Below are positions 1-64,000 of a DNA stretch of 64,000 bases, one piece after another. The DNA is from Macrostomum hystrix (Eukaryota > Animalia > Platyhelminthes), in contig CATNEN010000038.1 in NCBI GenBank assembly GCA_950097015.1, positions 10,850,001-10,914,000 of the forward strand, given 5' to 3'. The notes under the pieces were generated by a model. It did not search any database, had not been told where the DNA came from, and worked only from the letters and a program-made list of their open reading frames with translations. Within the stretch, counting starts at the first letter, position 1. Each line of letters begins with the position of its first letter. The position numbers were made by a program, and so were the translations under genes.

Positions 1-301
1 ATAAAAAACGTTTTTTATAGTGTCTCTACTCTATGCTTAAATAGTACAGGAAAAACATCGGATGATTGAGCAAAATACTTCAGAAGAGAATTAAAAAACT
101 TGATTATATTTAGAAATCGCAGTTTATAAAAAGTTCATTCGCTATTTATAAATTATTTTACTTGTAAAATCCCTATCTGCAAAATTTCCTTAAAATCCCG
201 ATATTTATCTGAGAACTATTTTTCTAGAACGTATATCCTTGAATTTATTTTCTAAAACCCCAATATTAGATCCCCTTACCATAGAATGACTATCCCAGTT
301 A

Positions 302-545
302 AAAATAATAATAATTGGAGGAGGGCTGCGGGCAATGGCACAACATTTGGTGACACCAGACCCGCAGCCAGCCAGGAGGCAATTCTGCCCATTTCGCTGA
401 CTCCTGAGCACACTCGCACACAGATATCGGACGCAGGCACACGCTCACACACACTGGGCCCCAAATAAATGTGGCCTCGCCGCGGAATCGAACTCAGGAA
501 CCTGGGTGCGTGAGGCAAACGCGGTAGAGCACTCTGCCACCCACC
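302..545 (-). mobile_element. tRNA-derived SINE, family B
   Basis: Minus strand starts GGTGGGTGGCAGAGTGC...GAGTTCGATTCCGCGGCGAGGCCAC (Pol III A/B-box-like) and ends in an (AAT)n tail near 302-315. A related head is at ~53935-53997. Confidence 0.6.
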
Positions 546-1363
546 AGCAAGAATCGCTGTTATGAAATAACATCATAATCAAATTATTATGCGAGAATCG
601 AACGAGTTCAATTCGGACTAGCGCAGAAAGCTTAATAAAAAACTGTCAATTTTTTTTCATTCGTTTTTTTCGACTAAATTCAGTTTTTGTGACACAACTC
701 CTGTTTCTTAATGGCTGCTTAGTCAGTCGAGCTTCACAAAACCATGGGGTTTTTCATTCAGATTCAGACGAACAAACAAATACACGAAAAGCCACTTGCC
801 TATAGTTCCTGAATTTAGCTTAACTACTTTTTTGCTGTTTAAGCGCCAGTGAAATTCTAATGTGCGGTAAGAAAAATAGCTTTTTAGTTTATTTTGCTAA
901 ATTCTTCACATTCTTTTGCTCGCAAAAAAAGCTAGTTACCACGTGACAAAAATACAACATTGCATGGGATTTGCGAGGCCTTGGCCTTGCTAAATAATTC
1001 TAGACAGACTAGAAATTATTAAAGAAATCCCATTTTTTACTTTGACAACCTGCCCTCGGATAAATTTTTTGTATTAAAAAACGGATCATACAGACAAAAG
1101 TACGTAGCAAAGACCGAAAATGTGAAATATAAAAAATCTATAACTACCTCGTATACGACAAAACTATAAAAAAATCCCTAAAAACAGATTTAAGAAGCTA
1201 CAAATTGCTTGTTAGAAATGATTATGTTAGAATCTGGATTTCTGGAAACTGAAAAGAAACCCTTAAATCCCGAATCCACAAATCTAATCCAACAATCCTC
1301 AGTATCAAAAAATTGATTCAATAATTTCATGTAACACCAAAATCCCCTTCGATATCCCAAAAC

Positions 1364-1657
1364 TTGATTACACCTGCCCCAATTGGTTCAGATGTGCAGC
1401 CGCCAGCGCAGCCGCAGCTAATGCGCGGCGCATCTGAAGGCTGCGTACAGCTGCTCAGTCCATGGACTGGGGGGACGCCACACCCACCCTCAATTACCCC
1501 AGCTAATGCTGGCACCCATTTTAACAGCTGGGTGAACTGAAGCAATGCAGAGTTAGGTGGCTTGCTAAAGGACACAAATTGTTCCAGTGGAGTCGGGAAT
1601 CGAACCCCAGACCTTCAAGTCGTGAGTCTGACGCTCTCACCACTAGGCTACAACTTC
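1364..1657 (-). mobile_element. tRNA-derived CORE-like SINE, family A (full length)
   Basis: Minus head GTTGTAGCCTAGTGGT (A box)...GGTTCGATTCC (B box), followed by GTGTCCTTTAGCAAGCCACCTAACTCTGCATTGCTTCAGTTCACCCAGCTGTTAAAATGGG. Four other copies are in the window. Confidence 0.85.
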
Positions 1658-1714
1658 TTATACTCCATATCCCAAAAATATCCTATAATCTTGTCTTCCA
1701 AAGGCCCAAGGAAG

Positions 1715-1880
1715 GGGGTTGCAGCCTAGTGGTCAGCTGGGGTGATTGAGGGTGGGTGTGGCGTCCCCCCAGTCCATGGACTGGACAGCCGTACGCAGCC
1801 TTCAGATGCGCCGCGCAATAGCTGCGGCTGTGCTGTCGACAGCTGATCTGAACCAATTGGGGCAGGTGAAATCAATAATT
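1715..1880 (+). mobile_element. Family A SINE, internally deleted, inverted relative to the 1364-1657 copy
   Basis: Head GGTTGCAGCCTAGTGGT is joined directly to the 3' half (CAGCTGGGGTGATTGAGGGTGGGTGTGG...GGGGCAGGTGAAATCAATAAT). Confidence 0.8.
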
Positions 1881-1907
1881 ATTTTTTGTCTTCCCCAAAA
1901 AGCTTAC

Positions 1908-4900
1908 TCTTCTTGACGACCATCTTGCGTGAGTGGACCACGGTCTCGCGACCGTCCGGCCCAACAGCGGCGGCCTCGCAGAACAGCCGGTACTTCGGCA
2001 GCCGCAGCGACATGGCGAAGAAGGCGGCCTCGTTGGCACCGGCGAGAATGGCGACGCCGCCGGAGCCGAGGTCGCGGAACAGGCCGACCGTGTCGCCGCT
2101 GCCGGCGTAGCCGCTGTTGACAACCCGAGGCCCGGCTAGCGAGTACTCCAGCTCCTCGTAGCGCCAGCGGATGCTGACCGATGATGAACCGGCTGCGCTT
2201 GGACTCGATGCCGCTGTTGACGCGGACGAAGCTTCGGCGGCGGAGGATTGCAAAGTGTGCGCCTGGCAGCGAATCACGGTGTCCTCGGAAATGGACGAGA
2301 CCAGAAACTGTGACGGCGGCTGCTGTGTGAAAACTGGCGCGATCGGCTCATTGTCGCGCGGTAGATCTGAGGGGAGATTTTTGGGAAATTTCGTTTCTTT
2401 TTCAATTAGATCTCCGTGAACTCCAATATTCATGGACACTTTTTCCTAAACCGACCCTCCGAAATCCTAAATTCTATAAAATCGAGATCCCGGTTTAGAT
2501 TCACTGAAACTACGATTCACGTGAACCACCGATTTACAAGAATCCCGATTTACAAGAATCCCGATTCACAAGAATCCCTATTCACAAGAGTCCCGATTCA
2601 CAAGAATCCCTATTCACAAGAGTCCCGATTCACAAGAATCCCTATTCACAAGAGTCCCGATTCACAAGAATCTCTATTCACAAGAATCCCATTCACCATA
2701 TCTTTAATCGCTTTTTTCTAGTTTTAAAAGTACTCGAGTACAACTAAACGGAGCTTACTTTGCATAGAAAATCCTAATTTCGTTTCTATGCAAAAGGACA
2801 GACTAATTTATTAGCAGTCAATGAACGAGTCTGTTTAGAAATGCCATATGAGGTTTAGTAAATCAACTTCCTATTCCATTTATTACAATATATAACTAAT
2901 AATTGTAAAGGTTTTGTGCTCACCGCACTCATGTAACTAAGCATGTGTGTGCAAACAATGGGAAAATTTCACACTCTCGTTTTTACAACCCATTATTTAT
3001 CGCTCATTATTCTATAAAGAGAAATTTGAGCATTTAACAACCTTTGTTGTTTAATGTAGGCTAGCTGTGTTTGAGTTTATATTGCTGGATTGTCCATAGT
3101 ATTATGAGTGACAGGTAGTCCACCTGGTATTGAAAACTGACTGTGTTCAGGTCCAATAGACTCAGCAGTAACACACTGCTATGCTCAATACAACTCACAT
3201 ACTTTATATAGAGCCTAGGCTTTTGTGACACCTATGAGCAGTGAGTCAGGACCTGCTCACAGCCCTGCTCAACCTCATTCCCTTTATTTTCTGCCCACCT
3301 ATAAATATATACTCATGAGTAATTATTATAACTCACATTGTTAATCCAATATGCGTATTCAACTGTGCTCAAATATACAGAGCCATGGAGTCTTTGTTTA
3401 AGCAAACTTTTCAGTTTTTTTCTCTTGCCCTTAAATTTTCTCTCTTCCGTGTAAGCGGCAATCAGACAAAGAAATAAGTTAGCCTTATTGTTAAGCTCTA
3501 TAATATTTTTACTACCCTGTGCCGGCCGGCACTCGTGTTCGAGCTTAAAAAAAGCAGGCAGACAAAATTTCTTAGATTAGTTTAGTTTGAGCATGAGTCA
3601 GTTTTTATGTACTTGTTACTCTTTTTCATGCCTGTCTTTCGGTAATTCATCGGTGAACGAAAAATGTAATTTTCTTGTCACCAGCATCAGCAGGGTTAGT
3701 AATAAAGTAATAAATTATACAGACAACATGTAATATAGCTTCAGCAGCAACAATTGTGCAATGAGCATAACTCCGCAGATAGGTTTAAGCTACCTATTTT
3801 TTGAGAATATCTTAAAGAAAGGCAAGCAAAAGCTAAACTTCTTATTTGTTTTTTATCTCCTGTTGCGGCCTGTTTCGTGTCTAGGGCTGTGAGTGAGTGA
3901 GTGTGTGTGTGTGTATATATACTGCAGTTAAAGATTGTCTGCTGGCCTCACAAATACACGGAAATAGGACCACAACTTAGATAATAGTTGAATACAATTT
4001 GCTTTTGCAGACTAAAATAGCCAAACTATGAGAAGAGAAGAACTGTACAAAAAAAGTTACAGTTCTCAGTGCTTCGTGAGATTTCTAGTGTATAAAAGCG
4101 AATATTAGTTTCTTACTTGCATCAAATGTGGATGGAACCCTCAATACGTCAGACTGTGACTCAGTTCAGTCAGATTGTGACTCAGTTCAGTCAGATTGTG
4201 ACTCAGTTCAGTCAGATTGTGACTCAGTTCAGTCAGATTGTGGCTCATTTCAGTGAGATTGTGACTCAGTTCAGTCAGATCGTGACTCAGTTCAGTGAGA
4301 TTGTGACTCAGTTCAGTCAGATCGTGACTCAGTTCAGTGAGATTGTGACTCAGTTCAGTCAGATCGTGACTCAGTTCAGTGAGACTGTGACTCAGTTCAG
4401 TCAGACTGTGACTCAGTTCAGTCAGATTGTGACTCAGTTCAGTGAGACTGTGACTCAGTTCAGTGAGACTGTGACTCAGTTCAGTCAGATTGTGACTCAG
4501 TTCAGTCAGATTGTGGCTCAGTTCAGTCAGATTGTGGCTCAGTTCAGTCAGACTGTGACTCAGTTCAGTGAGACTGTGACTCAGTTCAGTCAGATTGTGA
4601 CTCAGTTCAGTCAGATTGTGACTCAGTTCAGTGAGACTGTGACTCAGTTCAGTCAGATTGTGACTCAGTTCAGTCAGATTGTGACTCAGTTCAGTCAGAT
4701 TGTGACTCAGTTCAGTGAGACTGTGACTCAGTTCAGTCAGACTGTGACTCAGTTCAGTCAGATTGTGACTCAGTTCAGTGAGACTGTGACTCAGTTCAGT
4801 CAGATTGTGACTCAGTACAGTCAGATTGTGACTCAGTTCAGTCAGATTGTGACTCAGTTCAGTCAGATTGTGACTCAGTTCAGTCAGATTGGGACTCAGT

Positions 4901-7900
4901 ACAGTCAGATTGTGACTCAGTTCAGTCAGATTGTGACTCAGTTCAGTGAGACTGTGACTCAGTTCAGTCAGATTGTGACTCAGTACAGTCAGATTGTGAC
5001 TCAGTTCAGTCAGATTGGGACTCAGTTCAGTCAGATTGTGACTCAGTTCAGTGAGATTGGGACTCAGTTCAGTCAGATTGTGACTCAGTTCAGTCAGATT
5101 GTGACTCAGTTCAGTCAGATTGTGGCTCAGTTCAGTCAGATTGTGGCTCAGTTCAGTCAGACTGTGACTCAGTTCAGTGAGACTGTGACTCAGTTCAGTC
5201 AGATTGTGACTCAGTTCAGTCAGATTGTGACTCAGTTCAGTGAGACTGTGACTCAGTTCAGTCAGATTGTGACTCAGTTCAGTCAGATTGTGACTCAGTT
5301 CAGTCAGATTGTGACTCAGTTCAGTGAGACTGTGACTCAGTTCAGTCAGACTGTGACTCAGTTCAGTCAGATTGTGACTCAGTTCAGTGAGACTGTGACT
5401 CAGTTCAGTCAGATTGTGACTCAGTACAGTCAGATTGTGACTCAGTTCAGTCAGATTGTGACTCAGTTCAGTCAGATTGTGACTCAGTTCAGTCAGATTG
5501 GGACTCAGTACAGTCAGATTGTGACTCAGTTCAGTCAGATTGTGACTCAGTTCAGTGAGACTGTGACTCAGTTCAGTCAGATTGTGACTCAGTACAGTCA
5601 GATTGTGACTCAGTTCAGTCAGATTGTGACTCAGTACAGTCAGATTGTGACTCAGTTCAGTCAGATTGTGACTCAGTACAGTCAGATTGTGACTCAGTTC
5701 AGTCAGATTGTGACTCAGTTCAGTCAGATTGTGACTCAGTACAGTCAGATTGTGACTCAGTTCAGTCAGATTGTGACTCAGTTCAGTGAGATTGTGACTC
5801 GGTTCAGTCAGATTGGGACTCAGTTCAGTGAGACTGTGACTCAGTTCAGTCAGATTGTGACTCAGTTCAGTGAGACTGTGACTCGGTTCAGTCAGATTGT
5901 GACTCAGTTCAGTGAGACTGTGACTCAGTTCAGTCAGACTGTGACTCAGTTCAGTCAGACTGTGACTCAGTTCAGTGAGACTGTGACTCGGTTCAGTCAG
6001 ATTGGGACTCAGTTCAGTCAGATTGTGACTCAGTTCAGTCAGATTGGGACTCAATTTAATCGGCAGTCGCCCTAAACTTGTTCAAGACCAAAAAACAGAA
6101 CTAATTTTAGGTTTAGTTAAGAACTGTCACCAGTCTAACCAAAATAGGAAAACTAAGGCTGTTCACAAAAAACTATGCAAAACCCATCCACTAGTACTGC
6201 GTGAGTTTCCTCAATTTTTTTAGGCTAAGGCTTTACGTCAACGGGGGATAGAAAAGTTTGAGTTGAGTTTTTGAGTCAACCTCCAGCGTGGGTTCTGGTC
6301 AATTCGCCAATTAATTCTTTCGCCAAACTGTTCATAGGCCTCTGCCTATAGTTTGAGCACTATGCTGAGTACAGTCTTCCCTTACCCTACTCAATCCGAT
6401 CCTTTTATATTTCCTTACTCAGGAAAGCCCCTTTCTTCCCTACAGTATAGTGGACCGCTTCCACGCGAGTGCCACTAGCGGCGTCTCCCGTTGCAAATTT
6501 CCTATCGACTAAAATGAGAGGGAAAAAACACTAAGCATTAGCTAGCCTTATGTCCCGCATATATACACACACATATCTCCCAGCATTATTTTTAATACTG
6601 CTCAAACAGAGAGCGGCATAAGTAACTGCTCTCTTTGCTCAGGACCGCACACTAAAAAAACACTGACCTCAATATTTTTCCACCTGGGTCTCTGTCTCCC
6701 GCTCGATTTTCTCATTTTAAACTAGGGTTGATCAGCAGCCTTAATGTCTTATTGGATGGGACATTGGGACTAGGAGAGAATAAAAAATGTCTAAAAATAT
6801 TGACGAATGAGAAATAATACAAGAAGATAAGTTAGCAAGAGATGAGACAGGGCAGATGAGAAAGTGAAGACAACCCAGGAGAGATGAGACAGGCAAGAGA
6901 TTAGACAGGAGAAGGCAAGACAGGGGAGAAATTATCTAGGGGAGGGATAAGACAACGGAGAGATATGACAGGGAGTGATGAGACAGGGGATATATAAGAC
7001 AGGGGAGTGATGAGACAGGGGATATATAAGACAGGGGAGTGATGAGACGGGATATATAAGACAGGGGAGTGATGAGAAAGGGGATATATAAGACAGGGGA
7101 GTGATGAGACGGGAGATATATAATACAGGGGAGTGATGAGACAGGGGATATATAAGACAGGGGAGTGATGAGACAGGGGATATATAAGACAGGGGAGTGA
7201 TGAGAAAGGGGATATATAAGACAGGGGAGTGATGAGAAAGGGGATATATAAGACAGAGGAGTGATGAGAAAGGGGATATATAAGACAGGGGAGTGATGAA
7301 ACGGGAGATATATAATACAGGGGAGTGATGAGACAGGGGATATATAAGACAGGGGAGTGATGAGGCAGGGGATATATAAGACAGGGGAGTGATGAGACAG
7401 GGGAGATATAAGACGGGTGATGAGACAGGGGATTTATAAGACGGGAGTGATGAGGCGGGAGATATATAAGACAGGGGAGTGATGAGACAGGAGATATATA
7501 AGACAGGGGTGATGAGACAGGGGATTTATAAGACGGGAGATATATAAGACAGGGGAGTGATGAGACAGGGAATATATAATACAGGGGAGTGATGAGACAC
7601 AGGCATAGAGCGGGGCCAACAGACCGAATTTAGAAAATTTTCGAATCTTACGGGACTAGTATAAATCAGAGGTTTAAGTTCCACTAGAATAAACAAGACA
7701 AAGTATTGTGCGCCAGTTTGCTAAGCAAACACGGTCAAAGGTGTGACACCAAATGCTCCAACGTAACTATAGTTGACTGAATGAAAGCAGCAGAGTTTGA
7801 AGCATTTGCCCATGCAGTGTCAGGCGAGAGAGGTGCGCACTCTCTGTAACGCCATGTCATTCCATGTGTGTATCTAGGCACATAATTTTTTGGCTATTTG

Positions 7901-10463
7901 CCAATCGCCTTAGGAACGCAGTTCCGAATAAAATTAATTGAACTGACGGCTGTCACCTTTGAGACAGCCAATTTAACTACTAAATTGGTTCCACTTTTAC
8001 TACTACAACTGGACGTGTAACTCTGGTATGGCTATTCGAAATCTTTCACGCTGTGAGTTTCATTCTACAATAGTCACTCTGAGAGTTTCATACTACAATA
8101 GTCACTCTGAGAGTTTCATTCTACAATAGTCACTCTGAGAGTTTCATACTACAATAGTCACTCTGGGTTTCATACTACAATAGTCACTCTGAGAGTTTCA
8201 TACTACAATAGTCACTCTGAGAGTTTCATACTACAATAGTCACTCTGAGAGTTTCATTCTACAATAGTCACTCTGGGTTTCATACTACAATAGTCACTCT
8301 GAGAGTTTCATTCTACAATAGTCACTCTGAGAGTTTCATACTACAATAGTCACTCTGAGAGTTTCATACTACAATAGTCACTCTGAGAGTTTCATTCTAC
8401 AATAGTCACTCTGAGAGTTTCATACTACAATAGTCACTCTGGGTTTCATACTACAATAGTCACTCTGAGAGTTTCATACTACAATAGTCACTCTGAGAGT
8501 TTCATACTACAATAGTCACTCTGAGAGTTTCATTCTACAATAGTCACTCTGGGTTTCATACTACAATAGTCACTCTGAGAGTTTCATTCTACAATAGTCA
8601 CTCTGAGAGTTTCATTCTACAATAGTCACTCTGAGAGTTTCATACTACAATAGTCACTCTGAGAGTTTCATTCTACAATAGTCACTCTGAGAGTTTCATA
8701 CTACAATAGTCACTCTGGGTTTCATACTACAATAGTCACTCTGAGAGTTTCATACTACAATAGTCACTCTGAGAGTTTCATACTACAATAGTCACTCTGA
8801 GAGTTTCATTCTACAATAGTCACTCTGGGTTTCATACTACAATAGTCACTCTGAGAGTTTCATTCTACAATAGTCACTCTGAGAGTTTCATACTACAATA
8901 GTCACTCTGAGAGTTTCATACTACAATAGTCACTCTGAGAGTTTCATACTACAATAGTCACTCTGAGAGTTTCATACTAGAATTAGTCACTCTGAGAGTT
9001 TCATTCTACAATAGTCACTCTGAGAGTTTCATACTACAATAGTCACTCTGAGAGTTTTATTCTACAATAGTCACTCTGAGAGTTTCATTCCACAATAGTC
9101 ACTCTGAGAGTTTCATTCTACAATAGTCACTCTGAGAGTTTCATACTACATCTGTCATTGTAAGGTGAATAACACTGGGGAAATAGTCACTCTGCAAATG
9201 TCACGTTAAGGCTGTTAATTCATAAATTCACTCTGAGCTGACCTTTATGGGGCAAAAATCTGTTCATTTTGCCATACGGGATGAAAATTCTTACCCAGAA
9301 CAGAAGTAAAAAACGTCCCATTTTGTTGTCGTTTCACCTCTGCAATGTTACTATTTTATTCATGTTCATCTCTGGCACCTCTGGACAGACAGGTCTGTGT
9401 CACCCAACCAAGCCTGCATCTGATGTTTGGCAGAATCCGGGATTATCGCTGTTTAATGGCTTCGTTTTATGTAGCTATGGGACAGCGGTGGCTTCGGGTA
9501 GGATTCGATTGAATGGGAACTAAAATTTGTCTCGCCTCGCGCCAGCAACGCCAGGGCGATTGTCCGCAATCTACCTACCTACTAATCGAAGTGAATCTGT
9601 AGATAGCTAGAAAAAAAAGAGAAAATTTCTGTGGCTTCTGGGTGACTTCGATTAGGGTGTAGGATCTGTGCGCTCAGTTTTCGGAAGTCAGAGACAGACA
9701 AAAACAGCAACACGACATGGCTGACTGTCTTTGAGTAGTAATGAGAAGTACCTGCTCAGTTTGGCGTTAATCTAATCATAAATTAGGAAACAAGATAAGG
9801 ATCATGCGATAATGCCTGGGGATTCAGGGTTGCGATCGGATTAGGGATAAGATAGATGGGAAATCTGGGGATTTTGGGATTTGGAATCCGGTTTGGGATT
9901 AGATTATTTGGGAAATCTGTGGATTCTGGGATTTGGGATCCGGGTAGGGATTATTTAGGATTGGGAAGTCTGTGGATTCTGGGATTTGGGATCCGGTTAA
10001 GGATTATTTAGGATTGGGAAATCTGTGTATTCTGGGATTTGGGATCCGGTTAGGGATTATTTAGGATTGGGAAATCTGTGTATTCTGGGATTTGGGATCC
10101 GGTTAGGGATTACAATGATTGGAAACCTAGATTAGGGATTTAAGATTGGGATTGGATTGGGATTCCTCGAAAGAGGAACATTTGGATTTCAAATGTTAAA
10201 GGGATATTGGGAAACCCCCTTATCTAGTCTGTTGCACGTTGGTCAACTTAGACAATATTTAGCATCGAAATCAGTGAGAAACGTAATTTAGCTAGTAATA
10301 AATTAACCCAGCCTTATTAGCCATCTATAGATAAAGATTAATAATAGAGATTCGGTTGTTAAACAAAGAGAGACTCACCGATCACTAATCCGACAGTTCC
10401 GCTGATCTGAGCAAGCAGTACGATGGCTATCGCTATTGTACAACTTCGAATTGATGACGCCAT
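1908..10463 (-). CDS. Immunoglobulin-superfamily cell-surface protein (Dscam-like), 5' part. Exon 1 10463-10379 (signal peptide), exon 2 2366-1908 (Ig domain). Probably continues past the left edge.
   Basis: Exon 1 = MASSIRSCTIAIAIVLLAQISGTVGLVI then G|GTGAGT (phase 1). Exon 2 starts TCAG|AT in matching phase, is 459 nt and symmetric 1-1, and reads PVFTQQP..VIRCQA..IRW..LFCEA..VVHSRKMVV, resembling the first Ig domain of Dscam. Donor is AGA|GTAAGC. Confidence 0.72.
2530..2695. repeat. ~15-16-bp minisatellite (ATTCACAAGAATCCC)
   Basis: Direct tandem repetition. Confidence 0.9.
4148..6055. repeat. 21-bp minisatellite (TCAGATTGTGACTCAGTTCAG), ~90 copies
   Basis: Direct tandem repetition. It accounts for the 652-aa and 637-aa heptad ORFs. 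Confidence 0.97.
6965..7600. repeat. ~32-bp minisatellite (GGGGAGTGATGAGACAGGGGATATATAAGACA)
   Basis: Tandem repetition of two related ~16-bp subunits. Confidence 0.93.
8055..9150. repeat. 28-bp minisatellite (GAGAGTTTCATACTACAATAGTCACTCT)
   Basis: Direct tandem repetition with no spacers. Confidence 0.96.
9855..10165. repeat. ~53-bp G/T-rich tandem repeat
   Basis: Repeated GGGAAATCTGTGGATTCTGGGATTTGGGATCCGGTTAGGGATT. Confidence 0.85.
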
Positions 10464-12639
10464 TCGCTTCGCAATTCTTCTTTTATTAAACAAATCAATC
10501 AAAAGCAAATTTAGACGAAATAAGCTTCGCACAAACTGTACAATTCAGGTTGAAGATTCAGAAGATTTCTGATATTTTTGACGGAAGCATGACCAGACGC
10601 TGAACTCGATGAATAGAAACTACCGAATTTATCAAGCGAATCAATTAATCAAAACAGAAGTTGGCTGCTATAGGCTCGGCTGGGTTCAACGGTTCGAATC
10701 TCTGAAAGTCGGGTTATTTAGTTGAACCATTCGGGCGCGGCCAGGTTTTAAAAGTACACCGACACTGCGCGAAGGCTTCTTGGGCTTTGTGGGGTGGGCT
10801 GTTCTGGCGGTGCCCGTTGGAAGATAGCGTAGGCCACAGATCCAGCTTATACACGCCAGTCGGTTTTAATGGCGACGAGAGACTGCCGAATCGGTTTCGG
10901 ATAGAGAAGGATTTGCGCGGCGTACGGGCCCTCACGGACCGTGTGTAATGGCTGGGGCCAGTATTTTATGCGAGCGCGCTAGAGCTGAATTTTGCTGAAC
11001 CTTGCGGTCGCTTCCCCTACTTTACTACTGGGTCTCCGGGTTCGCCTAAATGGCTCTCTCTCTGCTTTTCCTTCTATGCCTTTAGCCCTACTGTGTTGGG
11101 CCTTTACTGGGGCTGAACTGAAGGAGGGGTTGAGGCGTGCGGCCTCCCTCGTTTCGTCCTGTGCGGGCGCGCGCTTCAAAACCCCTCTCCTACTGCGTGC
11201 GTGTCCTCTTCCGTCAACCCCCCTTCTCGTCGGCTTAAGCTTAGCGGGCTTCAGGCGGAGGTTGGGGCGGGGTCGCGGCGGCGGGGTGGTGGATGGGGTG
11301 GCGGGGCTTGGCAGAATTAAGGGCGGGAGGGATAGAGCTGGACAGGATAGGACTTGGCTTACCAATAGACCTTCCTATTTCCTTATTTTTTCGGCATTCT
11401 CTAATCCAGAGAACGCCCTGAATTGGATAGGGAGAGGAAAGACTCCGACTTTCAGGAAAGAAGTGGATTGGGTGAGCTCGCGATTAGACTAGGATCGGTC
11501 AAGGAAGAGGCAAAAAGCAGAAAAGATGCAATGGCAATGCCAGTGAGAGTTGAGGGGAGAAATGTGAAGATTTTGGTTTGAGGGATCACGTATTAGCCAA
11601 AACAACCACCAGGCCTCACTCGAGGTCGCTGGGGGAAGGAGGGAATCTAGGAAGAAGTAAAAGGGGAAGAAAAGCTAAAGAAGGGAAAAGGATTGATTGG
11701 ATAGGCAAATTAGCTAGTGGGAAACTGGCAACTGCACTCTGTACTGAATTGAAAGGGGTATGAGAATCAGATGATGTTTCTGCGGTGTGTCGCCACTCCT
11801 CTTTCCGTTCGTACATGCTGTGTGTGGGTAAAAGCGTATTGCTTGCATCGTGTATTTTTTTAGCTCTACAGTTGCTGAGTGGAACAGAAGGGAGGAGCGA
11901 ATTGGCTAAATTCCTTTTCCTTGTACGGCCAGTTGGCCCGGGGGAGGTCGATCCTGCCAGCTTTTCCTTTCCTATTTCCTTCTCTCCTCCATTCTCTCAT
12001 TCTCGCCTAGTGGGGGGCAGAGGTTTCAGCGGGGGTTTCTCTGCCGACCCCAAATGTGTGAATGGGGAGGTGGGCTCACACATGCTTCCTGGACAAGGCA
12101 AAGCTCAATACAGCAGAGGTGGGTGGGGCTCTATGTACATTGCGTTCTATTTCCATTCTTGGACATTCCTCATTGGCTAGGGGTGGATAGTCCAGCCCGC
12201 ACCCCTTTAGTCAGTGTCTATTGCCCAAATTCAGTAAGTTAAGCCAGATTAGACATATGTGGAAAGGACTAGATTAATTACTGACTGGACTGGTTAAAGC
12301 GTTGTGGGGATAACCTTTAACTGAGGGTAACTGAGGGGTCAAGTCACAACCGCACACTTTAATATTCTAATATTTTAAGATTATTTACAACCTTCGCTCC
12401 CTCCCAGGACAGTGTAAGCCGTTATCGAGTTTGAGCCATTATATAACTCGAGGCATCAATCAGGCATCAATTCTATAAAAGTATCTCCTGTAATACAATT
12501 CGACAATAGTTTGATGCGTTTTCGAATACTGCATGTACTTGTAATCCCAGTACAATTAATCAGGGTCAATTTTGTTTCTATATCCTAGAACACCAAAACT
12601 ACACTCTAGAATCGGAATCCAAAAATATCCTAGTATCCC

Positions 12640-13265
12640 AAACTGTATTATAGAATCCCAAACTGTATCCTAGAATCCCAAACTGTATCCTAGAATCCCA
12701 AACTGTATCCTAGAATCCCAAACTGTATCCTAGAATCCCAAAATGTATCCTAGAATCCCAAACTGTATCCTAGAATACCAAAATGTATCCTAGAATCCCA
12801 AAATGTATCCTAGAATCCCAAACTGTATCCTAGAATACCAAAATGTATCCTAGAATACCAAAATGAATCCTAGAATCCCAAACTGTATCCTAGAATACCA
12901 AAATGTATCCCAGAATCCCAAAATGTATCCTAGAATCCCAAACTGTATCCTAGAATCCCAAACTGTATCCTAGAATACCAAAATGTATCCTAGAATACCA
13001 AAATGTATCCTAGAATCCCAAACTGTATCCTAGAATCCCAAACTGTATCCTAGAATCCCAAAATGTATCCTAGAATCCCAAACTGTATCCTAGAATACCA
13101 AAATGTATCCCAGAATCCCAAAATGTATCCTAGAATCCCAAACTGTATCCTAGAATCCCAAACTGTATCCTAGAATCCCAAACTGTATCCTAGAATCTCA
13201 AACTGTATCCTATTATAGAATCCCAAACTGTATCCTAGAATCAAAAACTGTGTCCTAGAATCCCA
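12640..13265. repeat. 20-bp minisatellite (AACTGTATCCTAGAATCCCA)
   Basis: Direct tandem repetition. Confidence 0.96.
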
Positions 13266-13909
13266 ATTTCTAGTGCACCCATTCCCACCCGAGCCAGATT
13301 TTCTCCCACACTCCATCAAAACTCCTCGTCTCCTTCACGCATGGCAGTTTCAGCGTGCAGTCTGCATGGGACTCATTTATTTAACGGAATTCATTCAGCT
13401 AACATTGCTGCAGCGCTCAAACTCTGCTACTAAGGGCTGGGATCCAACATTATCCCCCCGTCCCTCATGAGTCTCTCTTATCTATAGTCCACGCCATGGT
13501 GCGCAGTAGGCTAGATTGATGAAGTGGGCGAGTGGCGGAGGGAGAGGGAGACATCGGATGGAAGCAATGCGAGTTGTTTTTTGGGGAGTGGATTTTCGGA
13601 GACTTGGCGAATCGAACGGCCAGACAAATCAGTTTACAAGCTGAGCACTCAAAGCACTCAAAGGACTTATGTAGGAATCACATTAGACTGCAGTAAAGAA
13701 ACTTCGAGGCTTCACTTTTTTATATCCCAATCAACATCACAACTTACAAGTGTTCTCTGTGCTCAAGGAGTGCTCAAGACGCAGGTCATTTTTATAACAA
13801 TTGACGTAATTGTCTTTGAACAATTTTAGATTTCGCATTTTATTTACAAGGTGTACAAAATGGGGAAAATGTACTAAAAATGTACGTATACAAATGAACA
13901 CAAAACTTA

Positions 13910-14100
13910 GAATCCGAACTGAAATATTCAGAATCCGAACTGAAATATTCAGAACCCAAACTGAAATATTCAGAATCCGAACTGAAATATTCAGAACCCG
14001 AACTGAAATATTCAGAACCCGAACTGAAATATTCAGAATCTGAACTGAAATATTCAGAACCCGAACTGAAATATTCAGAACCCAAACTGAAATATTCAGA
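13910..14100. repeat. 21-bp minisatellite (GAATCCGAACTGAAATATTCA)
   Basis: Direct tandem repetition. Confidence 0.93.
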
Positions 14101-14389
14101 ATCCCAATCGTGTAGAAACCAGGGTCTATCGTGGCTGTGGCAATGGGCAAATGGCATAGCTATTTATTACACACAGCAACTGAGTAGTGGCAATAAATGT
14201 GTCAGATCATACATACATGCAGTATATCAAGCAGGATAGCGATGGCGTGTTTGGAATAATATTATTGACCTCAAAAATAGCTTAGCTGGTTGAATTGATA
14301 AATCTTTCGTTATCCCTACTGAATAAATTATAAAGTAGAGTATAACTTTAACAATTGGTATGCAGCACTTTAGCCGTAAAGCAAGTCTC

Positions 14390-14625
14390 ATCTCTTATCA
14401 CCCACTCTCCCATCTCTTATCACCCACTCTCCCATCTCTTATCACCCACTCTCCCATAGATTATCACCCACTCTCCCATCTCTTATCACCCACTCTCCCA
14501 TAGATTATCACCCACTCTCCCATAGATTATCACCCACTCTCCCATAGATTATCACCCACTCTTCCATCTCTTATCACCCATTCTCCAGTCTCTTATCACC
14601 CATTCTCCCATCTCTTATCACCCAG
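14390..14625. repeat. 22-bp minisatellite (CTCTTATCACCCACTCTCCCAT)
   Basis: Direct tandem repetition. Confidence 0.93.
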
Positions 14626-15097
14626 GGACCGTCTTAGTTCTTTACAGGCTCGCATCTATGGTGAAATAGATAGATGCAAAATGTAACTGACAATAGTGCA
14701 TAAAGTTAGTTTTGGTGTGTTTTTACCAACTGTAGCGAATTTAATCTCGTGCTTAAACTGTAGCGCATAATAAGAAGTGTTAGTCTGGCTGGCTCCCAGA
14801 ACATCAGTATATACACGGCTCGGATAAACTGTAACTGTTCACATAAGACCAGATATATACAGAATATTGAATTCCAGTGCTACCGTGGGACCCGAAATTA
14901 TTGGATATGCAGTTCAGGCGGTGCATAGGCCTGATATCCGCATGGCAACAATACCAACTCAGTCATAGGATTATCGCATGATAAGTTTAACGAGAGTTCT
15001 GGCACTAAACTACTGACTAGTAGTACGAGCGTATTATAGATACTTTTTTGATCGGCTAAAAGGGCACAAAAACTTAATTTTGCTTAAATGATTCTCT

Positions 15098-16400
15098 TGG
15101 GTGTTACAGTGGGTCTGGGGTGTTACAGTGGGTCTGGGATGTTACAGTCGGTCTGGGATGTTACAGTGGGTCTGGGTTGTTACAGTCGGTCTGGGATGTT
15201 ACAGTGGGTCTGGGGTGTTACAGTGGGTCTGGGGTGTTACAGTGGGTCTGGGGTGTCACAGTGGGTCTGGGGTGTTACAGTGGGTCTGGGGTGTTACAGT
15301 GGGTCTGGGGTGTTACAGTGGGTCTGGGGTGTTACAGTGGGTCTGGGATGTTACAGTGGGTCTGGGGGTGTCACAATGGGTCTGGGGTGTTACAGTGGGT
15401 CTGGGTTGTTACAGTCGGTCTGGGATGTTACAGTGGGTCTGGGTTGTTACAGTCGGTCTGGGATGTTACAGTGGGTCTGGGGTGTCACAGTGGGTCTGGG
15501 GTGTTACAGTGGGTCTGGGGTGTCACAGTGGGTCTGGGGTGTTACAGTGGGTCTGGGGTGTTACAGTGGGTCTGGGATGTTACAGTGGGTCTGGGGTGTC
15601 ACAGTGGGTCTGGGTTGTTACAGTCGGTCTGGGATGTTACAGTGGGTCTGGGGTGTTACAGTGGGTCTGGGGTGTTTTCAGTGGGTCTGGGGTGTTACAG
15701 TGGGTCTGGGATGTTACAGTGGGTCTGGGGGTGTCACAATGGGTCTGGGGTGTTACAGTGGGTCTGGGGTGTCACAGTGGGTCTGGGGTGTTACAGTGGG
15801 TCTGGGATGTTACAGTGGGTCTGGGGTGTCACAGTGGGTCTGGGGTGTTACAGTGGGTCTGGGGTGTCACAGTGGGTCTGGGGTGTTACAGTGGGTCTGG
15901 GGTGTTACAGTAGGTCTGGGGTGTTACAGTGGGTCTGGGGTGTTACAGTGGGTCTGGGGAGTTCCAGTGGGTCTGGGGTGTTACAGTGGGTCTGGGGTGT
16001 TACAGTAGGTCTGGGGTGTTACAGCGGGTCTGGGGTGTTACAGTGGGTCTGGGGTGTTACAGTAGGTCTGGGGTGTTACAGTGGGTCTGGGGTGTTACAG
16101 TGGGTCTGGGGTGTTACAGTAGGTCTGGGGTGTTACAGCGGGTCTGGGGTGTTACAGTGGGTCTGGGGTGTTACAGTAGGTCTGGGGTGTTACAGTGGGT
16201 CTGGGGTGTTACAGTAGGTCTGGGGTGTTACAGCGGGTCTGGGGTGTTACAGTGGGTCTGGGGAGTTCCAGTAGGTCTGGGGTGTTACAATGGGTCTGGG
16301 GTGTTACAGTAGGTCTGGGGTGTTACAGTGGGTCTGGGTGTTACAGTAGGTCTGGGGTGTTACAGTGGGTCTGGGGTGTTACAGTGGGTCTGGGGTGATA
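15098..16400. repeat. 19-bp G-rich minisatellite (GTGTTACAGTGGGTCTGGG)
   Basis: Direct tandem repetition. It accounts for the overlapping repetitive ORFs. Confidence 0.97.
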
Positions 16401-16969
16401 CAATGGTTCTTCAGTTTAGCTCTAGAAACAAAGCAATTAAAACTGAAATTCTCTCGATTACAAAATTTAGTAAATTTAAGTAGGCCTATTTAGCAGAACA
16501 CAATTAATAATTTTTCATTGATTCATCTATTGTATTTTCTTTACTTAATCTGACACACGGGCAAAAAGCTAACAAAGCAAATATAAAAAGCTAAATATTC
16601 AATAATTGGTTATAACAAACAAACAAACAAACAAACAAAAATTTTGTTTAAAAACAAACAAATATGCTTTTCAAATTTTTTTTACAAAATATGGATAGAT
16701 TAGGAAAAATGAAGGAAAAATGTGGAATGTTACCATAACGAAGTTAAGCAAGTGGCACGCAAAGAGAACATTAAAATAGTTTATTAAACTGTAAGTTAAG
16801 GCATTATTGAAAGTGTAAAAGCAGAATCCTACTAATTCACAAAAAAGCAGAACTACTGATAGAAAAATCTTTACTTTTGAGCTTAATGTAAAAACCAAAA
16901 CGAAAAAAGCACAAAAAGACTATTATAAGTTTGTACCCTATTTAGGACTGCTCAATCAAGGAGGCCACT

Positions 16970-17495
16970 CATTGCCCAACTGTCACAGTAAACTTGGACA
17001 GAACATTACCCAACTGTCACAGTAAACTTGGACAGAACATTACCCAACTGTCACAGTAAACTTGGACAGAACATTGCCCAACTGTCACAGTAAACTTGGA
17101 CAGAACATTACCCAACTGTCACAGTAAACTTGGACAGAACATTACCCAACTGTCACAGTAAACTTGGACAGAACATTACCCAACTGTCACAGTAAACTTG
17201 GACAGAACATTACCCAAATGTCACAGCAAACTTGGACAGAACATTACCCAACTGTCACAGTAAACTTGGACAGAACATTACCCAAATGTCACAGCAAACT
17301 TAGACAGAACATTACCCAACTGTCACAGAAAGACCAAAGAACATTACCCAACTGTTGCCACAGAAAGACCAAAGAACATTACCCAACTGTTGCCACAGTT
17401 AGACCAAAGAACATTACCTAACTGTCATAGTAAAACCAAAGATCATTACCCAACTGTCATAGTAAAACCAAAGAACATTACCTAACTGTCACAGA
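16970..17495. repeat. 34-bp minisatellite (CATTACCCAACTGTCACAGTAAACTTGGACAGAA)
   Basis: Tandem repetition that degenerates rightward. Confidence 0.93.
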
Positions 17496-17575
17496 CCCCA
17501 CAAAGCCGATGTTAATTAACAAAGCATTTAAACAAACCGAGACTACGAGTAACTATTTAAACGTCTCAGCGCGCA

Positions 17576-19614
17576 CTACTCGCAGTCACTCGCTGAAGAA
17601 CTCGAAGCCCCATAATCAGTGGACAGTTTGCGATAACTTTTAGCATTAACAACAACTACAGTGTCGGAGTCCTGTTCGCAATGACCATTATCATTGGCTG
17701 TAGAAGTCGATGTTGAGGTGGCTGCTGTCGCCTGCAGGTGCAGGCAGCAGCCGCGGCCGCACGGGCAGCCGCATCGGCAGCAGTCGTCAAGCAGGCCGGA
17801 GTCTCGCAGCAGTTTGCAGGCCTGGGCGTCGGTTTCGCATCCGCCGCCGGCGAGCTGACGCGCCGCGTCCAGCAGAGACCTGGCGTCTAGCCGACGAATG
17901 GCGGGGTCCTGGATCAACGCCAGCCAGGGCCGGTCGGACAGGGCGTTGCGACACTCGGCAGCCAGCTCGGGACAGCGGAGACTGCCGGTGGCAATCTGGA
18001 GGAGGCGAACTCCGTTTGCGCGACGGAGAACCGGATCTCGCAGGGCCGACTGGGATTCAGTTTGGGGGGGGCAGTGGGTGGGTGCTGCAGCAATGGACAA
18101 AATTGATTAAACCTGCCCAATCGGGCCAGATGTGCAGCCGACAGCACAGCCGCAGCTATTGCACGGCGCATGTGAAAGCTGCGTACGTACGGCTGTTCAG
18201 TCCATGGACTGTGGACACGCCGGACTCACTCTAAGTTACCCCAGCTAAAGCTGGTACCCATTTAACAGCTGGGTGAACTGAAGCAATGCAGTGCTAAATG
18301 TCTTTCTATAGGACACAAATTGTAAGATGAAATATTAGAGCCGAAGGGTGTAGCATTGTAGCATTAAGCTTTGGGGTGTAATCCTCAGCAGGAGCAGCAG
18401 CAACAGCCTCACCTGAATGCACCTGACACACTTGGAGCGGACAGCGGGCACGTCATAGAATCTGGCTAAGCTAGCCAGTTCTGCTACGCAGAAAAGGTTA
18501 ACCCGAACACCGGAGCAGGGCTGCAGCAGTGATAGAAAGCTGTGTAGATCTCGCGGATGAGGCTGCGGTTCCGGCAGAGCCAGGCTCAACAATCTGGCAT
18601 CTCCCGGCGCGTCATCGGATGATTCAGCTGCAGCTGCAGCAGCCCTACTTTGAGATCGAAATGTAGCCGCGTCAATAAAGAATCGATGCCTAGACAAGTC
18701 TAGGCAGAGAAGGCGCTGCTGCTGCTGCTGCTGCTGATTAATGGGGCCATCAGGCGGAGGCGGCAACAGATGGCTAACTGAGCAGGCTGGCACACAGGGT
18801 ACGAGAGTTTCGCTAGCCGAACGCACGTGAAGAGTCAGGGAGAGCGGCAGGCAGGGCTCTGAGCAACGATCCGACCGATTGACCAGGCGGAGGCTGCAGT
18901 GGGAGCGCAGCTCCGGCCAGGCCACCAGCAGGCCGTGGTCTAGAGACGGCCTGTCAGTGCTGAGCGACTCTTCGCATTGAAGCACCTGTCAATTATGAAT
19001 GACAGGTAGACTGCTGTCAATGATGGGTGACAGGTAGAGTGCTGTCAATTATGAATGACAGGTAGACTGTTGTCAATGATAGGTGATAGGTAGACTGCTG
19101 TCAATGATAAATGACAGGTAGACTGCTGTCAATGATGAATGACAGGTAGACTGTTGTCAATGATAGGTGATAGGTAGACTGCTGTCAATGATGAATGACA
19201 GGTAGACTGTTGTCAATGATAGGTGATAGGTAGACTGCTGTCAATGATGAATGACAGGTAGACTGCTGTCAATGATAAATGACAGGCAGGGTGCTGTCAA
19301 AGATCCGGCAGCCGGCAGCTTACCAAGCAGCCAGCAAAGCGCAGGGCAATGTTGGCCCGCATGCTCCAGACTCGAGCCCGTCGCGGCCGCAGCTTCAGCC
19401 GGCAGCGAAGGCTGTTGCCAGAGCCAGTTTGAGATCGCCGCAGGGTCAAGCTGAAGGTGAAGAATCTGGCAAAAAGGGTCGGCGGCAGGTCCGGCAGTGT
19501 CAGCTCGCTGCCCGGATGTCTGGAGAGGCTCTCAAATGAGCGAAACCAGGGACAGAGGAATTCGCTCCTATGCGGATCGAAATCGTTGGCATGCTGTACA
19601 GGCGGTCGCCACTC
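17576..19614 (-). CDS. MATH-like/BTB-POZ/BACK-like protein. Exons 19614-19324, 18985-18413, 18049-17576. Start exon not located.
   Basis: Three GC-rich exons join in phase 0 through canonical GT-AG sites (~445 aa). BTB-like segment DLHSFLSLLQP..VNLFCVAELASLARFYDVPAVRSKC, followed by BACK-like helices. The N-terminal MATH call is weaker. Confidence 0.65.
18101..18322 (-). mobile_element. Family A SINE lacking the tRNA head, in a BTB-gene intron
   Basis: Matches the body of 1364-1657. Confidence 0.85.
18986..19290. repeat. 28-bp intronic minisatellite (TGTCAATGATGAATGACAGGTAGACTGC)
   Basis: Fills nearly the whole intron 18986-19323. Confidence 0.93.
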
Positions 19615-19789
19615 CTGGAATTCAGAGGAAATGTAGGGATTAAAGGACGCTTTGAAGGATCGCAACAAGGGGAGCAAAACCTTTTTAAGAGAGAGAAATT
19701 CCTAAAAATCCTGATTAAACTGGTTCAGAAATGGGATTCGAGTGGAATTAGAGAAAGGATCACTATGGTGATTAGGGATTGGATCGAAA

Positions 19790-20040
19790 ACTGGATTAGA
19801 ATTAGGTGGATCAGAATGGGGATTAGAGGGTGGATCAGAATGGGGATTAGAGGGTGGATCAGAATGGGGATTAGAGGGTGGATCAGAATGGGGATTAGAG
19901 GGTGGATCAGAATGGGGATTTGAAGGTGGATCAGAATGGGGATTAGAGGGTGGATCAGAATGGGGATTTGAAGGTGGATCAGAATGGGGATTAGAGGGTG
20001 GATCAGAATGGGGATTAGAGGGTGGATCAGAATTGGGATT
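19790..20040. repeat. 24-bp minisatellite (GGATCAGAATGGGGATTAGAGGGT)
   Basis: Direct tandem repetition. Confidence 0.93.
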
Positions 20041-20461
20041 ATAAAGCTGAATATATATAGGATGAGTACAGTCAATTGGGATCTTGGACTGACTTAGAAT
20101 GGGAATTACAATTTAAGCAGACTTGCGTTCAAAGGTGCAATGTATGATTGTAGATAAACTATCGAAAAGACAATCATTTTTCAATGCACAGCATTCTCAG
20201 AAGAAAACACATCATATTAAAGTATTGTTAATATACAACAATTTACAATTTATATTTACAAGCAAGAAAAAAATTTCTAGAAATTCAAATGAGAAAATTC
20301 GCTAAAAAATAACAAACTGCCAGTTGAATTCAGTTCGGAATAAGAAAGGATTGAGACTGCAGTTGCTCTGAACAATTTTAGTTATATAATACACACACAG
20401 GCAATCTACTTAAAGTAATTAGTGTCGAACATTAGCTAGATCAAACTATTCACAAAAGTTG

Positions 20462-20686
20462 TTATTGCTGTCGCTGCTGCTGCTGCTGTTGCTTGAGACT
20501 GGCTTCCTCTCTTGCCACAGCTTGCAAGACGCCAAATACAGTCGTTGGCGAGCACTGCAGCCGCAGCAGGCCTAATAGATTGCGCAACACGCGTGGATTC
20601 AAAGATGCGCCAGCCAGGTAAGCCAGGTGATATAGTGCCAACTCCTCTTGGGTTAACTGCTCGACACGAGTTGCCCTTGTATCCAT
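20462..20686 (-). CDS. MZT2: MOZART2/MZT2-like gamma-tubulin ring complex microprotein (74 aa)
   Basis: LTQEELALYHLAYLAGASLNPRVLRNLLGLLRLQCSPTTVFGVLQAV resembles, from memory, the MZT2 core (E.ELYELAQ.AG..IDP.VF..L.DLL.LNV.P..VFQML). There is a splice acceptor TTTTTGCAG about 50 nt upstream of the ATG. Confidence 0.75.
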   Translation of the reverse strand: MDTRATRVEQLTQEELALYHLAYLAGASLNPRVLRNLLGLLRLQCSPTTVFGVLQAVAREEASLKQQQQQQRQQ

Positions 20687-22056
20687 AGAGCTATAGCTTT
20701 TTAGTTGGCTTCTTTTTTAGTTAACTAAAACAGGCTGCAAAAATGTGAGTACTTATTAGATAGGTCATACTCTCTGAACATGTCAACAGGTGGTCTGAAT
20801 ATGTCTAAAAACCAAAAACAATTTCAAACAAATAAATTAGGTAGGCCTATAAACAAAAGTCTCAATTAAGAGCTGGTTTTTAGCAAAATGGATCTATCTT
20901 GACTTATTGATAGCAATAGCCAAAAAATCAAAATGCTTTAGCTGAAAATAACTAAATAAAAAAGACATTTTAAGTAATTTAAGCATTAACTAATTTAATA
21001 CCAATAGGACTGCTGATAACCTACCTATAGGCCCTACTAACTAGAAAAGAATATATAATCTAATTAGAGTTGTTCTTTACCTCACAAAAATTATTTTTTT
21101 AAATTAGCTATTGGATAGAATTGAATTCCTTGCTTACAAAATAGTTAATCTAGCTAACTTTGCCGGCTATATAGCCTGCCAAGCACTTAAATATACACAT
21201 TAAAGATAGGTGAATGGATAGGAAGAGTAATTGGATTATTTAAATTCAAATCAAATTAACAAACTATTAGGATTGAACTGGAATAGGTAAAATGTAAACC
21301 AAATATTAAATATTTCAAGGAACAGCAAAAATGTACAAGAAATTATTTCTGTATAGTACATTAGCACTAAATTTTTATTGCAAATAATCAAAGAAAAGAT
21401 CTTGTAAACTACTTATTTTTCATCCAAAATTTCATATATTTCTGGTTTCATAAAACCTAGGTCTAGCTAGCACACTACAAACAGACTTTTACTGAACTTA
21501 CAACAAAATAAGTAAAACCTAGTCCCTAGCAAAATAAGCAAACTGGCATATGAGGATTTAGCAAATTCCTTAGAAATTAGTCTCTTCTCTGCTAAGCTGT
21601 AGACTATAGCAGGGGCAGGAAGAAGTCTCTGTTAAAATTGCAGTACAAAGTAGGCCTACCTTGCTTTCAATATTTTCTTTTTTAAACTACAAATTACTCC
21701 TAAAAATCTACTTCTGTACCTGCCTACAGGCTACTACAGTTCCCCCTCATCCCAATGGTCCATAAGCTGTGCCTATAAGGACGAGTACTATGTACTAAAT
21801 ACCACTATATTTAAAGCGGGAGGGAGAGGACGCTTGTTCGATAATATTCGAAGAAAATAAAGAATTCATTAACAGAACCTAACAAAAGTAATTCTTCATA
21901 ACTAAGAAAAAAATTAATTCCGAAAGAAATTAAATTAAATTGCAGTTGTATGAAAACTTCACGAGATTGCGAAAAAAAAATATGTTTAATTTGTTAAACA
22001 TTTTTTCTTTCTCAGAAGGGAGGCATTTAAAAAAAAACAATTTAGAGACTTTGACA

Positions 22057-22501
22057 CAGTGGCGTATCTAGGGGGATACGGGGATATATCCCCCCATTTC
22101 GCCGACCGAAGAGTGTCACCAACCCACGAAAAGTCGAAGACGAACGTTATGGCGGAATGTCATAGTCGTAATGTCGTTATTCGGCACAATGATGTTCTGA
22201 ATCTGAATCTGAACTATCTCTGTCTCGTCTCGTCTGCGTCTCGCCGTCTCGTCTCTCGCCTCGACTCTGACGTGAGTCATGACAGTGACGTCTCTGATGA
22301 CTCTGATTCTGAGTCTCTGACTCTGACTCTCTGACTCTCGAAATGTATAACAAAGTAATCAAAAAGGTAGCGAAATCGTTATCTGCAAATGGACTACAAA
22401 AGGTTATTTCAGTTTTTTTAGCAGCAGCATGCGACTCATTTTCTCTGATAGTTGAAACAGCAAATTTATCCCCCCATTTTAAAATCCTAGATACGCCACT
22501 G
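22057..22501. mobile_element. hAT-type MITE
   Basis: TIRs CAGTGGCGTATCTAGG / CCTAGATACGCCACTG, with a perfect 8-bp TSD CTTTGACA (22049-22056, 22502-22509). Confidence 0.92.
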
Positions 22502-23282
22502 CTTTGACATGTCTATACTTCCAGTACCAGAACCAGTACCACAAGAAGGTAAGCTGTGCGGGAATGATTTATTAGCGCATTAGTTTTTTTATTGCATCAG
22601 GAGACTTTTGAAGCGTTTGAAACTACCTTTGAGTCTCACTGTAGATACATTTTTATGGCAGCGAGATCCGAAAGAATTAAGATCAGCGATTAACAATTGG
22701 GAAACTGAGCCCGTGGACGAAGAATATTCGCTCTACAACGACGATGAAATAAATAACGATAAGGAAGAGCAGGACGAAAGTTCTCGATTTGCTTCTCTGC
22801 GCGAAAGCTCTCCGTACATTTTTCTTTTCAAGTCCCGACAGGCAAGTATTGATGCAACCGACGAGCCAGCCGGGCCACTTAAAAGCTATTACTCACCAAA
22901 ACTGCTGGTTTACTTGCTGAAGCACTGCAGGTGTAGTTTAGCTCCATTGTTCTGCCATTTCATCGGGAGTATCAAGAGCTTCAGAAATAATAAGCTTCAG
23001 AAAGAATAAAAGTTGGTTTTCAAACTCTTATGTGAAATCGTACTTTTCAGACGTTAAATCCCGAAAAACAAGGTTCGGCAAGGCTTCCAGGGTGAACGCG
23101 TCGAGTTTTATTTGCGGACGGTTAAAATAAAAACTAGATTAACAGCTTTCGACATAATAAACAAAGTAGGAAAAGCAACGTTATCTGGAAGGAATTAGAG
23201 AAAGCACGAAGATATTTGGCGAAGGGCCGAGCGGGTTAGTCGTTCAAAGTACAAGCGACAGAGAACAGAATCAGCGACAAAG

Positions 23283-23597
23283 AATAATAATAATTTAAAT
23301 TAATTGATTACACCTGCCCCAATTGGGTCAGATGTGCAGCCGACAGCACTGCCGCAGCTAATGCGCGGCGCATCTGAAGGCTGCGTACGGCTGTTCAGTC
23401 CATGGACTGGAGGGACGCCACACCCACCTTAAATTATCCCAGCTGATGTTGGTACCCATTTAACAGCTGGGTGAACTGAAGCAATGCAGAGTTAGGTGTC
23501 TTGCTAAAGGACACAAATTGTTTCAGTGGAGTCGGGAATCGAACCCCTGACCTTCAAATCGTGAGTCCGACGCTCTAACCACTAGGCTACAACCTCT
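23283..23597 (-). mobile_element. Family A SINE (full length)
   Basis: A/B boxes, CORE-like body and AT-rich tail. Confidence 0.88.
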
Positions 23598-23605
23598 TCA
23601 ATAGA

Positions 23606-23916
23606 AATAATTAATAATAATAATTGATTACACCTGCCCTAATCGGGTCAGATGTGCAGCCGACAGCACAGCCGCAGCTATTGCGCGGCGCATCTGAAGG
23701 CTGCGTACGGCTGTTCAGTCCATGGACTGGGGGGACGCCACACCCACCTTCAATTATCCCAGCTGATGCTGGTACCCATTTAACAGCTGGGTGAACTGAA
23801 GCAATGCAGAGTTAAGTGTCTTGCTAAAGGACACAAATTGTTTAAGTGGAGACAGAATTGAACCCCCGACCTTCAAGTCGTGAGTCCGACGTCCTAACCA
23901 CTAGGCTACAACCTCT
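23606..23916 (-). mobile_element. Family A SINE (full length), in tandem with the previous copy
   Basis: Same sequence. CAATAGAAA occurs on both sides (possible TSD). Confidence 0.88.
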
Positions 23917-26900
23917 ACAATCAATAGAAAGAATAGAAAGCAGCAAGGCACAGCAGAACGGGAACAGGTGTGGTGCACCCGCGCTGGAGACTTCCTAACT
24001 GAGTTTGATAGAGAATCATTAGGAACCCGGAAAGTGGCTTTCTGTCGGAATAGTAAATTCATTCATACATCTACTTTGCGTATTCAACCCAAGCAGCAAA
24101 GCGGGCCACCTACCATCCAGCTTCTTAAACTGCTGCATTCGCAAAGGAGATTCGAGCGCTGCGATTGACATGCTAAGAGCGACAGTTTCAAACAAATGCA
24201 CCCGTTTAATCTGTCCGATTCTTCAGAATGACCACTTCTATACTTAGTCTATATTGACACAACACGCGAAGAACTAGCTGTCCTAGACACAAAACATATC
24301 TCAGATAAGTCGATACCAATTAAAAACATTTTATAAAACCATGGCAAAACTTAATCAAAAGCACCACCAGTATTATTCGCGAAGACATACCAGAAATTTT
24401 AGGTACGTATAAAAATAAATCAATGTTGAGATCATTGCAGTCTGATAGTCAGACTCCGTTGATACCGAGTTCCGAGCTTTGTGCTTTCCAACGACGGAGG
24501 GATTTCTTAACAGAGCTCGAATCTGCATCTGGAAAGACTTCGAAAGAGAAAATGAAGAATCCACCAACTCGTGCGTTCGCTGTCATGAAGCTGAACCCAG
24601 AGCGACTGGAACTTGGGTGCAATGTGATCTTTGTGATTCGTGGCTGCACCATGAGTGTGCATCGAAAGATATGAACCAGCGCCACGCGTCCAACGGCTAT
24701 ACGTCTGCTGCTGTGCCGAGCACACAGCAACGCGATAGCTGGATGGATCATGCACCAAGAAGTGCAGCTAAAAAATAAGCTAATTACAAAAGCTTCTTGC
24801 TTAAAAATATGTCAATTCTGTAGTTTTTGTTATAACAACAAGTCAATTCTGTAAAAAATTATACTACCGTTTTGCATGTAAAACTGTGAATAATCTAAAG
24901 CTGCAAAATATTGTAAGGCTTATGTAAAATAGTGGCCTTTGTGGCACTAAAACACTAAAACGTACAAAAAGCTTAAAAAATAAACAAAAATCTTATAAAA
25001 AACTGACTAAAATTATATTAAAGACTTTTTGTGAAAACTCTGCCTAAGCCAGTCCCAAGCCATGGTTTCAAAAAGAGGAGGGCTCACGAAAAATATGCCA
25101 AAAGCAATAATCTTAAATGATATTAGGCAAAAATCGAACAAAAAAAACTAAAAAAAACTACACACTACAGAAACAATAGCTCCTTCTAAACCTCTTTTTT
25201 CAGCTTCTTCAGAAAACTTCAGAAATTTTACAGCCGTGTTCACAGATATGTTTCCTTCCAGATCTGAGTTTGCAGCTTCTTTTGACCACCAAGATTCAGT
25301 TAGGTGACGAAAAGTACTTTTGAAATGAAAGATATCAGAGTTGGGGGGACTCGAGGGTCTACAAATCCGAGACACGACTAGTCAGCGCTCTGAAATTTTA
25401 CAGTCATGTTCACAGATAATGTTTCCTTCCATATCTTTGCTCTCAGCTGTATATGCGAAGCGCAAACGCTGATCAGGTTATATTTTTAGTCTTGTTTGCT
25501 GAAGTTTACGATGATTATAAAAATAAGAAATAATACAAACACACTGAGTGAGATGAGTTTTGAGTTGAGATTTTAGTAGTTGTGATTTTTAATAAACCGC
25601 TCTTTGTATTTGTTTACTTGCTTGGATTTTCAATTTTGTTTTATTTTAAGAAAAAATTTATTTGGTTAGAAAACTTTGTGAAAATTAACGATTTTTGTTT
25701 TTGTGGGTGTTGTATGTGTGTGTGCAAGTCCGTCGATATTTTTTTATTTTATTCGCAATAATGATATTTTCGGACCGATATATAAGTATTTCATCTGTTA
25801 TAAGTATTTTTATTAGTTGCTTGTCGATTTTTATTGGCTATAACATAACTTTTTTTCTGGTACTGGTTCTGGTACTGGTTCTGGTAGCCGGTAGGCCTAG
25901 GCCTACTGTGAGTATAGACGTATTATTACCCCTGCTGAATTTTGACACACGGCACAATCCCGCAGAATTTGGACATGACATTTGATAGGCCCTAGTCATC
26001 ATTTCATTGTTTCCTATTGTTTAAAAATATTTGCCTATGTTTTTGCATCAATTTAAAATGAAAATTTTCTGAAAAGCTCAAAGCTGTTAACCTAAACAAA
26101 CAATTCTAAAAGAATGCCATGCATTTCAATGTGGTTTAACATGTAGAATATAATGCAAAAAATCACATATATTTGTCTATAGGAAAAAGTTGACTAGCTT
26201 GCTGTTAGCTAGGGTAGGCCTATTAGATATACCCTACATTCTACAATAGAGGAATACTATTTCCTAGGCTAAAGTAATTTAATTTTGCAGGAGACCATTC
26301 TAGGCCCCTAGAACCTATTTTGAAATGGTGTTGAAAAGCATTCAGCAACATTAGCTAAAAATTATATAAGGATAAGTTAAATACTGACATAAGACATAAC
26401 TATAACTATAGCCTATATTGAGAGCTGCCATGCCATGCATTTTGGTAACAGTGCATTCTAGTATTAGTCAGTGCTTTTTAATTACAATTGGCCTAGAGCT
26501 CTTAGGGTGGGGGCTGCTTTTTGCTAGGGCCTACCATCTGGTCAATTTTGAAGCAACTTGGAAACTTGTTTTATCTACCTTAACTAGTTTTAATAGACTT
26601 GTTTTACTTTAACTAAACAACCAATTCACCTCATTAATGTAGGACACTTAAAATGTTAGAAGTTAACTTCCTTACTTCTTAAAATTTTCTGAAAGTAAAC
26701 AAATTTTAAGACAAATCTCCAATTCATAAGCAAAAATCGGTCTTTATAATTCATGCTAGTAACTAGTTTTGACTCAAAACTACTCTATCAACAATCAAAT
26801 GCGTGTTATTGTTATGGTTTAAATATAACATATATAAAGTTAAAATAAAATTATGGCAACAATAAGTAGTAGTAATAGTACAAATAAATGAGTATTAATC

Positions 26901-27017
26901 ATATGTACCGATTAAGAATAACAAAGTTTAAATTAAGAGAATCGATTCCATAATGTTTCATTCATGGCTAAATAAAGTAATAATTTTGTCTGATATTTCC
27001 AATCAACAGCCAATCTG

Positions 27018-30000
27018 ATGCTACCCCAGCAACAGCAGCAGCAGCATGAAGATGAGTCGGCATTATTGTTGCCTCCGCCTCCACCAGCGCCATTAGCTGC
27101 TGGCGGTGGTAGGTCGTCTGGTACTTCAGTTCCGAACTCCAGATCTGGTGGTAGTCATGCCTCAAAGTCGCCAAAACCGCCTAAGCCTCCAGACAGGCCA
27201 CTCATGCCCTACATGCGGTACAGTCAGAGAGTGTGGGATCAGGTACGGTTTTTGTTTTATTTATTGTTGATAAAACAAAAAAACAACTATTAGAGTACTT
27301 CTTAAGTTTATAAAAATATTGATCTAGATCTTGATGTTAGTAATTGAGTACTTTAATAATATCCAATCATAGTATTAAAAATATGCCACTTAGATTACTT
27401 TGTAAGATCCCAGATACAGACTATTTCTAAGATCCCAAACTGATTATTTCAATGATCCCAAACAGAGTATTTCAAGATCCCACTTAGACTACTTATAATT
27501 TAAGATTCCAATTATTGATAAGATTAAAAGTCCCTATGCACTTAAATTTTCCAATCAATACTTAAAGCTCTTGTCAGTTTCGTACCGAATTAAAAAAATC
27601 AACTGTGTAAATCGATTGTGCAATAAATTTTCCCAAATTCCCAACCAGGTTAAGCAGACTAATCCAGGTCTGAAATTCTTCGAGGTCGGCCAGGTGATTG
27701 GTCGAATGTGGCGCGAACTAGACGACGAGTCCAAGCGGCAGCTGGCTGCTGAATACGCCGCCGAGAAGGCGTGCTACGCTGAGGCTATGGAGCGGTACAA
27801 GCAGTCCCCTGAGTACTTGGACTACTTGGCGGCCAGAGAGCGAGAAAAAGCACTTGCAGAAGCTCAACAGGAGCAGGACCGAAAGCAGCAGCAGCAGCAG
27901 CAGCATTTGTTACAGCAGCAGCAGCAGCAGCAGCAACTGTTGCACGCCATGTTAGAGACATCATCGGATGCCGGAATTGTGAGAGACAACAATGTTGCAG
28001 TGAGTATGGGCACTTTAGTATGTGCTTTACCTGTCAATCCCCATGTCTAATCTACCTTCCAGTACCCATATCTAATCTACCTGTCAATCCCCCATAATCT
28101 ACCTGTCGATTCCTATAGTCTACCTGTTAATCCCCCATAACCAACCTGTCAATCCCCCATAATCTACCTGTCGATTCCTATAGTCTACCTGTTAATCCCC
28201 CATAACCAACCTGTCAATCCCCCATAATCTACATGTCAATCCCCCATGATCTACCTATCAATCCCCCATGATCTACCTGTCAATCCCCCATAATCTACAT
28301 GTCGAATTCTATAATCTACCTGTTAATCCCCCATAATCAACCTGTTAATCCCCCATAATCAACCTGTCAATCCCCCATAATCTACATGTCGATTCCTATA
28401 ATCTACCTGTTAATCCCCCATAATCAACCTGTCAATCCCCCATAATCTACATGTCGATTCCTATAATCTACCTGTTAATCCCCCATAATCAACCTGTCAA
28501 TCCCCCATAATCTACATGTCGATTCCTATAATCTACCTGTTAATCCCCCATAATCTACCTGTCAATCCCCATAATATACCTGTCAATCCAAATTAACTAA
28601 TGTAGCCGGCCCACATCCGGCAGCCATCTGTTTCGTCAGCCAATGAACAATCCCCAGCCGTCAGTGACAGTACGATTAGCAAGAAGATCAACATTATCAA
28701 AGACGTGGTTGAAGTCGACGACTACGACGACTGCGAAGATTGGACAGACGAGGCTCGGAGTATTCGCCGCCAAGCAGCTGCTAGGTATCGCCGAAATCAC
28801 CGCCTGCTAATGCAGCTGCTGTCGTCCGAGTGTTTGCCGCCTCTGCCGCCGCCGCCGCCGCAGGCCCTGCTCAGCGTGATGTCGCCGCATCGGCAGCATC
28901 AACTGTTTCTGTTGGAGCGTCGGTTGCAGACTGCGGCGTTGGAACTGCGCCAGCTCGAATCTGCTGGCGAGTCTCGCCTGCGTCGGTTCCGCACGCTGTC
29001 TGCAGCCCACGCCGCGGCCTGGTCGCGCTCATCCGCCACCGACGCGGCCGAGGCTGCTGCCAGCAACAGCGCGGGTGGAGATGCCGGCTGTGCGGTTAGA
29101 TTTATCGGCGAGATTGTCGGACCAGCCAGTCCACCGCCTCCTCCGCCCCTGAAGCAACAGCAGCAGCAGCAAGTACAAGTACAAAAATATTAAATATTAA
29201 TCTTTTTCACGAATACATAGACCAACGTATTCTGCACATATTGTGCCAAGTCAGTTTAAGTCGGCTTACCAGTTCAGAATTTCACTAAAAGGAAGCTATA
29301 TATTTTTTTATCGTACAAAATTTCTTTGTAATTCTCAACACTTCACTCTACTCTACTCTCTTCAACTCTCTACTCTACTCTCTTCTCCTTAATCCTCCTG
29401 TCCTCTCTAATTTACTCAACTCTACTCTCCTATCTACTCTGCTCACTATTCTCAACTCTACTCTCCTCAACTCTACTCTCTTCAACTCTACTCTCCTTAA
29501 CTCTACTCTACTCCCCTCAACTCTACTCTCTTCAATTATACTCTTAACTCTACCCTACTCAACTCTACTCTCCTCAACTCTACTCTACTCTTCTCCCTCT
29601 CTTCACTTTATAAAAACTCCGTGTTGCTACCTATTTTCTTCTATTGCCAAAAAATTGTTCAATAAAAAAAACAAAAAAAGAATATGATTGTATCACACAA
29701 GTTACAAATATCTGTCCGAGTTTATTAACTTCCCGGCTAATTACCCGGTGAAAATTGCTATGTGACCGGGAAATCCGGGTACTCTCATTTCCTAGGAGTG
29801 TACTATTATTGAGAAATGTGTCCCAATGCAGGTTCAGCAGCATCAGTCTATGCCGCCGCCGCCGGCTCCGCCAACAATGACCCAATCGCCGTCGCCTAGA
29901 AAGCGAGCCAAGCAGAAATCGGCGAAGGAAGCAAATTCGGCTGAATCTGCGCCAGACTCGGCCGGCCCTAGCGGCAGGTCTAAAACTAGTCCGCCCGGTT

Positions 30001-30230
30001 CTAGGAAGCGAAAGCAGAAGCAGCAGCCGCCTAATCCTGTTGAATTTTCGCTCTCGCCGGCTTCGTCAGCTGGCATGTCAAGTGGCGCCCCTGTCAGTGT
30101 CAGTGTGCCGTTTCAGCTAGGTCAGCAGCTATTCCAATCAAATCAAAATGGCGTCCTGTCACTCGCTTCACAGCAGCAACAGCAGCAGCAGCGCTTCCAG
30201 CTGCACATACAACAGGTGCCGCCGCAGTAG
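27018..30230 (+). CDS. SMARCE1: SWI/SNF subunit BAF57/SMARCE1-like HMG-box protein. Exons 27018-27242, 27649-27999, 28606-29172, 29832-30230 (~513 aa).
   Basis: [29 protein letters not shown] box..[16 protein letters not shown], plus the NHRLI-type motif [12 protein letters not shown]. All junctions are GT-AG in phase 0. Confidence 0.88.
28030..28590. repeat. 21-22-bp intronic minisatellite (ATAATCTACCTGTCAATCCCCC) with ~65-bp higher-order unit
   Basis: Fills SMARCE1 intron 2. Confidence 0.92.
29340..29605. repeat. CT-rich low-complexity repeat (CAACTCTACTCTC)
   Basis: Degenerate tandem repetition in SMARCE1 intron 3. Confidence 0.8.
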
Positions 30231-30561
30231 GAATAATTATTTGACAGCCAAATAATTAACTTATTTTAATTGTTTTTGCTCAAACTCTTTTAGGTTCTAT
30301 TTTTTTAACTGGTCTATAAATTGTTTTGTCTTCCTATATTATACCCTTTTTAAAAGTCTTTGTTCGTCTTTACGTTGTGCTTTTTTCCCTATGTTTTACC
30401 ATCTTGGGTCCCCTGTTCCTAGGATCAGTATATCCAAAATGTCATTGTTCTCACTTGTTCTGTTTTGTTTGTTTTGTTAAAATTCGTCTCATTGTTGTTA
30501 AATCATTGCTTTATCTTAGTCTCAAAAAATTATTGGTCAAAATTGTTTTCCAATTCACTTT

Positions 30562-31085
30562 GCTCAAAGTCTTTGTTTATCCCAAATCCCTTGGCTTTAA
30601 AGTATTTGTGTTTGCCAACTCCAATGACTCAAAAGTCTTTGTTTATCCCAAATCCCTTTGGCTTTAAGGTATTTGTGTTTCCCAATTCCATTGACTTAAA
30701 AGTCTTTGTTAATCCCAAATCCCTTCGGCTTTAAAGTATTTGTGTTTGCCAACTCCAATGACTCAAAGGTCTTTGTTTATCCCAAATCCCTTGGCTTTAA
30801 AGTATTTGTGTTTGCCAACTCCAATGACTCAAAGGTCTTTGTTTATCCCAAATCCCTTGGCTTTAAAGTATTTGTGTTTGCCAACTCCAATGACTTAAAA
30901 GTCTTTGTTTATCCCAAATCCCTTGGCTTTAAGGTATTTGTGTTTCCCAACTCCAATGACTCAAAAGTCTTTGTTTATCCCAAATCCCTTCGGCTTTAAG
31001 GTATTTGTGTTTCCCAATTCCATTGACTTAAAAGTCTTTGTTTATCCCAAAATCCAGGGGTTCGAAAGTCTTTGTTTATCCCTAA
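30562..31085. repeat. 66-bp tandem repeat
   Basis: Repeated AAAGTCTTTGTTTATCCCAAATCCCTTGGCTTTAAAGTATTTGTGTTTGCCAACTCCAATGACTC. Confidence 0.92.
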
Positions 31086-31699
31086 CCCCATGGTACAAAT
31101 TTATTCGTTTATCCCAAATCCATTCGTTGCTATTTTTTTCCACTCCTTTGTCCCCAGCACAATTCAAAAGTTTCTATTCATACATAGGCCATTAAAATCG
31201 TAGTTTTCTGTATTGATAAGGCTATATGGTTGAAAGATCAGTTAATGTTTTTCACCAACAATTGGCTTATTGAAGATTCCTAAAATTTATGAAATAATTG
31301 TTTTGCCTTTTTCCATTATTGCTTTAAGAAAAAACAATAACTATATTAAGAATTATATGATGTAGATTTTTGTATGAAAAACGATTTCACTACATGGGAT
31401 AATTACTTAGATTTGTGAGAATTTTTCTAAAAACTATACAAAAAATATTCCTTCTCCTTCTTACTTTGATCGCTTCCAAGATAAATGCCTTTTTTATTTT
31501 TTTCCTGTTTTGATTTTTTACCTAAAGAAAATCTAGTTTTCCAGTTTTGCTCAATATCGTTTTTTCATTGTGCAATATTTACCATATGGTATGCCTAAAT
31601 AAAGCCTTTAGTTATTACCTGTTGATTTTCTTTTTGTGCAGTTCTTATTGTCAATTTTCTTGGCATTTGTTACGCTGCGTCAGTTTTTTGGCCTGAGGA

Positions 31700-32748
31700 A
31701 CGGGTGAGACTGGATTGTGGAAGGGGTGAAACTGGATTGTGGAAGGAGTGAGACTAAATTGTGGAAGGGGTGAGACTGGATTGTGGGAGGGGTGAGACTG
31801 GATTGTGGAAGGGGTGAGACTGGATTGTGGAAGGGGTGAGACTGGATTGTGGAAGGGGTGAGACTGGATTGTGGAAGGGGTGAGACTGGATTGTGGAAGG
31901 GGTGAGACTGGATTGTGGAAGGGGTGAGACTGGATTGTGGAAGGGGTGAGACTTGATTGTGGAAGGGGTGAGACTGGATTGTGGAAGAGGTGAGACTGGA
32001 TTTTGGAAGATGTGAGACTGGATTGTGGGAGGGGTGAGACTGGATTGTGGAAGATGTGAGACTGGATTGTGGGAGGGGTGAGACTAGATTGTGGAAGGGG
32101 TGAGACTGGATTGTGGGAGGGGTGAGACTAGATTGTGGGAGGGGTGAGACTAGATTGTGGAAGGGGTGAGACTGGATTGTGGAAGGGGTGAGACTAAATT
32201 GTGCAAGGGTTGAGACTGGATTGTGGAATGGGTGAGACTGGATTGTGGGAGGGGTGAGACTAGATTGTGGAAGGGGTGAGACTGGATTGTGGAAGATGTG
32301 AGACTGGATTGTGGGAGGGGTGAGACTAGATTGTGGAAGGGGTGAGACTGGATTGTGGAAGGGGTGAGACTGGATTGTGGGAGGGGTGAGACTAGATTGT
32401 GGGAGGGGTGAGACTGGATTGTGGAAGATGTGAGACTGGATTGTGGGAGGGGTGAGACTAGATTGTGGAAGGGGTGAGACTGGATTGTGGAAGATGTGAG
32501 ACTGGATTGTGGGAGGGGTGAGACTAGATTGTGGAAGGGGTGAGACTGGATTGTGGAAGAGGTGAGACTGGATTGTGGAAGGGGTGAGACTGGATTGTGG
32601 AAGAGGTGAGACTGGATTTTGGAAGATGTGAGACTGGATTGTGGGAGGGGTGAGACTAGATTGTGGAAGGGGTGAGACTGGATTGTGGAAGGGGTGAGAC
32701 TGGATTGTGGAATGGGTGAGACTGGATTGTGGAAGGGGTGAGACTAAA
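31700..32748. repeat. 22-bp minisatellite (GGGGTGAGACTGGATTGTGGAA)
   Basis: Direct tandem repetition. Confidence 0.96.
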
Positions 32749-33090
32749 TAGAGAGACGAAAGACAAAGGACTAGCCGCGCTCTAACCAAATGGTGTCAGA
32801 ATCCATTATTCCAGATAATTTTATTGAGACTACAACACAACACATTTAATCAGCCGGACAATATTCTCCCATGGCTTTTTTATGTCCTTCAAATCGAACA
32901 TAAAGTTGTCCTATTTATTTCTTCCGCTACAAAGATAAGCATAAATGAAGTCCTTCGCCCATAGACAAAATGGCCCGGTACAGTTTAGAATAACAAAACA
33001 AGAAAGCAAGCTTGCTAAAATAAGACTGCAACTCAGCTGCCCTTAGAGTGCTTCATTTATTTGTAGTTAGAAGCTTTCAGCAGTCAGAAA

Positions 33091-34612
33091 ATGCGTGAAA
33101 TAGTACACATTCAAGCCGGCCAGTGCGGAAATCAAATCGGCGCCAAGGTAAGAGATTGCATAACCAAATATCCCTGCATTAGAAACATGTCAAATCGTGT
33201 CAATATATAACGCAAAAATACAATCTAGACTGTACTCCGCCACCCTGACAGTTCTGGGAGGTGATCTCCGATGAGCATTGCATCGACCCCACTGGCACCT
33301 ACCACGGCGACTCGGATCTGCAGCTCGAGCGCATCTCCGTCTACTTCTCCGAGGCCACCGGAGGAAAGTACGTCCCTAGAGCCGTGCTGGTTGACCTGGA
33401 GCCCGGCACAATGGAAAGCGTCCGTGCCAGCGCGTTCGGCATGCTGTTCCAGCCCGATAACTTTGTGTTTGGTAGGAGCGGTGCCGGAAACAACTGGGCC
33501 AAGGGCTACTACACTGAGGGCGCCGAGATTGTCGATAAGGTGATGGACGTCGTCAGGAAGGAGTGCGAAGGCTGCGACTGCCTCCAGGGCTTCCAGCTCT
33601 GTCACTCTCTAGGCGGCGGCACCGGCTCCGGCTTTGGCTCGCTGATGCTCAGCAAAATACGGGAGGAGTACCCGGACCGCATCATCGAGTCCTTCTCGGT
33701 GGTACCATCGCCCAAGGTTTGTCCAGTTAGTATTTTGTTGAAGTTAACACGGACCTGCATATTTACCGCGACAGAGATACCGTTTACACGTGGTTTCAGG
33801 TATCAGATACTGTGGTGGAGCCCTACAACTGCATGCTGGCAATGCACCAGCTGGTGGATAACACTGACGAGACCTTCTGCATCGACAATGAGGCTCTCTA
33901 CTACATCAGCTTCCACACTCTGAAGCTGTCTACCCCGAGCTACAGCGACCTGAACCACCTGGTGAGCGCGGCAATGTCCGGCGTCACCACCTGCCTGCGC
34001 TTCCCCGGCCAGCTAAACGCCGACCTGCGCAAACTGGCCGTGAACATGGTGCCCTTCCCCCGCCTGCACTTCTTCATGCCCGGCTTCGCACCGCTGATGG
34101 CTCGCGGCAGCAGCTCCTACAAGCAGGTGAACGTGGCCGAGCTCACCTTGCAGATGTTCGACGCCAAGAACATGATGGCGGCCTGCGACCCCAAGCACGG
34201 CCGCTACCTGACCGTGGCTGCCATCTTCCGAGGGCGCATGTCCACCAAGGAGGTCGAGGAGCAGATGCTCAACCTGCAGAACAAGAACAGCTCCTACTTT
34301 GTGGAGTGGATTCCCAACAACATCAAGACTGCGGTGTGCGACATTCCACCACGCGGCCTGAAGATGTCCGTCACGTTCATCGGCAACTCCACCTCCATCC
34401 AGGAGCTGTTCAAGCGAGTCTCCGAACAATTCAGCTCAATGTTCAAGCGGAAAGCCTTTTTACATTGGTACACAAACGAAGGCATGGACGATCACGAGTT
34501 TATGGAGGCTGAGTCCAACGTCAACGACCTGGTGTCCGAGATGCAGCAGTACCAGGACGCCACCGCCGATGATGAGGGCGAGTACGAGGAGGAAGAGGAG
34601 GAGCTGGAGTGA
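33091..34612 (+). CDS. TUBB: Beta-tubulin (divergent isotype). Exons 33091-33147, 33252-33716, 33800-34612 (444 aa).
   Basis: [53 protein letters not shown] and an acidic tail. Introns are canonical and phase 0. Confidence 0.98.
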
Positions 34613-36793
34613 TTAGCGCCTTGCCCGTCATTTTCCCCATTTTTGCGTGATTCGCTAGTACGAGTTTGTCAGACATGAAACTGGCATGATTAGTCTTTCA
34701 TTTCTGTCTGTAAATTCACTGCGGCATTTAAATACACTGGTATCATTCTTAGAATACCTAGCAGGGATTGTAACAATAGCTTATCAATTGCTATTTCACT
34801 GATGGTCGCAATCAAATTTGTGCCTCGTGAATTTTCAGAATTCAGAATTCTCAGAAATTTTTCTGGGTACAAATTAATACAGATTTGAGCTGTGTTTGTA
34901 ATTCTGCATTCTTCTTCAATTTTTATCGCAATCGAAGCAAAAATTCAGAATATAGCCTGTAGAATCGTGACAGACAAGCGGGCTGCTTTATGAATCTTAA
35001 ATTGTAGAGTGCAGAATTACGGTACTTTTTATTTTAACCAATCATGCGCTAACTACTCTACTCATCCGCTTAGTAGTATTTTTAGAACATGCGAATTAGA
35101 AAACATACAAGTACAACATGTGATTCATTTTACTAAAAATGGAGAATCGAATCAATCAAAAATCGTGTGACTACTATTAATAGTATCCAATCAATTTTTA
35201 TGTCATAAGCAACCAGCGATCCCACCAATCATGTTACCCAAAATCAATCAAAAGGTCAAGAAAGCGATAATCCATCATTTTTGCGCTTCTACTAGTTTAG
35301 TTGTAAAAAAGTCTAACCTCTCAAGTTGTCAAGCGTTGACCCAGACTTTTTGACACCATTTTGACACCTGTCATTTGAACGCACTCATCGAACCCGAGAG
35401 GGTCCGATTCTCTATGAATACAAGAGCTCCGAAGCGAGCCCAGATTCAGAGTCTCGCCGAGACGAGCAGAGTCTCGCAGAAAAGAGAAAACGGAGAGTCT
35501 GAAGTGGATCGGACTCCAGGTCCAAGACTTGTGGTAAGAGTTCCTTGAATTAACCTAATTAATTAATTATTAATTAGTAAAGCTTCTTGAGCTAAGTTAA
35601 ACCTCTCCGAGTAATCGTTAAACCAACGATTACAGCGTAATCACAGACGTGTGATTACATTGAATATATTACAAAGGGTGAGCGCCAGACTCGTGGTAAA
35701 ACCTACCAGGGCTGGTAAGAAGGAACACACTCCACAAGTGACTATTGGTTAACCGACATCAACGATAAATCAGAATCAGGAAGATACCACACCTGATTAC
35801 TATTGGCCCAGTGTAACTGCAACCGAGACGAGGAGAATAGATCAAATTCTCTTGCATTCAAACGATCCGGGTACCTGAAAGACAACCAGAAACCAAGCGC
35901 ATCAAAGCACTCGAAGCCGGCCGCAAACAAACAAAGAGGACCAGACAGAGAACCACAAAACCAAAGAAGGTAAGAACTAAAACTTCTGCTAAATTAGTAT
36001 TAATTACTGGGGCACCCAGCAGTTGTTGGAAGTGATAAATTCCTAAAAGAGAAACAAGGAACTTATCAAAATTTTATTTGACACGAGAACAATAAATGGG
36101 AAACAATGGAAAGACACTAGGGACCAGAATGTTTCCTCGAACAGCTAAGCCAGATAGAGTATAAAATCTGGTTCGTTTGTCGAGTTTAGCCTTTACCGTG
36201 ATTTCCCCAGCCCACCGGAATGATCCTTGTTTCGTTCTCTTCACCTTGCCCAGCGACTTGACCTGTTCTTGACCTTGAGTAAACCCTTGAGATGAATTGC
36301 TTCATAACAGCTACGTAGCCCAATAAACACAGCATTTAGCTTTAAAGTTTTAAACAACTCAGAGCCTACATGGCTGCTCTCAGACTCTAAAAGAACTTTC
36401 ATGTACTTTTACCTAATGGTCCTGTAATATACAGTAATATATAAGAGAGTAAATGAATCCTGGATTCTGTATGTACGCGTTCATACGAGTACAAGCTGAA
36501 ATAATCCAAGTATTTGTGAGCAATACACGGCGAGAATGTTGGGCTAAACGTACATGACAGGTTAATTGCCGGCTATTTCGCTGTGGACAAATCAATCAAA
36601 GGTCTAGCAAACCAGGTGTACGTGTACGGTGGTGTTGCTATCAAAGGGGCCATTCATGAAGACTGGGCAGTTGTTAATTTTTTTAAACAGGAATAAAAAG
36701 TGAGCCTTATCAGTAGTTTAAACAGTAGTATATATCCGTCTTCAAGTCTTATTTTCGTTCTTCATTTGCGCTGAATCAACTCAGTCAGTTGTT

Positions 36794-37190
36794 TTAGTTT
36801 TTGAAAAGACCGAATATTTTTCCACGCTTGACGTTTGTGGAAAGCGTCCTCAATTCAGCGCACGAACTTCTCCCAGCTGGCGTCGGTCTCGATGGCCGCG
36901 CCTCTACAGCTGCATCGCCGTGCAGGATCTGCCGGCAGGCGCGCGAGTTCCCGTTGAACAGGGCGGCCTTACAAGCGGGGTTCAAGGCACAGAGGGAAAC
37001 GCAGTGAATTCTGCCGGCGACGACCACCTCGCTGCCGGGGCAGTAGTAAGGAGCAGCCTGAGGAGTCTCTGGCTATAGGCATGACGGCTTTGTTGAAGCT
37101 GCTCACGGCTCCGCTGTAGGACTGCAGCCCGGACTCGCAGATGAAGCCGTAGATCGAAGTGCACACTCCATCCACCAGCATCAGCTTGGT
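36794..37190 (-). pseudogene. Fragment of a C-type-lectin + PAN/apple domain gene
   Basis: LVDGVCTSIYGFICE (end of a CTL domain), then a frameshift into CVSLCALNPACKAALFNGNSRAC (PAN-like). The 5' side is occupied by retroelements. Confidence 0.5.
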
Positions 37191-37211
37191 GGATACATGC
37201 GAGGATCTTCT

Positions 37212-38594
37212 ATGAAGATAAGACAGTCGCTGGTTGTTCCGCTGAATGGCCTGCCAGAAAGCCACATGGCGTCCATGGCGCTGTTTGATGGCATCTCGCC
37301 AGCGTCCGTGCTCTGCCAGCCACGACGGGACGCACCGACCTTCCGGCAGCATCTCGATGACCTCCAGGGCCCGCAAGCCTGGGGCAACATTGAGCAGCAA
37401 CATGCCGCGTTCTGCAGCGACATCCTTGATGTCACCCGCAGCAGGCTCCTCAACCGGGCGTTTGAATACGCCAATCGCCGACAGGAGCCGGACATCAACC
37501 CACTGCTTCCCTTAGCAGGGAACGACTATCGGCGTCCCTTACGAGGCTGATGGCATCGCGTGGCCCTGGAGCTCACCGAGGCTGCCCACCTTCAGGCCCT
37601 TCAACGTGAGCCCTACCCGCCACGGACTCCCGAGATCGGCTGCCTGACTGACAACCCAAGGATTGATTTCAACTAGACGCTCACCGCCTTGTGCGCCTGC
37701 AACCTCCCGATGAGCATCCATCGCGACCGGGGGCTGAATTTCCTTGCCGGTCTCCAACCGACGGATATAGACATCTGGACCGACGGGTCCGTCCGGGACG
37801 GCACCTCGGACGACTGGGGCGCTGCCGTCATCACCACCCGCCTGTGGGGCACCACCATCGCCGCTCCCGCCGGTCGGGTCGCATGCTCCTTCCGGGCGGA
37901 GATCTGCGCTATCCGGGCGGCCCTCGATTACATCAGACAGCTGACGCCGGACCACGGTGCGTCGATTCGCATCCACAGCGACTCGCTGGCGGCGCTGACA
38001 GCCCTCGAGCACGGCCCCTGCGAACAACGCTCGGCGGATAGCATCCTATGCTGGGTAACGCTGAGCGCCATTCAACACAGCTGCGAGTTCGTCTGGGTCC
38101 CGGCGCACTACGATATCCCGGGAAATGAGATGGCTGACCGCCGTGCCAACCACGCTCGCCTGGAACGCCAGCAGGACAGGCCAATCTCACTTCTAGCTGC
38201 CAAGGCGGCCCTCCGAGAGCCGCCCTCGACTTCGGGGTGCTGGGGCCGAGCTGGCGCAATACCCCAGGGCACCTCAACCGGGCCGAGACGGTCGCCATCA
38301 ACCAGCTCAGGGCGGGATGCTCTACGCTGGCTTCTTCCACCCGCCACTGCCTCGGCCTCACCGACGACCCGTTCTGCCGCGACTGTGGCAAGCTCGATAC
38401 GGAAGATCACATCCTCTTCGAGTGCCCACGCGGCGGCGTTATCCGTGTTCGCTACGCCAACTGGGACGAGGCTCTGAAACATCCTGAACAGATCCTCTCC
38501 CTTTTGCGCAGACTGGGGCGTCTCTGAGCGTCCCTCTACCTCCACCTCCACCTGCCTGAGCAGCTCTGATGACGGTTGAATCAGAAGAAGAAGA
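37212..38594 (+). mobile_element. 5'-truncated non-LTR retrotransposon with RNase H and CCHC knuckle (I-group/Ingi-like)
   Basis: IWTDGS..SFRAEICAI..IHSDS..WVPAHYDIPGNEMAD (RNase H). CRDCGKLDTEDHILFECP follows after a frameshift. (GAA)n tail. 10-bp TSD AGGATCTTCT at 37202-37211 and 38595-38604. Confidence 0.88.
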
Positions 38595-38800
38595 AGGATC
38601 TTCTGCACCGGCTGCGAGCAGTACGACTCTATGCGGATGACGTGGCCTCCGAGCTGGAATCGCCGACGGCGCAACAGGTCACTAGGACGGGACAGGTCGG
38701 CGCGGCGTTGGTGACTCGCTGATCGCCGATCTTGAACACAGTGCGCAGCAGGCCAGCGTACGCCGTGTGCTCAAGCTTCAGTCACTGCCATGCGCTCAAG
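38595..38800 (-). mobile_element. RTE-like LINE C-terminal fragment
   Basis: LSRPSDLLRRRRFQLGGHVIR resembles the RTE-clade RRRL.W.GHV.R motif. Confidence 0.55.
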
Positions 38801-39179
38801 CGTCATTCTTGAGAAAATGCAATCGGGTGCTAGAAATATCATGGTGCAGTGGGACTTAGAGAATGCATAAAGTTCTGAAAATTTGACCATAGACTAGTAA
38901 CACATAGTGCTTTTAGAGCCCGAATTTTCAATTGATTTGATAAGTCAAAGGCAACATTGTCAAAAATCAGTCTTTAGGATAATGTAATCGTCTATGGTTA
39001 AAGCATGAGCACATTCCATTTATTTCTTCACTTAAACTTCAGGATAATGATTTCGAACTCGGGATAATGGATGCCTATTTTTAGAACAAAACAGCAAACA
39101 CCAACAACAAAAGAGCGCTATGGAAAGTTAATAGTGCAGTATCAATATGGCGCAATTGTCAACATAGTGCCCAAGACCA

Positions 39180-40724
39180 TTACAGATTGCAATTGTTGAA
39201 AGTGCAGTTGTTCATAATAAAGATACTCCGACCGTTCATCTGACGACCATCAGACACGCTCACTGCTTCTTGCACGATGGAGCTCTGGATGCTGATGTCA
39301 GCAGGCATTGTTACTTGACCGTGGATCGCGGCGCTTTGTCCCATGTTCAACGCACGCGACACTGCATCGCTGCATTTTTGCAGGGACTTGTCCCGTTTAA
39401 CTGCCAGGTAGCGCCGGACCGTGCTCTCGGACTTTTGACCCGTGATAGCCATGATCTCGCTCATCGAATGCCCAGCCGATTCCAGGTCACACACTCTGGT
39501 AACTCTAGAACAATTGAGCGATTGAACTGTAAATTAGACTCAATCAGACACAAGTTGAAAACATCACATGCACTTCCCCGACCAACTGACTCACCGAATG
39601 CTGTGATTGGTGTATTCCTTAGACAGCTTCGCTTTTTTGCTCAGCGCTTTCATGAAAGTCCTCAGGTAATTTATTCCTCGTTTCTGCTTCGAGCAAAATC
39701 GTCTGGTGCCTCCTGCATTCTTCAGTGGCCTGGGAAACAGTGAGTCGTTCTTCGTCTCCGTTGGTAATATAGCCATGTAGTCGTCCACAATTCCAACATC
39801 GTAGATTCTCGCCTGCTTTACGTCGATGTCACGCTTGGCTCGATTGGGATCGGCAGACTTGTTTTTGGAATTCAGTACAGGCAATGCGTAGTACGGTCTT
39901 CCATCCGAGTCTTCGCGCTTCACCAACCACTTCTTGGATTCAATCGACTCCAGATGTTCCCTTCCTCGTTCTCCTAGGCCGTACATAACGCGAAATAGAA
40001 ACTCATCCTGAGTGGTCTCTGCACTTGATCTGTCGAAATACGTCCGTAGCTTCTCCATATCACCCTCCTCGATTGGCGGATATGATCGAACCTGACCGCC
40101 GGAGTTGTGCCATTCCCTGACTTTCATTCGGAGCATTCTATTCGCTAGGACGAATTCCTCACCATCGATAATGTTGATCGTTAATCCAGCCACCATAGTC
40201 AGAAAGCGCTGTATCCCGGCGCGGATGCACACAAGACTTGCAGGCGAGTATGGACCGCCATCATGGCGACGTAATTGGTAGTAGTAATACCTAAGAAACT
40301 CACACATCTCAACACGACTCAATTCATGAACAGCAGCTCCATGTTCCCGAAGGAACTGCACAAAACTGTTACCATGAGCAATCATCTGCTCACGCGTCTT
40401 GGTTGGTAGGCTCACTATTTCATCTTTCGTCATTGCCTCTTGCATATCCAAAGGAACTAGTTTCGGCTCAGTTTCATTCTCTCCATCCTCTTCAGCTGCA
40501 GCATCATCCTCGGCCGGTAGCAGAGGCAAATCATCAGATTGATCGGTATCAGTATCACCGCTCTCAATAAAGTGCAAGAAGTTCAAGAAGTCTTCGTTAT
40601 CCTTCATGTCCTTCTGAGATGTGGAAAGTCTTGAGATCCAATTGAGTTCGCTACTAGATACGTTGGCTAAACTTTCGACAGGCAGATTGCCCCAGTTAAT
40701 CGGATATGACGTCCGGTTCTCCAT
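39180..40724 (-). CDS. Tyrosine recombinase, Crypton/DUF3504 (ZMYM/KCTD1-related) type. Exons 40724-39595 and 39504-39180 (484 aa).
   Basis: YSPASLVCIRAGIQRFL, GERGRE (catalytic R), SKN (K), YTNHSIR (HxxR, split by a phase-2 GT-AG intron), ITGQKS..VRRY (Y nucleophile) and C-terminal NNCTFNNC. No stops after splicing. Confidence 0.88.
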
Positions 40725-40924
40725 GGTCAAGCGATTGTAGCTATTTACGTTTTATTCTCTCCTTTCTCTCTCTTCCTTTCCACCCTCTTAAGCCCCGGCC
40801 TGTTTGCAACTTCGTTGTCTATGGCCCAAACTCCAGTAAACCACGTCAGTCTTTTTGTCTGTCTCTCCTCGGTAACCCCTCTCTCCTTTCGATGCCCTTT
40901 TTGTCTATGGCCCCACTGAAATTC

Positions 40925-41047
40925 GACAATGCGGTTATTCGTAAGTGAGACTTTAGGATAATAGTCCTATGCTCACTCGTGCGCTGCGCGCACTCATGAG
41001 CCGGACTATTATCCTAAAGTCTCACTTACGAATAACATTCCATTGTC
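40925..41047. repeat. Long hairpin/palindrome with perfect 34-bp arms (40934-40967, 41003-41036)
   Basis: GTTATTCGTAAGTGAGACTTTAGGATAATAGTCC...GGACTATTATCCTAAAGTCTCACTTACGAATAAC. Inner GCTCA/TGAGC and GTGCGC/GCGCAC stems, outer GACAATG/CATTGTC. Confidence 0.95.
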
Positions 41048-41073
41048 TGCATACTCCAAATGATTGCATTTAG

Positions 41074-43256
41074 GTCGAACGCACTGCTACAGCACACATT
41101 CCTTCAGGCTCCGGTTGTGCTGGATGACGACCATGAAGGAGGCATCCGTCTGAAGAGGAGCTGGCAGGATGCCATTCTGCCAGCCTTTTCCAGGCAGATC
41201 CCCTGCGCACTGTGCATCAGGCGGAGCCGAATCGATTCCCGGGGCGTTGTCTCGGCAGATGTATACTGTCGGCACGAGGACTGCCGCGTTCCGTTCAAGC
41301 TGGAATCTGTGTGGAGGCTTTTGTGGAGTCTGAGAGCAATGGCACCGTTGCACCCACACCCATGTACTGAGTCCAGGCCGCTGCGCGGTGATCGACGGCA
41401 AGAGTTAGCACAGCGAGTTAGGCAATCGAGTGCGTACCGGGTGACAGCGCAGCTGGCCGCCGAGTCTATGGACGCGGAAGTTCCAACTAGTTGCGCTCTA
41501 CGGGTGGCTGCTGCGCGGCAGAGGCTGCATCACCTGTGCTGGAGTTGTCCAGCTCCCAAGTGGAATTTGTTCCTCCATATGTGCGAGGAATTTTTCTATC
41601 CTGGCCGGGCCAGTCCGAGCCCACCTATGTGACACTGTGGCACGACCAGGGCATCGAACTGCTGAGGACCCTTCACCGATGGCGAATGCCTATCCGTCTT
41701 GGAGTGGATAGCACTGGCGCTCCAATCCACCGCATCAGGGGTGCTGAGGCAAAGCCACTTTACTACCATGCACTGGTTCTCATTCATCCGGTAAGCTTTG
41801 CGCACAAAGATGAGACACAGATGCCAAAACTATAGATTTGGTTGCCACAATCAGAAAAAATTATTGTTTTGCATAAATGTATATCGCAACCCACAGAAAC
41901 CAGGTGAGCCCTGTGTTGCCGTGCTAGAGTTACTGTCCTCCTCCCAGACGGCCGTGACGCTTCGCATCGTTCTTGATGGCTGGTTCACAGAGGTGCAGAA
42001 GAGGGTCTCTGGGATCAGCGTCGAGCAGATTGTGATGGATTTCAATCTTCCTACTCTCCGAGCGGCAACTCATACTTTTCACGGGCTTGATCTGGTGGGA
42101 TACCTGCAGCTCTGCTGGCGCATACTGCACCACGAATACCCGGCAGAGATGCTGCGTCGCTTCACCGCCATCGGTCTAGGTCGCAGTCACGTGGTCAATG
42201 AAGTCCGACGGTGGCGCGAGGTGGCTGCAGCATCTCATAGCGTCCGGGTCTTTTGGCTGTGCAGCCTAGGCGCCATCATTCGTTGTCAAGATCTTCAGGA
42301 GCAGCTGCGTCTGGTGCGGGCTCTTTTCTCCGTTTTGTTGGTTGAGAGACTTGACGTTCTGCATCAGCATTTTGGAACGGAGCTGGAGACGCTCAACAGT
42401 GCTGTAACCGGTCAGGAGATGGTCGAGGAGAATCCGGTGGAGCCAGAGGCCGGAGAGCCATCAGGCGATTGTGCTGCTGTCTGGGACATCACCCTGCGTC
42501 GAAGTTCGCCGTTTTGGGTTGCCTGCAGTCGGCTTCAATGGGAGGTGTCAGACAGGATCGCACAGCTTGAGATGACTACGCAGGCACCTTTCAACATCAC
42601 TGACGTGACTAGGCAGGCGACCAACCAGCTGCGGTGCCCGGCTTTGGCGGAGAGGCTGCTTGACAGTCTTCTTGTGTGGCTGCCCTGTCGGCTTGACGCA
42701 CGAGGCCGCCAACAAGGTTTATGTCGTGAACAAGAGAAGAAAGAAGGCACCCACGGCTTACACTTAACCAAGGAGCATTCCCCCACCCATCTCCGGAGCG
42801 CGACAACGAGGCATAGTACCTCTACGCAACCATGGCCAAATCACTGGAGTTCCCTATGATGGGCGGCGTGTGACAGTGACAGTCTCAAATGGATGCTCTG
42901 TGGACTGCTTCCTGCAGGCACTCAGCTACGCGTACAGGAATCGGCCTGCATTTCATGAGGCCACTCGAGGTGCCCCGGACTCTTGTCAACCTTTGCGGGA
43001 CTTCCTGGAGCATATGGATGCAGCAGCCACGGAGAAGGAGGCAGCATGCGCTAGGGCTCGTTTACTCCTACGCACGCCAGCTGTCTGGGCTGCTGGTAAC
43101 TGCCTGCTGCCAGCACCGAACGGCTCAGTGCGCGCCAATCTTTATGCATCTGAGGTAGACATGGCTAGCTACATTCTGGGACCTGCCATCGCTTTTGACC
43201 GACTGTCATTGTCGTCATTGTCATTGTCGGCTCTAAGGTCGTCGAGCACAGCGTAG
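41074..43256 (+). pseudogene. Decayed NOF/MULE-like DDE transposase with C-terminal cysteine-protease-like segment
   Basis: LGVDSTG..PLYYHALV, intron 41791-41896, then VLELLS..IVMDFN..GLGRSH (CxxH position), LRRSSPF, NQLRCPAL..LLVWLP, then SNGCSVDCFLQAL. Frameshifts at ~41530 and ~42860. No clear third catalytic Glu. Confidence 0.65.
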
Positions 43257-44686
43257 CTTGACGGGAGGATATCACACCGCGCATGTGGAGCTCCTTCGAG
43301 GTGATCTAAAAAACACCAGCCACAAGCGACTTGTTGACTAAGAGATAATGTGCATTATCTTTAGGAGTAGGTCAACTTATAATTTACGATTTAAATTTAA
43401 AAAAATCTGACACTTGTCACACACTCATACAAATACACATACTCACAAGGTGCGCGTTCGTGTGAAGTAGCACGAGTAACTCGATACAGTGAAACGATTA
43501 GATTAGAGGACAACTTTTCTGACTGGGTGCTAAGGTCCACGAGGTCTTTGCGGTGTTATTGAAAGGTCCTTGCTATGTGCCCGCACGAATTTTTTAAAAA
43601 CTATTTCATTCTAAACAGTGAGTGACCGTGTTACACGTGCTTTTTGCTATAAACTGCAAGCAAAGAAATCTAGGTTAATAAAAATGTACGCACCTTCAAA
43701 GTAACGTCTTGTTATAAATATAATTGCGTCTCAAAATATTTCAAAGGAGAATCCGTTTTTCTTCTATGAAACCACCCAATCAGGTATTTTTCATCAATTT
43801 TGTGCAGCGCTTTTCTTCTCGACGACAGCTTGCCCTTGATCAATGTTTTTATACTCGTTTTGAATTCGGGCCTCTAATTTATTAATTAATAATATAAAGG
43901 TCCTGAACCCAAGGCTGAGGCTATAATGTTATCCAATTGCAACTGATGTGTATGCCTGTCAAACTATAAATCTACTCTAATTTACTCGATGGCAATTAAA
44001 GCCTTAAACTGATGTCTCATGTCTTCACTCACCCTTTCGACGCCTACCCTGTTGCACGCCTAAATAAACTAATTAGTTTAAAAACAAAGAAAAAAGTTAA
44101 AAAATATATTTGCCTGTTTTGAAAAAGATTTATTTATATTAGCTAAATTCCCTAAATAGGCCTAGTTGCGGACTTGCAGCAACATGTTGTGATGTTGATG
44201 TTCAGTTATTTACTAGGCCCCTTAGGCCTTTGCTTAAAATCACTGTGAAATCTTATTTCATTTTACACTCACATTTATTTCCCATATTTTAGCTGTAAAA
44301 TAAAATCTGCCTTCTCTTGAGTCTGGACTATGTAGCAGCCTAAACACTACAATGGACCCAAATGGATCATGGCATCATACATAAGAAATTAAATATATTA
44401 TAATTTCCATAATGTATTTAAATATTTTGGTATGATGGTATTGTCTTATTGTTATTATAATATTTTAGCAGTGTAAAAATCTAAGATGAGTAATTATAAA
44501 TATGTTGGTAAACTTACTAATTTAGTCATTAGCTAGTTAAAGAAAACTTGAAATATTTTTGCTATGGTACATTTAATTAATAGTTTCTAACTTCTAGTTT
44601 TTAGATACATTTAGAATAGAATAGGCCTATAGAATAGCTTGCTCTCTGGTATAATAGTATCATTTGTATACTAGTATAAATAAAAA

Positions 44687-45990
44687 CGAAGAGCTTGCGT
44701 GCACAGCTGCCGTTTGCCCAAAGCCATACTTGTGTGCACGGCTGCTGTTCGCCCAAAGCCATACTTGCGTGCACGGCTGCCGTTCGCCCAAAGCCATACT
44801 TGTGTGCACGGTCAACATGCAGACATGTGACCATCTGCACTACATGCTTGACTTACTTATTAGCTCATATCACTGAAATGAGTGCATGCATATAAATGTG
44901 ATTCGAAGCACTATGTACATACATGCACCACATATCTGCTTATATTTTTGTCTTATTCCTACGTTCATAGGACAGCTATCTCGTCAGTGTGCCATGCGGA
45001 TAAGCAGGAAATTATTCCCACGGTACCGTAGGAATAAGACAAAAATAATTTCTACGGTACCGTGGGGATAAGCACTGCCTTCAGACAATTGCAAATAAGG
45101 AGAACGTGGTGAGGAGGGAGGTTGCCTCCCTCCCTTGTAGTGTATCATACATGCGCAACACCCGGCCGACCCGGCCGAACCGGCCGGGTGAAACAAGGGC
45201 CAAGCAAGGTAAGTCGCAAAAACCAATAGACCAAGCGCAAAAAAATCAAAGGGGGGACCAAGGGACAAAAAAGGAAGGCGTGAAGAAAAGGAAAAAGGGG
45301 AGAGAAAAAGAGAGCAAATGAGAGCAAACTAAGTCGTAAATAGAGCAATGAAATGAACTAAGTCGCAAATGAGAGCAAAAACTAAGTCGCACGGCCGGCT
45401 AAGATTTAGGAGGTTGCGCATGTATGTAGTGTATGCTACAAGCAGGGACCACTAGATGGTGAATTTGGAGTTGAATGAATAAATCATAAACATATGCATA
45501 TCATGCATCGACTTTCCGTACACGTATACACGCACTGTTCATACACAAACACTGCCACAAAGTCAGGGACGTGACAAATCCTTTGAAGCAAATTTTCCTG
45601 GGTTTTTGGGAATGCATATGCTCATGTACATTACGTGTATGTTACACTACGCACACACATCACATACATTACATGTACATGTATAAGTAGTACGTGACTG
45701 CGACTCTGATCTCAAAGAACTACATTGTACACTTCACTTTGCATGCAATTGGAATTGAACAAGCATATCATTTGAGATATGTGGTGCATGTATGTACATA
45801 GTGCTTCGAATCACATTTATATGCATGCACTCATTTCAGTGATACAAGCTAATAAGTAAGTCAAGCATGTAGTGCAGATGGTCACATGTCTGCATGTTGA
45901 CCGTGCACACAAGTATGGCTTTGAGTGAACGGCTGCCGTGCATGCAAGTATGGCTTTGGGCGAACGGCAGCCGTGCATGCAAGCTCTTCG
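44687..45990. mobile_element. Non-autonomous foldback/MULE-type element with ~215-250-bp TIRs
   Basis: CGAAGAGCTTGC..CACCACATATCT is the reverse complement of AGATATGTGGTG..GCAAGCTCTTCG. 9-bp flanks AAATAAAAA / AAATTAAAA (1 mismatch). Confidence 0.85.
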
Positions 45991-46274
45991 AAATTAAAAA
46001 GCTAGCAACATTTTTATATATGTTTGCATGTATATAATCAAACCTTAGTATTATTATCAAAAATGTCACTTTATTACTGTTAAATTTGGTTTTTACTGAT
46101 AGTAATTTATTGAGTTTACTGTGTAGATTTCAGTTTTTTTAATTGTGGTAGAAGCTTATTTTGTAACTTATCTAGATTAAAAGTGTACTTGTTAATTGTT
46201 AATTTCAGATATTGCTTAGAAAGACAACTAAGTGTCAAATTCCTACCTGAGAAAATTATAAAAAACTCATTAGC

Positions 46275-47219
46275 ATGCAACCAGCCTCTCCAAATGCCAA
46301 TGGCAGTCCAGACAGAGACAAGCAACAGCAGCAGCAGCATGAGCGCGTGGCCATCCTTGATGCCGGCGCTCAATTCGGCAAAGTGATTGATCGACGAATT
46401 CGTGAATTATGCGTACTAAGCGAACTGTTGCCAATGGAGACTTCTGTGGACAGACTCAAATCTGGCGGTTATCGAGCCATTGTGGTGTCCGGCGGCCCTG
46501 GCTCCGTGAATGACCAGGATGCGCCGGCCTATGATCAGAGGCTGTTTGACTGCGGCTTGCCCGTGCTGGGCATCTGCTACGGCATGCAACTGCTTAACAA
46601 GTAGGCTTTTTGAAGCTTAGAATATGGAGGGATTGCCTTGAGTAATGGATTCCCTTAAATTTTGTATATTTTGTGAGTCCCTGAAACAAGAGATTGTGGC
46701 AATCCCATTTAATAAGGGATTCTTGGGGTTTCCAAAAAACAAGAGACACCGCGTGAGAGATTATAATGAACAATAGCTTCGAGGGAATCTTCAATGAGGG
46801 TATTGTGACGGAATCCCACATTAATAAATAATATATAAAGTCTAACCCAACCCCTCAGACACCTTGGCGGCGAAGTGTCCCGGGCCGATTCGCGCGAAGA
46901 CGGCCAGTTCCCGGTGCAGCTGGAGCTGTCCTGTCGCCTGTTCCGCGGTATGCAGCCCACCGAGGAGGCCCTCCTAACCCACGGCGATCACGTGAGTCGC
47001 GTTGCGCCCAGTCTTGATATTGTCGGTCGCTCCGACGGCATGGTGGTTGCCATAGCAACCAAGGAGTCCTCAGGTCGTCGCCTCTACGGTGTTCAATTTC
47101 ATCCGGAGGTGGACCTGACGCCGAATGGTGGCTGCGTGTTTCGCAACTTTCTTTTCGATATCGCTGGTCTGAAGGGCGATTATAAGATGGACGAACGCGA
47201 AGGCTCCTGCCTCAAGTGA
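46275..47219 (+). CDS. GMPS: Duplicated GMP synthase exons 1-2 (glutamine amidotransferase domain). Exons 46275-46600 and 46859-47215.
   Basis: ILDAGAQ, SGGPGSV, PVLGICYGMQ, GVQFHPEV. Apparently identical to the downstream copy. Confidence 0.75.
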
Positions 47220-47355
47220 GTTAGCTATACCTAACCTAGTGTCATTCTCCCAGATCCTCATTTTCCCAGATCCTCAGATAGAGTCTCTCATTCTCTTAGA
47301 TCCTACTTTTGAGTCTGTAATTCTTCCAGATCCTCATTTTGAGTCTTCCATTTTG

Positions 47356-50300
47356 AAGAAGGCACCCACGGCTTACACTTAACCAAGGAGCATTCCCCCA
47401 CCCATCTCCGGAGCGCGACAACGAGGCATAGTACCTCTACGCAACCATGGCCAAATCACTGGAGTTCCCTATGATGGGCGGCGTGTGACAGTGACAGTCT
47501 CAAATGGATGCTCTGTGGACTGCTTCCTTCCTACGCGTACAGGAATCGGCCTGCATTTCATGAGGCCACTCGAGGTGCCCCGGACTCTTGTCAACCTTTG
47601 CGGGACTTCCTGGAGCATATGGATGCAGCAGCCACGGAGAAGGAGGCAGCATGCGCTAGGGCTCGTTTACTCCTACGCACGCCAGCTGTCTGGGCTGCTG
47701 GTAACTGCCTGCTGCCAGCACCGAACGGCTCAGTGCGCGCCAATCTTTATGCATCTGAGGTAGACATGGCTAGCTACATTCTGGGACCTGCCATCGCTTT
47801 TGACCGACTGTCATTGTCGTCATTGTCATTGTCGGCTCTAAGGTCGTCGAGCACAGCGTAGCTTGACGGGAGGATATCACACCGCGCATGTGGAGCTCCT
47901 TCGAGGTGATCTAAAAAACACCAGCCACAAGCGACTTGTTGACTAAGAGATAATGTGCATTATCTTTAGGAGTAGGTCAACTTATAATTTACGATTTAAA
48001 TTTAAAAAAATCTGACACTTGTCACACACTCATACAAATACACATACTCACAAGGTGCGCGTTCGTGTGAAGTAGCACGAGTAACTCGATACAGTGAAAC
48101 GATTAGATTAGAGGACAACTTTTCTGACTGGGTGCTAAGGTCCACGAGGTCTTTGCGGTGTTATTGAAAGGTCCTTGCTATGTGCCCGCACGAATTTTTT
48201 AAAAACTATTTCATTCTAAACAGTGAGTGACCGTGTTACACGTGCTTTTTGCTATAAACTGCAAGCAAAGAAATCTAGGTTAATAAAAATGTACGCACCT
48301 TCAAAGTAACGTCTTGTTATAAATATAATTGCGTCTCAAAATATTTCAAAGGAGAATCCGTTTTTCTTCTATGAAACCACCCAATCAGGTATTTTTCATC
48401 AATTTTGTGCAGCGCTTTTCTTCTCGACGACAGCTTGCCCTTGATCAATGTTTTTATACTCGTTTTGAATTCGGGCCTCTAATTTATTAATTAATAATAT
48501 AAAGGTCCTGAACCCAAGGCTGAGGCTATAATGTTATCCAATTGCAACTGATGTGTATGCCTGTCAAACTATAAATCTACTCTAATTTACTCGATGGCAA
48601 TTAAAGCCTTAAACTGATGTCTCATGTCTTCACTCACCCTTTCGACGCCTACCCTGTTGCACGCCTAAATAAACTAATTAGTTTAAAAACAAAGAAAAAA
48701 GTTAAAAAATATATTTGCCTGTTTTGAAAAAGATTTATTTATATTAGCTAAATTCCCTAAATAGGCCTAGTTGCGGACTTGCAGCAACATGTTGTGATGT
48801 TGATGTTCAGTTATTTACTAGGCCCCTTAGGCCTTTGCTTAAAATCACTGTGAAATCTTATTTCATTTTACACTCACATTTATTTCCCATATTTTAGCTG
48901 TAAAATAAAATCTGCCTTCTCTTGAGTCTGGACTATGTAGCAGCCTAAACACTACAATGGACCCAAATGGATCATGGCATCATACATAAGAAATTAAATA
49001 TATTATAATTTCCATAATGTATTTAAATATTTTGGTATGATGGTATTGTCTTATTGTTATTATAATATTTTAGCAGTGTAAAAATCTAAGATGAGTAATT
49101 ATAAATATGTTGGTAAACTTACTAATTTAGTCATTAGCTAGTTAAAGAAAACTTGAAATATTTTTGCTATGGTACATTTAATTAATAGTTTCTAACTTCT
49201 AGTTTTTAGATACATTTAGAATAGAATAGGCCTATAGAATAGCTTGCTCTCTGGTATAATAGTATCATTTGTATACTAGTATAAATAAAAACGAAGAGCT
49301 TGCGTGCACAGCTGCCGTTTGCCCAAAGCCATACTTGTGTGCACGGCTGCTGTTCGCCCAAAGCCATACTTGCGTGCACGGCTGCCGTTCGCCCAAAGCC
49401 ATACTTGTGTGCACGGTCAACATGCAGACATGTGACCATCTGCACTACATGCTTGACTTACTTATTAGCTCATATCACTGAAATGAGTGCATGCATATAA
49501 ATGTGATTCGAAGCACTATGTACATACATGCACCACATATCTGCTTATATTTTTGTCTTATTCCTACGTTCATAGGACAGCTATCTCGTCAGTGTGCCAT
49601 GCGGATAAGCAGGAAATTATTCCCACGGTACCGTAGGAATAAGACAAAAATAATTTCTACGGTACCGTGGGGATAAGCACTGCCTTCAGACAATTGCAAA
49701 TAAGGAGAACGTGGTGAGGAGGGAGGTTGCCTCCCTCCCTTGTAGTGTATCATACATGCGCAACACCCGGCCGACCCGGCCGAACCGGCCGGGTGAAACA
49801 AGGGCCAAGCAAGGTAAGTCGCAAAAACCAATAGACCAAGCGCAAAAAAATCAAAGGGGGGACCAAGGGACAAAAAAGGAAGGCGTGAAGAAAAGGAAAA
49901 AGGGGAGAGAAAAAGAGAGCAAATGAGAGCAAACTAAGTCGTAAATAGAGCAATGAAATGAACTAAGTCGCAAATGAGAGCAAAAACTAAGTCGCACGGC
50001 CGGCTAAGATTTAGGAGGTTGCGCATGTATGTAGTGTATGCTACAAGCAGGGACCACTAGATGGTGAATTTGGAGTTGAATGAATAAATCATAAACATAT
50101 GCATATCATGCATCGACTTTCCGTACACGTATACACGCACTGTTCATACACAAACACTGCCACAAAGTCAGGGACGTGACAAATCCTTTGAAGCAAATTT
50201 TCCTGGGTTTTTGGGAATGCATATGCTCATGTACATTACGTGTATGTTACACTACGCACACACATCACATACATTACATGTACATGTATAAGTAGTACGT

Positions 50301-51951
50301 GACTGCGACTCTGATCTCAAAGAACTACATTGTACACTTCACTTTGCATGCAATTGGAATTGAACAAGCATATCATTTGAGATATGTGGTGCATGTATGT
50401 ACATAGTGCTTCGAATCACATTTATATGCATGCACTCATTTCAGTGATACAAGCTAATAAGTAAGTCAAGCATGTAGTGCAGATGGTCACATGTCTGCAT
50501 GTTGACCGTGCACACAAGTATGGCTTTGAGTGAACGGCTGCCGTGCATGCAAGTATGGCTTTGGGCGAACGGCAGCCGTGCATGCAAGCTCTTCGAAATT
50601 AAAAAGCTAGCAACATTTTTATATATGTTTGCATGTATATAATCAAACCTTAGTATTATTATCAAAAATGTCACTTTATTACTGTTAAATTTGGTTTTTA
50701 CTGATAGTAATTTATTGAGTTTACTGTGTAGATTTCAGTTTTTTTAATTGTGGTAGAAGCTTATTTTGTAACTTATCTAGATTAAAAGTGTACTTGTTAA
50801 TTGTTAATTTCAGATATTGCTTAGAAAGACAACTAAGTGTCAAATTCCTACCTGAGAAAATTATAAAAAACTCATTAGCATGCAACCAGCCTCTCCAAAT
50901 GCCAATGGCAGTCCAGACAGAGACAAGCAACAGCAGCAGCAGCATGAGCGCGTGGCCATCCTTGATGCCGGCGCTCAATTCGGCAAAGTGATTGATCGAC
51001 GAATTCGTGAATTATGCGTACTAAGCGAACTGTTGCCAATGGAGACTTCTGTGGACAGACTCAAATCTGGCGGTTATCGAGCCATTGTGGTGTCCGGCGG
51101 CCCTGGCTCCGTGAATGACCAGGATGCGCCGGCCTATGATCAGAGGCTGTTTGACTGCGGCTTGCCCGTGCTGGGCATCTGCTACGGCATGCAACTGCTT
51201 AACAAGTAGGCTTTTTGAAGCTTAGAATATGGAGGGATTGCCTTGAGTAATGGATTCCCTTAAATTTTGTATATTTTGTGAGTCCCTGAAACAAGAGATT
51301 GTGGCAATCCCATTTAATAAGGGATTCTTGGGGTTTCCAAAAAACAAGAGACACCGCGTGAGAGATTATAATGAACAATAGCTTCGAGGGAATCTTCAAT
51401 GAGGGTATTGTGACGGAATCCCACATTAATAAATAATATATAAAGTCTAACCCAACCCCTCAGACACCTTGGCGGCGAAGTGTCCCGGGCCGATTCGCGC
51501 GAAGACGGCCAGTTCCCGGTGCAGCTGGAGCTGTCCTGTCGCCTGTTCCGCGGTATGCAGCCCACCGAGGAGGCCCTCCTAACCCACGGCGATCACGTGA
51601 GTCGCGTTGCGCCCAGTCTTGATATTGTCGGTCGCTCCGACGGCATGGTGGTTGCCATAGCAACCAAGGAGTCCTCAGGTCGTCGCCTCTACGGTGTTCA
51701 ATTTCATCCGGAGGTGGACCTGACGCCGAATGGTGGCTGCGTGTTTCGCAACTTTCTTTTCGATATCGCTGGTCTGAAGGGCGATTATAAGATGGACGAA
51801 CGCGAAGGCTCCTGCCTCAAGTGAGTTAGCTATACCTAACCTAGTGTCATTCTCCCAGATCCTCATTTTCCCAGATCCTCAGATAGAGTCTCTCATTCTC
51901 TTAGATCCTACTTTTGAGTCTGTAATTCTTCCAGATCCTCATTTTGAGTCT
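47356..51951 (+). repeat. Segmental tandem duplication, copy 2
   Basis: See copy 1. A 9-bp filler TCCATTTTG sits at the junction. Confidence 0.97.
49292..50595. mobile_element. Second copy of the foldback/MULE-type element (carried by the duplication)
   Basis: Matches 44687-45990. Confidence 0.85.
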
Positions 51952-54900
51952 GTCACTATCGCAGATCCTCATATTCAGTCTTGAATTCTCCGAGATCCTC
52001 AGATTCAGTCTGAACTTTTCCTAGATCCTCAGATTCAGTCTGAAATTCTCAGAGATCCTCATTTGAAGTCTTTCATTTTTTCCAGATCCTCAGAAAGAGA
52101 TAGCCTGTCATACTTTTAGATCCTCAGCATGATTTCTATTAAGTTTCTCCCCACCTTCCGCCTCGCCCAATCTGCAGTTACATCCGCGAGTCCGTTCCTC
52201 CCGATTGTCGCGTGCTCATGCTTCTCAGCGGCGGCGTTGACAGCAGCACTTGCGCGGCTCTGCTAGCCAAAGCCCTCCGGCCCGACCAGATAGTGGCTGT
52301 GCACATCGACAACGGCTTCATGCGTCTGCGCGAGAGCAGCCTAGTCATTAAAAGTCTAGCAGCTCTTGGATTGCAGGTTTGGGCAGCTTAAATAATTATT
52401 GTCATTTTCTTATCACTCTACTTTCACCAGGGATCGACAAACTCCGGCCGGCGGGCCAGATGCGGCGGTCGAAGCTCCCAAATCCGGCCCGTTTTGGGAG
52501 CTTCCAACACCTATAGTATCCTGTCTCATCTCTCCCGTGTCTCATCTCTCTCTAACCTGGAGATGGAGAGTCTCATCTCTCCCGTGTCTTATCTCATCTC
52601 TGTCTCATCCCTCCCAAGTCTTATCTCTCCTGTGTCTCATCTCTCCCGTGTCTCATCCCTCCCGTGTCTCATCTCTCCCGTGTCTCATCCCTCCCGTGTA
52701 TCAACCCTCCCGTGTCTCATCCCTCCCGTGTCTCATCTCTCCCGTGTCTTATCCCTCCCGTGTCTTATCCCTCCCGTGTCTCATCTCTCCTGTGTCTCAT
52801 CTCTCCCGTGTCTCATCTCTCCCGTGTCTCATCCCTCCCGTGTCTCATCCCTCCCGTGTCTCATCCCTCCCGTGTCTCATCTCTCCCGTGTCTCATCCCT
52901 CCCGTGTCTCATCCCTCCCGTGTCTCATCTCTCCCGTGTCTCATCCCTCCCGTGTCTTATCTCTCCCGTGTCTCACCCCTCCCGTGTCTCATCCCTCCCG
53001 TGTCTTATCTCTCCCGTGTCTCATCCCTCCCGTGTCTCATCCCTCCCGTGTCTCAACCCTCCCGTGTCTCATCCCTCCCGTGTCTCATCTCTCCCGTGTC
53101 TCATCCCTCCCGTGTCTTATCTCTCCAGTGTCTCATCCTTCCCGTATCTCATCCTTCCCGTATCTCATCCCTCCTCTGTCTCATATTTCTACAGTTGAAG
53201 CGGCCCGCTTTCGTCTTTTAGGTTCTCTCCTCTCCTTACAGTTACACAATTAGTTTAAGTCATTACTTGGATTAACAAGTAGTGTATTTGAAAAAGTAAA
53301 TAGAGTACTTTTTAAACATAAAATATCCTACCCTACTAATAGTAGAGCTGCATAGAATCCAAATCTATCTAAATTTATCTCAGGTTCGCCTTGTGGACGC
53401 ATCTCTGAAGTTTCTAGCCGGATGCACCAATCAGGTGCGTCGCGTCACGGTTGGCAAGGAGACCGCAGAGCGTCGCGTACGCCTTGGCCCATTGTCAAGC
53501 GTTATTAATCCGGAGGAGAAGCGCCAGATTATTGGCGATTTGTTTATGCTGGTTGCTAAGGATGTCGTTGCCGAACTGCAGTTGGATCCCGAGAAGGTCT
53601 ACCTGGCCCAGGGCACCCTTCGACCTGACCTCATCGAGTCCGCATCCAGCATTGCCTCGCATCGAGCCGACGCCATCAAGACTCATCACAATGACACTGA
53701 TCTGGTGCGAGAATTGCGCGCCCGCGGCCGAGTCATTGAGCCATTGAAAGACTTTCACAAGGATGAGGTATGGCAAGCTTACCCAACTCATGAGTGCACA
53801 CAGGTGTGTACATGTGCCCTGACTTTCTCATCGTCAGGCAGTGTACACTCTCATTGTGCCTTGGAGATTGACCCCTTAAGGGCGTAAATTGCACGACAAG
53901 CCCCCAAGCCTTCTCTCCGCGCCTGCCCCCCGAATGAATGTGGCCTCGCCGCGGAATCGAGCTTTGGGACATTGCTCAACCGCTCTGCCATTCACCCACT
54001 TTTAGTGACCGTTTTAACATGGGATTTTTTAGTGAATTAGGGAAACTGGGTTTAGAAATGGGAAATTTTTTATGAATTTAAGAATCGGGATTTCATTAAG
54101 TTGCGGTTCTGCGATTTGGGATTTTAAACTTACAATTCATTTAATGTTTAGGGAAAATCTATGAATCGATTAAAACTCCCCAAAAATTCCCCTGCGCTTC
54201 AGGTGCGAAAAATCGCGCGGGATCTGGGCCTCCCCGAGGCGCTAGTCTCCAGGCACCCGTTTCCTGGTCCCGGCCTGGCGATTCGCGTACTCTGCGCCAA
54301 GGAGCCGCATATGGACAAGGATTTCATGGAGACAGCGGCCTGCGTGCGACTTCTCCTCGAGCTGCGCAACTCAATTGGAGGCGGCGTCGCTGGCAACGAA
54401 CGCCAGGCGCCGCAGTTGTCTCGCCTTCGTCAGCTGCTGACGCCGAACGAATTGGACCGGCTTAGCCGACTGTCGGACATTCAGGGCCACCTGCTGCCTG
54501 TGAACACCGTTGGAGTTCAGGGAGACAGGCGAACCTACTCCTACGCGGTGGCCCTGTCCAGCCCCAGTCCCGAGCCCAACTGGCCGGACCTGTTCTACGT
54601 TGCCCGCCTATTGCCCAGAGTCTGTCACAGCGTCAATCGGGTTGTGTACGCATTCGGCCCAGTCATTCAGTACCCTGTGACCGACGTCACCCAGACCCTG
54701 TTGTCTCCTCCGGTGCTGGACCAGCTGCGGCTTGCCGACGACAAGGCGCACACTGTGCTCAGGGTCTGTTGCACTTTTTACTGGCTTGTCGTTATTTAGT
54801 TTAGCATCACCAATGTGTTATGAGTGAGTGCTCACAGGTGTGTTATGATTGAGTGCTCACAGGTGTGTTATGAGTGAGTGCTCACAGGTGTGTTATGAGT

Positions 54901-56102
54901 GAGTGCTCACAGGTGTGTTATGAGTGAGTGCTCACAGGTGTGTTATGAGTGAGTGCTCACAGGTGTGTTATGAGTGAGTGCTCACAGGTGTGTTATGAGT
55001 GAGTGCTCACAGGTGTGTTATGATTGAGTGCTCACAGGTGTGTTATGAGTGAGTGCTCACAGGTGTGTTATGAGTGAGTGCTCACAGGTGTGTTATGAGT
55101 GAGTGCTCACAGGTGTGTTATGAGTGAGTGCTCACAGGTGTGTTATGAGTGAGTGCTCACAGGTGTGTTATGAGTGAGTGCTCACAGGTGTGTTATGATT
55201 GAGTGCTCACAGGTGTGTTATGAGTGAGTGCTCACAGGTGTGTTATGAGTGAGTGCTCACAGGTGTGTTATGAGTGAGTGCTCACAGGTGTGTTATGAGT
55301 GAGTGCTCACAGGTGTGTTATGAGTGAGTGCTCACAGGTGTGTAATGTGTGAGTGCTCACAGGTGTGTTATGAGTGAGTGCTCACAGGTGTGTTATGAGT
55401 GAGTGCTCACAGGTGTGTTATGAGTGAGTGCTCACAGGTGTGTTATGAGTGAGTGCTCACAGGTGTGTTATGAGTGAGTGCTCACAGGTGTGTTATGAGT
55501 GAGTGCTCACAGGTGTGTTATGAGTGAGTGCTCACATGTGTGTTATGAGTGAGTGCTCACATGTGTGTTATGAGTGAGTGCTCACAGGTGTGTAATGTGT
55601 GAGTGCTCACAGGTGTGTTATGAGTGAGTGCTCACAGGTGTGTTATGAGTGAGTGCTCACAGGTGTGTTATGAGTGAGTGCTCACAGGTGTGTTATGATT
55701 GAGTGCTCACAGGTGTGTTATGAGTGAGTGCTCACAGGTGTGTAATGTGTGAGTGTTCACATGTGTGTTATCAACCAGCCTAGTGCTCACAGGTAGCTGC
55801 CGATTCCTCCACCCAAACCTCAGGAGTGTCCCCATAGTCACGTGAGCCAGATGCCGGTGGTGCTGATACCGATTCATTTCGATCGCGATCCGCTTCAACT
55901 GCTGCCCTCCGTACTGCGCTCCATTGTGCTCCGGCCCTTCATTACTAATGATTTTATGACCGGCGTAGCCGCCGTGCCCGGCAAACACGTTGCTATCGGC
56001 ACCCTGAACAATATGGTGGCCCAGGTGTCCACCGTTAACGGTATTAGCCGCGTCCTGTACGATTTGACCTCCAAACCGCCTGGCACAACCGAGTGGGAGT
56101 GA
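50880..56102 (+). CDS. GMPS: GMP synthase (glutamine-hydrolysing). Exons 50880-51205, 51464-51820, 52178-52376, 53384-53767, 54203-54763, 55824-56102 (701 aa).
   Basis: GATase motifs, LLSGGVDS PP-loop, PEEKRQIIG, QGTLRPDLIES, IKTHHN, RHPFPGPGLAIR, VGVQGD.RTY and C-terminal YDLTSKPPGTTEWE. All splice phases are compatible. Confidence 0.97.
52428..53230. mobile_element. hAT-like MITE remnant carrying a 16-bp minisatellite (CCCGTGTCTCATCCCT)
   Basis: Starts CAGGGATCGACAAACTCCGGCCGGCGGGCCAGATGCGGC (hAT-like end). Its 3' part matches the reverse complement of 58036-58200. Confidence 0.65.
53890..53997 (-). mobile_element. Family B SINE fragment
   Basis: Shares AATGTGGCCTCGCCGCGGAATCGA and CTCTGCCA with 468-540. 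Confidence 0.55.
54812..55795. repeat. 25-bp intronic minisatellite (GTGTTATGAGTGAGTGCTCACAGGT), ~39 copies
   Basis: Fills GMPS intron 5. Confidence 0.97.
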
Positions 56103-57998
56103 AAAAAACGAGACCTAATTGCTTTCTATTTGGAAGCTAAGCGACTTTAAACACTTTTTTGTGTCGATTAGTTCGATTTTTAATTAGATTAATTTGCCGT
56201 CTTTAATCTCAACTAAACCGTGACCCTCATTTTCCCCTGAAAGTTTGACGTTATCTGACCCTAATTGATCAGTTGTCCCTGACCTTCATTGTCCTCTGGA
56301 AGTTTGACTTTATGTCCTGACCTTCATTGTTCTTTCTTTCTTAAACTAGCCAACTTAGTTTGACGGCATACAAATTAGAATTCCAATATAAGAAAGATAA
56401 TCAACTATTTTGTTTTTTAATATCTATTTGTTTTGACGTACTGCAACCTGCAATTCATTACAACTGAAGACACTATACTAGACAGTGGGTAGTAAAATTA
56501 TGCTTACACTTCTAAATTATTGTTCAACTTTAATAGCATGATTTAAAGAGAATTTAAAATGTAATTTGAATTCAGATTTAGCTGTACCATTAATTATTTG
56601 CAGATCCGGTTCTTTTGCCCAGAACGCAATAGATTAGAGTGTTATTTATTATCTACGGCGTGTTCGTCTATTTTCCGAATCGTAATAATATTCTTCGAGT
56701 TTTCATACCCTTTGTGCTCCAGTTGAGACTGAAGTCTCCATCTGTACCACCTGTGCAATCCACTTGGAGTTTGTTGAGAAGTAAGCATGTCAATGATATG
56801 TACTTTTCGATACATATCGCCTAATTAAAACAGTTGGCTATAGTTACTTCAAAGCTTTCATAATAAAAAATATATATTTATTTGTTTCTTTCATCTTACT
56901 GTTGGTTTCGTATCCAGATTTCTTTAAAATTTCGTTAACAAATTAATAATGTTACGTTAGCTCCTTAACTTGAAAAGAATCAATTTACTTACTTAAAGTA
57001 GCAAGTAGCGAAAAGGCTTTGCTAAAACGAGATTTTTTCGCGTTGCATTCTTGCATTTTACCATTTCTAAAGGTAAATTTCATTGGAGTCAATATAATTA
57101 AAGCTTTATCTGCTCTCAATAAAATAATTTAGCAATTTTTCGTTTGTTGCCCAACGCGTGCAGTGCTGGTAGATTTTTCGATAGCTCCATTCACAATAAT
57201 CTAAAATGTACTTGTAATTTCAATTGGCTCTTTAGTGTTTTTTCAGTAAAATATAATATATTAATAGCAACAAATGGCTGACTAATCTGTTTCAGCTTTC
57301 ATTGCCAGATTATCTTGATAAATTAGTTTATGTGAAAATAATATCAACGTTCAACAGATCAACAGATGATGGCGTCGTAAGGATTTTAAGTTGGTTTATT
57401 TCCAACTTAGCATATAAAGGTTAGTTATATGCCCATACACATTTGACTTAAGCAATTATTGACAGGTGATTTGGGTTAGTGTTCAAAGGTAGCTAGGTGA
57501 CTGTTCGCATGTGAGTTGGGTGAGGTGAGCTATCTGGCTGTCAGCGTTTGCTTAAAAAAAACTTTTTGTACTCTTAACGTGGTACTAAAATAATTCAGTA
57601 GCGTGTTGCAACAGCGCTAACCCGTCTCTCACATCTCTCCGTTCCATCTTCAAAAAAAGATGCGCAGAAAAAAGATAACCTGAGTCTAACCCGTTTGCAT
57701 AGCAACAAGGGCTACACCTTGGATACCGCTGTTGCTAATCTCTCTAGTGAGGTTAAGTGGATTCGCGACGAGGTAATATCCGAATCTTGGACTAAATATC
57801 GAAATTCCAACTAAAATTAACAACGAAGAATAAATCAAAAGTATAAAAAAGGTCAAAAATTGCAGGCACAAAAGTTTGTATACTAGACTAGTAATTTCAA
57901 CCCCCCTGCCTACGGTTGAGCGGTACCATGACAGATTCTAGGCTAGACGACTTGTGGCTTACTCTGTTGTCAACAAAAAAGGGCGCCACTGTCTATGG

Positions 57999-58652
57999 CA
58001 GGGGTCGGCTAACTAATTAGCGGGCGGGCCACGGAGAGAGCCTAAAAGACGACAGCGGGCCACATTGACTGTAGGAATATAAGAAAGGGGAGAGATAAGA
58101 CCGGGAAGATGAGACACGGGATAGATTAGACAGGAGATAGATGAGACAGAAGAGATTAGACAGGGGAGAGATGACAAAGGAAAGAGACGAGACGGGAGAG
58201 ATGAGACAGTGGATGGATGAGAAAGGGAAGAGATGAGACAGTGGATAGATGACTCTTCATCTCCAGATGAGAGAGAGATGAGAGAGTGGATAGCTGACTC
58301 TTCATCTCGAGATGAGAGAGATATGAGACAGTGGATGGACGACTCTTCATCTCGAGATGAGAGAGATATGAGAGTGGATGGATGACTCTTCATCTCGAGA
58401 TGAGAGAGATATGAGACAGTGGATGGATGACTCTTCATCTCCAGATGAGACAGTGGATGGATGATTCTTCATCTCGAGATGAGACAGTGGATGGATGACT
58501 CTTCATCTCGAGATGAGACAGTGGATGGATGACTCTTCATCTCGAGATGAGACAGTGGATGGATGACTCTTCATCTCGAGATGAGACAGTGGATGGATGA
58601 CTCTTGATCTCCAGAGGAGAGAGAGATGAGACAGTGGAAAGATAAGATAGGA
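57999..58652. mobile_element. hAT-like MITE remnant (same family as 52428-53230, opposite orientation) carrying a 34-bp minisatellite
   Basis: Starts CAGGGGTCGGCTAACT..GCGGGCCAC, then CCTAAAAGACGACAGCGGGCC. The repeat contains the palindrome TCATCTCGAGATGA. Confidence 0.65.
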
Positions 58653-59232
58653 TTTTCCATCTTGCCTTTGTCCGCCGTTAATTAGTTTAACAGTTCTGTA
58701 CATTAGTTATCGCCCTTTATTTGAACCAGTTGTAAGTTGAAGCCGGAAAGTCCCTTTGTGTTCTTTTCGCGGAAATCAAAGTGGCTTCCAGGGTTCAATA
58801 AATAAACTGCTATGTTTATCAACAAATTTTAGATTCTAAAGTCGTACCAGCTTGCCCTTGCCCCCTAGCAACATCAGCTGATCAAAATAAGCTGAGGGCA
58901 GGCTTGCAAAGTTTGCCGGTTCAGGGGAAACCACTCACTTACAAACTCGTACTTACAATGTCTCTCAGCCGAGTGTTTCGCATTATTGGACCAAGGCGAG
59001 AGTTGGAAAATTCCGGTTTCATGACCCGACGCAATGGCAAAAGACTTACTCCGATCCTCCTTTAGTGCCTGCCCTCAGATAGCGTAGAAAAAAGTTCTCG
59101 CTAACTCTTGTCCAAGCCGCTTTTGTCCAGTTTTGTCTTGCCACAGCAAATGTACATACTAGCGGGGGCTGTGGCCTTGGCTAGAAATGTACACCTGCGT
59201 AGGAAATCCCGATTGCATGCGGGAACGGAAGC

Positions 59233-59382
59233 TGATGAAATTTCGATGCTATTTTTAGAACACTCCTCAGATTGGACTGTAGCGCGTTTCACCTCTATTT
59301 GGATTCGCCTCATCGGTGGGCGTGGCAGAGGGCCCGCTGACCGGCCTCCTAAACAACAACCCATTCAGATTGGCTATAAAAG
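59233..59382 (+). promoter_or_regulatory. Putative ChaC promoter: C/EBP-ATF (CARE/AARE) element TGATGAAAT 59233-59241, inverted CCAAT boxes, TATAAAAG 59375-59382
   Basis: Motif matches only, 100-240 bp upstream of the ChaC ATG. Confidence 0.45.
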
Positions 59383-59475
59383 CGGCGAGGCCGACAACGA
59401 AGAGAGCTGGCGCTAAAGTCCTCAGCAATAGCAGCTGTCCATCAGACACTAAAAGATCAGTTAAATATTTAAAAA

Positions 59476-60248
59476 ATGCCGCCATCTTCAAGGCCGTCCG
59501 CGATAGCCGCAGTAGACCGGCTGGTCGTGAGCCTCATAACCAGCGGAGAGCCGCTGCGCATCTTTGGCTACGGCTCCATCATCTGGCAGCCGAATTTCCG
59601 CTTCGCCAGCCGCCTAGTCGGCAGCGTGGCCGGATTCAAACGCCGTTTCTATCAGGGCAGCACGAGGCATCGGGGCACAGACGAACTGGTCAGTTGACAG
59701 TGACGCGAGTTGAAATGCAACTCACGTTCCGATATGTTTAGAAAATTGCTAAACCGAATAACTTTTTGCAGCCCGGCCGGGTGGCTACTCTGGTGCCAAA
59801 GGAGGGCGCCACTGTCTATGGTATCGCCTTCGAGATAGTCGGCGTAGACGCTATTCGCGCAGCACTCACTCACCTGACAGAGCGAGAGGTGCAGCTGGGT
59901 GGCTACAGCTTCCACCGGGTCAGCTTCCAGCCGCTGCAGCAGCAGACGTCGCTGGAGGCCTTCGCGTACATCGCCGGACCGGAGAATCCTCAGTACCTGG
60001 GCAAGGCCAGCCTGGAGCTGCAGGCTCGCCAGGTGGCGATGTCCATCGGTCCCTGCGGAGCCAACCTCGATTACGTCCGCGGTGTCGCCGAATTTATGCT
60101 CGGCGAGGTGCCAGATTGCGAGACCCGGGATAGGCACCTGTTCCGCCTGCTGAGGCGAGCGGATGACTTTGCGAACGAGTTGAAGACGTCGAAAATGCTC
60201 ACGTCGAGCTCTCGGACTGAAGCCGTCAGCATTGTCGCCGCATTCTGA
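59476..60248 (+). CDS. CHAC: ChaC-family glutathione-specific gamma-glutamylcyclotransferase. Exons 59476-59688 and 59772-60248 (229 aa).
   Basis: IFGYGSIIW.P, GFKRRFYQGSTRHRGT..PGRVATLV, LTEREVQLGGY, GPCGANLDY. Confidence 0.95.
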
Positions 60249-60604
60249 TTGGCTACCTAGAGCTTCTCACCTGTACTTGACTAAAGCATTTACTGAATAT
60301 GATGTCAAGATTAATGCCCTTATCGTGCTTCTGCGGAAATTGCTTCACTGTCTAGATTAGAATACAATTAATTGCTTTTGCAATATCCCTAGACTGTAAA
60401 ATGTGCCCACAACTGCCAAGGTTTGTCTTTGGTAATGCAATGAAAAATGTCTGCTAAATACAATTTGTATAAATAGTTTTGATTTGCTGCGCATTTCCAG
60501 GAAAATGCACACGAAACTTTTTAATACGTTTCGCATTCTAGCTCGTACATTTACAGGATTAACAGGACTAAGGACCTTCAGGTGCAGGTTCAGGACCTTC
60601 AGAT

Positions 60605-62405
60605 TGTGAAGGAATCTGAAGTTTGATGTACAGAATACACCCTGAAGCTTAATGACTGACAATCTGAAGGTCCTAAAGTTTGATGTACAGAATACACCCT
60701 GAAGCTTAATGACTGACAATCTGAAGGTCCTGAAGTTTGATGTACAGAATACACCCTGAAGCTTAATGACTGACAATCTGAAGGTCCTGAAGTTTGATGT
60801 ACAGAATACACCCTGAAGCTTAATGACTGACAATCTGAAAGTCCTGAAGTTCGATGTACAGAATACACCCTGAAGCTTAATGACTGACAATCTGAAAGTC
60901 CTAAAGTTCGATGTACAGAATACACCCTGAAGCTTAATGACTGACAATCTGAAAATCCTGAAGTTCGATGTACAGAATACACCCTGAAGCTTAATGACTG
61001 ACAATCTGAAAGTCCTAAAGTTCGATGTACAGACTACACCCTGAAGCTAAATGACTGACAATCTGAAAGTCCTAAAGTTCGATGTACAGAATACACCCTG
61101 AAGCTTAATGAGTGAAAATCTGAAAGTCCTGAAGTTTGATGTACAGAATACACCCTGAAGCTAAATGACTGACAATCTGAAAGTCCTAAAGTTCGATGTA
61201 CAGAATACACCCTGAAGATTAATGAGTGACAATCTGAAAGTCCTGAAGTTTGATGTACAGAATACACCCTGAAGCTTAATGACTGACAATCTGAAAGTCC
61301 TAAAGTTCGATGTACAGAATACACCCTGAAGATTAATGACTGACAATATGAAAATCCTGAAGTTTGATGTACAGAATACACCCTGAAGCTTAATGACTGA
61401 CAATCTGAAAATCCTGAAGTTCGATGTACAGAATACACCCTGAAGCTTAATGACTGACAATCTGAAAATCCTGAAGTTCGATGTACAGAATACACCCTGA
61501 AGCTTAATGACTGACAATCTGAAAATCCTGAAGTTCGATGTACAGAATACACCCTGAAGCTTAATGACTGACAATCTGAAGGTCCTGAAGTTTGATGTAC
61601 AGAATACACCCTGAAGCTTAATGACTGACAATCTGAAAGTCCTGAAGTTCGATGTACAGAATACACCCTGAAGCTTAATGACTGACAATCTGAAAGTCCT
61701 AAAGTTCGATGTACAGAATACACCCTGAAGCTTAATGACTGACAATCTGAAAATCCTGAAGTTCGATGTACAGAATACACCCTGAAGCTTAATGACTGAC
61801 AATCTGAAAGTCCTAAAGTTCGATGTACAGACTACACCCTGAAGCTAAATGACTGACAATCTGAAAGTCCTAAAGTTCGATGTACAGACTACACCCTGAA
61901 GCTTAATGACTGACAATCTGAAAGTCCTGAAGTTTGATGTACAGAATACACCCTGAAGCTTAATGACTGACAATCTGAAAGTCCTGAAGTTCGATGTACA
62001 GAATACACCCTGAAGCTTAATGACTGACAATCTGAAAATCCTGAAGTTCGATGTACAGAATACACCCTGAAGCTTAATGACTGACAATCTGAAAATCCTG
62101 AAGTTCGATGTACAGAATACACCCTGAAGCTAAATGACTGACAATCTGAAAGTCCTGAAGTTCGATGTACAGAATACACCCTGAAGCTTAATGACTGACA
62201 ATCTGAAAATCCTGAAGTTCGATGTACAGAATACACCCTGAAGCTAAATGACTGACAATCTGAAAGTCCTGAAGTTCGATGTACAGAATACACCCTGAAG
62301 CTTAATGACTGACAATCTGAAAATCCTGAAGTTCGATGTACAGAATACACCCTGAAGCTTAATGACTGACAATCTGAAAGTCCTGAAGTTTGATGTACAG
62401 AATAC
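60605..62405. repeat. 57-bp minisatellite, ~31 copies
   Basis: CTGAAGTTCGATGTACAGAATACACCCTGAAGCTTAATGACTGACAATCTGAAAGTC in tandem. Confidence 0.97.
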
Positions 62406-63165
62406 GTGCTGAGTGAATTGTTTCAAATATAAAGTTAAAAAATGTGAAGCCAAAAAGTCTAGAAAATAATCAATTCCATTTGTCAACATAAGCCCTGTCA
62501 ATGTAACCGTAAAGATGACAAATGATTGGTACACATGCGTGACATGTGGGCGTTGCGAATGCGATATAGATACATAGAAGTTGTGGAATTATGAAGATAG
62601 ATTGAGAACGAACAATGGAATTGCACGTAGATGATACAGATTTATTAATAATTATAATTATTTATACCAGGTACACAGTTTTATGAAGAAGAGGTCAAGC
62701 TTTTGACATAAAATCTACGCAAACATACAGCAGCTGATTAATGTTTTTTTATTAGCATAAAAATAACAAAAGCTAACTGCACTACTGATATTAGCTAGTG
62801 AGTAGCAAAGAGCGATTCTATTTCACAAAGATGGACAAATATTAATTATGGAGAAAATGACATTTTACGATCGTTCTCGAAATTTTGGCGGAATTAACAA
62901 CAACAAGAACAAAAAAATAAAGAGAAATGAGTAATTAAACGAATCAGTACCGAATGATAAAAAACAGTAATAATAACAATGCAACAGAAGACATTTAGGT
63001 CGCCATTTGACTGATTGTTTAATAAAATAACAGTTTGTAAGTAAAAAATGAATATTTTTGCACGCCGAATCAACTACTGGTGAAATGTTCGCAATTCGAG
63101 TAGTATGTACACACAAAAGTAGTCTATTTTCCCAAAACAAAAAAACTGACAGTCAGCCAGCAAAC

Positions 63166-64000
63166 TCAAGCGAGTCGAGGCCGCTTCGGTGATCCGGCCT
63201 GTCCGAGAACTGATATTGACGAAGAATTCGAGGGAATTGCGATCCGACCGGCTGTTGACAATGTCTGCGAAACCTGCTGCTGACTGGCCGGAGGTCCGGG
63301 CTGAAGCGACACGGTGATGCGGGGTGGCTGGCCAGCGCCAGACACCGCAGTCTGATTCGTCGTCGCCGCCGCCGCCGAAGCAATCGAAGCCGAGGTCGCC
63401 GTAGCCGCTGACGATGTTGACGAAGTTGCCGACGCGCCAGTAGCTGTTTTGACGCGAATCGCTGGCGGCTCTTCGGCAGCTTCGGCAGCCGCAGCCGCGG
63501 CCGCAGCCGCCGCAGCCGACGCGCCGGTATTCGGGACTGCGCCGGCGGCTTCGAAGCCGCGAGTGTCGGGCAGCTCAGCCGGGTCCAGACGGAACTCGGC
63601 CATGACAGCCAGCGGACTCAGGGCCAGGTAGTCAGCGACCCGGTGCTCGACCAGGTAAAACAGGTATTCATCGTGTAGCAGGCGCAGCAGGTGAAAGCTG
63701 CCAAAGCTAGCGGCGGAGCGCAGGGTGAGGTCCCTGATGACCAAGGAGGCGTACAGGCTCCACTTCAGCAGGAGGTGCCGGGCAGCCCTGGCCAACAGCT
63801 CGGTGTCCTCGTGCGGCGCCAGAGCGGAGGTGACCGCGGATTCGAGCCAGTCGGCCCACTGCTCTAGCGAGCTGCCGTCGCGTAGAAGACGCTTGAAGTC
63901 CGACTGCAGCTGGTCAACTGCGGCGCTGCTGCATCCGCTGACCCAGCCGGCCTGCTCGTGTACTGTGCTCAGGTCGACACGACTCAGGTCGGTGAGCATT
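63166..64000 (-). CDS. RFX: RFX transcription factor (RFX1/2/3/DAF-19 group), last exon with dimerisation domain. 5' part lies beyond the window.
   Basis: MLTDLSRVD..VHEQAGWV..SLEQWADWL..LLKWSLYASLVIRDLTLRSAASFGSFHLLRLLHDEYLFYLVEHRVA. Confidence 0.95.
   Translation of the reverse strand, partial: MLTDLSRVDLSTVHEQAGWVSGCSSAAVDQLQSDFKRLLRDGSSLEQWADWLESAVTSALAPHEDTELLARAARHLLLKWSLYASLVIRDLTLRSAASFGSFHLLRLLHDEYLFYLVEHRVADYLALSPLAVMAEFRLDPAELPDTRGFEAAGAVPNTGASAAAAAAAAAAAEAAEEPPAIRVKTATGASATSSTSSAATATSASIASAAAATTNQTAVSGAGQPPRITVSLQPGPPASQQQVSQTLSTAGRIAIPSNSSSISVLGQAGSPKRPRLA

Follow-up and report, generated by a model that had tools for sequence, protein, structure and literature searches.

Animal Cryptons have been described without terminal repeats: all eight CryptonA rows in the accessible part of Kojima and Jurka 2011 (PMC3212892) read 'n.d.', and the same part of that source leaves animal Crypton movement open as the ends could not be defined. 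Of the six autonomous CryptonA elements listed there, five measure 1.5-2.3 kb. The ends of the fungal Glomhoppers are called poorly conserved in the available text of PMC13465315, and CryptonF, according to the excerpt of PMC9977147, gains copies despite excising. Folded recombination sites are known from other systems. In attC only 3 nt are conserved, pairing reaches 9-11 nt and 2-3 bases stay outside the helix (PMC2727003, in extract), and the attP of CTX phage is a working model of a folded site in the available sections of PMC3089051 and PMC3442271. No fold-back end appears in the accessible portions of PMC9977147, PMC5753468, PMC4157794, PMC8371274 and bioRxiv 10.64898/2026.09.21.753150, and none was found described in a search of the Crypton literature at the level of its available text; Repbase, Goodwin et al. 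2003 and subscription papers are outside the scope of that search and may describe one.

Here we analyse an element in a 64-kb window, by which we mean the whole stretch of Macrostomum hystrix DNA under study. As far as the accessible parts of PMC3212892 and PMC13465315 go, it is like CryptonA and the Glomhoppers in having one R-H-R-Y recombinase gene, no GCR1_C C-terminus, a length of about 2 kb, non-autonomous derivatives and no target-site duplication in the DDE sense. It differs from the elements described there in its exact ends, short core, 5′ hairpin and internal complement of the 3′ end, and also in a Gln at the H/W position and an intron splitting HxxR. With CryptonF, CryptonS and the Starships it shares a recombinase-driven insertion at a short target-matching core, whereas these, in the available portions of their descriptions, have other recombinase families or domains and no fold-back end was found for them; the Starships are moreover large cargo carriers. 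Integron cassettes are alike in having about 3 invariant nucleotides, a stem completed by the other end of the unit, 2-3 unpaired bases, a variable top and head-to-tail arrays. Unlike an integron, the window element has its own recombinase and presumably a promoter in each unit, no separate attI, a non-IntI enzyme and an animal host. The attP(+) of CTX phage, used by XerC/D, is similar in that inverted half-sites about 90-110 nt apart become a site only by folding of one strand; CTX however depends on host recombinases, a fixed dif target and rolling-circle single strands, in contrast to the window element with its own enzyme and no Rep. DIRS elements also have a tyrosine recombinase and an internal stretch complementary to the joined ends, but the window element lacks reverse transcriptase, RNase H, Gag and long terminal repeats and has kept an intron. 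Judging from sequence comparison, we put the probability at roughly 60% that the site on which the recombinase acts is a folded single strand, as with integron attC or CTX phage attP.

The element, its cores and its target are placed as follows.

38955-41047, minus strand: entire element of 2,093 bp, the 7-bp direct-repeat core at each end counted in (from the empty-site joint, contigs starting at 38955 and loose ends behind 41036-41048)
38955-38961, minus strand: 3′ core, GACAATG on the coding strand, of which AAT is the part invariant among relatives (from sequence, contigs and relatives)
41041-41047, minus strand: 5′ core, its portion beyond CAT(T) on the plus strand varying with the insertion site (from contigs)
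41048-42859, plus strand: target, probably a broken MULE-like transposon, the first ~120 bp of which lie left of 38955 (from Atlas matches and the empty-site contig)

An empty site is seen in a contig of run X1 that joins 38955 to 41042, and contigs in runs X2 and X10 start at 38955. The first-pass annotation had placed the left end at 38880; the empty-site joint and the contig starts in two runs move it to 38955, and 38880-38954 is target DNA. At the right end, contigs part from the window at 41044, 41046, 41047 and 41048 (twice), and others at 41036, where a changed spacer is followed by CAT or CATT. The flanks vary at seven right-end junctions besides that of the window. Counting all eight, the core matches over 7 bp in four, 6 bp in one, 4 bp in two and 3 bp in one, although these counts are biased since contigs that match further are more easily aligned to the window. 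The direct repeats at the ends are short and match the target, being 7 bp in the window copy with a 3-nt invariant core across relatives, and ordinary terminal inverted repeats are absent. A derivative deleted from 39486 to 40562 retains both ends (runs X10 and X15), and its depth in run X10 is 329 against 73 for the gene. The main contigs of run X1 differ from the window at only 2 of 1,356 and 0 of 550 positions, from which we take the family to be young. Copy number rests on contig depth, which is itself no copy number (in run X1, 421-455 inside the element against 85 in the left flank). A joint of right end to left end, as in a circle or tandem, was absent from the contigs of four runs and the loose ends examined, which is uninformative as contigs drop rare forms.

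It may be noted that the empty-site contig has G at 38955 where the window has C, and by inference also differs at 41045. Both window junctions bear the letters of the element at the positions where this contig differs, which is not expected from one clean crossover unless the contig is a diverged paralogue. It differs from the window at 41078 and beyond 22 nt upstream as well, and is likely a paralogue of the target repeat. Also in run X1, one copy has a shortened hairpin (40946-41036), a duplicate of one arm having taken the place of part of the other; this copy has a different spacer and its own flank or insertion site.

A CryptonA-type transposon with the ends as placed above is thus almost certain. 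The young, multi-copy Crypton-type tyrosine recombinase (YR) transposon that had been proposed is borne out by the empty site, the varied flanks, the deleted derivative with both ends and seven M. lignano proteins of the 96-98% type; neither a single syntenic domesticated copy nor a genome-wide occurrence of the hairpin independent of YR ORFs was seen. That the recombinase is domesticated or dead, the hairpin being an unrelated small element or chance, is very improbable. Such a reading could draw on the Gln in place of the usual His/Trp and on the several domestications of DUF3504-type genes reported in the accessible part of PMC3212892. Yet it is contradicted by the empty site, by the varied flanks, by shared ends that include the hairpin, by the near-identical copies, by the occurrence of the same Gln in the nearest relatives and by an identical layout in nine divergent relatives, and is largely refuted already. 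The traits of domesticated DUF3504 genes such as ZMYM, KCTD1 and QRICH1, namely a single fixed locus, lost catalytic residues and extra domains, were not found.

The gene of the element reads on the minus strand.

39595-40724, minus strand: exon 1, 377 codons, with core-binding and catalytic domains and the R, K and H residues (from frame and alignment, and the fold model of the relative P0010)
39505-39594, minus strand: intron of 90 nt, GT..AG, splitting the Arg codon of HxxR (from the frame, and a joint of 39504 to 39595 in run X15)
39180-39504, minus strand: exon 2, with Gln at the H/W position, the catalytic Tyr, the C-terminal tail and the stop (from frame and alignment)

The claimed 484-aa spliced ORF without stops stood up, since among four GT..AG pairs tried the 90-nt intron, spliced from 39595 to 39504, was the sole one to yield a stop-free frame. 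A contig joint omitting exactly this intron was found in run X15 and was absent from the other three runs, in agreement with the splice first proposed, where it should be kept in mind that run X15 being RNA is a guess only. The splice restores NHSIRVT, which matches intronless relatives in the alignment. Two further proteins, P0003 and P0017, end at the same HxxR Arg, which suggests the same intron there. The catalytic residues R, K, HxxR and Y, all listed in the first-pass annotation, align with those of relatives, each of R, K, H, R and Y being conserved in at least 40 of the 46 aligned proteins. Gln at the H/W position was likewise confirmed; this column of the alignment has His in 38 rows and Gln in 4, and since the nearest relatives are among the Gln rows, Gln is a trait of the clade and not decay. 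At least two more divergent M. lignano families of the recombinase are represented by P0018 and P0025, the former also with Gln at this position.

The seven nearest proteins are UniRef entries of Macrostomum lignano, of which the aligned ones are 96-98% identical, as fits a window from M. lignano or a close relative. A Pfam scan of the window family gave only sub-threshold matches to Phage_integrase and QRICH1, and DUF3504 matched neither exon 1 nor exon 2, nor the 97%-type relatives P0010 and P0002. Among more distant relatives DUF3504 did match, in 9 of 11 loci at E < 1e-5 (6 of 11 above the cut-off). The window protein falls among these DUF3504-matching relatives in a clade with 100/100 support, in a tree that was built without the named Repbase CryptonA. 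An AlphaFold model of P0010, a 98% relative (pLDDT 87.7), best matches Cre-type recombinases (Z 19.5, rmsd 4.0, 304 residues aligned), and its match to integron integrase is lower (Z 15.2). The integron integrase profile TIGR02249 matched one of the five recombinases scanned, with 15 bits against a cut-off of 265, and a PDB sequence search with the recombinase returned 0 matches. From frames and alignment, the R-H-R-Y tyrosine recombinase is the sole enzyme of the element. The 2.09 kb contain no reverse transcriptase-RNase H, no Rep and no long terminal or split repeats, only the recombinase frame.

The hairpin lies upstream of the gene, and the sequences that bear on its folding are the following.

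40934-40967, no strand: hairpin arm, 34 bp, containing one copy of the motif (from an inverted-repeat search)
41003-41036, no strand: hairpin arm, 34 bp (from an inverted-repeat search)
40968-41002, minus strand: hairpin top, an inner stem with tandem GA/GA mismatch and a GCGCAGC mini-hairpin apex (40983-40989) on the coding strand
41037-41040, minus strand: 4-nt spacer opposite 2 nt (40932-40933), giving two excess bases beside the core; it differs in other copies
40915-40931, minus strand: internal stretch at the hairpin foot, complementary to the 3′ end and core (from the fold and relatives)
38955-38971, minus strand: 3′-terminal 17 nt, which would pair with 40915-40931 after end joining (from sequence and the fold of the modelled junction)
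38972-38983, plus strand: CTTTAGGATAAT, exact copy of the hairpin-arm motif and likely an accessory recombinase-binding site
39037-39048, plus strand: variant motif copy
39058-39068, plus strand: variant motif copy

The perfect 34-bp arms noted at first are thus present, as are CTTTAGGATAAT and its two variants at the places claimed. The hairpin folds with a z of -13.9 against shuffles, and no other perfect inverted repeat with a short loop in the 64-kb window is longer; the left-end region folds no better than shuffles (z 0.07). In the DNA fold, 40925-40931 pairs with the right core beyond a 4-by-2 loop. As ten further inward bases also complement the left end, the joined ends would lengthen the hairpin, and 40915-40931 against 38955-38971 gives 14 Watson-Crick pairs of 17, with one G.T and two T/T. 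In the integrated form the extent of pairing is limited by the target sequence. The hairpin, which the first-pass annotation took for a recombination site, is plausibly part of one, but not in the usual form of inverted sites flanking a spacer of 6-8 bp. The crossover core is a short direct repeat at both ends, with its inverted partner some 110 nt inward from one of them, so that the recombination site can arise only by folding of one strand. The GGATAAT repeats, also put forward as recombination sites, look like accessory binding sites rather than crossover sites, and ACATTCCATT was indeed found at both window positions but is altered in other copies, with changes at 39016/39017 and a spacer of CAAC or CAAA, so that it is probably not an end signal. 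The pattern CTTYRGGATAAT has 4 matches in the window against 1.2 expected, and 2 of 100 shuffles reach 4, for a pattern that was derived from these same sites. We also tried GTCTATGG as a CryptonS-like terminus and rejected it, its copies not lying at element ends.

For the relatives, a locus scan of metagenomes, made with a 17-protein subset as the 46-protein alignment was too diverse, gave 42 loci, and one of genomes gave 2 more; a search of viral contigs gave no relatives. Loci L001-L014 and L043 form a 100/100 clade with the window protein, making up 29 of 39 rows (midpoint root, named Cryptons not being in the tree). L043 comes from a bacterial bin, where it is probably misbinned. These loci hold 16 elements, 11 of which have a 5′ hairpin with a G..A apex. 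In four of the remaining five the contigs start within ~210 nt of the start codon, and the fifth, L013, has a remnant with a reversed apex.

For a test of the ends we used nine relatives and the window element, with pairwise protein identities of 28-56%, leaving out L010 (of the L011 family, its contig breaking off within the gene), L007a (at 96% identity to L043) and the five elements without a whole hairpin. Every ATT at 40-65 nt past the apex was used as probe, with equal freedom for cross pairs. In 9 of 10 elements no region paired better with the hairpin-foot probe than the element's own 3′ end, which came first alone, and in one it shared first place, with own scores of 9.5-16 against a cross-pair mean of 5.9 and maximum of 11.5 (n=120); only 4 of the 120 cross pairs reached the lowest own score. 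A cruder earlier probe rule succeeded in 6 of 10. In a position-blind search for inverted matches the same ATT..AAT pairing came top in 8 of 15 loci, L013 and L014 included, which have no intact hairpin; for the window itself the top match was the 12-bp motif. Over 12 elements, pairing holds at 121 of 144 positions, and each of positions 3-9 shows 3-4 different pair types, although here positions were picked for best match, which biases a permutation test and leaves the own-versus-cross test as the fair control. L043, added after the pairing idea was formed, matches at 15 of 15. The paired letters differ between families and the layout is the same, AAT being present at both ends in 10 of 10 with a hairpin span of 94-117 nt. 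Modelled joining of the ends lowers the folding energy in 10 of 10, by 3-15 kcal/mol.

These results bear on a conventional double-stranded excision and integration, the reading nearest to that of the first-pass annotation, in which arms, motif repeats and internal complement do no more than bind the proteins of an arm-type intasome and the hairpin need not fold. The arms contain the family motif, which has three further occurrences near the 3′ end, a 7-bp core suits a recombinase overlap region and the fold is Cre-like; also clean excisions occur in CryptonF (PMC9977147) and Starships form circles (bioRxiv 10.64898/2026.09.21.753150), as stated in the accessible parts of these sources. We nevertheless regard this route as quite unlikely. 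It leaves unexplained the pairing that is kept across unrelated arm sequences, the near-constant span of 94-117 nt, the one-strand G..A apex, the GA/GA mismatches and the bulge, and the 5′ core has no adjoining inverted binding arm. A test of motif sharing was weak and modestly positive, the own value being at least 13 in 8 of 10 elements and likewise in several cross pairs (9 of 90 reached 12). By analogy with other systems, the copies of the family motif would be accessory binding sites. Accessory recombinase-binding sites are present in attI1 and Tn916.

The search pattern for the apex left the loop letters unspecified, and on the coding strand the apex nonetheless reads C-G-N(N)-A-G in 10 of 10 elements and GCGN(N)AGC in 8 of 10. 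Tandem GA/GA mismatches are found in 7 of 10, and 2-3 excess unpaired bases lie on the 5′ arm of the coding strand in 10 of 10. On the opposite strand the G..A apex loops would read TNC. Folding energy is lower for the coding strand than for its opposite in 9 of 10, by only 0.3-4.1 kcal/mol, and reversed in L008; counts of G.T pairs separate the strands weakly (8 against 4). In DNA, mini-hairpins of the GNA/GNNA type are very stable; in RNA their stability is much lower, according to the available text of PMC13037366.

A folded strand could also act otherwise. The internal complementary region of DIRS elements serves as a splint. In the same manner the folded strand here might join the ends of a released strand, or might prime second-strand synthesis, with integration through an ordinary double-stranded circle. 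The internal stretch does complement the two ends where they join, as does the DIRS internal complementary region named in the accessible part of PMC13465315, and phage and plasmid origins carry mini-hairpins that mark their primase sites (PMC13037366, in extract). We consider this unlikely, however, as neither reverse transcriptase nor Rep is encoded, the intron retained in young copies argues against an RNA step, and a splint has no need for a conserved 2-3-nt bulge beside the crossover core.

For the folded single-stranded site that we favour, the following sequence of steps may be proposed. The coding strand, exposed by replication or cruciform extrusion, would fold its 5′ hairpin from the GNA mini-hairpin apex. 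The recombinase would then pair this folded 5′ end with the double-stranded 3′ end, aided by the repeated family motif, and one strand would be exchanged at the AAT core, after which replication would free a circle and could leave a donor copy. In the circle the 3′ end would add 12-17 bp to the stem and so complete a two-armed site, the 2-3-nt bulge lying beside the core. This site would recombine with chromosomal NACAATG-like targets, and where these are the ends of other Cryptons head-to-tail arrays would result. Folding in vivo, one-strand exchange and replicative resolution are what we infer here; what we observe are the ends, the core, the signs of mobility, the splice, the non-autonomous derivatives and the self-complementarity conserved in ten divergent families. 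Several points speak against the folded-strand reading: the enzyme is Cre-like and far from the IntI profile, the energy differences between strands are small with one apex reversed (L013), the X1 copy with a rearranged hairpin looks mobile, and the footprint of the empty site is unexplained by a single crossover. The wider proposal, that a large animal Crypton clade consists of self-contained 'integron cassettes' with their own recombinase, copy-out/paste-in of one folded strand, a circle-completed site and arrays, stands at even odds in our estimate.

The rule of a hairpin plus its complement places the ends exactly and names a testable substrate. If true, a one-strand route resolved by replication would explain how Cryptons gain copies alongside excision, as noted for CryptonF in the excerpt of PMC9977147, and folded-DNA recombination, as in integrons and CTX phage, would be extended to animals and to eukaryotes; the window flatworm family would then be an intact, young example for reconstitution. 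Such a route would also be relevant to the binding targets of the ancestral ZMYM, QRICH1 and KCTD1 domains, and a small recombinase needing a target of 3-7 nt could serve as an insertion tool.

On looking at tandem arrangements, we found two whole elements head to tail in L007, and in L008 and L011 the hairpin of the next element begins exactly at the predicted 3′ AAT. The tandem units at these three loci each carry or begin their own recombinase unit, and no attI platform with promoterless cassettes was found. Judged from L043, the second L007 element begins at an AACAATG within the first, 49 nt before the true end of that element, and since the missing 49-nt piece was not found behind the second element, this junction is not a simple insertion. 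Elsewhere, L005 has a second recombinase fragment (1981-2193) in opposite orientation, tail to tail with the first. A second hairpin made from the family motif that the 5′ hairpin also contains lies just inside the 3′ end in L008 (1935-2034), L009 (1662-1699), L011 (1819-1860) and the 3′ region of L012; the window element has direct repeats near its 3′ end, where several relatives carry this second hairpin.

In the distant clade (L015-L042 and L044) no pairing of ends was detected, the long hairpins near its recombinase genes having no detectable end partner. Long hairpins downstream of recombinase genes were seen in L032/L033 (4387-4520), L035 (3978-4066), L015/L016 (4144-4278), L024, L030 and L038. 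The hairpin foot of L032, AACAAT..ATTGTT, resembles the window core; in L035 the apex is GAA and GA/GA mismatches are present. The hairpins of this clade may be ends of other or gene-less elements.

Regarding the neighbourhood, the Atlas feature matches of the target to MULE clusters are 0.90-0.92, which is a lead only; a TniQ Atlas match for 41036-41629 was set aside for its low recognition value. The split element, probably MULE-like, spans 38825-38954 and 41048-43250, and related copies free of the insertion are present in runs X1 and X3. At 36700-38600 lies a LINE-type element that is frameshifted; it has an RNase H domain (Pfam E 2.5e-11) and closes with a short GAA-repeat tail. A tandem segmental duplication at 42741-50600 has a spacing of about 4.6 kb and 98.6% identity over the 760 bp compared, each unit holding a ~1.25-kb element with 209-bp, 96% terminal inverted repeats (44729-45983 and 49334-50588). 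From their translations, we take 33249-34612 to be a beta-tubulin gene and 54152-54799 a GMP-synthase-like exon, and many minisatellite arrays lie around both.
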